NCBI GenBank assembly: GCA_026770705.1
Contig: JANJGN010000009.1
Location: 61,256,001-61,320,000, forward strand
Direction: 5' to 3'
Origin: Isurus oxyrinchus
Lineage: Eukaryota
DNA length: 64,000 nucleotides
Shown here: positions 1 to 64,000 of the stretch, in pieces
How positions within the stretch are numbered: the first letter of the stretch is position 1
Layout: every line of letters begins with the position of its first letter
Notes under the pieces: generated by a model
What the model was told of the DNA's origin: nothing
The model's input: only the letters and a program-made list of their open reading frames with translations
Databases searched by the model: none
Translations under genes and position numbers: made by a program

Positions 1-2086
1 CCCTGTCAACGACCGTGGGTGGAAAACCTCGGTTAAGGAAGAAGGAGGACATGTCAGAGGAACTGTTTTTGAAGGTAGCATCATCGGAACAGATGCGACG
101 AAGGCGAAGGAACTGGGAGAATGGGATGGAGTCCTTACAGGAAGCGGGGTGTGAGGAGCTGTAGTCGAGGTAGCTGTGGGAGTCGGTGGGTTTGTAGTGG
201 ATATTGGTGGACAGTCTATCACCAGAGATTGAGACAGAGAGGTCAAGGAAGGGAAGGGAAGTGTCAGAGATGGACCACGTGAAAATGATGGAGGGGTGGA
301 GATTGGAAGCAAAATTAATAAATTTTTCCAAGTCCCGACGAGAGCATGAAGCAGCACCGAAGTAATCATCGATGTACCGGAGAAAAAGTTGTGGAAGGGG
401 GCCGGGGTAGGACTGCAACAAGGAATGTTCCACATATCCCATAAAGAGACAGGCATAGCTGGGGCCCATGCGGGTACCCATAGCCACACCTTTTATTTGG
501 AGAAAGTGAGAGGAGTTGAAGGAGAAATTGTTCAACGTGAGAACAAGTTCAGCCAGACGGAGGAGAGTAGTGGTGGATGGGGATTGTTCGGGCCTCTGTT
601 CGAGGAAGAAGCTAAGGGCCCTCAGACCATCCTGGTGGGGGATGGAGGTGTAGAGGGATTGGACGTCCATGGTGAAGAGGAAGCGGTTGGAGCCAGGGAA
701 CTGGAAATTGTTGATGTGACGTAAGGTGTCAGAGGAATCACGGATGTAGGTGGGAAGGGACTGGACAAGGGGAGAGAGAAGGGAGTCAAGATAACGAGAA
801 ATGAGTTCTGTGGGGCAGGAGCAAGCTGAGACGATCGGTCTACCAGGGCAGTTCTGTTTGTGGATTTTGGGTAGGAGATAGAAGCGGGCCGTCCGAGGTT
901 GGGCGACTATCAGGTTGGAAGCTGTGGGAGGGAGATCCCCAGAGGAGATGAGGTCAGTGACAGTCCTGGAAACAATGGCTTGATGTTCAGTGGTGGGGTC
1001 ATGGTCCAGGGAGAGGTAGGAGGAAGTGTCTGCGAGTTGACGCTCAGCCTCCGCGAGGTAGAGGTCAGTGCGCCAGACAACAACAGCACCACCCTTGTCA
1101 GCGGGTTTGATGACAATGTCAGGGTTGGACCTGAGAGAATGGAGTGCAGTAAGTTCAGAGAGAGACAGGTTAGAATGGGTGAGAGGAGCAGAGAAATTGA
1201 GACGACTAATGTCGCGCCGACAGTTCTCAATGAAAAGATCAAGAGAAGGTAAGAATCCAGAGGGAGGGGTCCAGGTGGAGGGAGAATATTGGAGATGGGT
1301 AAAAGGATCTGTTGAACTGGGAGAGGACTCCTGCCCAAAGAAGTGAGCCCGGAGACGAAGACGGCGAAAGAAGAGTTCAACATCATGCCGAGCCCGAAAT
1401 TCATTGAGGTGAGGGCGTAAGGGTATGAAACTAAGTCCTTTGCTGAGCACTGAACGTTCAGCATCGGAGAGGGGAAGGTCAGGGGGTATAGTGAATACAC
1501 GGCTGGGGCTGGGATTGGAAGATGGGGTGGGGACGGAGGGACAGGCTGGGGTGGAGGGTCCTAGATGGGTGTTGGTGTCGATGAGTTGTTGGAGCTTGCG
1601 TTCCTTAGCAGTTGAGAGAAAGAGAAAAAGTTTCTTGTTGAGGCGTCGGATGAGCCGAAGGATAAAATGAAACTGGGGGCACGCGCAGCTTTGAAAAAGG
1701 GTACGGCGGTGCTGCTGGAGGGAAAGGTCGAGTGTGTTCATATGGCGGCGCATGGCACTGAGTGTGGATTTCAGAATGTGACGGGAACAGCAGTCTGAGA
1801 AACGTTTTATGTCCCGGAGATACCGGTAATCCTGGGTGGGTTCGAAAGATGAGGGGTGGAATTTCAGTTGAAATCCACGTGGGGAAAGTCGGAGACGGAG
1901 GCAGTCACTGAGAAAGGAGATATGGCTGTGAAAGCGGGTTTTAGTAAACACCTTGTCAAACACTAGGAGGGAAATGGAAAGCAAAGAAGGTGAACAAGGC
2001 AACAGAGAGATACGGAAATCTTGTCGCAGAGAGGAACAGAACTTCTTCAAGGAGATAGGCATTTCTTGAAGAGCAGTGGCAGTCAA
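1..2086 (-). CDS. Second tandem copy of the PLE RT/GIY-YIG ORF (5' part; runs off the window start)
   Basis: Sequence 1-2257 matches 3335-5591 at offset 3334. Only difference noticed is 1380 A vs 4714 G (HDVE vs HDAE). Confidence 0.93.
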   Translation of the reverse strand, partial: MTATALQEMPISLKKFCSSLRQDFRISLLPCSPSLLSISLLVFDKVFTKTRFHSHISFLSDCLRLRLSPRGFQLKFHPSSFEPTQDYRYLRDIKRFSDCCSRHILKSTLSAMRRHMNTLDLSLQQHRRTLFQSCACPQFHFILRLIRRLNKKLFLFLSTAKERKLQQLIDTNTHLGPSTPACPSVPTPSSNPSPSRVFTIPPDLPLSDAERSVLSKGLSFIPLRPHLNEFRARHDVELFFRRLRLRAHFFGQESSPSSTDPFTHLQYSPSTWTPPSGFLPSLDLFIENCRRDISRLNFSAPLTHSNLSLSELTALHSLRSNPDIVIKPADKGGAVVVWRTDLYLAEAERQLADTSSYLSLDHDPTTEHQAIVSRTVTDLISSGDLPPTASNLIVAQPRTARFYLLPKIHKQNCPGRPIVSACSCPTELISRYLDSLLSPLVQSLPTYIRDSSDTLRHINNFQFPGSNRFLFTMDVQSLYTSIPHQDGLRALSFFLEQRPEQSPSTTTLLRLAELVLTLNNFSFNSSHFLQIKGVAMGTRMGPSYACLFMGYVEHSLLQSYPGPLPQLFLRYIDDYFGAASCSRRDLEKFINFASNLHPSIIFTWSISDTSLPFLDLSVSISGDRLSTNIHYKPTDSHSYLDYSSSHPASCKDSIPFSQFLRLRRICSDDATFKNSSSDMSSFFLNRGFPPTVVDR

Positions 2087-2197
2087 TTAAACACAGAGTT
2101 GAAAACAAAGAAAACTGCGGATGCTGGAAATCTAAAACAAAAACAGAATTACCTGGAAAAACTCAGTAGGTCTGGCAGCATCGGCGGAGAAGAAAAG

Positions 2198-2236
2198 AGT
2201 TGACGTTTCGAGTCCTCATGACCCTTCGACAGAACT
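2198..2236 (-). ncRNA. Minimal type-I hammerhead ribozyme motif (variant core CUGUCGA)
   Basis: Minus strand AGTT-CTGTCGA-A-GGGTC-ATGAG-GACTC-GAAA-CGTC-AACT: stem I AGUU/AACU, stem II GGGUC/GACUC, GAAA, palindromic ACGU in place of stem III, GUC cleavage triplet. This layout is typical of PLE HHRs. Confidence 0.8.
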
Positions 2237-2639
2237 TGATTTCGAGTCCAGGAAAGAGTTGAAATATAATCTGGTTTAAGGTGTGTGGGGGGGGGGGGGG
2301 GGGGAAGGAGAGAGAGAGAGAGACAGAGGTGCTTGTGTAGACAAACAAGCAGTGATAGAAGCAGATCATCAAAAGATGTCAGTAACAATGGTGCAAAAGA
2401 ACACATAGGTGTTAAAGTTAAAGTTGGTGATATTATCTAAACGAATGTGCTAATTAAGAATGGATGGTAGGGCACTCAAGGTACAGCTCTAGTGGGGGTG
2501 GGGGGAGCATAAAGGATTTTAAAATATTTAAAAATAATGGAAATAGGTGGGAAAAGAAAAATCTATAAAATTTATAGGGAAAAAAAAAAGGGGGAAAAAA
2601 AGGGGGAAACAGAAAGGGGGTGGGGATGGGGGAGGGAGC

Positions 2640-5420
2640 TCACGACCTAAAGTTATTGAATTCAATATTCAGACCGGAAGGCTGTAAGGTGCCTAGTCGG
2701 AAGATGAGGTGTTGTTCCTCCAGTTTGCGTTGGGCTTCACTGGAACAATGCAGTAAGCCAAGGACAGACATGTGGGCAAGAGAGCAGGGTGGAGTGTTAA
2801 AATGGCAAGCCACAGGGAGGTTTGGGTCATTCTTGCGGACAGACCGCAGGTGTTCTGCAAAGCGGTCGCCCAGTTTACGTTTGGTCTCTCCAATGTAGAG
2901 GAGACCACATTGGGAGCAACGAATGCAGTAGACTAAGTTGGGGGAAATGCAAGTGAAATGCTGCTTCACTTGAAAGGAATGTTTGGGCCCTTGGACGGTG
3001 AGGAGAGAGGAAGTGAAGGGGCAGGTGTTACATCTTTTGCGTGGGCATGGGGTGGTGCCATAGGAGGGGGTTGAGGAGTAGGGGGTGATGGAGGAGTGGA
3101 CCAGGGTGTCCTGGAGGGAGCGATCCCTACGGAATGCCGATAAGGGGGGTGAAGGGAAGATGTGTTTGGTGGTGGCATCATGCTGGAGTTGGCGGAAATG
3201 GCGGAGGATGATCCTTTGAATGCGGAGGCTGGTGGGGTGATAAGTGAGGACAAGGGGGACCCTATCATGTTTCTGGGAGGGAGGAGAAGGCGTGAGGGCG
3301 GATGCGCGGGAGATGGGCCGGACACGGTTGAGGGCCCTGTCAACGACCGTGGGTGGAAAACCTCGGTTAAGGAAGAAGGAGGACATGTCAGAGGAACTGT
3401 TTTTGAAGGTAGCATCATCGGAACAGATGCGACGAAGGCGAAGGAACTGGGAGAATGGGATGGAGTCCTTACAGGAAGCGGGGTGTGAGGAGCTGTAGTC
3501 GAGGTAGCTGTGGGAGTCGGTGGGTTTGTAGTGGATATTGGTGGACAGTCTATCACCAGAGATTGAGACAGAGAGGTCAAGGAAGGGAAGGGAAGTGTCA
3601 GAGATGGACCACGTGAAAATGATGGAGGGGTGGAGATTGGAAGCAAAATTAATAAATTTTTCCAAGTCCCGACGAGAGCATGAAGCAGCACCGAAGTAAT
3701 CATCGATGTACCGGAGAAAAAGTTGTGGAAGGGGGCCGGGGTAGGACTGCAACAAGGAATGTTCCACATATCCCATAAAGAGACAGGCATAGCTGGGGCC
3801 CATGCGGGTACCCATAGCCACACCTTTTATTTGGAGAAAGTGAGAGGAGTTGAAGGAGAAATTGTTCAACGTGAGAACAAGTTCAGCCAGACGGAGGAGA
3901 GTAGTGGTGGATGGGGATTGTTCGGGCCTCTGTTCGAGGAAGAAGCTAAGGGCCCTCAGACCATCCTGGTGGGGGATGGAGGTGTAGAGGGATTGGACGT
4001 CCATGGTGAAGAGGAAGCGGTTGGAGCCAGGGAACTGGAAATTGTTGATGTGACGTAAGGTGTCAGAGGAATCACGGATGTAGGTGGGAAGGGACTGGAC
4101 AAGGGGAGAGAGAAGGGAGTCAAGATAACGAGAAATGAGTTCTGTGGGGCAGGAGCAAGCTGAGACGATCGGTCTACCAGGGCAGTTCTGTTTGTGGATT
4201 TTGGGTAGGAGATAGAAGCGGGCCGTCCGAGGTTGGGCGACTATCAGGTTGGAAGCTGTGGGAGGGAGATCCCCAGAGGAGATGAGGTCAGTGACAGTCC
4301 TGGAAACAATGGCTTGATGTTCAGTGGTGGGGTCATGGTCCAGGGAGAGGTAGGAGGAAGTGTCTGCGAGTTGACGCTCAGCCTCCGCGAGGTAGAGGTC
4401 AGTGCGCCAGACAACAACAGCACCACCCTTGTCAGCGGGTTTGATGACAATGTCAGGGTTGGACCTGAGAGAATGGAGTGCAGTAAGTTCAGAGAGAGAC
4501 AGGTTAGAATGGGTGAGAGGAGCAGAGAAATTGAGACGACTAATGTCGCGCCGACAGTTCTCAATGAAAAGATCAAGAGAAGGTAAGAATCCAGAGGGAG
4601 GGGTCCAGGTGGAGGGAGAATATTGGAGATGGGTAAAAGGATCTGTTGAACTGGGAGAGGACTCCTGCCCAAAGAAGTGAGCCCGGAGACGAAGACGGCG
4701 AAAGAAGAGTTCAGCATCATGCCGAGCCCGAAATTCATTGAGGTGAGGGCGTAAGGGTATGAAACTAAGTCCTTTGCTGAGCACTGAACGTTCAGCATCG
4801 GAGAGGGGAAGGTCAGGGGGTATAGTGAATACACGGCTGGGGCTGGGATTGGAAGATGGGGTGGGGACGGAGGGACAGGCTGGGGTGGAGGGTCCTAGAT
4901 GGGTGTTGGTGTCGATGAGTTGTTGGAGCTTGCGTTCCTTAGCAGTTGAGAGAAAGAGAAAAAGTTTCTTGTTGAGGCGTCGGATGAGCCGAAGGATAAA
5001 ATGAAACTGGGGGCACGCGCAGCTTTGAAAAAGGGTACGGCGGTGCTGCTGGAGGGAAAGGTCGAGTGTGTTCATATGGCGGCGCATGGCACTGAGTGTG
5101 GATTTCAGAATGTGACGGGAACAGCAGTCTGAGAAACGTTTTATGTCCCGGAGATACCGGTAATCCTGGGTGGGTTCGAAAGATGAGGGGTGGAATTTCA
5201 GTTGAAATCCACGTGGGGAAAGTCGGAGACGGAGGCAGTCACTGAGAAAGGAGATATGGCTGTGAAAGCGGGTTTTAGTAAACACCTTGTCAAACACTAG
5301 GAGGGAAATGGAAAGCAAAGAAGGTGAACAAGGCAACAGAGAGATACGGAAATCTTGTCGCAGAGAGGAACAGAACTTCTTCAAGGAGATAGGCATTTCT
5401 TGAAGAGCAGTGGCAGTCAA
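2640..5420 (-). CDS. Penelope-like element (Neptune-type) polyprotein: reverse transcriptase + Cys-rich linker + GIY-YIG endonuclease, intact
   Basis: 926-codon open frame (TTG at 5420, first ATG at 5396 giving 918 aa). PLE RT motifs PADKGGAVVVW, FYLLPKIHK, GRPIVS, TMDVQSLYTSIP, QIKGVAMGTRMGPSYA, RYIDD, LPFLDL, YKPTDSHSYL; linker CPRKRCNTC; GIY-YIG LVYCIRCSQCGLLYIGETKRKLGDRFAEH...LEEQHLI..LGTLQPSGLN. Confidence 0.95.
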   Translation of the reverse strand: MTATALQEMPISLKKFCSSLRQDFRISLLPCSPSLLSISLLVFDKVFTKTRFHSHISFLSDCLRLRLSPRGFQLKFHPSSFEPTQDYRYLRDIKRFSDCCSRHILKSTLSAMRRHMNTLDLSLQQHRRTLFQSCACPQFHFILRLIRRLNKKLFLFLSTAKERKLQQLIDTNTHLGPSTPACPSVPTPSSNPSPSRVFTIPPDLPLSDAERSVLSKGLSFIPLRPHLNEFRARHDAELFFRRLRLRAHFFGQESSPSSTDPFTHLQYSPSTWTPPSGFLPSLDLFIENCRRDISRLNFSAPLTHSNLSLSELTALHSLRSNPDIVIKPADKGGAVVVWRTDLYLAEAERQLADTSSYLSLDHDPTTEHQAIVSRTVTDLISSGDLPPTASNLIVAQPRTARFYLLPKIHKQNCPGRPIVSACSCPTELISRYLDSLLSPLVQSLPTYIRDSSDTLRHINNFQFPGSNRFLFTMDVQSLYTSIPHQDGLRALSFFLEQRPEQSPSTTTLLRLAELVLTLNNFSFNSSHFLQIKGVAMGTRMGPSYACLFMGYVEHSLLQSYPGPLPQLFLRYIDDYFGAASCSRRDLEKFINFASNLHPSIIFTWSISDTSLPFLDLSVSISGDRLSTNIHYKPTDSHSYLDYSSSHPASCKDSIPFSQFLRLRRICSDDATFKNSSSDMSSFFLNRGFPPTVVDRALNRVRPISRASALTPSPPSQKHDRVPLVLTYHPTSLRIQRIILRHFRQLQHDATTKHIFPSPPLSAFRRDRSLQDTLVHSSITPYSSTPSYGTTPCPRKRCNTCPFTSSLLTVQGPKHSFQVKQHFTCISPNLVYCIRCSQCGLLYIGETKRKLGDRFAEHLRSVRKNDPNLPVACHFNTPPCSLAHMSVLGLLHCSSEAQRKLEEQHLIFRLGTLQPSGLNIEFNNFRS

Positions 5421-5531
5421 TTAAACACAGAGTTGAAAACAAAGAAAACTGCGGATGCTGGAAATCTAAAACAAAAACAGAATTACCTGGAAAAACTCAG
5501 TAGGTCTGGCAGCATCGGCGGAGAAGAAAAG

Positions 5532-5570
5532 AGTTGACGTTTCGAGTCCTCATGACCCTTCGACAGAACT
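5532..5570 (-). ncRNA. Minimal type-I hammerhead ribozyme motif (copy in second unit)
   Basis: Identical to 2198-2236. Confidence 0.8.
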
Positions 5571-8468
5571 TGATTTCGAGTCCAGGAAAGATCCTAATTA
5601 CGTGCATTTTTACAATCCAGCTGTGACAAATTCAATTCAACCATAGAAACCTTCTTAGAATCGGTCTCTCCAATAAATAGTCTGAAGATTTTACTTTTCT
5701 CAGCGCCTGCCTCACACTACATCACACCTAATCGTCCAGTTGATATAATCCTGGAATGCTGCAGCAATATTCCCTGGTGACGTGGATGTTCCTGTCTTCT
5801 GCACGGGTGTTTTGCCTGCCTTTTCAGAGGCAGGCTAAGCAAACACAATTTTAGGGCCATGAGGTACTTTGGTCTGCACTGATTGCTGTTAGGTAAGCAA
5901 ACCTGGCAGCTACTTTGCACCATTCATGCCACTTAATGGGCCAATTGTACTGCAGACTAGCAGCAGATGACTCAGTCAGTGTTAAATGTTTGGTGCGAGT
6001 AACATTGAAGACTTGGAAAACTATCAAAAAGAAAACTTGACAAATAATTGAACTATTCCACAAACAATTGCCACAGCTGGTGCTCAGCGAAACATCATTA
6101 ACAAAAGTATCCTTGAAAAGTGTGTTGGTTACTGCTTTTAACCAGTTTTTCTCCAGAGAGACTTTCTAAAAGCATTTTTTAAAGTATTTAATTAAGGTTA
6201 GGGAATTTTAACTGCAGCTCTAATTCCAGAGCAGAAGGGTTTTACTCTGTATCTGAATGTGTTATATATGGCCTGGGAGTTTTGATGCATAGGAAATAGG
6301 AAGACTTTCCCAAGCAGTTACATTCCTCAGCTTGCTAATTTTATTAATTCTAAAGAGAAGAATAGGGAGATAGAGGGCAAGAAGGAAATGATAAAAGTTA
6401 TGAAGTGGGATGGAGTGATCTGGCAACACCCATCATCTAGGCTCAGACAACAATAGATACGACAATACTCCTTCAAACTGATGCATGTTCATAACCTGCA
6501 AAAAATTCCTCATGGATGGCACATCATAAATAGCATGCATTTTAACAAATTGTCTGACTGCCACAGTTGACTGCTGTTAGATACTAAGGTTATCTTGTAA
6601 ATATTTTATTTAATTAGATTAAAACTGCTGTCTGTTGTGGAAAGAGAAATAATGTGGTGAGGTTAATAATGAAGATGGGATTGCTAGGTAGGCCTAAGAC
6701 CAGATGGAAAGATTTGGTGGCAAGAAACATAAACACAATGGAATAGGGTGAAGAATGAGTGATTGACAGGAGATAATGGAGAAGAGCAATCAACCAGAGC
6801 TGTGGCGATCCCAAGTAAAATAGGAGAAGCCAAGAGAAGAACAACAACAAGATTAAAACTGCTATGCTTCAATATGGAAAGGCACAAACCAAAATGGAAT
6901 TAAACATCCAGTTTACCATTTTTGTATATCTTATTTATTTTATTGTCTCAGCCATTATTGTTCATATTAAGCTTCTGTAATGAGCTGATGGAGTGTATTT
7001 ATGCCATAACTTTCTAACTTCCATTGCTCTTCACTTTACCACCGTCAGTAAAAGTCAATTTTTTTTTTAGATTTTAACAAGCGGATCATCTAAAGAAAAC
7101 ATAATATCCTAGGAAGGTTGTTTCCAACTGGTCAGCTCCATATACATTTGTTATGTTCTTACTATGGATTCGCTCAGCTCAGCGAACATGGTTGCACACC
7201 TATCTACTGAGGGGTGAGTTGATAAACTATACAATGTGGATGAAGAGACCGTTGTGAAGTGAAACACATGCTGTTTATTCATATAAGCAAAAGAGCACAA
7301 TCACATGCTTGCTTCTCAAACCAGGTCAACTGTCAGGAATTTTGGGCAGATGACTCCTGGGAGGGAGGCCTCAGATAAATCATCTGATGTCATAGAACTA
7401 CGACGTTCGACATTTTTAAAGAAGCCTCCAGAGAGACTGAATTTGTAAATAGTTTATTTCTTTAAATAGTTGATATATTGTAATGATTGTAATTTGTACT
7501 TTTGAGTAAAGGAAGAGGTTTGAAGTAATCTGATTTGCAATACACCTTTAAGAAAATGCGAGCAGATTGACCACATGATTGTATTACCCAATTGCTGTGT
7601 AGCACGGACCACATTGTTAATCAGTAGTTTAGAATGGGTTCTCCATTGTGAATGCCAGCTTCAGCATCTTGCTGAGGTCTAAATTCATTCCTGACAACAA
7701 TCTTTTTTGAATGACATCTTCATTAATACCAGATACTAATCGGTCTCTTAACATGTCGTTAATCAATGTCTAGAATTAACAAAGTTCTGTCAATTGTTTC
7801 AAGGCAGCTACATAACAAGCGACTGTCTCTCCAGGGACGTGACACCTCAAATTAAATTTAAAACGCAGCATTGTTACTGAGGATTTCAGATTAAATTGAC
7901 TTTTCACAATGTTTACAACACATCAATGTTCTTGGAATCTGGGGCGTTGGGTGCCATTAGACTACGAATTAGGCTTTTACTGCCACATATTGATAAGAGA
8001 ATCGCCTGTCTTTTCTCCTCCCCTGCTATGCCGTTAGCCAAAAAGAATGTAAGGCGTTCAGTGTACTGTGATCAGCTATTGGTGGTCTGATCAAATGGTT
8101 CGACACAGCCAAAGTGCAGCACATTGAAGGGAGATAGCTCCAATGACTATGATGAAGGCTGCACTTACAAGCACCCGCAAGGTATGGCTGATTTGCTTCA
8201 GGTTAATTTCCGTGGCTTGCCATGGTGTCATCGAGTAGTTTTGTTTTGCCTTGTCACCAGTTGTTATGTTCTTACTATGGACTCACTCTGCTCACCAAAC
8301 ATGGCTGCACACCTATCTACCAAGGGGCGAGTTGGTTAACTAAATGATGTGGATGAAGAGACTGTTGTGAAGTGAAACATGTTGTTTATTCATATAAGCA
8401 ACAGAGCACAAAAACAGAATTACCTGAAAAAACTCAGCAGGTCTGGCAGCATTGACAGAGAAGAAAAG

Positions 8469-8507
8469 AGTTGACATTTCGAGTCCTCATGACCCTTCAA
8501 CAGAACT
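8469..8507 (-). ncRNA. Hammerhead motif (CUGUUGA core)
   Basis: AGTT CTGTTGA AGGGTCATGAGGACTC GAAA TGTC AACT. Confidence 0.65.
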
Positions 8508-8968
8508 AGGTGAATCCAAGGATGGGGTGAAATAGAAGGTGTGTGTGTGTGTGTGTTTATGTGTGTGTGTGTGGCCGGGGCGGGGGGTGGGGGGGGGGGA
8601 GAAGTGGAGGGGGGGTGTGGTTGTAGGGACAAGCAAGCACTAATAGAAGCAGATCATCAAAAGACGTCACAGACAACAGAAAAAAAGAAAACATAGGTGT
8701 TGAAGTTGGTGATATATATCTAAACGCATGTGCAAACACCAGGAGAGAAATGGAAAGCAATGAAGGTGAGCAGGGCAAAAGAGAGATACGGAAATCTTGT
8801 CGCAGAGACGAACAGAACTTCTTCAAGGAAGGCATTTCTTGAAGAGCAGTGGCAGTCAATTAAACACAGAGATAAAAACAAAAAACTGCGGATGCTGGAA
8901 ATCCAAAACAAAAACAGAATTACCTGGAAAAACTCAGCAGGTCTGGCAGCATCGGCGGAGAAGAAAAG

Positions 8969-9007
8969 AGTTGATGTTTCGAGTCCTCATGACCCTTCAA
9001 CAGAACT
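8969..9007 (-). ncRNA. Hammerhead motif (CUGUUGA core)
   Basis: AGTT CTGTTGA AGGGTCATGAGGACTC GAAA CATC AACT. Confidence 0.6.
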
Positions 9008-9420
9008 AGGTGAATCCAAGGAAAGGTGTGTTTGTGTGCGTGTGTGCGGGTGGGTGGGGGGGGGGGGGGTGGAGAGAAGTGGAGGGGGGTGTGTGGTTGT
9101 AGGGACAAGCAAGTAGTAATAGAAGCAGATCATCAAAAGATGTCACAGACAACAGAACAAAAGAACACATAGAACACATAGCAGCACAAACACATACCTG
9201 CTACTCAAACCAGAACCTATTCTAAAGTACTGATTAACAATGTAGCCCGTGCTACACAGCAATTGGTTAATACAATCATGTGGTCAATCTGCTCTCATTC
9301 TCTTAAAGGTGTATTTCATCTCAGATTACCACAACATTGTTGATGGATTCAGAGAACAGTAATGCTGCCAACGAACATTACTGTGAAATCAGTTCAACTT
9401 GTCAAAAGTGAATTATTTGA

Positions 9421-9561
9421 AAGTAAAATGCTGTGGATGCTAATAAAAATGGAAAATGCTGAAATACTCAGCACGTCAAGACTGAAATGCTAACTCTTTT
9501 TTCTCTCTCTACAGATGCTGCCAGTCCTGCTGAGTATTTCCAGCATTTTCTGCTTTTATTT
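9421..9561. repeat. Old fold-back PLE pseudo-LTR remnant
   Basis: Inverted arms GAAAATGCTGAAATACTCAGCA / TGCTGAGTATTTCCAGCATTTTC, similar to the PLE 5'UTR. Confidence 0.7.
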
Positions 9562-10056
9562 ATGAATATTTTGAATTTTGGTTTCAGGGAAGCCAATTTA
9601 AAACCAGAGCTCAAATTCTAATCTGATTTTGGAGAATGTTGAGGTTGAATCGAAGATTTGAGGCTAGATTTTCTGATCCAGCGGGAATCCTGTTGGATTG
9701 CTGGCATGGCGTATATATTGCCTTCTGACCCCAAGACTACTGACACCAGCATATAAACCAGGCTCTTCCTGTTTAGTGACAATCATTTTGGTGAAATCTG
9801 GTGCTACTTCCTTGACATGAAGTTGCCAGATGGGAATGGGGAAAGTAACACCAAAGCATTTGCTGTCAGATAGCATTTGAAAGTTTTACCTTGTCTGAAG
9901 CAATCAATTTATTATGCTAACAAATAAACCCTTTACCGCTGAAGTCCCCTTCCCAACACAGCAAGACTGGATGACAGAGTGCATCCTTAAGGTCTAGCAT
10001 TATTATAGCTTTAATGATGGGGAATATATCAGAAGTCATTAACCAACATTTTGATA

Positions 10057-10185
10057 ATTTCTGAAGAAGAGCCATACGGATTTGAAATGTTAACTCTGTT
10101 TCTCTCTCCACAGATGCTGCTGAATTTTTCCATCATTTTCTGTTTTTGCTTCAGATTTCCAGCATCCGCAGTACTTTGCTATTAT
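10057..10185 (+). repeat. Older PLE pseudo-LTR fragment with degenerate HHR (canonical CUGAAGA core)
   Basis: CTGAAGAAGAGCCATACGGATTTGAAATGTTAACTCTG...CAGATGCTGC...GATTTCCAGCATCCGCAG. Confidence 0.75.
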
Positions 10186-12429
10186 TTTGAATATATAGTC
10201 TTCATCACTTCAAATGGAATATTATAGAAGTGGCCAGGGAGTCAGTTGAACAGCTCGGCAATATTTTTTTTTTGTTCTCAGCTGCCCTGTTCTCAGCCAA
10301 AACAGCAAGGTGGAAAATCCAACCAATTGGAGTTTAGCAAAGATTGCCTAGCCCTATTTCTGTTTATAATTCCTGTACAGCTACCAAAATCAAGTTGTCT
10401 GGGCTGGCTGTATGCTTGCACAAAAAATATTGCTGAAAATTGAAAACATGTATTCTCAAAAAAAAGATGACTTCTCCCATATCATGTAATTATGTTCATA
10501 GTTAGGAATACCAGTATCAGTAAAATGAGTATCCAGCCGAACTGAAGTTTCAAGTCTTTCCCTCCTACTTTGTTAAGTGAACTTGTCATCTTTGTATGTG
10601 TGACAAAGTAAGTGCCCTGTTTTAATCTCCACCTCAGCTTCATGGTGTGAAAGCTCTTTCATCTATTAAATACTGCAATTTGAATGTCACCAAGTTCACC
10701 GCAAAATAATGAGCCCAGGAGGAGAGCTTTTGTTACTTCAAATGAAAGGCTTTGTGTGTTCTCTTGTTAAAATGTCATTTTCTCTGTGTAATTTCATTGT
10801 GTAATTAGACTTCAGTATGAAATACTGTATTTCTGCAAACATGAGATCATTGAATCTCTTATTTCTCTTAATGCTTCAATTTTTATCATAGCTCTTCATC
10901 GAGAGTTGATTTTATGCAGGCATCAGTCCCTCCTAATGGGAAGAAGCTCATGAAAATGTCAGATTTATACAAACGTGGCTGTGCATATTTTTTAGTCAAG
11001 GTAGAACTCATTTGACTTAGTGAAAAAATTTTAAAAATTAAACACTTTGAACCATAATGAATTTATTCATAATCAGTGCAGTTGGAATATTATTTGGGCG
11101 CAGGCACTATAACATTATTTTAATAGACTTTTCAAATATATATGCATAATATAGTATTTTTTGTGATCTTGTATTAATTCTGTGCAGGAGCTGAGAAAGG
11201 CCTGGAAGACTCTGATATTAAAGTAATATAGTTAGGTTGCTTCCTTGGAATCCGCATAACATTGAATTACAAAGCCATGTTTGAGCTTGATGGTGCCTCA
11301 ACATCCTAACAATGTGTTGGAGGACAGATTGTCAGACCTTGCAAGCCCTTTTGAGCACTGATATCCACTGTCATGACGGTAGCAATTTGAGCTTGCATGA
11401 ATTCAATCCAAGTTTCCACTGCAGCAATCTAACACTGGATGGGATCTGCTTGTTCTGTAATGAAAACTAAGACATCACACGCTGCATCATAATTGAGCCC
11501 ATGTGTTTGATAGAGTTGGCCACCACTTCCAAATTGGAAAGGATGGACTCGAAGCTCTGCAGAAAGACATATGCAGGGCTGGTACCGGTCTCCTCCATGC
11601 TCTTTGACAGTGATTGCAGGCTTATTGCAAGCCTGTCAATGCAGCATGCATTTCTGTGTACATACATCATCAGCTTTTTTCTGTATGCTGACTCATCAGA
11701 CCCCTCGTAGAGCAGAACCCATGTGTAGCATCACCTTTTGGCAAGCTGGCACCTGTGTTACTCCTTCCACTTGCACTTGCTACAGCCTGTTCAGGCTCAA
11801 TGTCCCCCCACGTCCAGACCCTGCTTTTTACCTACTCTTTTAACTATGCTCAGTGTCAAAATCTGAGCTGGTGAGGGTGAGCGATGGTGTTCCTTCATCA
11901 TCACTGTCCTCTTGCTCTTCCACCTAATGCTCTTTCACCACTGCCTGGCCAGGTTGCAGTTCTTAATATATGAAAGGAGAAAGGCACAAAGGTATGTAGA
12001 GTTACACTGATGGGAGTTGGAGGGGGTGGTGGGGGGATAAAGAATGCTTAGACAATCCGCATGTGGGGGAGTGGGATGTGAGCAGGAGGATTAGGTATGA
12101 GGCTACTGAGAACTTCAATCGTTTCAGTCCTGCCATTGACCACAGCCTCAATCATGACCACAAAAATGATGCCAAGCACCATGTCATTTATTGGAATAAG
12201 GACATGCAGCCCTGCCTATCCCCCAGCGGCTGTGTGTATAAGCTGTGAGAAGTGGATGTGAGACTTTCAGCAATGCTAATTGTGTGAGGATGAGTTAAGC
12301 TATGAATGTTAGGTTATGGGTTGTAATTGATAGAGATTATCAGTAGGTAAGTGATGAGGTGTGGTGCATTGAGCAGTATGTAAGGCTAGTGATGCAGGTG
12401 GGATATTGCATTTTAAGATCCATTCACTG

Positions 12430-12650
12430 ACCTTAACCACTTGTGTGAGGTTATTGAACTTCATATGGCACTGCATCCAGGTCCTGTGGTATTGACTGTG
12501 ATGGCTATCTGTTCCTACTGCCTATGCAGTGTATGTCAGGAAGGCCTCCTGGTCCTCTATGAATAGAGAACCTCCTTCCACATGACCACCAACTTCACCA
12601 AGGCTGTCAAAGCTGTATCAGAAAGCCTTAGACCCTAATCTCTGCCATGT
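12430..12650 (-). pseudogene. Myb/SANT-like DNA-binding exon relic of a Harbinger-type transposon
   Basis: Minus-strand translation ...RTWMQCHMKFNNLTQVVK followed by donor GTCAGT; resembles the C-terminal helix of Harbinger/NAIF1-type Myb domains. Confidence 0.6.
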
Positions 12651-12728
12651 TCTTCCAACCTTATGTCTTTCCCAAGTCAAAATCCATTCCAGAATGACTT
12701 CCATCACTGCTCCAGCTAAAATGCAACT

Positions 12729-15700
12729 TGTAATAAAATGGCATGCTTTCTACATTTAAGAGAATGTAGTTAGTTGACTGTATTGAAGAATCACTACACA
12801 GCAGGGGCTTCTTGGGTAACTGGAAGTCTAGAGCGGGAGGTGATTAAAGAAGCACACATAGTGTTAGTATTCTGTTCTTAGTTCCAATAAACTACCAGTG
12901 TTTGTTCAGTCAATCCGTCTCTCTGCCTATATTGTTTTCAAGCACCAACTAATGTGTTAATATCAAAGGTGCAGCTAGCATTCACCAGACAAAGCAAACC
13001 TGATAACCAAAAACATAAAACTGGCAACGAGGGTAAACTGGATCAGTTGACAGCAATCAAGAAAGCCGTGGTAAGCCAGCTACATTACATCACCACTACA
13101 TTGAAAGCCGTTTGAAAGCACTGTTTTCCTTGGTCATCAAGTATGCCGTGGTTTGGGCATCTTGAAACATTCAAACTCTTTTCCGATGACTGACTGGTCT
13201 CATTACATCAAATGCCTAGTGTTCTTCTTTACCGTGAACTACATTGTGGGGGAAGACAAGAAGAGGGCAATTCTTGTCCACATGTGGGAGCAAAGTGTGT
13301 GGGCTAATCCGCAGCCTCACATCACCTAACGCCCACGATACAAAGACTTTGGACAAGATAGTAAATATTTTTTAAAAACATCTGAAGCCAAAGACTTCAG
13401 TCATCATGGAGCTTTTTAAATTCAATTTGAGAATTAGGCTTCCGGGAGAGACAATTACTGGCTATGTAGCTGCTTTAAGGGAATTAACAGAATATTGTGA
13501 ATTCGTAACTTGAATTAATGACATGTTGAGAGACCGACTGATATGCAGAATTGAGGATGATATTCAAAAGTGATTGCTATCTGAAACTAATCTAGACTTC
13601 AGCAAGGCATTAGAATTGGCAACAGCCATGGGGAGCACTGTTAGGGACTTGGAGGCAATGAAAGAAACAAAACATCTTGTAGGGCGGGAAGGGCCAGTAA
13701 CAAAAGGCGCAAAAATCTCAGACACGACATTAATGAAAGAAATGCATCCAGGCAGCCTGCAGGCGATCGACAGTTCAGAAATATCGAATACTTCTTCTTC
13801 CACCGCAATGGTAAGATAATGCAGCACTGGCAAGATAGGCTGAGACAGCATTTTAAAAACAAAGGTAGAAATCGCAAAATCTGTTTTGTTGAAGAACCAG
13901 AGGATGCAAAATCTGACACCTATTCATTATACGACCTGAAAATGGGCAGAACTGAGCCAATCCAGGTAGCCAATTGAGTCAATGAACAACCCATCAAGAT
14001 GGAAGCTAATACTAGGGCATCAATGTTTGTCATAGGAGAACATACGTTCAGAAACTTGAATAAAGGAGTCCTTCCTTTAAGTTTTTGAAGAATCAGACAC
14101 TAAATTAAAACGATATACAGGTGAAGAAAATAAGAGTGAAAGGAATATGTCAAGTCCTGGTGCAGTATGGGGATCTGTCTGCAAATTTACCCATGAGAGT
14201 AGTAGCTGGGGCAGGCCCCAGTTTAATTGTTGGTAACTGACTCAAAAAGATTAAATTGCAGTGGGCCAAGATTTTTCAAATCAGAATGAGAAACTTACAG
14301 GAATTGTTACAAAAGTACGCTTCCTTTTACACAGACAAGCTAAAAAGTATTTGTGGACTACAAGCCAAAATCCATGTAGACCCTAACGCAACCCCCAGGT
14401 TTATCAAAGCTAGACCAGTCCCTTATGCTCTACAGGACAAGGTAGAGGCTAAGATAAACAGGCTGGAAAATTTCTTACAACCGGTGCAATTTTCTGAGTG
14501 GGCGGCACCCATAGTATCCATACTGAAGCCAGACCAAAGTGTTTGCTTATGCGATGACTATAACTCAACTGTGAACAGAGTGGCCAAACCTGATAGACAT
14601 CTGATACTGAAGATTGACAACTTATATTTTAAATTGGCAGTGGGCATCACATATTCAAAACTTGACATGAGCCACCCCTACTAGCAGGTAGAGATGGATG
14701 AAGGCTCTAAGGAATTCATGGCCATCAATACACATTGAGGATTGCATCAATATATTCGACTACCCTTTGAGGTCTCGTCATCATCTGCTATTTTCCAGCG
14801 TACCATGGAAAATTGGCTTCTGGGACTGCCCTATATTGTTGTTTATCTGGATGATGTCTTAATCACTGGAAGAACTGATGAAGAACACTTAGCTAATTTG
14901 GAGCAAGTGCTGAAACGCTTCTCACAAGTGGTGGTGTGCTTGAAATGAGAGAAATATCTTTTCCAAGCCAAAGAGGTAGTTTACTTGGGCCGTAAGGTTG
15001 ATGCACAGGGCCTGCATCCCGTGGAAGAAAAGATCAATGCTAATCGTGAGGCGCCTACATCAGGACACACTACTGAACCAGAGGTCTTCTTAGGCATGAT
15101 AAACTACTATGGGTGATTTCTCCTAAATCTATCAACCGTACTGGCTCTGTTATACGCATTGCTTAAGAAAAAACATAAATGGATTTGGCAAGCTGTGCAC
15201 CAGGATGTGTTTCTGAAGGTAAAGCAATGGTTAAGATCATCAGCCCTACTGGTCCACTTTGACCCAAAGAAAGAATCAATTTTAACTTGTGACACTTCCT
15301 CTTATGGAGTAGGGGCTGTACTTTCACATTGGATGGCGGATGGCTCTGAACAACCCATTGGTTATATACCTCACATGCTCAGTGCTGCAGAGAGACGATA
15401 TTCTCAAATCAAGAAGGAGGTTTTGTCTGTTAGTGTTTGGTGTTCGGAAATTCCATCAATGCCTTACCATTTTCACATTATATCTGACCACAAGCCTCTG
15501 CTGGGATTATTTGGGGTGGATAAGGTGATACCCCCGCATCATATCTGCTCGCGACCAGAGGTGTGCACTGATATTGCTTACGAATACATTTTTACTCACC
15601 GATCAGGAAGCCAGATCACACATGCTGATGCGCTGAGCCGCCTCTCCCTGCCAGATAACGTGAAGGTTTCAATTCCCCAGGAACTTGTCTTAGCACTAAG

Positions 15701-16544
15701 TTTTTTGAATTCCGCCCCTGTCCAGGCCAAACAGATCCATGAATGGACAAGCCGAAATCCACTTTTATCTCACATCTGGGAGCAGGTCTTGAACTAATAA
15801 AGAGGCATCTCCGCCCCCACCTAAGTCTTATCAGGCCGAATTTACTGGGGAGGGTGAAGAGAAGCCAAGAGGCTTAGAAGACCAGACGTGATGGTCTTAA
15901 TAATGAAAGAAATTTCATAGTGGGAAACACAGTTCTCATGAAGAACTCTGGAAATGGGCCCAATTGGCTATTAGGTGAAGTGATTGAAGAGAGACAGTCC
16001 TACAAGAAGGAATGCCGTCATCATTTGTGTTTGAATCTACACCGCATGTGGAAGAAACGTCATATGATTTGGTAGTACTAGTGGGGCATGTTGGACTCGA
16101 GAGTGAAAGACACAAACTTGTCCACCATAGAGCCTGGTAGACAGTTAACCCCTGAGAAGTGAGTCTTGGAAAAACTCAAAATAGTTATTCTTGTAAATAA
16201 TTGAGATGTTGCGATGCTTGTCAATTGTACTTTCAACTAAAAGGGGAAGGATGTGGTAAAGTGGAGTGCTAGTACATTTAAGTGAATGTAATTAGTTGAC
16301 CATGTAACTGTATTGACCAATTGCTACACAGCAAGGGATTCCTGGGTGACTGGAAGTCTCAAGCCGGAGGTGATTGAAGAAGCACACATCGTGTTAGCGC
16401 TCTGTTCTTAGTTCCAATAAACTACCAGTTTTGATCAGCTAATCGGTCTCTCTGTATTATTTCAAGCACCAACTAATGTGTTAATATCAAGGGCGCAGTT
16501 AGTGTTCGCCGGAGGAAGCGAATCTGAAAATCAAAAACATAAAA
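12729..16544 (+). mobile_element. Decayed Gypsy LTR retrotransposon (gag-PR-RT-RNaseH; integrase largely deleted)
   Basis: LTRs 12729-13020 and 16252-16544; TSD CAACT; PBS-like TGGCAACGAG; PPT AAAGGGGAAGGA; RT FSEWAAPIV, AIFQRTME, VVYLDDVLITG; RNaseH LTCDTSSYGVGAVLSH, SDHKPL, HADALSRL; many stops and frameshifts. Confidence 0.93.
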
Positions 16545-16857
16545 CAACTCGCCTTTAAGATAAGATTTAAGAGGATATCTTTAACTTCTGTTAGCCTGTT
16601 GCTATTTTGTGATTCCTGCCTTCAGGCATGCAGTCACTCAACAGTATACTTAGCGCTGGCTGCAAGCTTCAATCATGTGAGTGAGTAGGCAGCGCGAGGT
16701 TTGTGCAGTATCGACACCTGTTTTCAGGTTGCCAAATTTCAAGATCCAAGTTTCTGACAGCTTTGCACCAGCCACCAAATCCAGGAATATTCTCAATCAT
16801 TGGCATTGAGGCAGCATAGAGATGAACCATATAATTCTTTTGCTATATTTGATTTTA

Positions 16858-17676
16858 GGTCAGAATTTTTCGCTTGTTGGATGGGTGTGTGCCCGACCTG
16901 AACAAACATGAAGTGATGCGCAGTGATGTCAGATGAACATCCCAAAGTCATCGCACACTCGAGCGATATTTCGGTCAGCTTGTGCACCCGGGAGTCGGCA
17001 GCGTGCCCACTGGCAATTATAAGCCCTATTAAGACCATTAAAGTAATAATTGCCGCCTTTGGATTTTTTTGGAAACCTCATCCACAGTGGGAAGAGGTTT
17101 CCTCCAACCGTTCACAGAATCACAGAATCTCACAGTGCAGGAGAAGTCCTTCGGCCCATCGAGTCTGCACCGACATGCGAGAAACACCTGACCTACCTAC
17201 CTAATCCCATTTACCAGCACTTGGCCCAGAGCCTTGAATGTTATGACATGCCAAGTGCTCATCCAGGTACTTTTTAAAGGATGTGAGCTTGTGATTTAAT
17301 TAAATTAAAATTAAAACTTTAACATTTCATTAATAACATGTCACTTCTCATGTGAGAGAGTCACATGTGGGGGCATTTTTTTATAACATTTTAAAAGTCT
17401 TTATTTATCATTTTTTAAACCTTCTTCTCCCTGAGGCAGCATTATATCTCAGGGAGCTTTTCCTGCGCGCACCCACATGCATGCATGAAGTTCCGCGCTC
17501 ACCCCCCCCCCCCCCCCCCCCCCCCCGCCCACACAGCACACGTTTCACCCTGGGCAGGCCTTAATTGGCCCACCAGTGTGAACTTGCGGTTGAGCCCTGA
17601 TCAAGTGCGGCAATTGGCTTCCTGACCACTCATGCTTTCCTCCGCGATCCTGCCTGACGAGGGCAAACTTCTGCCC
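16858..17676 (+). mobile_element. Non-autonomous TIR element (Harbinger-like MITE) with a CR1 3'-tail inserted at ~17115-17290
   Basis: Ends GGTCAGAATTTT...AAACTTCTGCCC; homologous to 55186-55784 and, inverted, to 29840-30115. Confidence 0.7.
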
Positions 17677-18489
17677 TGAAATCAATATGAATGGTACAGC
17701 AGTTGGAATACTTCCTTGCGATCAAACTTACATATAAGGTATTTGTTAGTCCAATATTCCAAACAAAATTTCACAAGCATACAAAATCAATTCTCACAAC
17801 CTTCCTGTTGTGCTCAGCCAGCCATCATAACCAGGTTTAATATAGGGGCTAAATGACTGTGCCATTACCCTTTCCCATGTTAATGGATTCCCTGGAGCTA
17901 TTTAGTCATTCATATTCTCATGCACCCTTCATTTAGATTTTTTCTGTACATGATCCCGCCATCTCAGCACTGCAGCTAGATAAACATATGAAGGAGAAAA
18001 GGATAGCGGGTAATGCTGATAGGGTGAGAAGAGGAAAGATGGGAGGATTTTGCGTGGAGTACAAACATTGTCATGGACTGTACGGGCTGACTAACCTGTT
18101 TTTGTGCTGTATATTCTACATAATTATGCATTATTTAGATCCTTTCCCAGCTAGGACCCTTTTCAACACTTATTTTAAGGTACAGAGTAGCAATTTGATA
18201 GATGCAGAGGGTCACTGTGCAAAAAATGCTTCTATTGTTTGTCAGAATGTAAAAGCTTTGTTACCAGCTATGTTTTTATCTCAGCTATGAAAATCGTATT
18301 TTGAAATTAGGAACTCATTACGGAGATCTGGTAGAAGAAGAAGGAAAGATGAGCTAATGTCTCATTGAAGTAGAATATTTCAATCACCACCTTGGGGAAA
18401 CAATGACATGCCCATAAAGTCTAGGAACCCACAGTTTTATAGAATTGGGATGAGCTGAATTCACATAGATACTCTGCACTGATACACTG

Positions 18490-18570
18490 TGGTGGGGCCG
18501 GGGGTGGTGGGGGGGGGTGGGGGGGGGGGGGGGGGGGGGGGGGGGTGGTGGGTGGGTGGTGGTGGGTGGG
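18490..18570 (+). repeat. G-rich low-complexity tract
   Basis: Long G runs with GGT interruptions. Confidence 0.85.
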
Positions 18571-21324
18571 ATTTTTAACTTTACTTGTACAGCCAAGTAA
18601 TGGGAGGTGCCACAGTCGGGTGCATGTAACTCAGAGGTTGGGTTCCCCACATACTGTGGAGATTTAATTTTACAACATGTGTGTGATGTGTCATCAACAG
18701 GTTGCCCACCTGCAAGTCAGCCCGATAGCCCAACTCGGCTTTCAATCAGGCAGGAAGCATTCCGGAGGAGGTCACAAGTAGGTTCATGTTTCAATTGCAG
18801 TGGGGGTGATTGGGTACGATCAGGATTCCAGGGTCCATTTGTCATGTGGAGGATCCAATCACAGGTATAAGGTCAGTCCCACAGTCCAGCTCTGGGATCG
18901 GGGGAGGCCTTGTAGGGTCATAGAAGACCTTGAGGTAAAAGAGGCGGTAGTCAAAGGCCTCAGTGGGGATGTGCTGTGAGCAGTTTTGGGCATCACTCAG
19001 GAAGGATATGGTGGCCATGGAATTTAGAAGATTAAGGTCAAGGTTGATGGAAACTATTCCCACTTGTTGTTGAGGTGAGGCCTAAATTAGAAGCACACCT
19101 CTCAGAAGTAAATTTAAGATACACTTCTACAAGCTAGGGTGATAGAAGTTTGAAATGCTCTTGCATAAAAGAGAATTAATGCTAGATTCATTGTTAATTT
19201 TAAATCTGACATTGATAGGTTTTTATCAGCCAGAAGTATTGAGGGATATAGCATAAAGATGGGTAAACGGCATTAGGTCATTGATCAGCTATGATCACAT
19301 GGAATAGCTTGATCGACTAAATAACCTACACTTCCTAAGGGATACATTTTTCCTGGGCACCAATACTCTGTTGCTGGGATTATACCTGGGTCCCAAGGTC
19401 ATGCATTGTCTCAGTGCATCTGCCAGAGTAACTTTATATCAGACAGCTTCTTAATTGGCCACCTTTGTGTTCATCATCCAGTTAAGGACCAATAAGAAAG
19501 CCAGCAGTAAGTCCAGATTGCAGCCACCTGGGAGAGGTGGCAACTGCTGGAGGAGAGGAAGACCTTTGATGTGCCTCAAAATAGAGGTGCTCATGAAGGC
19601 CTCTCTCCTCAATTGTGCATCAAATGACAAAGTACCATAAGTACCTCCAGTTCAAGTATTGCCCCCTCCAAGAGAGCGCCCATGGCCACTCCTGGGCCAA
19701 CATGAGTATTGTGGCTCCGTGATGCTGTCATCAATGGCTTACCAACTCCCAGTGAGATTCCGCCTCCCCCAGCATTGCCGGGCTCCCTAAATGGCACAAG
19801 ATCTGTGTGTCTCAGGGAAAGTTAAAGTGCTGGGGGAAATGGCCCTTGAATGGGGTCTTAATTGGTTTATTTGCCTGCCCATCTCTGTGAATTAGGTTGC
19901 AAAATTCAGGTGACAGCCCATTCCTGAAGAAGCTGCAAAGAGGTGGGACAACACTGGGGAACACTCGATGGAATTTGCCACTGCTTTCTTGGCCGCACCT
20001 TGCCTCCAAACCCATCTCAATGGTTTGGGAATATTCAGCTTTATGTTCCAAGGTAAAGGGGGATTGGTGGGTTGGAGATCAGAGGCCTCGTGAGGGAAGA
20101 TTGAAGGCCTGGGGAGACATCAAAGACCTTGGGGGGAGGTTAAAGGCCTCGTAGAAAGATTGGAAGGGTCAGAAGTGGGTGTCTGGGGGATTTGGCCAGA
20201 CAGATACCCTGGATCCATCAGGTAGGTGAAAAGATATTTACCTTCTGATCCAGCTGTCCCTTACCACAGTTTAGCTGACAGGTTTCCAGAGGACCTGGTA
20301 ACCTAAGCAACCAGGAATAAATTTCAAATGTGAATAAAAATGAGGCACATAGCCTGAGTATAATAATTAAAGCACCAACCTTCCTTCCTGCATGGATGGT
20401 TGCTCATGCCCAATGCACCACCATCGCTACCCACCACCCCAATCATGGAAAGTTTGACTCTCTATTTCATTCATGAATAAAATTTGCATGGCTGTTCAAG
20501 CAACTGAACCTGTCGGAACTGGACTGAACCTGGATTTGTTAATAATTAGCTTCCTCATGTAATGTTTCTAAGTGTTATTTGCTAAGTTAATGTAAATAGA
20601 TATATTCAGGAACATTTCAGAAATTTTTACATTTGATTATTTGTAATTGTGCTGAGGAAGTTTGCATGAAAATGTTTACTTTTTTTATAATGTTAAAAAC
20701 ACGCACACACACCTGCCTAAACACATGGCATTACTCAAACTTCATTGAACTTAGCAGGAATTCACCTCCTTTCTTGCATCAGTTATTCAAAATAGGCAAA
20801 AGATTGAAATTCAGATGATTTGCACAATGATGACAGAATTTCATTCCCAAGCATGTAAATACATTTTTATTCTTTGATGCTTCAGAAAATTCCAAACTCA
20901 ATGACGTCAGCTAAATAGTGCTAAATTATTTTGCAAATACCCACATTTTAAATCATTTACTGTTTGAAATAATTGTCTATTATTAAAGTAACAGAGGAAA
21001 AGGTTTTACAATTCGTCAGATCACATCCTAGTTTCTCGTTTTCATGGCATGTGGTGGGTGAATGATTTTCTCTTCTAATGAAAGCCACAGCAAAATAAGT
21101 GGACTGTTAAAATGTCTAAATGGCACCTTCGCTGTGACTGTCAATTTACATAGGTAAAGTATCTGAAAACTTTAAAAAATGCTGTTTGCAATAATCTTGC
21201 TGAATTCTCAGAAAAGTGAAGGTTATCACTAGGAACAATGGATATACCCTGTGAAGACTATGGATCTTTAATAGTTAGTGCTTGGTTCCAATTAGTGGCT
21301 TAGCAAGGTTAAAAGTAAAATTGG

Positions 21325-21760
21325 AAAGGTTTGCATTTACATGGCACTTTTCAAGGCCATCAGACATTTCAAAGCAAATGAAGTATTGCTGAAGTGTAGT
21401 CACTGTTGGAAGTGGGAAACACGGCAGGCAACTTGTGTATAGCAAACTTTCACATACAGCAATGTGATATTGACCAGATAACCTGTTTTCTGATGTTGAT
21501 TGAGAGATAAATATTGACCAGGACACGAGGAGCCTCCTGCTCTTCTTCAAAATAGTACCATGGGACATTTTACATTTACAAGAGCATACAGATGGGGCCT
21601 CAGTTAAAGTCTCATCCAAAAGATGGCACCTTCAAGAGTGCAGCACTCCCTCAGTACTGCAATGTCAGCCTTGAGTTTTGTATTCAAGTACTAGAGTGGG
21701 ACTTGAACTCAAACATTGTGACTTGGAGACAAGAGTGTTACCAACTGAGCCATAGCTGAC
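21325..21760 (-). mobile_element. tRNA-derived Deu-core SINE (SacSINE1/AmnSINE-like)
   Basis: Minus strand: A box GGCTCAGTTGGTA, B box GAGTTCAAGTCC, then the Deu-like core GAGGGAGTGCTGCACT..GGTGCCATCTTTTGGATGAGAC..GAGGCCCC. Confidence 0.8.
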
Positions 21761-21869
21761 ACACAAGTTGTATCCAACTTTGTCAAGGTTGAATGGAAAG
21801 CTATGTTTTGTGAACAAGGATATCTGAGAGTAACTTAATCTTATAGGAAGAAAGCTAAACACTGTGGAT

Positions 21870-23115
21870 GATGGAACAGAAAATGCTGGAAGTAATCAGG
21901 AAGTCAGACAGCACCCTTAGAGAGAGAAGCAGAGTTAACATTTCAGGTCAATCAGAACTGGAAGATGTTGCAGATCTAACATGTTTTAAGTAAGTACAGA
22001 GGGTGAGAAATGCAAGGAAGGGAGAAAAGAACAAAAGGGAAGAACAGCTTTAGGGTGGAAAGCAGGAGTGATTAAATGATAAAAGGGATGATGATGCAAT
22101 GCGAAAAGCAGGTGGTAATGGGTCATGTAAAGATACAGAGTATGTGTCTAGGGGAAATGCAACTGGCAACAGCAGAACCATTACCAGCATCTGCTGTTCG
22201 AAAAATTGGGAGCAATGGTTACGATCTGAACTTATTGAACTCAATGTTGAGTCTGGAAGGCTGTAATACGCCTAGTAAAAAGTTGAGATGATGATTCTCA
22301 AGCTTCTATTGGGCTTCATTAGAATAGGAAGTCAGAGTGGGAGTGGGGTGGAGAATTAAAATGAATTTTGACCAGAATCTCAGAGACATGTTTATAGATT
22401 GAACAGAAATGTTCAGCAAAGGGATCATCTTATCTGCACTTGGTCTCCCCAGTGTATAGGAGACCATGTTGTGAGCAGCAAATACAGTATAATATAGTGA
22501 AAAAAAGTACAAGTGAATTGCTGTTTTACCTGGAAAGCATGTTTGGGACCCTGAATGGTGAGAAGAGAGGAACTAAAATGGCAGGCATTGGATCTCCTGC
22601 CCTTGCATGGGCAAGTGTCATGGGAAGGGAAGCAGGTGTTGGGTGTGATTGAAGAGAGAACCAGAGTAAAGTAGAGGCATTGATCTCTTTGGATACTTAA
22701 AGGGGAAGGGAAGATATGTTTGGTGGTGGCTTCACCCTGGAAGGTGGCAGAAATGACGGAGTATGATCTGTTTAATGCGAAGGTTGGTATGGAGGTTATG
22801 TAAAAAGGAAGATATATCGGATGCATGCGTGTGGAAAGATACATCATCAGAACAGATGCAAAAGAGATGGAGAAACTGGGAAAATGGAGTAAAGTCCTTA
22901 CAGGAAGCAGGGTGGGAGGAAGGGTGATCAAGGAGGTTCTGGAGTCTGTGAGCTTCTTGTAGGTATCGGTTAACAGCTTATCTTTTCTTATCTAAAAGTC
23001 AAGGTATGGAAGGGACAAATTGGAAGGGATCACACTAAGGCAAGGGAGGAATGGAATTAGAAGCAAATTTGATTAAATTTTCCAGTTCAGGGGAGGAACA
23101 GTATGGTCATCACTG
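21870..23115 (-). mobile_element. Older, diverged 5'-truncated PLE (RT thumb + GIY-YIG relic + 3'UTR)
   Basis: Degenerate ATTKHIFPSPLS, IQGPKHAFQVKQQFTC; colinear with 2640-3700. An inverted pseudo-LTR follows at ~23120-23200 and 23941-24000. Confidence 0.85.
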
Positions 23116-23200
23116 TACGCTGTCCTGCCTCTGTTTTACCTTAAAACCTCTCTAACATCTCACGGTTCTGCTGGAAGGCCATCAAACTGAAACATTGATC

Positions 23201-23940
23201 TGAATTTTCCAGTGAGCTTTGGAAACCTGGCCTTGGGCCCATATGGGGCTCCTGAGCATGCCTATGTCGATGTATCCTTCCAGGAGATGGCTTCCTAATT
23301 GGCCATCTCTGCACTTGCTGTTCTCAGCTGGCACCCTTCCCTCCCATCCCCACCCCGAGACTACAGAACCAGAATGATATCAGGACGGCAGCCCCGCTGA
23401 GAGAGGTGAGCACTGCCGAGGCAGACACATGAGCTCGAGAGCCTCTTAACATGGAGGTGTTCTTAGGTGCCTGCATAGAAGTCATGAAATAAAGAAGCCC
23501 GAAGCCGGGACGGACATCTGGATGAGGGGGAAAATCCTTTATAGAACAAGTGATAGGCGACAGTGTGAGTCTCATCCCCATGGCCCAGTCAATGGGGCAT
23601 GAAGTTTTGACTGATGACCACCAATCCCCTTCACCCCAGCCACCACGAGGCCACTTCAATTGAGCAGACGGCTTCTACACACCTGCAGGGTTGCTCTGAC
23701 AGCGAAAAATATCAATGTGTTTACAAAATAGCCCCGAAGTGGGACCAAGTGGGATCTTAATTGGACTAACAGGCTTCACCCCCACTCCATAGAGCTGACC
23801 ATGTTCCCAGCCCTCCCCTGGGAAAGACACCAAGAGGTAGGAATGCATTAGGGAGCCATCCCAAAATCACTTCCCCCATATTCCCTGCCACCTCCCCACT
23901 CACCTCCAACCCTGTCTCCAAAGCACTGGGGAAATCCAAC
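23201..23940. mobile_element. MITE-like insertion splitting the inverted pseudo-LTR
   Basis: Imperfect TIRs GAATTTTCCAGTGAGCTTTGGAAAC / GTCTCCAAAGCACTGGGGAAATCC; the pseudo-LTR sequence resumes on the far side. Confidence 0.6.
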
Positions 23941-24849
23941 TGATCTCTTTCTCCAGATGCTGCCTATTCTGTTGAGCATTTTCAGCACTTTGTGTTTGTA
24001 ATCCTTATATGAGTCATTTTACTATTGATATTTATAGCCAGAGGAAGTGAAAGCACTTTCTGCAACCAAAAAACTGACCTGGCTTTTACCAGCAATTAAA
24101 ATTTTCCGATTATAAGCTTTTGACATGAATCTATTTTCTACTGACACCAATAAATTAGGAATCCTTGTAATAAAGTCCCATTCAAATCAGCTCAAATTCT
24201 ATCAAAGGGAGTTTATTTTGATAACCAAAAGTAAAAATAATGATTTTAACACAAAAGAGTAGAAAGTGAGAAGTAGGACGAAAGTCAAAAGTTGAAGCCA
24301 GATACAGAGAAGCCTTTTGATATAGAGGGAGGTTGCAGAGAGACTTGAAGAATCTTGCTAGCTAACGATAGTCAAATAATTCAGTGCTTGGTTGTGCATC
24401 AAAGTTAAGCTTCTGAGAATAAAAGAAGGTTAGTTCTATGGAGAGACTCAGCAGTAAATGGAGTAAGGAAACCTGTGGTGACAGATGGCGGTTCATCTCA
24501 CAGGCATAATGGAATTAAACAAAAGACGGAAGCAAACCAACCAATTATCACAAAGAAAACAATGTCTAAGCTCCTGGAATCATTGCTATAGTTGCAAGCT
24601 TACTAACGATAAACTGAAGTAATTATTTTTTAATATATCCAACAGACAATTTAATCAAAGCTGTCAACTTGTCAGTTAGGCAAAATCCAATCTAAACTAA
24701 CCTTGCTGACTTTATTTCAATTTTGGAAGGTTAGAGATAACGTCAATTAGAGATAAGTAAAGCCAAGCTGACTTTCTGTTGCCGTGACATACTAGAAATG
24801 TCTTTGGTCTCCCTATTATAAAAAAATAATATAGAGGCATAGGGGAGAA

Positions 24850-25290
24850 AGTGCAAAAAAACTTTGCCAGCGTGATAACAGAACTGAGGAGGTATAATTA
24901 TCAGGAAAGACTGAAGAGGCTGGGGCACTTTTCTCCAGAAGAAAGAGGCTGAAAGATGACCTGATCGAGATCTTTAAAATGTGACAGGGTAATCATAGAG
25001 GAGATGCTTCCAGTTGTAGGATATACATGTCCGCAGATGTAAGATAGTCACTAATAAACTAATAAAACTTCTTTATTCAAAGAGTGCTAAGAATGGGGAA
25101 TACAGTATGAGAAGGAATAGTTGAGGCAAACAGCATATACATTTAATGGGAATCTAGATAAGCATATGAAGAACAAAAGAATAGGGTACACTGATAGGGT
25201 TGGATGAATTTGGGAGAGAGGAAAGTCCTGTGCAGCATGAATGTCAGCATAGACTAGGTGGATTGAATAGCTAGTTTCTTTGCTGTAGAC
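24850..25290 (+). mobile_element. CR1 LINE 3' fragment
   Basis: Degenerate 'ERL..LG.FS.E.RRL..DLIE.FK' coding region and CR1-type 3'UTR. Confidence 0.7.
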
Positions 25291-25780
25291 TCAAGGCAAC
25301 TCAATGTAACTTGGTGTATTGGTTCCATCAATCAATACTACCCACCTTTGTAACTTGGGTACTTCAAATGTGTGGGCTAAAAATAGTCTTTCTGCCATTA
25401 TTTGGGTATGAAGGTTTCTTCTTTCCGCTGCCTCATATTGGTTCTGATGGAGGTAGGTGAGCATTTCCATGATTGTAGCATGGGGATGGCTATTTTCCAC
25501 TCTGCTGTCTGCCAGCATACCGGAGGGCAAATTTTAAGATGAATTCTGTTGCAAGGGACTCAACTGAGGACTTCAATGGGCATCTTTCTTTTATTCTTCA
25601 TTCTTTTATGCAATGTCGGCGGCAAGGCAACATTTGTTGAACTGAGTGGCTTGCTACAACCACTTTGCTGTGGGTCTGGAGTCACATACAGGCCAGACTA
25701 GGTAAGGATGGAAGATTTTTTCCTCTAAAGGACATTAGTGAAACAAATAGGTTTTTACAACAATCAATGATAGTTTCATG

Positions 25781-28009
25781 GGCTGGGAGTTTCCATGCCT
25801 GCTGCTGTGCTGGACAAGATGGCGAGAAGGACAAAAATCAGTTTCACAAGGTTGTGAAACCAGTTTGTAATTTTCTGATCAGCCTGTCGATGGTGGGCTG
25901 CATTTCCTGCCATCAGACATTGGGAACCTCATTGTAATACATCAGCATATCAGCATAAGGCTAGACCGCCGGACTCACCCCTCCCCGCACCACCCCCTGC
26001 TGGATCACTCACCCACGTCTGTGGGAAAACACGCTGACATGTTTCACAACAGCATATATAAGGTGTGCACTTGGCAGTCTGCGCTTCATTCGGGATTTCA
26101 AGGTTTGTTTGCCTACCTTGCTTCGGTCAGCACTTGATCATCAGTGCCAGGTTTCACAGACAGCACCACATCACTTTTAGGGGGGGTCACAGATAGGTCT
26201 CTACCTACCAGATCAGCAAAATGTGGGTAAATTTTCAACAGCTGCAGGGCCAGGGTTTGCTTGGGGGGAGGGGAAGAAGTGGCCTCAGGCAAGGGAAGAG
26301 GCTGCAGGATGAGTGCTGTACTGGGGAAAGAGGGTGTGTGTGGGAGCACATGTTGATCTGTGCAACTGGCCTCAAGATGGTAATGCCTGAGTAGGGAGTC
26401 TCCAGAGGAGATGGGACCAGATGAACTTGAGGGTATGTGTGTGAGAATGGATGGTAATGTCCCTTGAGCTGGCAATAAGTGAGATGCCAGTGAATGTGTG
26501 ATGTGCTTGAGTGTGCGATCGGATGAGATGGTTGCCATATCCTGGCTGCACGGGTAAGATCATCCGTCCTCTATCTTCATTGGCTGGCCAACCTCTTCTG
26601 TGCAGCTTTGGCACTGATCACCACTGTCATCGCCTACCAAGCCAGAGCGGTAATGTTGCTGCCCCTCCTGTGGCCATAGCAGGGGTCGAGGACATCACAG
26701 CGGTGCTCCACAGCATCCAAAAAGCGCTCAAGGGCTGCAGTCGTCTTGCTTTTTGGGGCCACGTTTTCTTTGCTGCAGTCCTGGGCTGGAAGCATTGTGT
26801 GGCTATACTTTAAATGTGGTGCCTGGCGTGATAAAGCGGTGAGATGACAGTGTGGCAGAAAAACCGGAGACCGCCCGCCATCGAAACAGGGTGAATCCCT
26901 GGAATCCCGCCAACTCCAGCATGATGCCACCACCAAATACATCTTCCCATCCCCCCCCCCCGACGGCATTCCATAGGGATCGTTCCCTCCGGGACATCCT
27001 GGTCCACTCCTCCATCACCCCCTACACCTCAACCCCCACCTATGGCACCTCCCCATGCCCACGCAAAAGATGCAACACCTGCCCCTTCACTTCCTCTCTC
27101 CTCATCGTCCAAGGGCCCAAACACTCCTTTCAATTGAAGCAGCATTTCACTTGCATTTCCCCCAACTTAGTCTCCTCTACAGGAGAGACCAAACGTAAAC
27201 TGGGCCACCGCTTTGCAGAACACCTGTGATCTGTCCGCAAGAAAGACCCAAACCTCCCTGTCGCTTGCCATTTTAACACTCCACCCTGCTCTCTTGCCCA
27301 CATGTCTGTCCTTGGCTTGCTGCATTGTTCCAGTGAAGCCCAACGCAAACTGGAGGAACAGCACCTCATCTTCCGACTAGGCACTTTACAGCCTTCCGGA
27401 CTGAATATTGAATTCAACAACTTTAGACCTTGAGCTCCCTCCTCCATCCCCACCCCCTTTCTGTTTCTTCCCCCTTCCTTTTGTTTTTTCCAGTAATTTA
27501 TATAGATTTTTTTCCCACCTATTTCCATTATTTTTAAATCTACATCTTTTATGCCCTGTTAGTCTTTCCACCCCACCCCCACTAGAGCTATACCTTGCGT
27601 GTCCTGCCATCCATTCTTAATTAGCACATTCATTTAGATAATATCACTACCTTCAACACCTCTTTGTTCTTCTGTCTGTGACATCTTTTGATTATCTGCT
27701 CCTATCACTGCTTGCTTGTCCCTACAACCGCCCCCCCCCCCCCCCTTAAACCAGCTTATATTTCCCTCCTCTCCTAATATTCACTCAGTTCTGTTGAAGG
27801 GTCATTAGGACTCAAAATGTCAACTCTTTTCTTCTCCGCTGATGCTGCCAGACCTGCTGAGTTTTTCCAGGTAATTCGGTTTTTGTTTTGAATCCCTGGA
27901 ATGCCTAATTAATGCAGCAGGTTTGGGACAATACAGCATGAAAAGCTGCCATTGCAGCCAGCAAAATGTGATTTCCCTGCCCGCTACCGCACTTAGTTCA
28001 AATCTGCTC
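25781..28009 (-). mobile_element. Non-autonomous Harbinger-type element with Myb/SANT relic, interrupted by a PLE
   Basis: Reverse-homologous to 58430-59691; 3-bp TSD ATG; relic ALERFLDAVEHRCDVLDP..RRGSNITALAW. Confidence 0.75.
26906..27888 (+). mobile_element. 5'-truncated PLE copy (GIY-YIG region, 3'UTR, HHR relic at 27787-27825)
   Basis: High similarity to the reverse complement of ~2135-3195; flanked by the direct repeat TGAATCCCTGGAAT (26892-26905 and 27889-27902). Confidence 0.93.
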
Positions 28010-30744
28010 ATGGTCACCATTACTGAGACTAGCTTTATATTCTAGATTTATTAACTGAATTCAAATTCGACCAATTGCTATGGTAGGATGTGAACCCATG
28101 TCCCAGAACATTAGCCTGGGCCTCTAGATTACTAGTCCAGCACCCTTACCTCTACATCACCATCTTCCCTGCAACAGAACCCTGATGGGCATGTATATTG
28201 AGATTTTAGGTGCATGGCCTGTCAGACAGCCTCTTGTCACTGTGAAGGAGCATGGAAGGAATCCAGCTCCTATTTGGCAGTTTTCCCTCACTACAACCTC
28301 TACTCCATCTTCTTGTCACGCTACCACCCCCATGCCTGTTGTGTGGGCATGTCACCTATTCCTGGCCCTCCATATGAGAATGCAGCAATACTCATTGCTA
28401 AATCCAGAAATGTTTTAGAGTACTTACTGACACTTTGCAAAAGCAGAAGGTTTTGGAAGTCACCTTACCTGCAAGCCCTTTAGGTAATATTTACGACCCA
28501 TCTTGCAGTTGAACGTTTGATCTTTTGTGAGTGAAGTGTGAATTCACTGAATGGACCCGTGCAATCCAAATTTGGAAAATGGACATCACATCACATTGGA
28601 ATGTGTGACTTCATGAAAGAACAACTTCAATTGCTTCCAACACTTGCAGGGGCACTGACACAAGCACCCTTCTCAAGATAGCACATGTGCTATGCTGTAA
28701 GTACCTGGCCGCATGACACATACACCCAGTAGGGCAATTGACTTCCATAGTGTTATCTTTAGCAGATCTACGGACTCAAATTCCTCACCATTTGACTTTA
28801 AGATAAGTTCCACTTGAAGTATGTTAAAAAAAAATGTTAGGTATATTTTCAAGTACTTTTTGATGACTTTGGCAAGAAAACACTAACTTGTTCATTTAGT
28901 TTGCATGGATCCCAATTGGAGATTTGTGATGTAAAGATAACATAATTTGCAACAGTTATATGAGGCAATTGTAGGCTTCCAGTCCTTCCTTAAATGTGAA
29001 TTGTTTTAATGAGAACCTCCAACAATACCCCAATGACAGTAAGAAGCAAAGAGTAGAACTTCATGCAGGTGATTGCAAATGACACAGCTAGTGAAATAAG
29101 AAAAGGATGTGGAACAAATAAATAATGGCCTAGATTTTCCTGTGAGTGGTTAAATGTTGGTGTTTGCCACTGACTGCACAAACAAAATCCCTGTTTACCT
29201 GGTTTGTTGGCTGCAGCAAAAACTTCCTCTTCTTCTTGCAGCAGGGCCCTAGCATCAGGACAAACAATGAAGGTTTCCAACAGAGTGCATTATCGGTGAA
29301 GCCACAGCCCAAAGTGACAGCTAACTGGCAGCTGAGTTTTTTAATAATGATTTTAAATATTTCAATACAGTTAAGACACTTGTTAAATCGGTTTAAAGTA
29401 CCATTAAATACTAATTACTCATTACATTTAAATACTAAATTACTATACTAAATACTCATAACACTTCTAGAACAGTTTTCAAAGTCTGCTGGAGTTTGTT
29501 GCTCCCACCTGGCTCCTGCCCCCCTCCCCTTGTTCCTCTCCTCCCCTACCTGGCTCTCCCAAATCATCCCCCACCCACTGCTTCCCCCAGCTCCTCTACC
29601 CATGCCCAGCTCCTCTTCCACTCCCCACAATGTGCCCTGTTCTCCCATGCTTCTCAAGCTCCTCTCCCACCGATAGGGCAACGACAGAGCGCACAGACCT
29701 CCGTGAGGCAAAGTGCTGCCTCAGGAAGATCAGCTCAAACGTGAAAAGCAGTTTAAACAATAGGAAAAAATTTGCTGCCATGCCCCCTCATCTGACACTG
29801 TCACATGTCCATAACTTTAATTTTAAAATATTCTGAAACTTTTAAATCCCTACTTGAAATCTCATCCCACCGGTGGATGAGGTTTCATGATTTTTCGGAA
29901 GCCCGCCTGGGCTCCTGGCCTGCCTAACGACCTTAAGGTTGGATGGGCAGGTCCATTGATTGATTCAATTACTTTATTAATGGCCTTAAGTGGCTGATAT
30001 GAAAATGTAAATGACGTGGGGTGACATCTGGACGCCTGCCTGATGTCACCCCGCGTCATTTTATGCATTGGCGAGTGGGCCCCACCCCCCGCTCGCTGAC
30101 CAGAAAATGCAATTCATAGCCTTGAGCATATTAACCCAAGTCTTTATTAACAACTCATAACTATTTACATATTTACAGTGTAGGGTACAGGAATGGAGCT
30201 GACTCCAACCTAGGTCTTTAGCCAATTCTGTCCATCTCTAGACTGACCCTGGCTCTGGGTCATATGTCTTCTTACATTGCTGTATAGGTGGTACTCAGAC
30301 CTACATTAACCTTTAATTTAAAAAAAAAGCGTCTAAGGCATGCTCAAGGGCTTTGTGCTGAAATTAAGCTACATTGAGTGTAGTAGGCATCAGGCTACAA
30401 GATTGAAAAATACCCCTCCTTCGACTTACTTCAGGGCTACTGCTGAAGGGGCAGGCCAACATCGATGCCTTCCCCATGCCAAGCTGACCATAGAACTGCA
30501 ACCTTGCCTGGATTATCTTGGTGAGGCCTAAGGACCAATTTCCACTGATCCTCAGGCCTTCTGTGTTGTTTGGAGAATGGGCCCAGACAGATTTTTGCCC
30601 ATTAAATCTTGCAACTTCAGTGCTCACCTGATATTTATCTGCTAGCAACGAATGTGTCAAGGTTTGATGCATTTAACTGTAGACATGCCACTCAGTAGCC
30701 TTGACAATATCCAACATTTATTGGTTATTTACTTTCAACCAGGC

Positions 30745-31185
30745 TAATTATAGAATGGTTACAGCCCAGGAAGAGGCCATATAGGCTGTTATGTCCAAAC
30801 CAGCTCTCTGCAAGAACTACTCAGCTAGTTCTACTTCTCACTTTTTCTCCATAGCCCTGCAAAAATTTTCACTTCAGATAATTATCCAATACCTTTTTGA
30901 AAGCTATGATTAATCTGCCTCCACTACACTTTCAGGCAGCACATTCCAGATCCCAGCCACTCGCTGCATGAAATAGTTTTTCCTCATGATGCCTCTGGTT
31001 CTTTTGCCAATCACTTTAAACCTTTGGTTCTTGACCCTTCTGCAATGGGAACAGTTTCTCCCTATCTGCTCTGTTCAGGCCCCTAATATTTTGAACAGCT
31101 CTATTAAATCTCTCAACTTCATCCTTTCTCAGGAGAACAGCCCCAGCTTTGCCAAGCTATCATAAATCATTTCTGCACCCTCTCC
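30745..31185 (-). mobile_element. CR1 LINE 3' fragment
   Basis: Similar to 38470-38950. Confidence 0.7.
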
Positions 31186-33284
31186 AACTGACTCCCTGCT
31201 TTTATCTGTTGGTCTCCAGCATTGTTTTCCCTCAGGGTCACTTTCTCTGACCATTCTTCTGATTGATGATACAAATTACTGGCTGGGGAGCAAAAAGAGG
31301 CTACCATGATCAATTGCGCTCTGACACAATTGTTAAAGAGCTTCCTTCAACTGGCTCGCTAACCTGCTAAAAGTAGTGCTCACTTAAGTTTGACATTCAT
31401 TTTCAACATCTAAAAATATATTTTTAAAAAATGGTTGTCACATCTGATCAGCAGTTAACCTGCATTTTCATTGGATATTTAAAAGGATCAACACAAGTAT
31501 TGTTCAGCTCTTGATATTCCAGAAGTTGGTATCATCTGAGCTGAAGCTTATAATTGATATCGACTTCACAGTATCATTTGCCACCAAGACAGATGCATAT
31601 TAGATGCTGTCTCATAACCATGTTCTATGATGTTAACATCTCAAGTTAAAGTGACTCTGTCATCATATTGGCAGATGTACAAGTCTAATACCACCACCAA
31701 AATTAGGCTGAGCGCATCATTTCATCTCTTGAGAAGAGTATATCTTGCCTCTATAAATAAAGCACAGATGTTGAATGGCACACTTACATCAGCTGAAATT
31801 CCAGATCCAGTGCCAGACGTCCTATTCAAATATGAAACTTAATGACTTGAATTAATGCCAAGTACAAGAAATTACTTCTTCAGAAATTTCTTCTGGGCAG
31901 ACTAACATCGGAGTTCAGGTTTTGGAAGCACAATCTGATGAATAGGAAAAATGATTTGTTGCTGTTACTATTCACAAACCAGGAGTTTCACTTCCATCAG
32001 GATATCTAGCACTAGATTGCTGTATTTGGACAGCAAATTGCACTACATTAAATATAGAAGTATGTTAAGTTGCATAGAATCATACAATAGTACAGCAATG
32101 AAGAAGGCCATTTGGTCTATTGTGTTTGCACCAGCTCTTACAAAGAATAATCAGATTAGTCCCATTCCCAGCTTGCTTTAACCACGGTACCTGTTCAAAA
32201 GATGAGGCTGAACTCAAACCAACAGCTCCAGATCAATATCCCTCTTGTGACTCAATTGCAAGTAATGAAAATCATAGTGAATGAGAAGTTGTACCATATT
32301 GATCATAATAACCCATCATGTCAACCTTGTATATATTAATGCATAAATTATCTAAATGTGTCAAGGTTATAACATTAGACTTGGAAGAAAAAAATGTTTT
32401 ACATAATATATTTTAAACAGGCTTCATAAATGTTAAATGAAAATATGGATGGAGACTGTGATGGTTCCCTTTCTTTGTGAAGATCTCTATTAGCCACACT
32501 GTATGCATGTGCTAAATGGACTGGTCACATTCACATGCAGCAGTGACACTAGCTGTTGCTGAGCTGACAATGTTAGAGTAAGGGATATTAAAACAATGGT
32601 TACCAAGTCCCAGCTGAATATGGCTGCTAAAGGTTTTGAATTTACTTGTCTACAATCATTACCAAATAAATGTCAAACTTTGAAATTAACTGACTTTGAT
32701 GAAATCTGAATAAGTTATTGATAATATTTACTCACAATAAGACAAAAGTGATATAAATTTGAAAAAAAAAACATGGGAATTAGCTTCTAGAAAGTAGGAT
32801 AATGTCTTAAGTGTAATGTCTCCCCATTGATAATGGCCATGTATTACATTTGGACCTGATTAGACATCAGAGAATTCTAAAGAACATTGTCAACCACCTT
32901 CAGATATACAAATGATTTATGAAATGTCAAACTAATCAGTTGCTGTAGCTACAGTATTTCATTCTTTCTGCACATTGATACAACTGGCTTAGTATGCAAT
33001 GTTTTTTTGAAAAATCAACCTTTCTTCTTATCTGGATTTAATTCTAACAGCTCGTCATTTTCATTAGTTTTGTGTCTGTGCATATATCAAAGATTAATTT
33101 TCCATTTCAAATATTTACTAACGTTTTGAAAACTGATTTTCTTGTCAGTTTTCCTGAGGTGTGAACCTGACGTTTGTTTTTTAAGTACTCCAGTTAATAT
33201 TGGAAAGCATGCATGCGCATTGTAAGTGGTTCAATATTAATATTCATTCAATTATTTTATCTCATGAAACTAATGTTCTTTTAG

Positions 33285-33410
33285 TTGAAATTTAATGAGT
33301 TGCTGCCTTGCAAAGGCTCCATATGCTTTACATTGAGGCTGTTGATGAGAGTTCTTAAGACAAATACTTGGATGAATAACATCACGCAACTGGTCAAATC
33401 TCTATGGCAT
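33285..33410 (+). other. Candidate host-gene exon (126 nt, phase 0/0), unidentified
   Basis: Acceptor TAATGTTCTTTTAG, open frame LKFNELLPCKGSICFTLRLLMRVLKTNTWMNNITQLVKSLWH, donor GTAAGA; lies in non-repeat sequence. Confidence 0.25.
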
Positions 33411-33892
33411 GTAAGAAGTGAGAATGCCACAATTTGGGTGGATTTCTACCTGGTGCGACTTCCAACAGAAATTCTTTATGATGCTGCACAGGAGAGTCTA
33501 TAGCAAGCTTTGGTGGTGCTCGTGGCCGCCCCTGGAAATTCTGCTGAGCACGTGCCTGATAGGCTTGGCAGCTGAGAGCTGCCATATGTCGTAACAGGTC
33601 TTAGGAAGACCAAGTGTGGACAGTTCCAGAGATGATTGATTACCTTTCAAATCAGGCCCTAACCGTGTTCAGTGGCACTGTTTTTTCATCCTATGCCAGC
33701 TTCAGGGGTCGCTGTTTCTCTGAATACAATTCATCGGGTCAAAGTGCTTCTGTTGCACCGTTACAGATGGGACTGCCCAACTCAATTAAGGAAATTACTT
33801 GGATATCCTAAATTTCAGATGGGGTCAAGTCTGGGTCTCTGTGGTGATCAGATGTTCTGCTGGTGATGGTGCAGGGCTCCAAGAATTTAGAC

Positions 33893-34102
33893 AAAAACAA
33901 AAATACCTGGAAAAACTCAGCAGATCTGATAGCGTCTGCGGAGAGGAATACAGTTAATGTTTAGAGTCCATATGAAGAGTCTTCATATGGACTCGAAATG
34001 TCAACTGTATTCCTCTCTGCAGATGCTGTCAGACCTGCTGAGTTTTTCCAGATATTTTTGTTTTTGTCTAGATTTCCAGCATCCACAGTATTTTGCTTTT
34101 AT
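33893..34102. mobile_element. Fold-back PLE pseudo-LTR insert
   Basis: Long inverted arms centred on ATATGAAGAGTCTTCATAT; flanked by the 16-bp direct repeat CTCCAAGAATTTAGAC (33877-33892 and 34103-34118). Confidence 0.85.
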
Positions 34103-34261
34103 CTCCAAGAATTTAGACCTGTTATGTTTTTAATTACTGAAATGTAAAGCTACTTTGCACATTTGTATAACAGCTATGATCTAATTAATTTAAGTGATGC
34201 ATTAAAGAGCTGTTAGGTTGAAAAAATTATTTTAACTGACTTAGTTTGAGCAATTTAACGT

Positions 34262-34378
34262 TGCAAAATAGTGCAGATGCTGGATACCTGAAATAAAAGC
34301 AAAAAATGCTACTCAGGAGATCAGCAGGTCAGATAGTATCTGTGGAGAGAGAAACAGAGTTAACATTTCAAGTCCATA
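34262..34378 (-). repeat. PLE pseudo-LTR fragment
   Basis: CAGATGCTGGA..CAGCAGGTCAG..TCTGTGGAGAGAGAAACAGAGTTAACATTTC. Confidence 0.7.
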
Positions 34379-37300
34379 GTACTTTGGTTTTCTGTAGTGT
34401 TGATAATAGTTGCAAAAGCAGTCAGTTAATATCTTTATAGGCTAGATAGATATGGATCACAATGTCCAGCCAGCCCAGAAGGGAAAAAACAGTTCGGACC
34501 AGTACTTTTATTTCCCAGTATTGGGTCAGTATTAGTAGCCCTGAAATTTAATAGGTCCAGTCACTGCAAGGCTACAATCAACAAAATGTGTTCGGCACTA
34601 AACTAAATACTCAAAACATCACAGCTGAATTTGTGGTATGTCATACTAAGTCTATAGTGTGCTCTGGTCAATCCACACTCAGTATTTCCTGTTCATGCTG
34701 ACATATTCAACACAATGAATGTTAGCTTCTCTGTCTGACTTTTGTGGGATCAGGACCACTGGGAAATTTGGATGGATTATGCTTAACTCAGACCAACAGA
34801 AGACGTGTTTGAAATTTTTGTCCAGAGCCACTCAAATCTGGGATTTTCTGAATTGAAATTAGCTCTTTAAACATTCAATCAAAGAGACAAATATTTACAG
34901 AGAGTAATCAATAGTGAAGTGACAAGATTATAATTGTGTTATTAATGACTTACTCAGGACTTGCTTCTCTGTTTTATTCCTACAACTGTGTGTAAAGTGC
35001 ATTTATATGTAATTTAAGTAGGAAATAATTTGATTTGCCTGTGTAGTAACAATTAGAAATATTGAAAAGTATTAGAAACGAATAGCTCACTGCCTTGGAA
35101 ATCCTTTATGTTGTTAAAAATGATAGTTCCAGACACGCCAACTCTTCTGATTTGATGGTGAGGGATATGATTTCTCAGCCAAACCCAGCCCCACTCATGA
35201 TTTTGCAAGAGAACAGTGAAAGCATGTGATTTTTCTGCTGCTGGCATTTGCTCGGGGAGTGGGTTGGCTGTGGATTGTTGACTCTCGGAGCTGACTTTTG
35301 TTGGGTGGGCAGCAATCCCCACATCAGCCTCAATTCCGAGTCGGGAACCTGAACGTGGCTGTGGCAGGATGTCAGACGTGATCTTCCCAGAGACGGCCAA
35401 TTCAGAAGCCATATTCAGGAATCTCATCGAATTAGGGCTGGGGACCGGGTTACAGTGCCTAGGCAATCCCTTCAGCATGACTTGTGGATAGGGCAACCAG
35501 CCTCCATTGCTGTTTGGGTGCTGCTAAAGGGCCAGCAGCAGCACCAGTGAGGTGCCTGTAAGAGGGCAGTGACTGCCATTGCAGCAGATACAACTTTAGC
35601 GAAGACATCAGTCTCCATGAAATTGCTGCAGTGGCATTCCTTCTGCTTGGAGAGACCTGGACCCTGCGATTTAAAATTAATTAAAGGCCTCAAATGCATC
35701 GCATCTCAGGCCTCGCCCTGTGAAACTGCCTCCGCTGCATTGCCATGTCCCTGAGGCAGTGGGGGCACATGCACTATCAGGAAAATTTCAACCTTTATTA
35801 GAATATGGACTGATAGGCATAATAAGCACCCCAAATGGCCACCAGCCACTGCTGGAGCCTGCCTCTGGGGAAAACACATGGAGGTGAGGACATGTTATGG
35901 CACCAGCGCAACATGATTCATTCAAAATTTCCATAAATGCACCTACCACAAAGTCTGCCTTGGCCTCCAAAGAACCCCCCTGCAGGCCTAGGAATATTTA
36001 GTCCTCTGTTTGCTGATTAGTGTCTTGATTACAGAGAACAGGCTCTGCAAGGTCCAAATATGCCACATCTTTTTTATAGATGAAAATCTCATGGAGGAAA
36101 AGCTGCAGTTGGAGGAGGGGGGCTGGGTGAGGGTGGGGTTGGAGGGGGGAAGTGACCAGCGTGCTCATGCTGCCTGTATCTATGTGCCTTTTTTTCAGCT
36201 CAGGCACTAAAGAAGATCGAGGGAATGTGCTTAAATTTTTGGCCTTAATTTCAAATTCCTGCACATCCCCTCCACTTCTCCAATACCAAGCTTCTTAAAA
36301 GTTGCATTGAGTGGAATTTAATGCTCTCCTCAGGGGCAAGTTTGGTAGTGCGGGGACAAATAATCAGGTGCAAGGGTGGTGGGTAGTGACCTCTCTGTCT
36401 TCCCACCTCCACGCTGATTAACTTTGTGGAGAGAAGGCCGTGGATGGCCTTATCTCCCCGCTGCCAATTTAGGCCCTTAAGTGGACAATTAATATCCACT
36501 TGAGGGCCTCATCCTGCCACTATGAGTATTAACCCAATGGCAGATGGGGCAGTCATGTGGCGAGTATGGCAAGCAAAGCCCTGTGGGGTTGCTTGCATGT
36601 TCCCAGGGGAAGGGGGTGGCATTCAGTGCTTGATTGAAGGATGCAGCATTACGAAGGGTGAGGTTCTATTGAGAACCTTGATGCTGATCCCCTCTCCCCA
36701 CAACTTCCACCCCACAATACCCCTCCCTCCATCACTTGTCGGTGACCTGCGATCCAGCAATTATACAGGCTTCAGGTGAGTGTTGTACCAGCAACAGCCT
36801 CTGCAGTGGCACTGTGATCAATAAGGTGGCTGGCCTTTGATGGCTGACAGCTCTCCGCAGGCAGGACTTCAGGGTCCTTGATCCTGACGAAGGCCAGCCA
36901 CGGTCCAGGTTAGTGCCCGAGTAGTAATTAATTTGACTGAATTTACCTAAAAGAGGCGAGATGGGTCTCTTGCTCGCTCTCCAGTCTGTGCTTCAGACCC
37001 CTATCACCTCTGTTAAATACCACCCATTATATTCCTTATGCATGAGATTTCAAAACAATGTTCTCTAATTTGGGAAGCTAAGAAAATAAAAAGAGGTGTT
37101 AAAAGTACTTTACCTGCTGAAACACTGGGTGGGATTTAATGTAATTGACACAAATTCAGCCCACTGGTAAGAGAACAGGTGGAAAAGCCATGTTGCTTGG
37201 AGGCTGGACTGGATGAAATATCTGTTAACTGTCCAGTGTTGGGCCTTCCCCTGGATTCAGGACCCTGGTGGAAGAAATCTCTCTAGTCGAGATCAGCTGG

Positions 37301-39405
37301 CCAATCAGAGGCTCACAGTTCCCCATTACAGGCAGCACTCGGGGGCGGTGATTGCTACCAGAAATCCACCAGGGAGAGGATCATTGAAGGGCCCAGGCCA
37401 CAGGCGAGTGAAGGTAGAATGGGAGTTGTGGGATGGGGTTGCAGGAGGGGTGTGCAAAGGGAGACAAGGGTAGGAGGAACTTTTCAGAGGCACCCCCTCC
37501 TTCCCAATACCAGGCCCCTGATTGGGCAATAACTGCCTTTGAATGAGGGACATCCCCTAGAAGATAAACTCAACAGGATTTGCTAGGTGAGCTTCAGGAG
37601 GGACAGGAAAGCTATGCCACTTGCATGCAATCCCAGAAGCACCACTAAATTCCAGCGCATTCAAGGGATAAATAGTTTCAATTGGCAAGCCTAATTGACA
37701 ACATGCTGTGAGTGGGCAAGTTTCCCCATGGGCCCATTCCCACCTCCAACTTTATCATGGAAGGTTTTCCTGCCATTGGAAACTGATGTGTGAACTTTCC
37801 TGTAATTAAGAGGGCACGGCACCATGTTTCTGGCTGCAATATGCTGCATGATAAATCCGGCCCAATGTCTCTTATGGAGACAGCGAATGTGGGATCCTTT
37901 TTGTCAAATATTTTAAGTGAGACTCTATGCAAGGGGTGTACTGAAGATATTATGTGGATAATCATTCATTGTGGGGCAACGTTCACCTGATGAAAAGTGT
38001 GAGTGAGAAAAGCTTACGGATTGATGTTGCTGTGTTTGAAAAACGTGCTGGAGAGAAAGGAAATCTTGAAAATTAAATGGCTGAATGCAAATCATTAACT
38101 GATTATTTTACAAAAAATGAATGTTTATATGAAGAAACTGATCGGGATCCTGGAGGAGTGGCATTTCACAATGCAATACTTTGTACCGAATATGGAGGGT
38201 TTCAGTTTGCATATGTCTAAACATTTTGGTATCCATGTTAATTTAATTTTCATGTAAAGAGAAAAAAGGGAATCTGTTAATTGAATAATAATTGTGTTTA
38301 ACTATATACAGCTGGAGGCTATTTCACTTGAGTGAATTTAAAGTGACACTTATTAAAACTTTGGCATGGTTGAGTTTGGAGGTGGAAGCTTGTAATATTT
38401 AACCCTGTGAATAAATGTAAGACTGAGTAACGTAAGATGCTTCACCAACTAGCTGTCCGGACATGAAAAGAATCACAAAATTGTTTCAGTGCTGAAGGAG
38501 GCCGTTTGGCCCATTGTGTCTGTACTGGCTCTCTGAATGAGCTATTCCCTCACCTCCTCCATGTAACCCTACACATTCTTCCTTTTCAGATAACAGTTTA
38601 ATTCCCTTTTGAATGCTTCAATTGAACCTGCCTCCACCACATTCCCATGCAATGTATTCCACACATTAACCACTTGCTGCAAGATTTTTCCTCCTATCAT
38701 TTTTGCTTCTTTTTACTAATTACTTTAAATCTTTGCCCTCTTGTTCTCAATCCTTTCATGAGTGGGAACAGTTTCTGCCTATCTACTCTGTCCATACCCC
38801 TGATGACTTTGAATATCTCTATCAAATTTCCTCTCAGCCTTCTTTTCTCTAAGGAAAACAGTACCAACTTCTCCAATCTATCTTTATAACTGGATTTCCT
38901 CATCCCTGGAGTCATTCTCATTAATTGTTTCTGCAACCTCTCTAATATCTTCACATTCTTCCAAAAATGCGATGCCCAGAAGTTAACACAATATTCTAGC
39001 TGAGACCAAATGCGCACTTATTCAAGTTCAACATAAACTCCTTGCTCTTGTACTCTCTGCCAATATTGATAAAACCCAGGATGCTGTATGCTTTATTAGT
39101 TGCTCTCTCCAGCCGTCCTGCCACAGTCTATGGCTTGTGCACATATACTCCCAAGTTCCTCTGCTCCTGCACCCCTTTTAAAATTGTACCCTTTTATTTA
39201 TATTGTCTCTCCATGATCTTCCTACCAAAATACATCAGTTCACATTTCTCTGCATTGAACTTAATCAACCACTTGTCTGCCCATTCCACCAACTTCTGTA
39301 TGTCTTTTTGAAGTTCTACACCATCCTCCTCAATTTACAATGCTCCCAAGGTTTGTACCATCTGCAAGCTCTGAAATTGTGCCCTGTTCACCAAAGCAGA
39401 GGGCA

Positions 39406-39407
<2 letters not shown>

Positions 39408-39447
<40 letters not shown>
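39408..39447. repeat. (TA)n microsatellite
   Basis: About 19 AT units. Confidence 0.95.
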
Positions 39448-39450
<3 letters not shown>

Positions 39451-40140
39451 GAAAGCAAGGGTCCTAAACACTGACCTTTGGGAACTCCACTACAAAACAT
39501 CCCACCAACATGAAAAACATCCAGTAATCACTACTGTTTGTTTCCTGTTGCTCAGCCAATTCCGTCCATGTTGCAACTGTCCCTTTTATTCCATGAGCCA
39601 TAACTTTGCACATAAGTCTGTTGTGCAGGACTGTATCAAACACCTTCTGAAAGTCCATGTATGTTTTATAGCTGGATATCCATTGACCTAATCAAGCAGC
39701 AGAAGAAATTCTGTGAATCACAACTGTTTTATTGTAAAACTATAGTTCAGTACAATACCAGTTTCTACTCTTCCCTTCTGGATCCTTTCCCTGTCCAGAA
39801 GCAAATTGTCCATGTGATTATTAATTTTGTCCTGAATTATTGTTTCTAGAAGTTTCCCCACCACTAAAGTTAAACTGACTGGCCTGTAGTTGCTGGGCTT
39901 ATCTTTATTTTTTGAACAAGGGTGTAATGTTTGCAATTCTCCTGTCCTTTGGGACCACCCCTGAGTCTAAGGAAGACTGAAAAATTATTGTCAGTCCTCC
40001 GCAATTTCCATTCTCATGTCTCTCACTATCCTTGGATGCATCTCGACCTGTCCCAGTGCCTTATCAATTTTAAGTACAAGTAGCCTGTCTAATACCTCCT
40101 CTTTTTCAATTTAAAACCCACCTAGTGTCTGAATTACCTG

Positions 40141-40230
40141 CGAAGGGTCATGAGGACTCGAAACGTCAACTCTTTTCTTCTCCGCCGATGCTGCCAGACC
40201 TGCTGAGTTTTTCCAGGTAATTCTGTTTTG
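40141..40230 (+). mobile_element. 90-bp PLE insert (truncated HHR + 5'UTR)
   Basis: Near-identical to the reverse complement of ~2139-2228; flanked by the direct repeat GTCTGAATTACCTG (40127-40140 and 40231-40244). Confidence 0.9.
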
Positions 40231-41381
40231 GTCTGAATTACCTGTTGTTTTACCATGACATTTTCTTTCTTGGGAAAGACAGATGCCCAGTATTCATTAA
40301 ATGTTTCAGCTATGCCCTCCGCCACCACCTGTAAATCCATTATCAGGCCCTAATCGATGCTACTCCTCCTTTTACCGTCCTTTTATTATTTATATTCCTA
40401 TAGAAGGATTCCTTTTTATGTTAGCTGCCAGTCTCTTTTCATACTTTATCTTTGCTTCTGTTATTTGTTTCTTCACCTCTCTTCTGAAGCTTCTATATTC
40501 AGCTTGGTCTTCAATTGTACTTTCTATCTGATACCTGTCATAAGAATACGTTTCCTTCTTTATCTTAATTTCTATCTCCCAACCAGGGAGCTCTGGATTT
40601 GTTTGCCCTACACTTCTTTTCAGAGGGAATGTACCTTGACTGTGCCTGAATTATCCCATGTTTTGAGATAACCCATTGATCAGCTTCTATTTTTCCTGCC
40701 AACCTTTGACTCCAATTTATTTTGCCCAGATCCATTCTTACCCGATTGAAGTTGGCTTTTCTCCAGTTATTTTTTTTTTCTTACTCTGGACTGTCCTTTG
40801 TCCTTTTCCATAGTCCGCCAAAACTTTATAATATAATGATTGCTGACCCCTAAATGTTCTCCTATTGACTCTTGACCATCTTGATCTGCCTCATTTCTAA
40901 GAACTACATCTAGCAGTGCCCCCTTCCTCATTGGATTAGAAACGTACTACAATAGAAAATTTCCCTGAACACATTTTAGGAACGCTTTCCCCTCTCTTCC
41001 CTTTACACTATTATTATCCCAGTCTATATTTGGACAAATAAAGTCCCCCATTATAAGTGCTCTATAGTTTTTGCAACTCTGTGATTTCCTTGTAAATTTG
41101 TCCTTCTACACTCTTCCCACTAATTGGTAGGCTATAGGCTACATCAAGCAATGCAAATGCACCTTTTTTTGGTCCTTACCTCTAGCCAGATAGCTTCTGT
41201 CATTGATCCCTGTGGGACATTCTGTTTCTCCAGAATTGCAATGTTCTTCTTAATCAATACTGCCACTCCTCTTCGTTTTCTTTCTTTCCTATCTTTCCTG
41301 AACACCTAGCATCCAGGGATATTTAACACCTAGTCCTGCCCTTCTTTCAGTCAGATCTCTGTCATATTTCCACATAGCAGT

Positions 41382-44300
41382 TGTTCTGAGAAGCATCCTT
41401 CTTCCTTGGACTCCAGGGGTGGGTCTTGGTTCTTAGACAGCCTGTTGACAAACTCCGGTAATGCTCAACACTTGTTTATTAGTACTACATCTAAACAGGT
41501 TACAGAGTAGATGATTTGTTCCTAGGCATGACTCCGGCCTCTCTCTCTCTCTTGAGAGTCTAACACATGACTGACAGATGTAGTACATCAGTAGTACATC
41601 ATCGTCTATGTCATGCATTAGCAAATCCCATTTGTTGTCACTTTATACTACACACCCCCCCATTTACACAATACTACTTTAAAAAATACATAAAACTATG
41701 TGTTTAACTATTTACCATTACATTTCTGTAACTCCCTTAATTACAGCTATGGATTCTAGCCAACTCCAACTCCTACTCTTCCCCCTCCTCCAGTCACTTG
41801 GGGAATTAAATCTCCCCCATACTCTTAATCTTTAAGGAAGATGTCTTGAAGACATTAGGATTTTCTTTTGCATCTGGTAGGATATCATCATCTGCAGAAT
41901 AGGACAACACTCTGCATCCCAGCAATGCTGACAGCAATGTTGCTAGAGCATAGGTTTCGGGGTGACTGAACTGCAAGGAGAATGAAGATTTTTCAATGAT
42001 AGACTGATCCAAAAGAGAAGACTGAAGAGAATTGATCTTTGGACCCCCAGGGATTGAAGAGAAGAACTCAGAACACTCTGAGGAACTTGGTGCACCCTCT
42101 AAGGGCTCTGGGAAGAAGCTTCAGAAGAGGAATGATCTTCAACTCCTGGGAAGACTATCACAGCTGTATCATCCACTGCTGAATCAAAGACTGAAAAGGC
42201 ATTCAAAATCTGAGATTTCAATGAACTTAGATAACAAAGGAAAAAAAATGAAAAAAAAAAACAATTAGCCTTTCAGGAAAAGATGAAGTGGTGAGTTCCC
42301 AATGATATTCCAGGAGGACAGTCTACTTTCTGTAGGCAGTGATGAGAGCCACACTTCTTGCTGGATGAGGTTGCTCCAACATAGACAATGGGACGAGTTG
42401 CTGAGAATATGGAGACAAGACAGCCTCATCTTCTGTAATGAGAGGAATTTCCTGTAGACAATTAACTCTGGGATAAGATTGCTATACAGGATTCTGCAGC
42501 TTCAGAAGCACTAAAAGCTCTGCATCAACTTCTGTGCTGACCTCCAGCTGTGAAGAGAAGACGACTTTCAGCCAGGACTGAAGCATGGGCAGCAATTGAT
42601 TTTCACCCTGGGAAGGTACCAGTTCTTGAGCAGTGTGATCCTTTATGGACTCTAACTTGGACTCAGGTAAGGCAACCTCTGTGGAAGACTCTTCATGAAC
42701 AAAAGGAGATAAAGTAGGCAACACATTGGTAGATTCAGTGGAACTAAGATCAGAATGCTGTTCAGCCAATAAAAGCACAGCTGATTCTTCTACAAAGGCA
42801 ACAGAGATTTCATAAGGTCCAGCCAATAATGGGAAAGATGAATCATTCTATAGGACCTCAATCTCCAAGAGGTCACTCAGTACTGCAGGGGTATCTTCCT
42901 CATCACTCTCTAGGAAGAGCCAATTCAGGTCCAATTCAGGTCCAACAGGTCTTTATTGGGATGGTCACCATCTGCTGCAGTGCTTTGTGTATCACCACTC
43001 TAGCATTACTTCATGAAGAACTGAATGATTCATAACTTCCATATCTGCCCTAGGATATGGATGGCATCTCTGTGAAAGAAAGGAACTTACTGATGAGTTT
43101 CTCAGCTTCTGATGGCTGAATTTCTGTTGCTTCTAAATAAAAGCTTGAAGACTGTTGCAAGAAAGGAGTTGTTCAAATGATGAGCTTTATCTATTTTTTC
43201 TAGGATTCCTAGAAGTATGCCAACATCACCATTCAATAGGAATGTGCATTGATTGTGAAGAACAGAGAGATCTGTCGAATATTGTAACTGATAGCAGCAA
43301 TAATCCTGCATTTGATTGGAAGGTCTATACTACCTGGACCTTGTAACTTGATGTCTGATGCTTGAAGGGTCATTGGCTGAAGCCAGTTGAGGTCATTTGC
43401 TCATGTGTTAACAGCAGCACCAGTATCAATTTTAAGAGTAGAATTGAAGCCTTGAACTTGGACTCTAACTGACTGATAGTCTGGATTAAGACTTTCTATT
43501 TCCATTAGGAGCTCTGTAATTTTGTCTTTGTCTTGACTTTCCATTTCTTGGAAGGAATGTGTTTCATAATTTCTTTCTGGTCTTCAACTTTTATTGGAGT
43601 GATTGGATTTGTAAAAAAGCTGGAAACATCTAGTTTTTCCACACTGGAAGCATTCCATGCCTCCTGATTGGCAGTCCTAGCGTCTATGCTTGTTTTTCAT
43701 GCCACCGCACTTTCATGCCCTTTTGCACGGTTTGGCGAACTCCCACTCTGCGTCCTCTCTGCGGGCCCTCAAGGCAGTCAAATGGGCGGGGCAAGGGCAG
43801 GGAATCCTCACCAGGTATGGTCACTGTTACGTCTCTCCAGTGTGCCTCTTCTGTTGACTTTTTGCGAGCTTCTTTTAAAGGTTTCTTCACTCTGTGGTTC
43901 TTTCGATGACACTGATGCATCTTTTACATCAATGTCTCCACTGCTGCTACCATGATTTGAGATGGGTCCTTCTACCTTGGACGAAGCATGGAACTTGGTT
44001 CTTAGAAAGATTGTAAATATACTTTGGTATCTGCTTAACACTTGTTTATTAGTACTATGTCTAAACAGGTTACAGAGTAGGCATGTTGCTCCTAGGCATG
44101 ATTCCAACCTTTCTCTCTCTCTTGATTCTAACACATGACTGATTGATGTCAGTGTCAGGAAGGGATATTAATATATGTGTAATGATATTGGAAATTATTT
44201 TTTTTTAAATAAAGGTTTAGTCTGTGTGTGTGTGTTAATTGGATTAAAGCCATCTAGCCTAGGTGATTTGATGTATAGTAGTTTTGAGATGTAAACAGTG

Positions 44301-44965
44301 GTTAGGGGGTATATTTGCATTTTGTTGAATAGAGCATTCAAGAGTGGGAGTGAAACCTTGCACCTAGCTGGGAGACACCAAGCAATGTTTACATTACAAA
44401 TAAAATTGGTACTATGAAAGGGGCTCAAAGGGTCCGGTAATATAATGAAAATTTACATTTAAAGGGGAAGGCTGGGTATCACAGAAAGGGGTTTTTGTGT
44501 GTGCAGGTCAGAAGCATGTAAGATCTAAGTCTGTAAGCCTACAACTGTCAGCAAAGGAACCAAATTGAAAGGAACCTCACTTTGAACTTGCAAGCTGAAA
44601 ATGCTTTGCCTTGTGTCTGTTTAATTCTACTGATTTTGTTGCCTTAGTGGAGATTAATTTGAGAATTTGTTAAAAGTTATTATAGCAGTAATTTGTAGCC
44701 ATGTGCATGTGTTTAATTTGCTGTAAATTAATAAATATCTCATTTAGTTTGATCTAAAAACTGCTCGAGAACAGTTGGTATTGTTCCTGAATTTAGGGCT
44801 ACAACTCAAAACATCCAATTGAAAATAAAGGTTATGACAGTTGTTTAAAGTTTCCCTCTGGGATTTTAAATAACTAAACCTTATAAACTGTATCATAACA
44901 GTCAGTAGGACATCATAATCTAAGTCATATATTAGCATATGCCATCTGAGCCCCTTTATACTACA
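41382..44965 (-). mobile_element. Non-autonomous Gypsy-like LTR element (gag Zn-knuckle + protease relic, no recognisable RT)
   Basis: LTRs 41382-41652 and 43953-44965 (the latter split); TSD GCAGT/GCAAT; PBS-like TGGTAGCAG; PPT GGGGGGGTG; protease LKIDTGAAVN at ~43410-43440; CFQCGK at ~43635-43655. Confidence 0.8.
44153..44900 (+). mobile_element. Solo LTR
   Basis: TG...CA termini and perfect 5-bp TSD GTCAG; inserted in the LTR of the host element. Confidence 0.85.
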
Positions 44966-45042
44966 GCAATCTACACCTGTAACACACCAATCTTATTTAC
45001 TATACTCCAGGCATTTGTATGCATGCACAGTAACCCTAATTT

Positions 45043-45168
45043 AGGGTGGGATTTTCTGGCTCTGCCCACTGATGGGATCTTCCAGTCCTGCCAAAGTCAA
45101 TGAGCTTTTGGCTGGCTCGCTGCATCCTCCACAATGTGATCCGTGACACAGGGGCCAGAAAATCCCAG
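45043..45168. mobile_element. Short MITE (~125 bp)
   Basis: TIRs TGGGATTTTCTGGC / GCCAGAAAATCCCA. Confidence 0.7.
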
Positions 45169-47660
45169 TTTAGAATCTATTACTTTCTCCTTTACACTTA
45201 TCCAAGCTATTAACTTACTATTCCCTACTCTAGTGCTATATATCTCCTCCTGTATTCTGTGCACCTTGATATTCCTTTTGGATATTATCCCCTGTTTCCC
45301 ATACCCCTGCCGAGTTAGTTTAACCCCTCCCCAACAGCACTAGCAAAACACCCAGCAAAGAACTCTGTCCTAGCTCTTTTCAGGTGCAGCCCATTTGGTT
45401 TGTATAGGTCCCACCTTCCTCAGAGCAGTCCCAATGCTGCATGCATCTAAAGCCTGCCCTCCTGCATCATCTTGCCAGTCACACATTAATCTGCCTTATC
45501 CTCTTATTTCTGTACTCACTTGCACATGGTACTGGGAGTAATCTGGAGATAACTACTTTTGAAGTCCTGTTTGCTAATTTTCCACCTAACTCCCTAAATT
45601 TAGACTGCAGGACCACATCCCTCTTTCTACCTATGTCGTTGTTACTGATGTAGACCAGGACTGTTGATTGTTCACTCTCCCCCTTCAAGGTGCTTTTCAG
45701 CCCTTCAGTAACATCTTGATCCAGGCACCAGGGAGGCAAAACAATATTTTAGATTTATGTCTGCAGCCACAGAAACATCTGTCTATTCCCCTAAGTATTG
45801 AATCACCTATTACTATCACTCTTCCAGACTTTCTTGAACTCGCAGTGCAGCTGAGCCATGTGAGGATTGCTATCTGAAAAGAAAGAATATGCAAGGTAAT
45901 GGGGATAAGGCAGGGAAGTGGGACTAGGTAGAATGCTTCTTCAATTAGCCAGTGCAGGCTTGATAGGCAGAATTGCTTCCTTCTGCACTGTAAAGATTCT
46001 GTGCTTCTGCAGTGCCATGGATTTCGCTCTGGCTGCATTCCCCAGATGAACGATCACTCTCAACAATATTCAGAGCTGAATGCTTGTTGGACAGTGGATG
46101 CACTCAGAGGACAACTGCTGTACCTGCTTGTTTCTTTTTGACTGTCTGGTGATCACCCATTCTCTCCCTGCCTGCATAATCTTAAGTTTTGGGGTGACTA
46201 CATCTATAAATGTGCAATCCATATAGCTTTCAGCCTCACTGATGCAGTGCAACGACACCAGCTGCTGCTTAAGTTCCAAAACCTGAAGCTCAGGCTGCTG
46301 CAACTAATGCCACTTGTTGCACAAAAGATGATCCAGGACATGGGAAGCATCCAGGAGTTCCCACATCATACAGGATGTTGCACTCTCGAGGTTGGAGAAG
46401 CCCTGCCATGTCTCTATGTATTAACTGATAACCTTGTTACTAAGAATAAATTTTGCTGCTGGGAATAAACCTTACCAATACTAATAAAGCTTTACCAATA
46501 CTCATAAAAATTACAAATATCAATAAATCTTATGAATACTGAGAAACCCTACCAAAACTTAGTACACCTTATTAGTGCTAATAAACCTTACTTAAGAATA
46601 AAAGATAAGGCTCACCAGCCAATCACTTGTTATTTGCTACTAATAATTAATATTTTTAACAGTTTTAAACTTCCAGTTGTTTAGACTCAGTCCCTAAGCA
46701 GCAATACTCGCCAGCCGATCACCACCTGATTTTCTTGTGATGTCACTCTTCACTTCTTTCAAACTCAAGGCATTCTTGCTCTTTTCTGCCTTTCTTCCCA
46801 AAAGTAAGTGGTGGAGGCTTCACTCCTTGGGTTGTATTTATCCACTCCCTAGCTGTGTATCTCCTGCAAGTGCAGCTCTCCTCTCGAAGTTAAAGAAGAA
46901 AGAATATCCAAATTATATTTTAGTAGATTTTTCATCAATGTTACATATGCCATCAGAGCAAACAAAATAATCATTTTCTATATGAATAACACTAAGAAAC
47001 ATTTGAAGCAAGTAATTAACTCTTCAGTCTATACATTTTGAACTACATTTTGAAAGCAATGCTGAGCTACATGCATAATAGGTTTGAAGTTACTGGTGTG
47101 AGAAAATCAGTTTCCAGTTTGAGTGAAGGTTTTACTGATGAAGTTAAGAAAAAGTTAAATTTATAATTTTCCAGTTGTCAGTAAAGCTGTTGCCTCTTTT
47201 CTTCTGATTAGGAAATAGAAGTTGGATAGAAAGCTGAGTTCTGCCAGTCAGAATTGTCCACCACACGTGAAACCAGATGGAAATATCTATTGCTGTTTTC
47301 GAAGGCTGAATTTAGTCAAATCTGGTGCCAGTAAGGTCTTACTGATAATGCATACTTACTCTTAATAGATATTGAATTGCAAAGATTGTTTGTTGGTGTA
47401 GTTTAACCATTGCACCATTGTCTTTTGTTAAATCGAGGACAATTGTTCCATTGGAAGGAAGGAATGAGATGTAACATCATTCAGTAACAAAAAAGATGAA
47501 GCAAAAATAGAAAGATACCAGGGTAAAAGGCTTTGTAAACTAAAAATGAATTATCTTAGTTTGTCAGAAAGATAGCATCCGTGGAGGTGTAGTTGAGTGG
47601 GAAGGTGATCACAGTGACCTGTGAGTTGATTGTTATACAGATGGACATTATTCTAAACAA

Positions 47661-47835
47661 AACAAAAACAGAATTACCTGGAAAAACCCAGCAGGTCTGG
47701 CAGCATCGGCGGAGAAGAAAAGAGTTGACGTTTCGAGTCCTCACGACCCTTCGACAGATGCTGCCAGACCTGCTGGGTTTTTCCAGGTAATTCTGTTTTT
47801 GTTTTGGATTTCCAGCATCCGCAGTTTTTTTTGTT
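47661..47835. mobile_element. Young fold-back PLE insert containing an HHR motif (47723-47756, minus)
   Basis: Near-perfect inverted arms; flanked by the direct repeat ATTATTCTAAACAA (47647-47660 and 47836-47849). Confidence 0.9.
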
Positions 47836-48214
47836 ATTATTCTAAACAATCCCATTTAAAAAAAAGTAGTACATAAATTGTCTAGAACATCATATAAACT
47901 TTTAATAAGAAACTGATTGAAGGTTACTTGGTGTATATTACGAGATTCAATTATTTGTCAACAGCAGAAGAATAACACTGCAGGATTGCCAAAAATGTCA
48001 AGTGCATTTAGCTGAAGGCACTTTGGGTGGAATTGTATCAACCACACAAAGGCAGCTTTAAAAGCGGGAGGGTCAGGAATTCCTCAAAATTGTGCATTGG
48101 GTCATCTACCTGATGCATTCCCTGCTTCCAAGCATTTTAGCCAGAGGTAGGGTCAGACTGGCTACCCACCAGCAATGGCAGCTAGCCAATTAAGGTCAAT
48201 TAAGTGGCCACTTA

Positions 48215-48645
48215 AGTGGCTGGGGCCTCAATTTTTTATGATTTATATAAATGACGTGGATGAAGGGACCAAAGGACTGGTGGCTAAATTTGCTAACCAC
48301 ACAAAGGTAGGTAAGAAAGTAAGTTGTGAAGAAGATGCATGGAGGCTACAAAGTGAAATAGATAGGTTAAATGAGTGAGCAAAAATCTAGAAAACAAAAT
48401 ATAATGTGGGCAAATGTGACATTGTTCATTTTGGTAGGAAGAATAAAAAAGCTTATTATCTAAATGGTGAGAGATTGCAGAGCTCTGAGATTCAAAGGCA
48501 TCTGGTGTCCAATGCATGAATCACAAAAGGTTAGTATGCAGGTACAGCAGGTGATCAGGAAATCTAATAGAATGTTATCATTTATTGTGCAGGCAATTGA
48601 TTACATAAGTAGGGAGGTTATGCTTCAATTATATAGGGCATTGCT
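48215..48645 (+). mobile_element. CR1 RT fragment
   Basis: LGPQFFMIYINDV..VAKFANHTKVG; EVMLQLYRAL. Confidence 0.85.
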
Positions 48646-51600
48646 ATAGATATTTTGGGGTTAGGACCCGGAAACGGTACAATTCTGCCCATTGTAGGCA
48701 AGGGAACATTTTAAAATATACTGTTCCGTATTAACTGTCAGAGATTCCACCCTTTAAACAAGTGGGTGGACTATGAAGCACAGAATGTCAGGAGACATTT
48801 TTAAGAACCAGCGCAATGAGAGCAGGAGAGGGCATTTTGAGCATTTCAAAACACTTAACATCGTTACTAAAGCTTTCTAAGAAATATCCAAACAGTGGCC
48901 ATAAAGGGCAAAAGGAGGTTCCTTGCCTGACCTCATGGCCTGTAATTATACATTCCGCACTGGTTGGACCCAGTATGGCAACTGCAAAATTGAAGTAAAA
49001 ATTCATGTACCTATTTACAACAGATATCTGTCAGCAAGGACGTGACCTGAAACTGTGACTGATAGAATAAATTCCACAGGGTAAATAGGATAAAAAACAA
49101 AATATCCTGAATATGGTAATCAGAGGGTAATCTAAAGACAGTTTAGTCTATATCTGGTTTGGTGGGGCCCATTCCTTTAAAATATTTTAGCTGAACTCTC
49201 ACGGATATTCTATTCATGGACATCAGAAATCTGACAGTTAGACAAACAGAGATGTTCTGAATTTGGCACAAAGCTTTAAGATTTGGTCCAAATCTTCCAA
49301 TCAGACAAAAAAATACCTATATACCTTCCTCCGATTTTTCCGGGCAATCATCAGATGGAGGTTCCTTCCAAACTGAATGAAAGCAAGAAACCTCAGAGAC
49401 ATCAGTGAAGGGAATCTGTGCAGATGCTACACCCCCTTCTTATGGCATGAGCTTCTGTATTCTGGCAAATAAGAGTTCAAATGTCCCAAAGCTTCTTTGA
49501 GATGATACAAGGGGAGGTAAGGGGGTAGGATAAATAAAGTAATTGGATAAGAGGTAGGGTGGTAGCTGTGTAGTGTGGTGAGGTTGGGTCAGGTTGAGTT
49601 GGGGGGGTCCGGTGGATGGTGAGATCGGGTCAGGTTGGGTTGGGGCTAGTCGGGGGTTGTGGGGGGAGTCAGGGGGTCAAGGAGTGGGGTCAGGGGTACG
49701 TTACAGGTCAAGGGAGGTAAGAGAGGTCAGTGTGTGTAATTGGGGAGTCAGGTGTAGTTATCCAGGTGTTAGACTAGGTTTAAATTGGTCTAAAATTTCC
49801 TGGTAAATAATTTGGAACTCTCCAAAGCCTCTGACTTGAACTCAGAGTTGGAGAACTTTTTGGAGGGTCCTGGGGAGCTGAGGAATTGACCGTCTGAAGT
49901 TTAAACTTCCTGGGCAATTCCCATGGAGCCACTGTTTTGGGGCTTCCGAGAGATCCCCTATTGCATCTTGGGCAATACTATCCAGAGACTGGAAGATCTG
50001 GGTAAAAATATAATGGCTAAATTGTGACAGATTCTATTAAATTTATTAGTTAATGCAGTTGAGATTTGGGGGAACACAAAATGTCCTGGGCATTTATACC
50101 TCCACTTCATTCATTCCTCATCACCATGTTTGGTGATGGGTCAGTGTTTATTTTTTGTAGCTGTTTCATGATTTTAAAAAGTACCAGTAAGCCTAGCATG
50201 GTGGGCTGGAATCTGATGCTCAACACTGTTGTGCTGTAGTGCTCTGATCCTCCATGGTCAGATATGTATCTGTTACCTCCAGCTGTCTAATGTATTTCTA
50301 TATTTGAAAGACAGTCCATCACTGCAGTTATGTCCATTAAGCAGTTAGAGTTATACAAAGAAATTGCCCCTGATATTTATCGCTAGCTGGAATGGTTGAG
50401 CTATGAAACTAGATTCTTGCTATAGAGCATTGTGAGATTAAGATTGTGAAATCAGTGAAAAACCTAAATATAGAAACGTTGAACCATATTTGGAGTTAAA
50501 ACAGTCCCAATTGGTAAGTAGTCACACTGATGGTAGTAATCACTATCAATGATGAGACATTGTTCAGAAAATGAAATCCCAGAAAGCTCTCTATTTTTGC
50601 AAAGGTTATATTATCCTCGCCTTTATTCTCCATTATTTTTCTTCCATCTCCTTTTACCTCACCTAATGGATAGGGTCTATCAAGTATGAAAAATGGTCTA
50701 TCAGGAAATCAGCAGTGCATCATTTTATTTGAAAGTAGATTCCAGAGGGAAAGATATTTCATTAACTATAAATCCAAGTTAGTGACCCAAGGAGGGACAG
50801 ACATGTGAATGACTATATTGGATTTTAAAACTGATAACATCCTGTTATAGGTACAAGAATGATCAATTTAATGTGTCAATGCAAAGATGGCTTAAAAACC
50901 TACTGATTTATAAGATCAGTTATTACTTAATTATCTCATGAGTTAATCTCCTCATTATAGTAGTTTGGCAATGAAAAAATTTAACTACTGCAGCTGCCTA
51001 TGTTTTGCCGCAGTGCTGTATCTAATAGTGCATGCCAATCATTAGATATGCCTTGTATGTTTTGTTTTTTATAAATTTTTATTTGTTTGGCAATTTGTTG
51101 AAAGTGTGAGCTACTCCTATCATAGAAAGGGAGATAGGACATCTGGAAGCAGAGTGAACAAGCAACTGTGTACTTCTTAACCAATCAGATTAAAAGTTTG
51201 GGAAGTAAAGAGTACAATGACTGAGAAGGCGGTGTAAATTAGAATGTGTGAATTATATAGCAAAGCAGGCACAGAAAGAGAAATAAAAGACAAATACATT
51301 TCGGATTAAGAGAGAGAAGTGGAAAGAAAAGTTTTAAAAGTTTACATTTAAAAAGTTTCATTTTTTAAAGCTCCAACAGCAAGTAAAACCTAGAGGAATC
51401 ATGCTACACACTTGTATTAGTTAATTTTCAGTGCCAGAGAGGTTGTTTTTAAGTAATTAACATTTACTGATAAAATGGCACTTAGACTTGAAATGGCTTA
51501 CCTTAACTATCTGTGGCTCTTCCATATAAACCTTGCAAATACAGCAACTTCATGCTGTTCAATGCATTTTCATTGTGAAAAAGTGAAGCTAACAGACCAC

Positions 51601-52474
51601 AACTTGGACAGCAACTTTTGGATATTCATGTTTAACCATCCATCAACTCTTCACCTAACTTTGCTTATACGTAGATAATAGCAAGGGTTCTTAGTCTCAT
51701 CATTATTTTGACAACAAATTCTGGTCCATCAAGGAAGTTTTTGTGCTGTTAAAGAGGCAATGGGTTAGATTTGAGTTTTGCAGTTAATGGACTGAAAATC
51801 GTATGGATTCTATAAAGGGCTGATCAATTGCTCTACCAGCAGTGCAGATGAAAACCTATGCATGTGAAGCCAATGTTCCTAGAATCCCACTCTCCCCGGA
51901 TAATGAAAAGGAGAAGCCTAGGGCTAGAAAAAAGTGGGAGGAAGGTGGATTGCAGCTTGAGAGTGCTGCAGCTGTGTGTCAGACCTCTAACCTCAGAGAG
52001 CCACAGTTCAAGACTACCTGCATGTTCCAGAAGAAAGCCCCACTTATTTCTTGTGGCTGTCTTTACCTTTCTGCTTAATGTCATCAGATCCATTGATCTA
52101 CAGAACTTACTGTTCCAGACTCATGCAGCACCTTGGAGACTTCTCTCCCCAACCCCCTAACACCTTTGCACCACAGAAAGCTGTAGAAATCCTAGAGCAA
52201 TAAAAAAAGGGTTAGTGACCTAGCACAATAAATCTCCACCCAACTTTCTGATTTTCTGCCTGAGAATGGAACCTGCTCAACACAATGATCATTAAAATCA
52301 GTCTCAGTAGTCCCAAAGTAGGAGAACCAGTTCTTCTTAAGAAAATATACTTGTGCAGATTTTTCAACCCAATGTATATCATGTGAATCTAACCAATTAA
52401 GTTGACAGAAATCTACTTTTCTTATATATACCAAAGTTATATTATATACCATTTTTAAAAAGCAAAGGGCAGAT

Positions 52475-52963
52475 TGCGGTGTGTAGCGGTAATATCACTG
52501 GACTAGTACCTAGAGGCCCAGACTAATGCTCAGGAGACTTGGGTTCAAATCTCATCACAGCAGCTGGTGGAATGTAAATTCAAATACATTCAGAAAATCT
52601 GGAATATAAAGCTAGTCTCAGTAATGTTGACCTTGACAACTATCATTTATTGTTGTAAAAATCTATCCGATTCACTAATGTCCTTTACGGAAGCAAATCT
52701 GACATCCTTACCTGATCTGGCCTATATGACTGCAGATCCACAGCAAAGTAATTGACCCTTAATAAAAATAAAAATCAGTTTTCAATGGGTCCATCCTTCA
52801 ATGGAAATTTGAAATGGTCCAGTTGAGCTACTCCCAGCTGGCCAGTTGAGCTGTTCCCAGTTGGCCACTTGAGCAATAGCAGGCCACTCAATTCAAGGGT
52901 AATTAGGGATGGACAACAAATGCTGGCCCTGCCATTGACACCCACATCCCATTAAAAATAAAA
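52475..52963 (+). mobile_element. tRNA-derived SINE with A-rich tail
   Basis: A-box-like TGTAGCGGTAA, B box GGTTCAAATCT, 3' tail ATGCTGGCCCTGCC..CACATCCCATTAAAAATAAAAA. Confidence 0.75.
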
Positions 52964-53359
52964 AGGACCCTACACTCCTGTGTTCTTCATTTTGATTAGC
53001 GTTGCCAAGTTTTAATGAATCATTACTTACTCACAGTGAACGTTTTGCATCATTTAGTACCCAAACTTGTTTCTTGTGGCCACACAAAATGCTGACCTGA
53101 TTTCTGACAAGGCAGGTTCAGTTATTTTTTACTTCTTCCCAGATTGACTTTGAATATGTTTCTTTTTCCACATTTTTTGAAATTACTTTCCAATGTCATA
53201 CATTTCCTGATTTATCAACTTTAAATGTATCCTTTTTATAGTCTTGCAAAACCCGGCCTGTAGTGGACAAATTCATGACAGCCAAAAAATTCTGTCCATA
53301 CATAGTAGGATTTAGCATTCAGTTTGAGAGTGAGAAACTTGGGTTGGAAACAACTGTGC

Positions 53360-54900
53360 ATTGTAACTACCCTTAAATAAGGGTAATTTTAAAGGAATGA
53401 GGGCAGAGTTGGCAGGAGTGGACTTGGAAAGGAGCTAAGCAGAAACGACAATTGATGGACAATGGCGGGCAGTTAATAGTTCATGGCTCACAACAAAGAT
53501 ACATCCCAGTGAGGAAAAGGGGTTCTAGGAAGGGGATAAACCACTCCTGTTTAACCAAGGAAGTTAAGGAAGTATCAAATTGAAAGAAAAAACATACAAT
53601 GGCAAAGATTAATGGGAAGCCAGAGGATTAGGAAAGTTTTAAAAACCAACAAAAGATGACCAAAAAAGTAAAGAAGAGGGAGAAAATAAATTTTGAGGGT
53701 AAACTAGCAAGTAATATAAAAATGGACGTAAGAGATTCTTTAAATATATAAATAGGAAGAGAGAGGCCAAAGTGAACATATGCCTCTTAGAGAATGAGGC
53801 TGGGAAAATATTATAGGGGAACCAGGAAATGGCAGGGGAGTTGAATAAATACTTTGCATCAGTGTTCACGGTAGAAGACATTAATAGCCTTCCAAAAATA
53901 CTAAATAATCCAGGGGAAAAAGTGGGGGTGAGGAAATAAATGCAATAACTATCACTAGAGATAAAGTACTAGGGAGACCAATGGGGCTAAAGGCCAATAA
54001 GTCACCTGGACCTGATGAGTTGCATCCTAGGATGTTAAAGGACATGTACAGAGGTAGTGAATACACTGGTGGTAATCTTCCAGGAAACCTTAGATTCTGG
54101 GAAAGTTCTAGAGGATTGGAAAACTGGCAATGTAACACCCTTATTGAAAAAGGGGCGGAGACAAAAAATCGGCCAGTTAGCTTAACATCATTATTGGGAA
54201 AATGTTAGAGTCTATTAAAAAGGACTTAATAGCAGAGCATTCAGAAATGTGTAATATAATCAAGCAGAATAAGCATGGCTTCATGAAGAGGAAATCATGC
54301 CTGATAAATTTATTAGAAATCTTTGAGTAGGTCATGAGCAGGATAGATAAAGGGAGACCAACAGATGTAATATATTTGGATTTCCAAAATGTGTTTGATT
54401 AGATACCGCACATGAGGCTACTTGATAAGATAAGAGCCCATAATGATGGGGTAGTAAATTAGCATGGATAGAGGATTGGCTAACTAACAGAAGACAGAGA
54501 GATGGGATAAGAGAGGTCATCTTCAGGATGGCAACTGTAACTAGTGGACTACCACAGGGATCAGTGCTAGGGCCACAATTATTTACAATATGTATTAATG
54601 ACTTGGATGAGGGACATGAATGTACTATTGCCAAGTTTGCAGTTGACACAAAAATAGGTGGGACGATAAGTGGTATAGATGACACAAAGAGTCAACAGAG
54701 GGAGATAGGCAGATTAAGTGAATGGGAAAAATCTTGGCAGATAAAATATAATGTGGAAAAATGTGAAGTTATGCACTTTGGCAGGAAGAATAGAAGAACT
54801 GGATAGCTGAATATTATTTAAATGGAGAAAGACTGCAGAAGGCTACAGCACAGAGGGATTTGGGGGTCCTCAAGTATGAATCCCAAAAAGCTAGCATACA
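53360..54900 (+). mobile_element. CR1 ORF2 fragment (RT)
   Basis: LKANKSPGPDELHPRMLK, RPVSLTS, VTSGLPQGSVLGPQLFTICINDL, KFAVDTK. Confidence 0.9.
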
Positions 54901-55185
54901 GCATGACCAAGCTTCCTTGTGGATTTAATCTACCTGACACACATCATCTGCAAAATGCAGTTTGTTGTATGGCCCAACTAGAGTGACTGAACTTTGATGG
55001 ACTTAAGAAAATAAGTTAATCACTAATTCACTTAGATTTATTTAAAACACATCTTAAATCACATTACACTTTTAAAAAATCATGTTGTAGAAATATTTGG
55101 AATTATCCTAGTAGATATCATCTTTGTAGTTAACAAAATGTTCAACTCTTATTGACAATCCTGGTCAAACAGGTTTGAACTGATA

Positions 55186-55784
55186 GGCCAGAGTTTTTGG
55201 CTCGGCGAGTGGGAGCAGGGCCCGCTCGCTGAGATGTAAAATGACGCATGGTGACATTGGGCAGGCTTCCCCAAGTCCCTGCACGTCATTTAGATTTTCA
55301 GTTTGATGGGTGCATAGCTGAGTCGGCTGTGCGCCCACCGAACTGTCAAAGGCCTATTAAGGCCAGTTAGATGTCAATTAAAGTAATAAACTGAGCTGCC
55401 CGTCCAACCTTAAGGTCAGCAGGCAGGCGAAGAGCCCAGGCAGTCTTCACGTTTTTCATGGAACCTCATCCACAGGCGGGATGAGGTTTCATGAAGGGTT
55501 TATAAATGAAATATTTTTTTCATTAATTTTCCTTGACATGTCCCAGCTCATGTGGCACTGTCACATGAGGGGACATGGCTTAAAATATTTTCTTTTCTTT
55601 ATTTAAATTTTTAAACCTTCAACTAATCTCCTTGAGGCACCTCCATGCATGTTACACTGGGTGGGCCTTAATTGGCCCGCCCACATAAAATTGTGGTGCG
55701 GATCTGATCGGGCGCACCAATCGGGTTTGCATCTGCTCCTGCCCACCTGCGCACAGCCCCCCTGAGGGGGGGAACATTCTCCCC
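55186..55784 (+). mobile_element. Harbinger-like MITE
   Basis: Same family as 16858-17676; internal palindrome GAACCTCATCC..GGATGAGGTTTC. Confidence 0.7.
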
Positions 55785-55891
55785 ATGAGCTTTAGTTGTA
55801 TGTTTGTTCCTTTTCGCCTGATATTGAATTAATTATTTCTCTTTCTTTATCCTTACAAGTTCAACTCTGCCTGTAGATAGCTTCAAAATAC

Positions 55892-56813
55892 TGTTATGAC
55901 GTGGCAGGTGATGTGTGCCAGGTGGACCAAATCCACAAGGAAACTTGGCCATGCTGTCACAACAGTTTTGCAATTTGTATTTATTATGAGAAGATGTGTG
56001 CACTGAATTCAGAAGTGATGAGCTCACTAAGACCTTCAGAGATTTTTAAAAATAAATTAAAATATTAATTAACAAAATAAAAGATTTTAAGCACATACAT
56101 AAGATTATAATTACTTAATACTATAACAAATCCTAAAATTCCTAATTAATCTGACTCCTAATTACACACCCCCTTTAAGGCAACAGTTCAAAATAGATCT
56201 TAAATTTAAAAAACAAACCAGCAAGTTACCAAAGTCCTTATTTGGCAGTGGAATTCCCAAAGGCTTTTCTCTACCTTTAGTTACTGGACACAACAGACTT
56301 AAATGGCTGGAGGCTTGTTGAAGGCTGTTTCACACACTCTAGTTAGACCTTACATGGCCCCCCAACATAGCCTTTCATTCCCCTTTATATATGCTTCGCT
56401 CTAGTTAATCTGTAAACTCCATATGTCTTTGGAAATGTACCTTTCCCATAATATAAAAACTTCCATGTTGCCAATATTGTCAGTAACTTTTAGGAAAAAT
56501 AATCACACTGGTTGGCCTTGCTTATCTGGCTAGTTGTAAACATCCTAACATCCCTTTGAAAACCAGACAATACCTTCACTTATCTAAAAATACAAGTTTC
56601 CTTTACATCTTACATGCCAATCTCATCCATGTTTAGTTATTAGCATTTCAAGTACACTTCTACCTCTAACTTATTTTGATAATTTCAAATTTGCAGCCTA
56701 CCTGACACCAAATGTAATTAAATCACACAGACAGAACCATCTACACTCGCACCCATAGATGAACTTGACAATAAACCAGAATAATATTATGACAATGATT
56801 ATACTTTCATAAT
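55892..56813 (-). mobile_element. Probable solo LTR
   Basis: Begins TGTTATGA (the reverse complement of the end of the 44153-44900 LTR); colinear with 63192-64000. Confidence 0.65.
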
Positions 56814-58429
56814 GATGCATGTAGCTAAAGTCCTGAATTGTTAGAGTTCATGGACATTTTTTGATTAGTACATCATTTGGCATCTTATCCTATCTGATCC
56901 ACAGCCATATACAGTCAAGGAAAAAGATTAGGAACAATCTGTTTTAAGATCATGGAGCAAAATTTACTCTCACTATCTGGTACTGAATCAGGGATTGCTA
57001 AACAATGGGCAAATTATCCTACTCATTCACTACCTCTGCTGTTTTCAATCTGCTGATTGAGTAAAGATAAGAAAAAGTAGTAGGTAAAATAGTGTTATTT
57101 CAATAACAGATTGCAAAGTGGTTTATTTTTGTTATACACTACATTGCTGTGATATACTTGGGAACAAATTACCTTCTGATCACACGGAAAGCCTTAGTTG
57201 TTAGTGACGTCTAATATATCAATATAGGAAGATAATCTGACAAGTTTCAGCAAAATAATGATAGAGATATAATGAATGATAACTTGAGTGGCTCAGGCCA
57301 ACAATTAATCATCAGTTCTTGTCCCACTTTATTAGCCGACCTGAAATGTCAAGGACAAATCAGCTCTGTGTGAAACAAATGATGTCAGTGTCTCTTACAC
57401 CTTGAGAAGTGGTATCATTCCACAGAATGCAGCAGGCAATTTTCTTTAACTTTAGCATCTCTGCGATATACTGGCCTAAAATTCATTCAATAAGCCCAAG
57501 GCTCAACCAATATTGAGCCCCAAGCTTCATTAACATCAGACGAGGGAGCTGCAGACACTTCTTGGCATCCATAAGACCTTTGAAATTTCTGTCTGCAGGA
57601 GTAATTTGCAGGAAAGTCTTAAACTGGGTTTACATTCAGGAGAGGTTAGGATAGGGGGGGTGGTGATTGGGATATTGGATTGGATGAGAGGACAGGGATA
57701 GTAAGCATTTAGGACACTGGAATGAGGTACAATCAGTGAGGGGTTCAATAAAAGCTGGGAATATCTCAAGAAGCCCTGCTCCTCCCAGGTCCATATTCAG
57801 ATGTGTTTATTTAAAACCTACCCTTTGGGTGGCAGCCTCCAGTGATCCGTTTAAGGACCCCTTGTTAGGCTATGTGTAGACCAGGCTTTCTAGCACTGGC
57901 TGCTTTCTGGGCAGCCGAATTTTGGATAAAAAGACATTAAGCTCATTACATACATATTCAAAGTAGGTGCTTCCTATTTCAGTGTGCACCTGGAATGCCT
58001 ATTTTGTCTAGTCAGTATGGCAGGTTGGAGCTATTTTAACTCATAATGAGCACATATTTCCTGTGGATGAGTGGTTAAGATGATGGATTTAAAATTGTTT
58101 GCGGTCTCCCCATGCAGTTTCAAATCTTGTCAATTATGCTGCTCGCTGTTCTTTCTGTTAGATGCCTCTAGAATTAATTTAAAAAAAAATATATTGGAAA
58201 CTTAGGTGTCCATTTCAAATTCGTAGGCCTTTGTGTTTCATTTTTCAGAAGATACATTCAGGGAATGGGCATTGTCAAAAGCATTAAGCTGCTCAAAAAT
58301 TTGTGATGATATTGCAGGTTTTAGTTTGGATGGCCTGGACATTCATTGATTGCGGTGTAAGAGTCGTTCCACATTTTTCCAAGAAAATTCATGCATAACT
58401 GGATTACAACAATTTGATGCTGGAACATT

Positions 58430-59691
58430 GGGTGGAATCTTCCCAGAATTGCACTGAGTGCGGTAGCAGGCAGGCAAAACGAGGTTTTACCCACTAGTCT
58501 CAATGGCAGGTTTACACACCGTATCATCCCAAACCCATCGCATTAGTTACACATTCCAGGGAAACATGATGTTTCGATGGTGGGTGGGCTCTCATTCGCC
58601 CGCCACATCATCACCTTGTCGCTTCATCATGCCGGGCGCCATATTTAAAGTCCAGCCACTCACACATATCTCAGTATTTCCAGACCACCACTACTGCAGG
58701 GAATATGTCCATGAAAGGCAAAAACACTGCAGCCCCCAGATTTAGTGGCACATCACTGGAATGCATTTTGGGCACCATGGAGGCCTATTACGATATCCTT
58801 TACCCTTGCTCTGGCCACAAGATAGGCAGCGGTGTGACCAACCAGGCATGGAAAGCGGTGGCAATGGTGATCAGTGCCAATGCTGCACAAAAGAGGTTGG
58901 CCATCCAATGCAGATAGAGGATGAATAATCTCATCTGTGCAGCCAGAGTATGGCAGCCATCTCATCACTCTAAACTCACACAATCAAGCCCATCACACAT
59001 TCACTGGCATCTCATTCACTGTCAGCTCAGGGGATGTCACCACCCATTCTCACACATATACCCTCACATGTACATCTGGCCGCATCTCCTCTGGAGCCTG
59101 CCTCCTCAGCCCTTACCATCTTGAGGCCACTTGCACAGATCAAAATGTGCCCCCACAAACACCCTAGGTTACCCTCCTTGTCCTGCAGCCTCTTCCCTTG
59201 CCTGAGGCCACTTCTCCCCATTTGCCAAGCAAGACCTTGCCCTGCAGCCATTGAAAAGCCACCCACATAAGGCTGATCTGATAGGTGACCTGCCGTGACC
59301 CTCCCCCCCCAAAAAAAAAGCGATGTGGTGCTGTCTGTGAAGCCTGGCCCTGATGACTGTGAGTACTGATCGAAGCAAGGTAGGCAAACAAACCTTGAAG
59401 TCCCAAGTGAAGTGCAGCCATCCATGTGCACACTGCTTTTGTGCTGTCCTGAAACATGTCGGCGTGTTTCTCACCAACATGGGCAGACAATCCAGCGGGG
59501 GCAGGGGACAATTCTGGTTGACTGGCCTAATAATGATATGCAGATGAATTACTATGAGGTTCCCAATGTCCGAAGGTGGGCCGAGCGGATGATCACACAT
59601 TGCTTTCACACCGCTGTGAAACCGATTGTGGCATATTGTTTGTTCAAGCCACCAAGCAAGCCTGATGCGGCAGGCACTGAAAATCCCAGCC
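58430..59691 (+). mobile_element. Non-autonomous Harbinger-type DNA transposon with Myb/SANT relic
   Basis: Ends GGGTGGAATCTT / AAAATCCCAGCC; 3-bp TSD ATT; 58705-58950 encodes APRFSGTSLECILGTME..NQAWKAVAMVISA....RLAIQCR*RMNNL. Confidence 0.78.
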
Positions 59692-61499
59692 ATTCCTGCG
59701 CGCAAATTTTATCAATCATCTGTGTAGCTCCTGAGTTATATCTGCCAAAACTCCACTTGGTTTATTAACATAGCTCTGCTCCATGCAAATAACAGAGAAC
59801 ATGAGTTTCCTGAAATTGATGCCAGTTCTGAACAGCTGTCTTTTGATACATAAAATTTTAGGCGCAGTAGAACCTGAAGCCATTATTTTTGACATTTTGC
59901 AGCAATTGTTTTCTTTTATTTTTCTTTATTGAAACTTGCTCTCTATTTACCATTTCTTTGAATGCTGGTAATAGCATGAGAATCTGTTGCGGTAATAGGG
60001 GAAAAACTTCCACAGTTGCATTTTCTTAAACATGCTTTTTGTAATTTATCTAAATATCAGTTTGATGGTATGAAACTTTATCTTATTCATGTTATAAAAT
60101 TTAATGAGGGACTTAAAGAAGGATGATGGTGTATGTCCCAAGCTATCCTGAGGCTCCAATTCTTTATGCTGATTACAACTTGCTTAATGCAATTTTTATA
60201 TTTTGACATATTCCAATGTGATCCTCAAGAAATTTGGGGATCAGCAAATTTAACTTAGAACCCCACGATAATTTCTGCATGAGTACGGCAAATGTACGAC
60301 CTGGGAAATTTGAGGCTAACCTGTCTTAATTCTGTGGCATACTCCATAATACTGTATGAATGCATTTTCTTTGATCAGTGCCCATATTTGTTCATATTTT
60401 TCATATTTGGCATTTGTTAATTTCATTAATGTAATTTAGCCTGCCACATTTTTAAATAGAAATTTTAAACATCCACTGGGTGTAGGATAGCCCATAGCTA
60501 TTTTTGAAATCAATTTATTTCTCTGCAGCTTGTAATACATAGACATAAGCATTTAATGTTATCAGTTTCAAGGTTTAATTAAAACTTACCCAGTATCTCA
60601 TAATAGTCCCATTTTTAAATGATGGGATATACATTAATACATAAATTCATCATAGATTTAGTCACTGGAAACAATTCATTTTAAGGCACAACCATTATAG
60701 ATTGGTTTTCTCAAAGACCTAGTTTTAATGGTTTTGCTTAGATAATAATAGTTGTGCAAATTCATTTATGACCATTATAACAGCTATTAAATATTTCATA
60801 TTTATTCAAATGCTGTTTTGAAAAAAAGCATGAGGGATGATTTTGAGGGTCCTGGCTCCACGAAACCATTTGTACAATTTCATTTTGTCTTTTCTTTTCA
60901 CAGAGCTTCTTCAACTAGTTTTGTCAGACGGTTGAAACTTATTCTGAGTTCAGGACAAAAAAAAGGACTATTTAAGGTTTCTTGTTTAGATTGATTTCAC
61001 TGCTGGGCATCTCCTGTCATTTACGCAGTTTCTCCAATTTCTATTGTTGCAATGTTTATTAATAATTACATGGAAGCATTAACAAAAATGGAACTATCTA
61101 TGTAATAACAAGTCACTGTGTAAATTCCTTTTTCCTCATGTCACTTCTAGTCGTTTCCCCAATTATTATAAATCTATGCCTCTCGGTTACCAATCCTTCT
61201 GCTACTGCAAACAGTTACTCCTTTTTCACTCTATCAAAACTATTCATGAGTTTCAACACATCTATCGAACCTTCCGTGCTATTAAGAGAACAATGCCAGC
61301 TTCTCCAGGCTGTATTTTTAAAATTTTCTGCCTCACTTCCACTATGTTCTCAGCAACCATACAGTCCTAAAGGAGATTCTCATAAGCTTGATTAGACATT
61401 ATACAGCTTTCCAGAATCAACATAAAGTTCTACAATTTCAGATCATAATTGCGATCCCCATTATTTCGATAGCAGCTGTATTGGTTTTGATTTTGCTAT

Positions 61500-61795
61500 T
61501 CCCATTTATACCTCCTTCCTTGCTTGTTTATTTGTCCCAATAACATTTGCTTTTGCCTTCCATCATTATTCATTTTGTCATCTAATCTCTCTTGCTTACA
61601 CAGACCTTCCTTTTGCTCCTTCCCCCCTCCCCTTTCCCTGCCTCGAACTCACTTAAAAACTGTTACATCTCTAACATATTCCAGTTCTGGGGAAAGGTCC
61701 CAGTCTTTGAATTGGCTCAGCCTCTGTTTTGCCCTTCACAGATGCTGTGATGTTGCCTGACCTGTTGAATATTCCCAGCATTTTCTGTTTCAACT
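61500..61795 (+). repeat. Old PLE 3'UTR/pseudo-LTR fragment
   Basis: Reverse-similar to 21870-22050; CAGATGCTG..GACCTGTTGAATATTCCCAGCATTTTCTG. Confidence 0.65.
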
Positions 61796-63191
61796 GCAGC
61801 TTTTCTAGTCCCTCCACATAACTGTAGTCTTATAGACCTGGTACCTTCTAATTCACACAGGCACTTGCTTGCATTGTTACAGTATCCGCTGCCAGCTTGG
61901 CCACCTTGGTTATCATTTTTTAGGCATGTCCCAAAGGACTAAATTCTTTACTCTTTTGTATCACATCCATAGCTGGCACTTTTACCAAGTCTAAAATCAG
62001 ATGTGGGACTGGGATTACCAGCTTTGGAAGTAAACAGAGGAATATGATCCCTCGTATTTTCTGGTGTGTTATAAGGCACTTAATTATAAATTATGACTGT
62101 GGACACATTTCATTCATTGCATCCTTACATGTGCAACTTTCAGTTCATCTAAACCTCTGTCCTTCTGAATGCTGCCCTGTATCTATGAACAGAAGTTGAA
62201 AGTGTTGGGATAAAATCCAGAAATCATCAGACTGATCTGAGGAACAGATCAATGAGTTTACATTGTGTAGAGCTGTACTCTGTGCAGACCTCTTCAATTA
62301 ATAGAAAATATTGAGGTGACTCTGTAGCAGCTCTTGTGTTCTAAACACAAAAGAAGAAGTCACTCTGCGACCTTTTCATGAACCATCTCTATCATTATTT
62401 TCCTTCATTTTCACATTCATAAGTGAATCTGGCCATTTTAGCAACATTTGAGATGGCTTCCTCCCTACATCATCATAAGAATCCCGAAGGACTCCTGCAA
62501 GTTTCATGCACTTCTATCGATTAATAAAAAGCTTGAATGTTTGTAAATGTATTGATTTTTGAGAAGAAAAACACATTTTTAGAATGAGAAGGAATGTTTT
62601 TCTTTCTTTCTTTCTTCACAGCCAGAGATGAAAAGTGAGATTCAAAGTGCATTGTTCAGTCACTGCAATGGTTTCTGGCCCAAGTCTTAGCTCAATGGCA
62701 TTTACACTAAAATAAATGTCATTTGGTATGAGATATCTGGACAGTAGCATTTGATGCTCCTTTAAAATTTGGGTTTTGGCTTGTATATAGACCTTTTATG
62801 AAGACTTCCCTTAGAAACTTTAGAATCAGTCTGGATAGTGGATTAATGAAAGATAGCTGATTGACATTTTGTAAACTTACAGGGACAAAAAGGACAAAAC
62901 TAATTGTACTGCAACCTTATCATGGCCAAATATCATTAAAAACCACTGTGCTTTTGTTGTGTGTATATTTGATTTGTATCAACAGCTATATTACTTCATT
63001 GCACCTGAATATTGTAACCTGTCATGAATTATTTACCAATAAGACATGTGTTTGCTCATTTATGCCTAGTTATCCATATGAAGAACAACACTCAACTCAA
63101 CCATATTTTCTGCTGCCTTGTTTGTCTTTCTTATTCCTGATATGACTTGCATTTTAAAATTTGCTTGTGGTTATTATATTCCTAAGAAAAT

Positions 63192-64000
63192 TGTTATGAT
63201 ATGGCAGATGGCATTTGCCAGGCTGACTAAATCCACAAGGGAAACTTAGCCATGCTATCACAATGGTTTTGCAATTTGTATTTATTACAAGAATGTTTAT
63301 GCACTGATTTCAGAACGAATGGGTCTGCTAACACCTTTAGAGCTTTAAAAAATTGAATTAAAACATTTATTAACAAAAGAAAAGAATAAAACACATACAC
63401 AAGATTACAGTTACACAGTTACTTAATATTATAACAATTTCCAAAACTCCTGCTTATCCAAATTCCCAACTACACCCTTTTAAGGGAACAGTCCAAAATA
63501 GATTTTAAATTTATAGAGACAACCCGGTAAGGTTACCACAAGCACCTATTCGACAGTGGAATTCCAAAGGCTTTTAACACATCTTTGGTTACTGTAACAG
63601 CAGACTTCTGCAAAGTGGCTAGAGGCTTTTCCCCAAATCTGTTTCACATGCTGTACCTTTCAGATCTCACACAGCCACACCTAGATAGCCCTCCATCCTT
63701 CTTTAAATCTATTTTTCCTTTTTTGATTTGTAAATCCCATTGTTCTCCCATGCCTTTGGAATTTACTTTTCCCATAATATAAAAATCTTTTATGTTGTCA
63801 TTATGGTCAGCACTTTTGGGAAAAATCAATGTAATAACCTTGCCCTATTTATCTTGCCAGTCGTATAAACCATATCATGTCTCTCTGAAAATCCAACAAC
63901 TTTTCCCCTTATCTAAAAATGCAAATTCCCTTTTACTTATCTTGCCTATTAGTAATTAAAATTTATTTTTTCCACTTCTTTTGAGAATTTAAACCTTGCA
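63192..64000 (-). mobile_element. Probable LTR, same family as 55892-56813 (runs off the window end)
   Basis: Colinear similarity, e.g. AAATCCACAAGG.AAACTT.GCCATGCT.TCACAA. Confidence 0.65.

What the first reader, a model, noticed from the sequence alone, without database searches (positions are those of the whole stretch)
1..5591. Near-identical tandem array of an intact, probably still mobile Penelope element punctuated by hammerheads
Seen: a 3334-bp unit, one substitution noticed over 2257 bp of overlap, an uninterrupted RT/GIY-YIG ORF, one HHR per unit, and the array's 5' end only ~20 nt upstream of the HHR. Known: PLEs form partial tandems and carry HHRs in their pseudo-LTRs. Inference: HHR-to-HHR cleavage would release an exact unit-length RNA with the ORF intact, and the tandem could be the product of rolling reverse transcription of a circular monomer. 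Intact PLEs in vertebrates are poorly characterised.
Basis: partly seen in the sequence, partly recalled or inferred. Interest (0 to 1): 0.7.

Follow-up and report, generated by a model that had tools for sequence, protein, structure and literature searches.

The report
Young Penelope tandem; paired two-end priming
This is an ordinary young two-unit insertion of an intact Penelope-like jumping gene in a shark-like genome, but in every mirror-image sister insertion examined the two halves end at one each of two fixed points, which suggests the enzyme likely copies its RNA onto both ends of one DNA cut; the proposed ribozyme-made RNA circle remains untested and looks less likely.

Summary
The whole insertion is two units plus a 121-bp pLTR (about 6.8 kb) inside an 11-bp TSD. 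It has an intact 918-aa RT/GIY-YIG ORF of Neptune/Nematis type and belongs to a family of near-identical copies.

The rolling-circle idea is already published (PMC4209133) and only partly supported. For it: units share source alleles, RT runs through the pLTR, and one-off mini-unit junctions are reiterated. Against a hammerhead-defined circle: the core carries A6U, 0 of 66 arms stop at the cleavage site, mini-unit junctions lie elsewhere, and 5 of 21 arrays show partial allele sharing.

The stronger result is family-wide. In 41 of 41 head-to-head insertions one arm ends at the distal site (U153-171) and the other at or before the proximal site (U130 or less); 9 of these were predicted beforehand. 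TSDs are mostly 14-15 bp, both arms share source alleles, and fold-back of one cDNA fails in 9 of 14 tests. This likely reflects paired priming of both cut ends.

The one-sided tail is known qualitatively. This scan noted two-end priming before on other DNA of this genome (e1-9587277). Present-day mobility is not shown.

The parts
5591..5601 (.). Target-site duplication ATCCTAATTAC, 5' side of the element; the second copy lies left of the window at -1206..-1196
5397..5590 (-). 5' pLTR/5'UTR of the upstream unit (U2-195; U1 = window 5591 counted downward)
5533..5569 (-). Minimal type I hammerhead-like motif: 3-bp stem I, core CUGUCGA (A6U), extra A, 5-bp stem II, GAAAC-GUC with palindromic ACGU (would need a dimer); putative cut 5536/5535
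   Evidence: read from the sequence; no Rfam match; A6U in all 232 young copies
5428..5495 (-). Two similar ~33-nt modules ending in U-rich tracts; insertion 3' ends cluster at the end of each (proximal U118-131, distal U153-171), inferred RT start sites
   Evidence: interpretation from PMC11167929
2640..5396 (-). Intact 918-aa ORF: DKG, RT motifs (YIDD), CX4CxxC linker, GIY-YIG with CCHH and R/H/E/N residues
2258..2639 (-). 3'UTR with CT-repeat and poly(C) tract; locus-private allele at U3321 in both units
2063..2257 (-). Internal pLTR with the second hammerhead-like motif (2199-2235)
1..2062 (-). 5' part of the second ORF; the unit continues to window -1075, followed by the 121-bp terminal pLTR (proximal end, no tail) to -1196
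47659..47835 (.). Separate tiny head-to-head pLTR-only insertion of the same family; arm ends U124 and U154, TSD about 13-14 bp
33891..34105 (.). Separate older head-to-head pLTR-only insertion (81-83% alike); arm ends U121 and U162, with TSD
8408..9172 (-). Separate older mini-unit tandem (about 500-bp period, U304 joined to about U3142), retrozyme-like

Best explanation
This is a TSD-flanked, two-unit insertion of a young, intact Neptune/Nematis-type Penelope-like retrotransposon, likely made by target-primed reverse transcription that started inside the pLTR and likely read one template unit twice without needing hammerhead cleavage. Shown: anatomy, intact ORF, two fixed 3' end sites, strict one-proximal/one-distal pairing in head-to-head copies, a narrow TSD length there, shared source alleles, and near-memoryless 5' truncation across unit junctions. 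Inferred: a dimeric protein binds two tandem U-rich modules in the pLTR RNA about 36 nt apart and nicks both target strands about 14 bp apart. Each 3'-OH is extended from its own start site. If both cDNAs survive they are joined head to head, so the tail is on exactly one arm; if one is lost, a direct insertion like the window's results, with a shorter and more variable TSD. Inferred with less certainty: the tandem comes from repeated reading of one unit-length template (a circle closed away from the hammerhead, or a precise end-to-end or pLTR-to-pLTR jump), with some long arrays also passing through multi-unit RNAs or DNA-level duplication. My odds: paired priming about 0.75, hammerhead-independent re-reading about 0.5.
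For: Pairing 31 of 31; after a written prediction, 9 of 9 further cases, 8 unseen and 1 with one end already seen; total 41 of 41. Independence would give at most 0.5 per case; direct insertions use the distal end in 17 of 55. Small pLTR-only palindromes of 71-100% identity: 14 of 15 by the same threshold. Two direct insertions carry 8-16-nt inverted stubs of the other site. TSD found in 40 of 41 head-to-head insertions, 28 of them 14-15 bp, versus 41 of 55 direct ones with mode 12-13. Fold-back of one cDNA is violated in 9 of 14 testable cases, and arm 5' ends lie within 50 nt in 6 of 28 versus 1.0 by permutation. Divergence is 0.046% within tandems, 0.088% between arms and 0.244% between insertions; family markers agree in 56 of 57 and 35 of 36 comparisons; 24 of 62 multi-copy insertions share a private allele. 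Drop-off is 0.57 per kb with no sharp 5' boundary. Mini-unit junctions are repeated 5 and 3 times inside single TSD-flanked insertions and were not found elsewhere among the scored candidates (40 of 64; 30 of 30). In vitro, the anole Poseidon protein nicks and extends both strands, has two start sites, is predicted to be a dimer and does not need hammerhead activity (PMC11167929).
Against: PMC11167929 saw no difference in start site between top and bottom strand and did not test pairing. The 145 threshold was set after seeing the bimodal ends. 8 of 41 proximal-class arms stop short of the cluster (U68-115), whereas no direct insertion ends below U118, so some ends are trimmed or made otherwise. 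One small palindrome fell at U144 (74% identity). 5 of 21 insertions with three or more overlapping copies show partial allele sharing that a single pass over one template cannot give; in C3:19523029 both first-pass arms share an allele the second pass lacks. The direct test of re-reading versus a linear multimer had too little power (9,100 nt, 11 insertions). Gene conversion between arms could also homogenise alleles. 5' ends are 2-5 times enriched in U31-196 (17 versus about 6.5 expected). Samples are the top 40 per search, biased to long, near-identical copies. No RNA evidence.
Confidence: 0.5

Rival explanations
1. One reading: dimeric hammerheads cleave tandem transcripts into exact 3334-nt monomers that are ligated to circles and reverse-transcribed by rolling. 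This is compatible with paired priming.
For: Precise, hammerhead-intact unit junctions in the junctions listed (output partly cut); most arms pass the pLTR (25 of 30); flat drop-off; units share source alleles; the palindromic ACGU fits dimeric folding in tandems (PMC4209133). A ligated junction leaves no trace in DNA.
Against: Core A6U in all 232 young copies, while several older relatives keep A6; a natural A6C core cleaves at under 0.1 per min (PMC3088659); minimal hammerheads cleave poorly even as dimers; 0 of 66 arms stop at U57-60, so cleaved linear RNA is not a common template; reiterated mini-units are joined at U315/U327, not at the hammerhead; in the anole element hammerhead mutants insert normally and no reads end at the site; 5 partial-sharing arrays.
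Confidence: 0.2
2. Linear, uncleaved read-through RNA from multi-unit master arrays is copied once and truncated at random (the scenario sketched in PMC11167929).
For: Partial allele sharing with a single switch point along the order of synthesis in 5 insertions, notably C3:19523029 and C26:18521001; arrays of up to about 3.8 units exist; hammerhead activity is dispensable in vitro.
Against: No sharp pile-up of 5' ends at any fixed position, which a promoter in each pLTR would give; private alleles fixed in all units of several arrays need a re-copying step somewhere; no master was found for two reiterated mini-unit junctions (limited candidate sets).
Confidence: 0.25
3. Head-to-head copies arise by fold-back (self-priming) of one cDNA, or on an antisense template, with the ends then cut by the endonuclease (PMC3846280; PMC8557442).
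For: Near-symmetric arm junctions in 6 of 28; shared private alleles between arms; 8 of 41 short arms; one inverted arm that does not reach the pLTR (C2:214927501).
Against: In 9 of 14 single-unit cases the arm reaching further 5' lacks the tail that the other arm carries, which a fold-back copy of that arm cannot supply; many junctions are hundreds to thousands of bases asymmetric; it does not by itself predict 41 of 41 pairing.
Confidence: 0.1
4. The window's second unit is a DNA-level duplication after insertion, or an assembly artefact.
For: 3.3-kb direct repeats are substrates for unequal exchange (general knowledge); partial sharing in adjacent units of 4 long arrays fits later duplication; no long read spanning this locus was seen.
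Against: The units differ (99.91%: two substitutions and one poly(C) base); one TSD flanks the whole array; dozens of loci show 1.x-unit tandems with random 5' ends directly against a TSD, which duplication of whole units does not give.
Confidence: 0.07

Closest known systems
EN+ Penelope-like elements of the Neptune/Nematis type (PMC8557442, passages; PMC3846280, passages)
   Same: [quoted passage not shown]
   Different: Those papers call the tail optional and ascribe it to endonuclease resolution or self-priming. Here it is on exactly one arm in 41 of 41 head-to-head copies, and simple fold-back fails in 9 of 14.
PAc, Poseidon of Anolis carolinensis (Frangieh et al. 2024, PMC11167929; parts 1-2 of 4, passages, supplement text search)
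   Same: Two internal start sites one tail apart, downstream of the hammerhead; tandem loci; both strands nicked and extended in vitro; hammerhead not needed.
   Different: Different clade (Penelope/Poseidon elements lack the Zn-finger-like linker, PMC8557442). Start sites here end U-rich modules in the 5'UTR rather than an AC-rich stem-loop inside the ORF. The parts read and searched do not discuss inverted insertions or pairing of the sites.
Minimal hammerheads of metazoan PLEs and the circle model (Cervera and De la Pena 2014, PMC4209133; parts 1-2 of 4)
   Same: Extra base after A9, G10.1-C11.1 pair, palindromic 15.2-16.2 without helix III; the paper proposes circles and more-than-unit reverse transcription.
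   Different: This family's core has U at A6; reiterated mini-units are joined away from the hammerhead.
Non-LTR retrozymes as PLE derivatives (bioRxiv 10.64898/2026.07.22.740005; parts 1-3 of 5)
   Same: Short tandem hammerhead-bearing units derived from pLTRs; average 363 bp in the one chondrichthyan sampled.
   Different: Here 350-500-bp mini-units are direct internal deletions of the autonomous element with the same paired ends; two young ones were seen at one locus only.

Membership tests
EN+ Penelope-like element | Single ORF with RT and C-terminal GIY-YIG endonuclease | tested here: met
   918 aa; RVT_1 E 6e-8; GIY-YIG E 9e-4, below Pfam cut-off; motifs conserved in 18 or more of 20 aligned sequences
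EN+ Penelope-like element | DKG motif and CCHH motif in the endonuclease | tested here: met
   KPADKGG at 319; C..C inside the GIY-YIG core, H at 849 and 865 (features from PMC8557442)
EN+ Penelope-like element | pLTRs from partial tandems, inverted 5' copies, tail, TSD | tested here: met
Neptune/Nematis clades | CX2-5CxxC linker between RT and EN | tested here: met
   CPRKRCNTC at 784
Neptune (versus Nematis) | RT phylogenetic placement with named references | not tested
   No named clade references among the hits; the preprint found Neptune and Poseidon in vertebrates
Penelope/Poseidon clade | Absence of the linker Zn-finger-like motif | tested here: not met
   The motif is present
Minimal type I hammerhead | Stems I and II, extra base after A9, G10.1-C11.1, palindromic 15.2-16.2, NUH | tested here: met
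   Read by eye from the sequence against PMC4209133; unconstrained folding does not give it
Minimal type I hammerhead | Canonical core CUGANGA | tested here: not met
   CUGUCGA in all 232 young copies; no Rfam match; consensus per PMC3088659
Minimal type I hammerhead | Self-cleavage | not testable with these tools
   Needs an assay; contigs cannot show RNA ends
Currently mobile element | Intact ORFs and near-identical dispersed copies | tested here: met
   56 of 64 ORF-spanning copies open; 0.24% between insertions; 348 first-look candidates for the ORF start
Currently mobile element | Insertion polymorphism or new insertions within the species | tested here: inconclusive
   Only one DNA sample of organism A was listed. 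A contig of organism B begins matching at the TSD with 625 unmatched bases before it, likely the empty site; this was not confirmed against the left flank.

The most novel reading that the evidence does not exclude
Penelope-like elements integrate by obligate paired priming. A dimer docks on two tandem RNA modules, nicks both target strands about 14 bp apart and extends each end from its own start site, on one template that is read round and round although its ends are not set by the hammerhead. This one mechanism would yield the tandem, the inverted copy, the one-sided tail and newborn retrozyme-like mini-units.
Probability: 0.35. Interest if true: 0.75.

Novelty: new member of a known kind. 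Interest (0 to 1): 0.52.

Why it matters
How PLEs form their tandem and inverted insertions is described as still undefined (PMC8557442). This family offers many intact, near-identical copies with clean junctions. It turns the qualitative 'tail on one end' into a strict 41-of-41 rule that links the in vitro findings of PMC11167929 (two start sites, both strands extended, predicted dimer) into one testable mechanism, in a second PLE clade. It also argues that tandems and retrozyme-like mini-units can arise with a core-variant hammerhead and junctions away from it. The window's own locus is ordinary.

Tried and rejected
Rfam found no hammerhead at gathering or at E<=10. NCBIfam and PDB sequence searches were empty or uninformative. 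Unconstrained folding of the pLTR is no better than shuffles (z +1.5).

Three own-genome searches returned nothing because their words were too common, so no 3'-anchored held-out sample was obtained that way.

'Full-length copies start at U1' was rejected: two apparent cases extend about 17-20 nt further upstream. 'The proximal arm always reaches further' was rejected (mixed). Ordered unit-specific alleles recurring across loci were not found, apart from two CpG sites and one G>C site on different haplotypes. Canonical splicing as the source of mini-unit junctions was rejected by inspection. Horizontal transfer to organism B is not claimed: its flank is only about 1.3% different.

RNA-guessed runs X15 and X16 cover the element but not the unique flank. 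They are contigs of mixed family copies, so they give no expression, strand or RNA-end evidence. The empty site in organism B was not confirmed from the left flank, and heterozygosity of the source sample was not determined.

Dating: copy-private substitutions are 3.3e-4 per site. At 7e-10 per generation (PMC10587355, abstract; another species) that is an upper bound of about 5e5 generations, since RT and assembly errors are included, so near-identity does not prove present activity.
Full report
OBSERVATION. Window 1-2257 repeats at 3335-5591 with one substitution. The element lies on the minus strand; I number it as U, with U1 = window 5591 counted downward. The ORF (2640-5396, 918 aa) is open. 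It matches RVT_1 and, below cut-off, GIY-YIG. It keeps the DKG, YIDD, CCHH and catalytic residues conserved among 19 homologues, with one departure (F680 for Y). It has the CX4CxxC linker that marks Neptune and Nematis and is absent in Penelope/Poseidon (PMC8557442 passages). The closest named homologue is from the shark Chiloscyllium punctatum, 69% identical. The left neighbour shows the whole insertion: two units (3334 and 3333 bp) plus a 121-bp pLTR, between two copies of the 11-bp TSD ATCCTAATTAC. The units differ by two substitutions and one poly(C) base and share an allele (U3321) not seen in the other junctions displayed (output partly cut).

HAMMERHEAD. The motif at U23-59 has the layout of metazoan minimal hammerheads, which must dimerise and cleave poorly (PMC4209133). 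Its core is CUGUCGA: U at A6 in all 232 young copies, while several of 15 older relatives keep A6. A natural A6C variant cleaves at under 0.1 per minute (PMC3088659 passages). My search for A6U hammerheads listed only one paper, on twister ribozymes, which I did not read. Rfam has no match. Activity is untested.

FAMILY. Own-genome searches returned 40 or more copies at 99-100% for each query that rang (348 first-look candidates for the ORF start). I mapped 99 insertions. They are the top-scoring hits, so they are biased to long, young copies. 56 of 64 ORF-spanning copies in the first set are open. The 3' ends fall in two clusters, U118-131 and U153-171, each at the end of a similar ~33-nt U-rich module. 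This matches the two RT start sites and the tail of the anole element (PMC11167929). The window's insertion has the proximal end.

TANDEMS. 5' ends are spread with a drop-off of 0.57 per kb over 136 arms (six complex or mini-unit loci left out). None of 66 arms at risk ends at U57-60. Only 0.15 would be expected by chance, so this excludes only a large pile-up. There is a mild excess at U31-196 (17 versus about 6.5) and U3250-3334 (9 versus 4.8). In a sample not conditioned on upstream sequence, 25 of 30 arms that reach the ORF start continue past U1. Copies within an insertion come from one source: divergence is 0.046% (66 tandem pairs) and 0.088% (51 arm pairs) against 0.244% between insertions; family markers agree in 56 of 57 and 35 of 36 comparisons; 24 of 62 insertions share a private allele. 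Two internally deleted mini-units (U327|U3247 and U315|U3245) are repeated five and three times across both arms of single TSD-flanked insertions, and their junctions were found nowhere else among 40 of 64 and 30 of 30 scored candidates. Nine of ten further loci picked from those two searches join the same U315 point to at least five other acceptors (the second search selects for this breakpoint). These facts favour repeated reading of one template whose junction is not the hammerhead site. Against a single pass over one monomer: 5 of 21 insertions with three or more overlapping copies share an allele among only some copies (a sixth row, from a neighbouring insertion, was dropped). In C3:19523029 the two first-pass arms agree against the second pass, as a linear multimer predicts. 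The direct trio test was underpowered (12 all-derived, 2/3/3 single, 1 first-pass-only). Circle, jump and linear multimer cannot be separated from DNA alone. The circle model itself was proposed in PMC4209133.

PAIRED ENDS. Head-to-head insertions, in which both arms end outward in a pLTR, obey a strict rule: one arm ends at U153-171 and the other at U130 or less. This held in 31 of 31. After I wrote the prediction down, it held in 9 of 9 more (8 unseen, 1 half seen), plus one case seen earlier: 41 of 41. Direct insertions have the distal end in 17 of 55. Dropped or reclassed: C13:21968001 (gap, nested), two insertions cut by the stretch edge, C5:121906001 (other arm beyond a gap) and C2:214927501 (inverted arm not reaching the pLTR); the last two were counted as direct. 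Among small pLTR-only palindromes in the flanks, including two in the window, 14 of 15 follow the rule (8 of 23 rows dropped as internal junctions, duplicates or already counted; the exception is U144 in a 74% copy; one row's partner was corrected). TSDs are found in 40 of 41 head-to-head insertions, 28 of them 14-15 bp including microhomology, versus 41 of 55 direct ones with mode 12-13. Fold-back of one cDNA requires the arm reaching further 5' to carry the tail; it does not in 9 of 14 testable cases. Weak points: the threshold was set after seeing the data, 8 of 41 proximal-class arms end early (U68-115), and conversion between arms cannot be excluded.

MECHANISM. Most likely a dimer binds the two modules, nicks both strands about 14 bp apart and extends each 3' end from its own site. 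Both cDNAs joined give the palindrome with one tail; one lost gives a direct copy such as the window's. The dimer and both-strand extension are taken from the anole work, not shown here.

PRIOR KNOWLEDGE. [quoted passage not shown] I found no paper stating obligate pairing in searches. The library lacks most subscription papers; Evgen'ev and Arkhipova 2005 and Arkhipova 2006 were not seen. The supplements of PMC11167929 gave only 7,325 characters of text (figures unreadable), and those of the bioRxiv preprint are closed; either could bear on this. I stated the paired-priming reading before any look-up of earlier notes.

ACTIVITY. In organism B a 2,219-nt contig matches the right flank from the TSD onward (18 differences over about 1.4 kb) and has 625 unmatched bases before it, likely the empty site. 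This was not confirmed. No within-species polymorphism data exist here, and shark mutation rates are low (PMC10587355 abstract), so 'young' is supported and 'still mobile' is open.

VERDICT. A real, ordinary locus of a known kind. The family supplies a sharp, testable rule for PLE integration.

Noticed in passing
L214-L219, L221-L223; G000:C3:89926323-89927348: Internally deleted mini-units of different ages share one donor breakpoint at U315 joined to at least six acceptors in the pyrimidine tract, without clear microhomology or splice signals; this may mark a fixed RNA 3' end. The search that found them selects for this breakpoint.
   Followed up: partly
window 8408-9172: Older retrozyme-like mini-tandem (about 500-bp period, two hammerhead motifs with decayed palindromes), 2.8 kb from the insertion.
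   Followed up: partly
window 33891-34105 and 47659-47835: Tiny head-to-head pLTR-only insertions with TSDs that obey the one-tail rule.
   Followed up: yes
G000:C30:3256079-3256425: A small pLTR palindrome has inserted into a young copy of the same element, with its own TSD.
   Followed up: no
window 5570-5591 (U1-22): The 22 nt upstream of the hammerhead repeat two pieces of it (GGACTCGAAA and TCAACTCTTT), like a degenerate second motif; the older subfamily at 8500-8530 differs here.
   Followed up: no
window 5438-5596: Summed contig depth over the pLTR is more than ten times that over the 5' part of the ORF in DNA runs X2 and X5, suggesting very abundant pLTR-only copies; depth is no copy number.
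   Followed up: no
window 26907-27889 and 22221-22920: Older 5'-truncated Penelope-like fragments (86% and 73-80% alike).
   Followed up: no
window 14241-15797: Decayed reading frames that look by eye like LTR-retrotransposon RT and RNase H (recalled resemblance, not searched).
   Followed up: no
several loci (U1783, U948, U2511, U2613): Identical 5' truncation points recur in two independent insertions each; possible RT stall or microhomology hot spots.
   Followed up: no

Follow-up and report, generated by a model that had tools for sequence, protein, structure and literature searches.

The window, i.e., the whole stretch of 64,000 nucleotides that was analysed, carries on its minus strand a tandem insertion of a Penelope-like element, in which two ORF copies flank a pLTR with a hammerhead motif. 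The relevant features of the window are the following:

1..2062, minus strand: second tandem ORF copy, which runs past the window edge and shows 1 difference in 2257 nt relative to the first
2198..2236, minus strand: hammerhead motif of the minimal type-I form with U at position 6 (U6), in the pLTR between the two tandem ORFs
2201..2202, minus strand: predicted cut site, after C17 (2202), between 2202 and 2201 (numbering according to excerpts of PMC4209133)
2229, minus strand: position 6 of the hammerhead core, where U replaces A
2640..5396, minus strand: intact 918-aa ORF with RT and C-terminal GIY-YIG, its first ATG 170 nt after C3
5532..5570, minus strand: hammerhead identical to the 2198 copy, in the upstream pLTR
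8469..8507, minus strand: CUGUUGA copy whose palindrome is gone (CpG decay), in the short 3' end of an older insertion
8969..9007, minus strand: CUGUUGA copy with an AUC triplet, after which the ORF region begins and continues to ~8733
10057..10095, plus strand: decayed older-subfamily copy with a canonical CUGAAGA
27787..27825, plus strand: CUGUUGA copy without G12, at the 3' end of a 5'-truncated insertion from ~26907
40141..40232, plus strand: young copy truncated within the core (from N7), uninformative on position 6
47723..47757, minus strand: CUGUCGA copy in which an inverted arm joined at C3 replaces the 5' strand of stem I

The RT of the 918-aa ORF contains DKG and YIDD, and its GIY-YIG domain, which holds two internal cysteines, is preceded by a CX4CXXC linker at aa 792. 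Pfam recognized RVT_1 in this ORF with an E value of 6e-08 and GIY-YIG with an E value of 9e-04, the latter at 19.9 bits and thus below the cut-off of 22.6. A CX2-5CxxC linker precedes GIY-YIG in elements of the Neptune/Nematis type and is absent in the Penelope/Poseidon type (excerpts of PMC8557442). Judged by the features given there, the element is an endonuclease-bearing (EN+) Penelope-like element of the Neptune/Nematis type. The copies also show other traits of EN+ Penelope-like elements, namely partial tandems, inverted arms truncated at the 5' end and an optional tail of 30-40 bp. Since the tandem units differ at a single one of the 2257 positions, the insertion must be very young. Its two hammerheads lie 3334 nt apart and bracket the intact ORF, i.e., they occupy the pLTRs of an RT-GIY-YIG element. 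The insertion with the 5532 hammerhead begins at 5591, 56 nt ahead of the cut site.

Read along the minus strand, stem I of the 2198..2236 motif starts at 2236 and C3 is located at 2232. The motif is composed of a CUGUCGA core, an extra A ahead of a 5-bp stem II with a 5-nt loop, GAAA, an ACGU palindrome (CG), GUC and a 4-bp stem I. With its pLTR location, type-I order, short stem I, extra base between positions 9 and 10.1, G10.1-C11.1 pair, GAAA-CG-UH and palindromic stem III, it resembles the min-HHR motifs described in excerpts of PMC4209133, from which it is distinguished by the U at position 6. Its stem I (4 bp), stem II (5 bp) and loop (5 nt) fall within the ranges of the min-HHR descriptor (3-7, 3-7, and 3-10, respectively), and G10.1-C11.1, the extra base after A9 and GAAANNUH with a palindromic 15.2-16.2 are all present. 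However, the first core box, CUGANGA, reads CUGUYGA in all six window copies, and the motif is therefore filed as a derived homolog and not as a canonical member of the class. Its descent from a canonical motif is apparent from older subfamilies, which have A6 with the same stems. As the descriptor for Penelope-like elements demands 'cuganga' (Cervera and De la Pena 2014, excerpts of PMC4209133), U6 motifs are missed by it. Core variants do exist within the class, i.e., U3-A8 in Penelope elements (excerpts of PMC4209133). A6, which was a search requirement, is found in each of the 56 representative motifs shown in Fig. S3 of PMC4209133, none of which is from a cartilaginous fish. The covariance models of Rfam matched neither the U6 motif nor a canonical A6 copy; since the latter was not matched either, Rfam does not seem to model the min-HHR class and is uninformative on the U6 motif.

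The original prediction described six copies of a young family that span the core, at 2198, 5532, 8469, 8969, 27787, and 47723, and U6 is indeed present in every one of them. Six matches to the U6 motif in the window compare with 0.13 expected from shuffles. They represent about four independent insertions; a single tandem insertion accounts for both 2198 and 5532, one in each of its pLTRs, and 8469 and 8969 look like one partial tandem. CUGUCGA, which had been put forward as the family-wide core, is found in three copies (2198, 5532, 47723), but the other three (8469, 8969, 27787) read CUGUUGA. Similarly, GUC and the stems were said to be largely retained, but 8969 has AUC, and in 47723 the 5' strand of stem I is missing because of an inversion junction at C3. 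G12 is lost in 27787, and the ACGU palindrome is intact in three of the six copies and lost by CpG decay in the others. The older copy at 10061 has the canonical CUGAAGA reported for it, but the nearest A6 ancestor reads CUGAUGA instead.

To place these copies in the genome, a pattern with positions 6 and 7 left free and one stem II variant fixed was searched over 4.98 Gb, which yielded 95,463 matches (control, 0). Among these, 1,888 have A6 and 2,438 have C or G at position 6, which leaves, by subtraction, 91,137 with U6 (95.5%). As the pattern fixes that stem II variant, A6 subfamilies are underrepresented in this count. An unselected sample was obtained by a profile search of 139 stretches of 10 kb (1.39 Mb), which gave 156 hits. 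Of the 138 hits that could be assigned to a subfamily, 96 cover the core, and these comprise 68 U6, 26 A6 and two gapped copies. Part of the window is held by 23 public runs, all as contigs, one of which is recorded as RNA. The motif is covered by contigs of four runs (with four organism labels), which list no alternative letter at 2229, but the common variant at 2228 is unlisted as well, so that the table is blind at that spot.

Subfamilies S1 to S5 were sorted by the sequence downstream of the core, and their age was estimated by median non-CpG divergence. S1 (13%) has A6 in CUGAAGA, and S2 (9%) has mostly A6, mostly in CUGAUGA. S3 and S4 (5%) have U6 in CUGUUGA, and S5 (1.3%) has U6, mostly in CUGUCGA. 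Copies near the S2/S3 boundary match one another except at position 6. In a tree of 120 copies that keep an upstream anchor, built with positions 6 and 7 masked, A versus non-A required three changes, one of which is a lone reversion within the youngest group, as compared with a mean of 23.1 after shuffling; support in this tree is weak (three of 115 branches well supported) and the direction of change comes from divergence, as there is no root. Since A6 marks the older subfamilies of the same lineage, the A6U change arose in a source element and, as judged from the subfamily sequences, every later wave carried it. This supports the proposal that U6 was inherited from an active source, as all younger subfamilies are fixed for it and the older ones have A6. 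Post-insertion decay as the origin of U6 is rejected by the genome counts, the subfamily ladder and the tree. Amplification continued after A6U, to about 90,000 U6 copies.

Copies with C6 (L061-L090) were also encountered. They mostly read CUGCUGA, which is the same core as in the phage Bcep176 variant, and they occur on several subfamily backgrounds. As a baseline for recurrent mutation, 1,546 genome matches have a base other than C at position 3. A separate C6 subfamily was considered and rejected, as the C6 copies are found on many backgrounds and represent 10 changes on the tree. In one inverted insertion (L089/L090), C6 is present in both arms, which implies that some source elements carried it. 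Thus, the C6 copies are partly the result of recurrent mutation and partly derived from minor source lineages.

Constraint on the motif after A6U was assessed along a ladder of 10 hand-picked groups (5-7 copies each), taken as one line of descent. Across the nine groups after A6U, no change occurred in the 10 other core bases, in stem I or in the palindrome, and the single change in stem II, from A-U to G-U, kept the pairing. The catalytic G8 and G12 and the C3-G8 pair did not change along the ladder. Meanwhile, the seven free positions (N7, loop II, H17) accumulated seven changes, or five without two CpG artefacts, the 17 bases past stem I accumulated 10, and 29 upstream columns 27. In these hand-picked groups and after CpG correction, the binomial p was 0.012 for core versus free positions, 0.001 for all constrained versus free positions and 0.001 for core versus near flanks; a block of 43 bases further downstream was slow as well, however, with five changes, and the core is therefore constrained, though not demonstrably beyond other pLTR signals. 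As the motif lies outside the ORF, within its 5' UTR, coding does not explain its conservation. Intact copies have a GAAA-CG-UC box, which is the same in 10 out of 10 subfamily groups save for U or C at position 17, and the ACGU palindrome is kept in all 10. An older family with CUGAUGA and two two-sided changes in stem II was recognized by a pattern built from copies met in the unselected profile search; it has 408 matches against 0 in the control, and A6 is found in 88 of 100 among the matches listed. Covariation in stem II, by which the prediction could be checked, is thus seen across families, but the U6 lineage itself shows no more than the single one-sided change.

When the motif is folded as an isolated 41-mer, stems I and II are predicted with pairing values of 0.59 and 0.98, respectively. 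In the first U6 subfamilies, a U6-A15.1 pair is predicted that closes the core into a rod. Another pairing that U6 might have created, i.e., of G5-A9 with U16.1-C1.3, was rejected (predicted probability at most 0.03). When the 30 nt upstream are added to the fold, S2 to S4 retain the predicted stems I and II and S5b to S5f lose them (0.04 or less). However, with 55 nt, three out of four A6 copies of S2 also lose the predicted stems, so that upstream blocking in S5 is only a hint. Dimer-dependent cleavage, suggested in the original prediction from the palindrome, is a published model for the min-HHR class (excerpts of PMC4209133). The duplex of the ACGU palindrome is predicted at only -3.1 kcal/mol, and when two motifs were cofolded, the canonical dimer was not the best predicted structure, which is no evidence either way.

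The upstream sequence itself (window 2237-2265, minus strand; L007, L011, L002, L014) stepwise approached the 3' half of the motif. In the youngest subfamilies, this mimic repeats GGACUCGAAA and AACUCUUU of the motif, and folding predictions suggest that it blocks stems I and II. It could have arisen either because a blocking fold was selected for or because template switching copied the sequence.

The 3' ends of the copies lie 63-119 nt past the predicted cut site in 26 out of 30 unselected loci, the other four continuing into the ORF, and they form two clusters, ~66-72 and ~99-109 nt beyond that site. This arrangement agrees with the two start sites and the tail described for the anole element (excerpts of PMC11167929). 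Since the copies end beyond the cut site, their templates were uncut RNA. The 3' ends of A6 copies are located as in U6 copies. Hence, the idea that attenuation is useful because the element must be read through agrees with copies ending past the cut site, but A6 copies do likewise, and the property is not specific to U6.

Cutting in the 5' pLTR would be expected to leave insertions that begin at the cut and run on into the ORF. Genome-wide, 217 junctions were counted at the cut site versus 93 and 89 three bases to either side. This 2.4-fold excess was rejected as a footprint of cutting, as none of 30 inspected cut-site junctions continues into the ORF, against the four of 30 unselected loci, and inversions or deletions of 6 nt with microhomology account for most of them. 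Similarly, none of 61 young unselected copies starts at the cut site. Altogether, the junction counts, the 30 inspected junctions and the 61 young unselected copies revealed no genomic footprint of cutting. This is weak evidence, since cut RNA may simply go uncopied and since the anole motif cuts with protein and yet no RNA ends at its site.

In contrast to the cut site, where none of them starts, the 5' edge of the motif is where 19 of the 61 young unselected copies begin (-10 to +2 from C3). Inversion points also cluster there (L091-L170, L231-L290; window 47757), and many inverted arms stop where stem I begins, at its first base. This cluster of junctions could be due to a transcription start or to microhomology shared by the two strands of stem I. 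In older subfamilies, the bases past the cut site resemble a branch point, a pyrimidine tract and a CAG acceptor (window 10088-10113, L031-L060). The AG of this acceptor-like stretch is lost from S4 on. In the Penelope element of D. virilis, an intron ends at its hammerhead.

A natural change at position 6 has been described before. The A6C hammerhead of phage Bcep176 cuts slowly (Perreault 2011, excerpts of PMC3088659; Naghdi 2020, excerpts of PMC7151607), and A6C hammerheads recover good rates in Mn2+ (excerpts of the same two papers). Like this phage motif, the mako motif has a natural change at core position 6 with the remaining core intact. However, the phage variant is C6, a single sequence of measured low activity and with a preference for Mn2+, whereas the mako change is U6, with a presumed effect on cleavage, and has become fixed across a family that numbers ~90,000 copies. 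Single mutants in the CUGA turn have low activity, and in pairwise mutagenesis such mutants were unrescued by any second change except the C3-G8 swap (excerpts of PMC9901934). No natural A6U was found in the literature searched, which did not cover Lunse et al. 2017, the paper likeliest to list one; the available parts of PMC11014351, PMC4176186 and bioRxiv 2026.07.22.740005 add nothing on position 6.

Another close counterpart is the PAc hammerhead of the anole Poseidon element, which cuts only with protein (Frangieh 2024, excerpts of PMC11167929) and whose cutting is dispensable for PAc insertion in vitro (excerpts of PMC11167929). Both elements have a hammerhead in the pLTR, two downstream 3' end points ~30-40 nt apart and copies made from uncut RNA. 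However, the PAc motif overlaps the start of the ORF, whereas the mako motif lies 170 nt ahead of the ATG. Furthermore, the mako element has a Neptune/Nematis linker and an altered core, whereas for PAc cleavage was demonstrated. Naiad elements thrive without hammerheads, and the role of hammerheads in Penelope-like elements has been called unclear (excerpts of PMC8557442).

Both readings offered by the original prediction, an attenuated ribozyme or a non-cleaving recognition element, remain, as the sequence would fit either. We give about an even chance to the motif being a slowed, conditionally active ribozyme, since position 6 changes slow the measured systems and since the catalytic bases and the palindrome are kept. 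A6 changed to U in a source copy of an active Penelope-like element, the change was passed to all later subfamilies, and, to judge from other position 6 changes, it would lower the cleavage rate. The slowed motif may cut rarely, e.g., as a dimer or helped by the protein of the element. Cutting within the 3' pLTR would detach the start sites for reverse transcription from the body of the template, and slow cutting would thus be cheap or helpful to the element. The remaining core is probably still under selection, as would be expected if residual cleavage or the complete fold were of continued use. The main rival, which we consider possible but somewhat unlikely, is that the motif no longer cleaves and that the hammerhead-shaped fold persists because it serves as an RNA signal, i.e., for protein binding or as a boundary for cDNA synthesis or template switching. 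The absence of a trace of cutting in the genome, the copies that begin at the 5' edge of the motif, the core predicted to be closed into a rod by U6-A15.1, and the occurrence of C6 on several backgrounds, once in both arms of one insertion, are all consistent with it, as are insertion of the anole element in vitro without cutting and the existence of Naiad without hammerheads. However, G8, G12, the C3-G8 pair and the palindrome are unchanged, which is a ribozyme-like pattern, and position 17 is only U or C, both of which are cleavable; then again, a protein that reads the whole fold could yield the same conservation.

That A6U was near-neutral, with dimerisation, protein or metal ions compensating so that cleavage is about as efficient as in the A6 ancestor, would agree with the recovery of A6C hammerheads in Mn2+ and with the rest of the motif being unchanged. 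Nevertheless, it appears very unlikely in view of the failure of second changes other than the C3-G8 swap to rescue CUGA-turn mutants, and of A6 being present in 56 out of 56 motifs in Fig. S3 of PMC4209133, where the search required it. It is hardly probable, too, that the hammerhead is vestigial and its bases are conserved because the pLTR has some other role, i.e., as a promoter, a splice signal or a DNA-level endonuclease site. Change has been as slow in other blocks of the pLTR as in the core, and older subfamilies have the look of a branch point, pyrimidine tract and acceptor past the cut site, but the free and fixed positions track the hammerhead map base by base, and the changes in stem II keep pairing, which a DNA motif would not predict. 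An extension of these readings that we regard as unlikely is that in this lineage the hammerhead ceased to be a cutter and became a switch or binding signal, A6U coming first and the upstream blocking sequence later, which together would shield the template and partly drive the burst. If so, hammerhead cleavage would be a brake on the transposition of Penelope-like elements and not a step in it.

The lineage offers an ancestral and a descendant motif, alike save for position 6, as a ready pair for probing the role of the hammerhead, and, given the continued amplification after A6U, this role is testable with two short RNAs. In this genome alone, some 91,000 motifs escape searches with descriptors that require CUGANGA. 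The advance is modest, as core variants of the class and a natural A6C have been published already.

Two further observations concern other copies. In the window, 33884-34074 forms a near-perfect hairpin in which two pLTR ends from an older subfamily, placed head to head, meet within the hammerhead, and spurious Rfam microRNA matches arise from this hairpin. Elsewhere (L201:1500), the 5' side of a truncated copy abuts a TTAGGG telomeric repeat tract.
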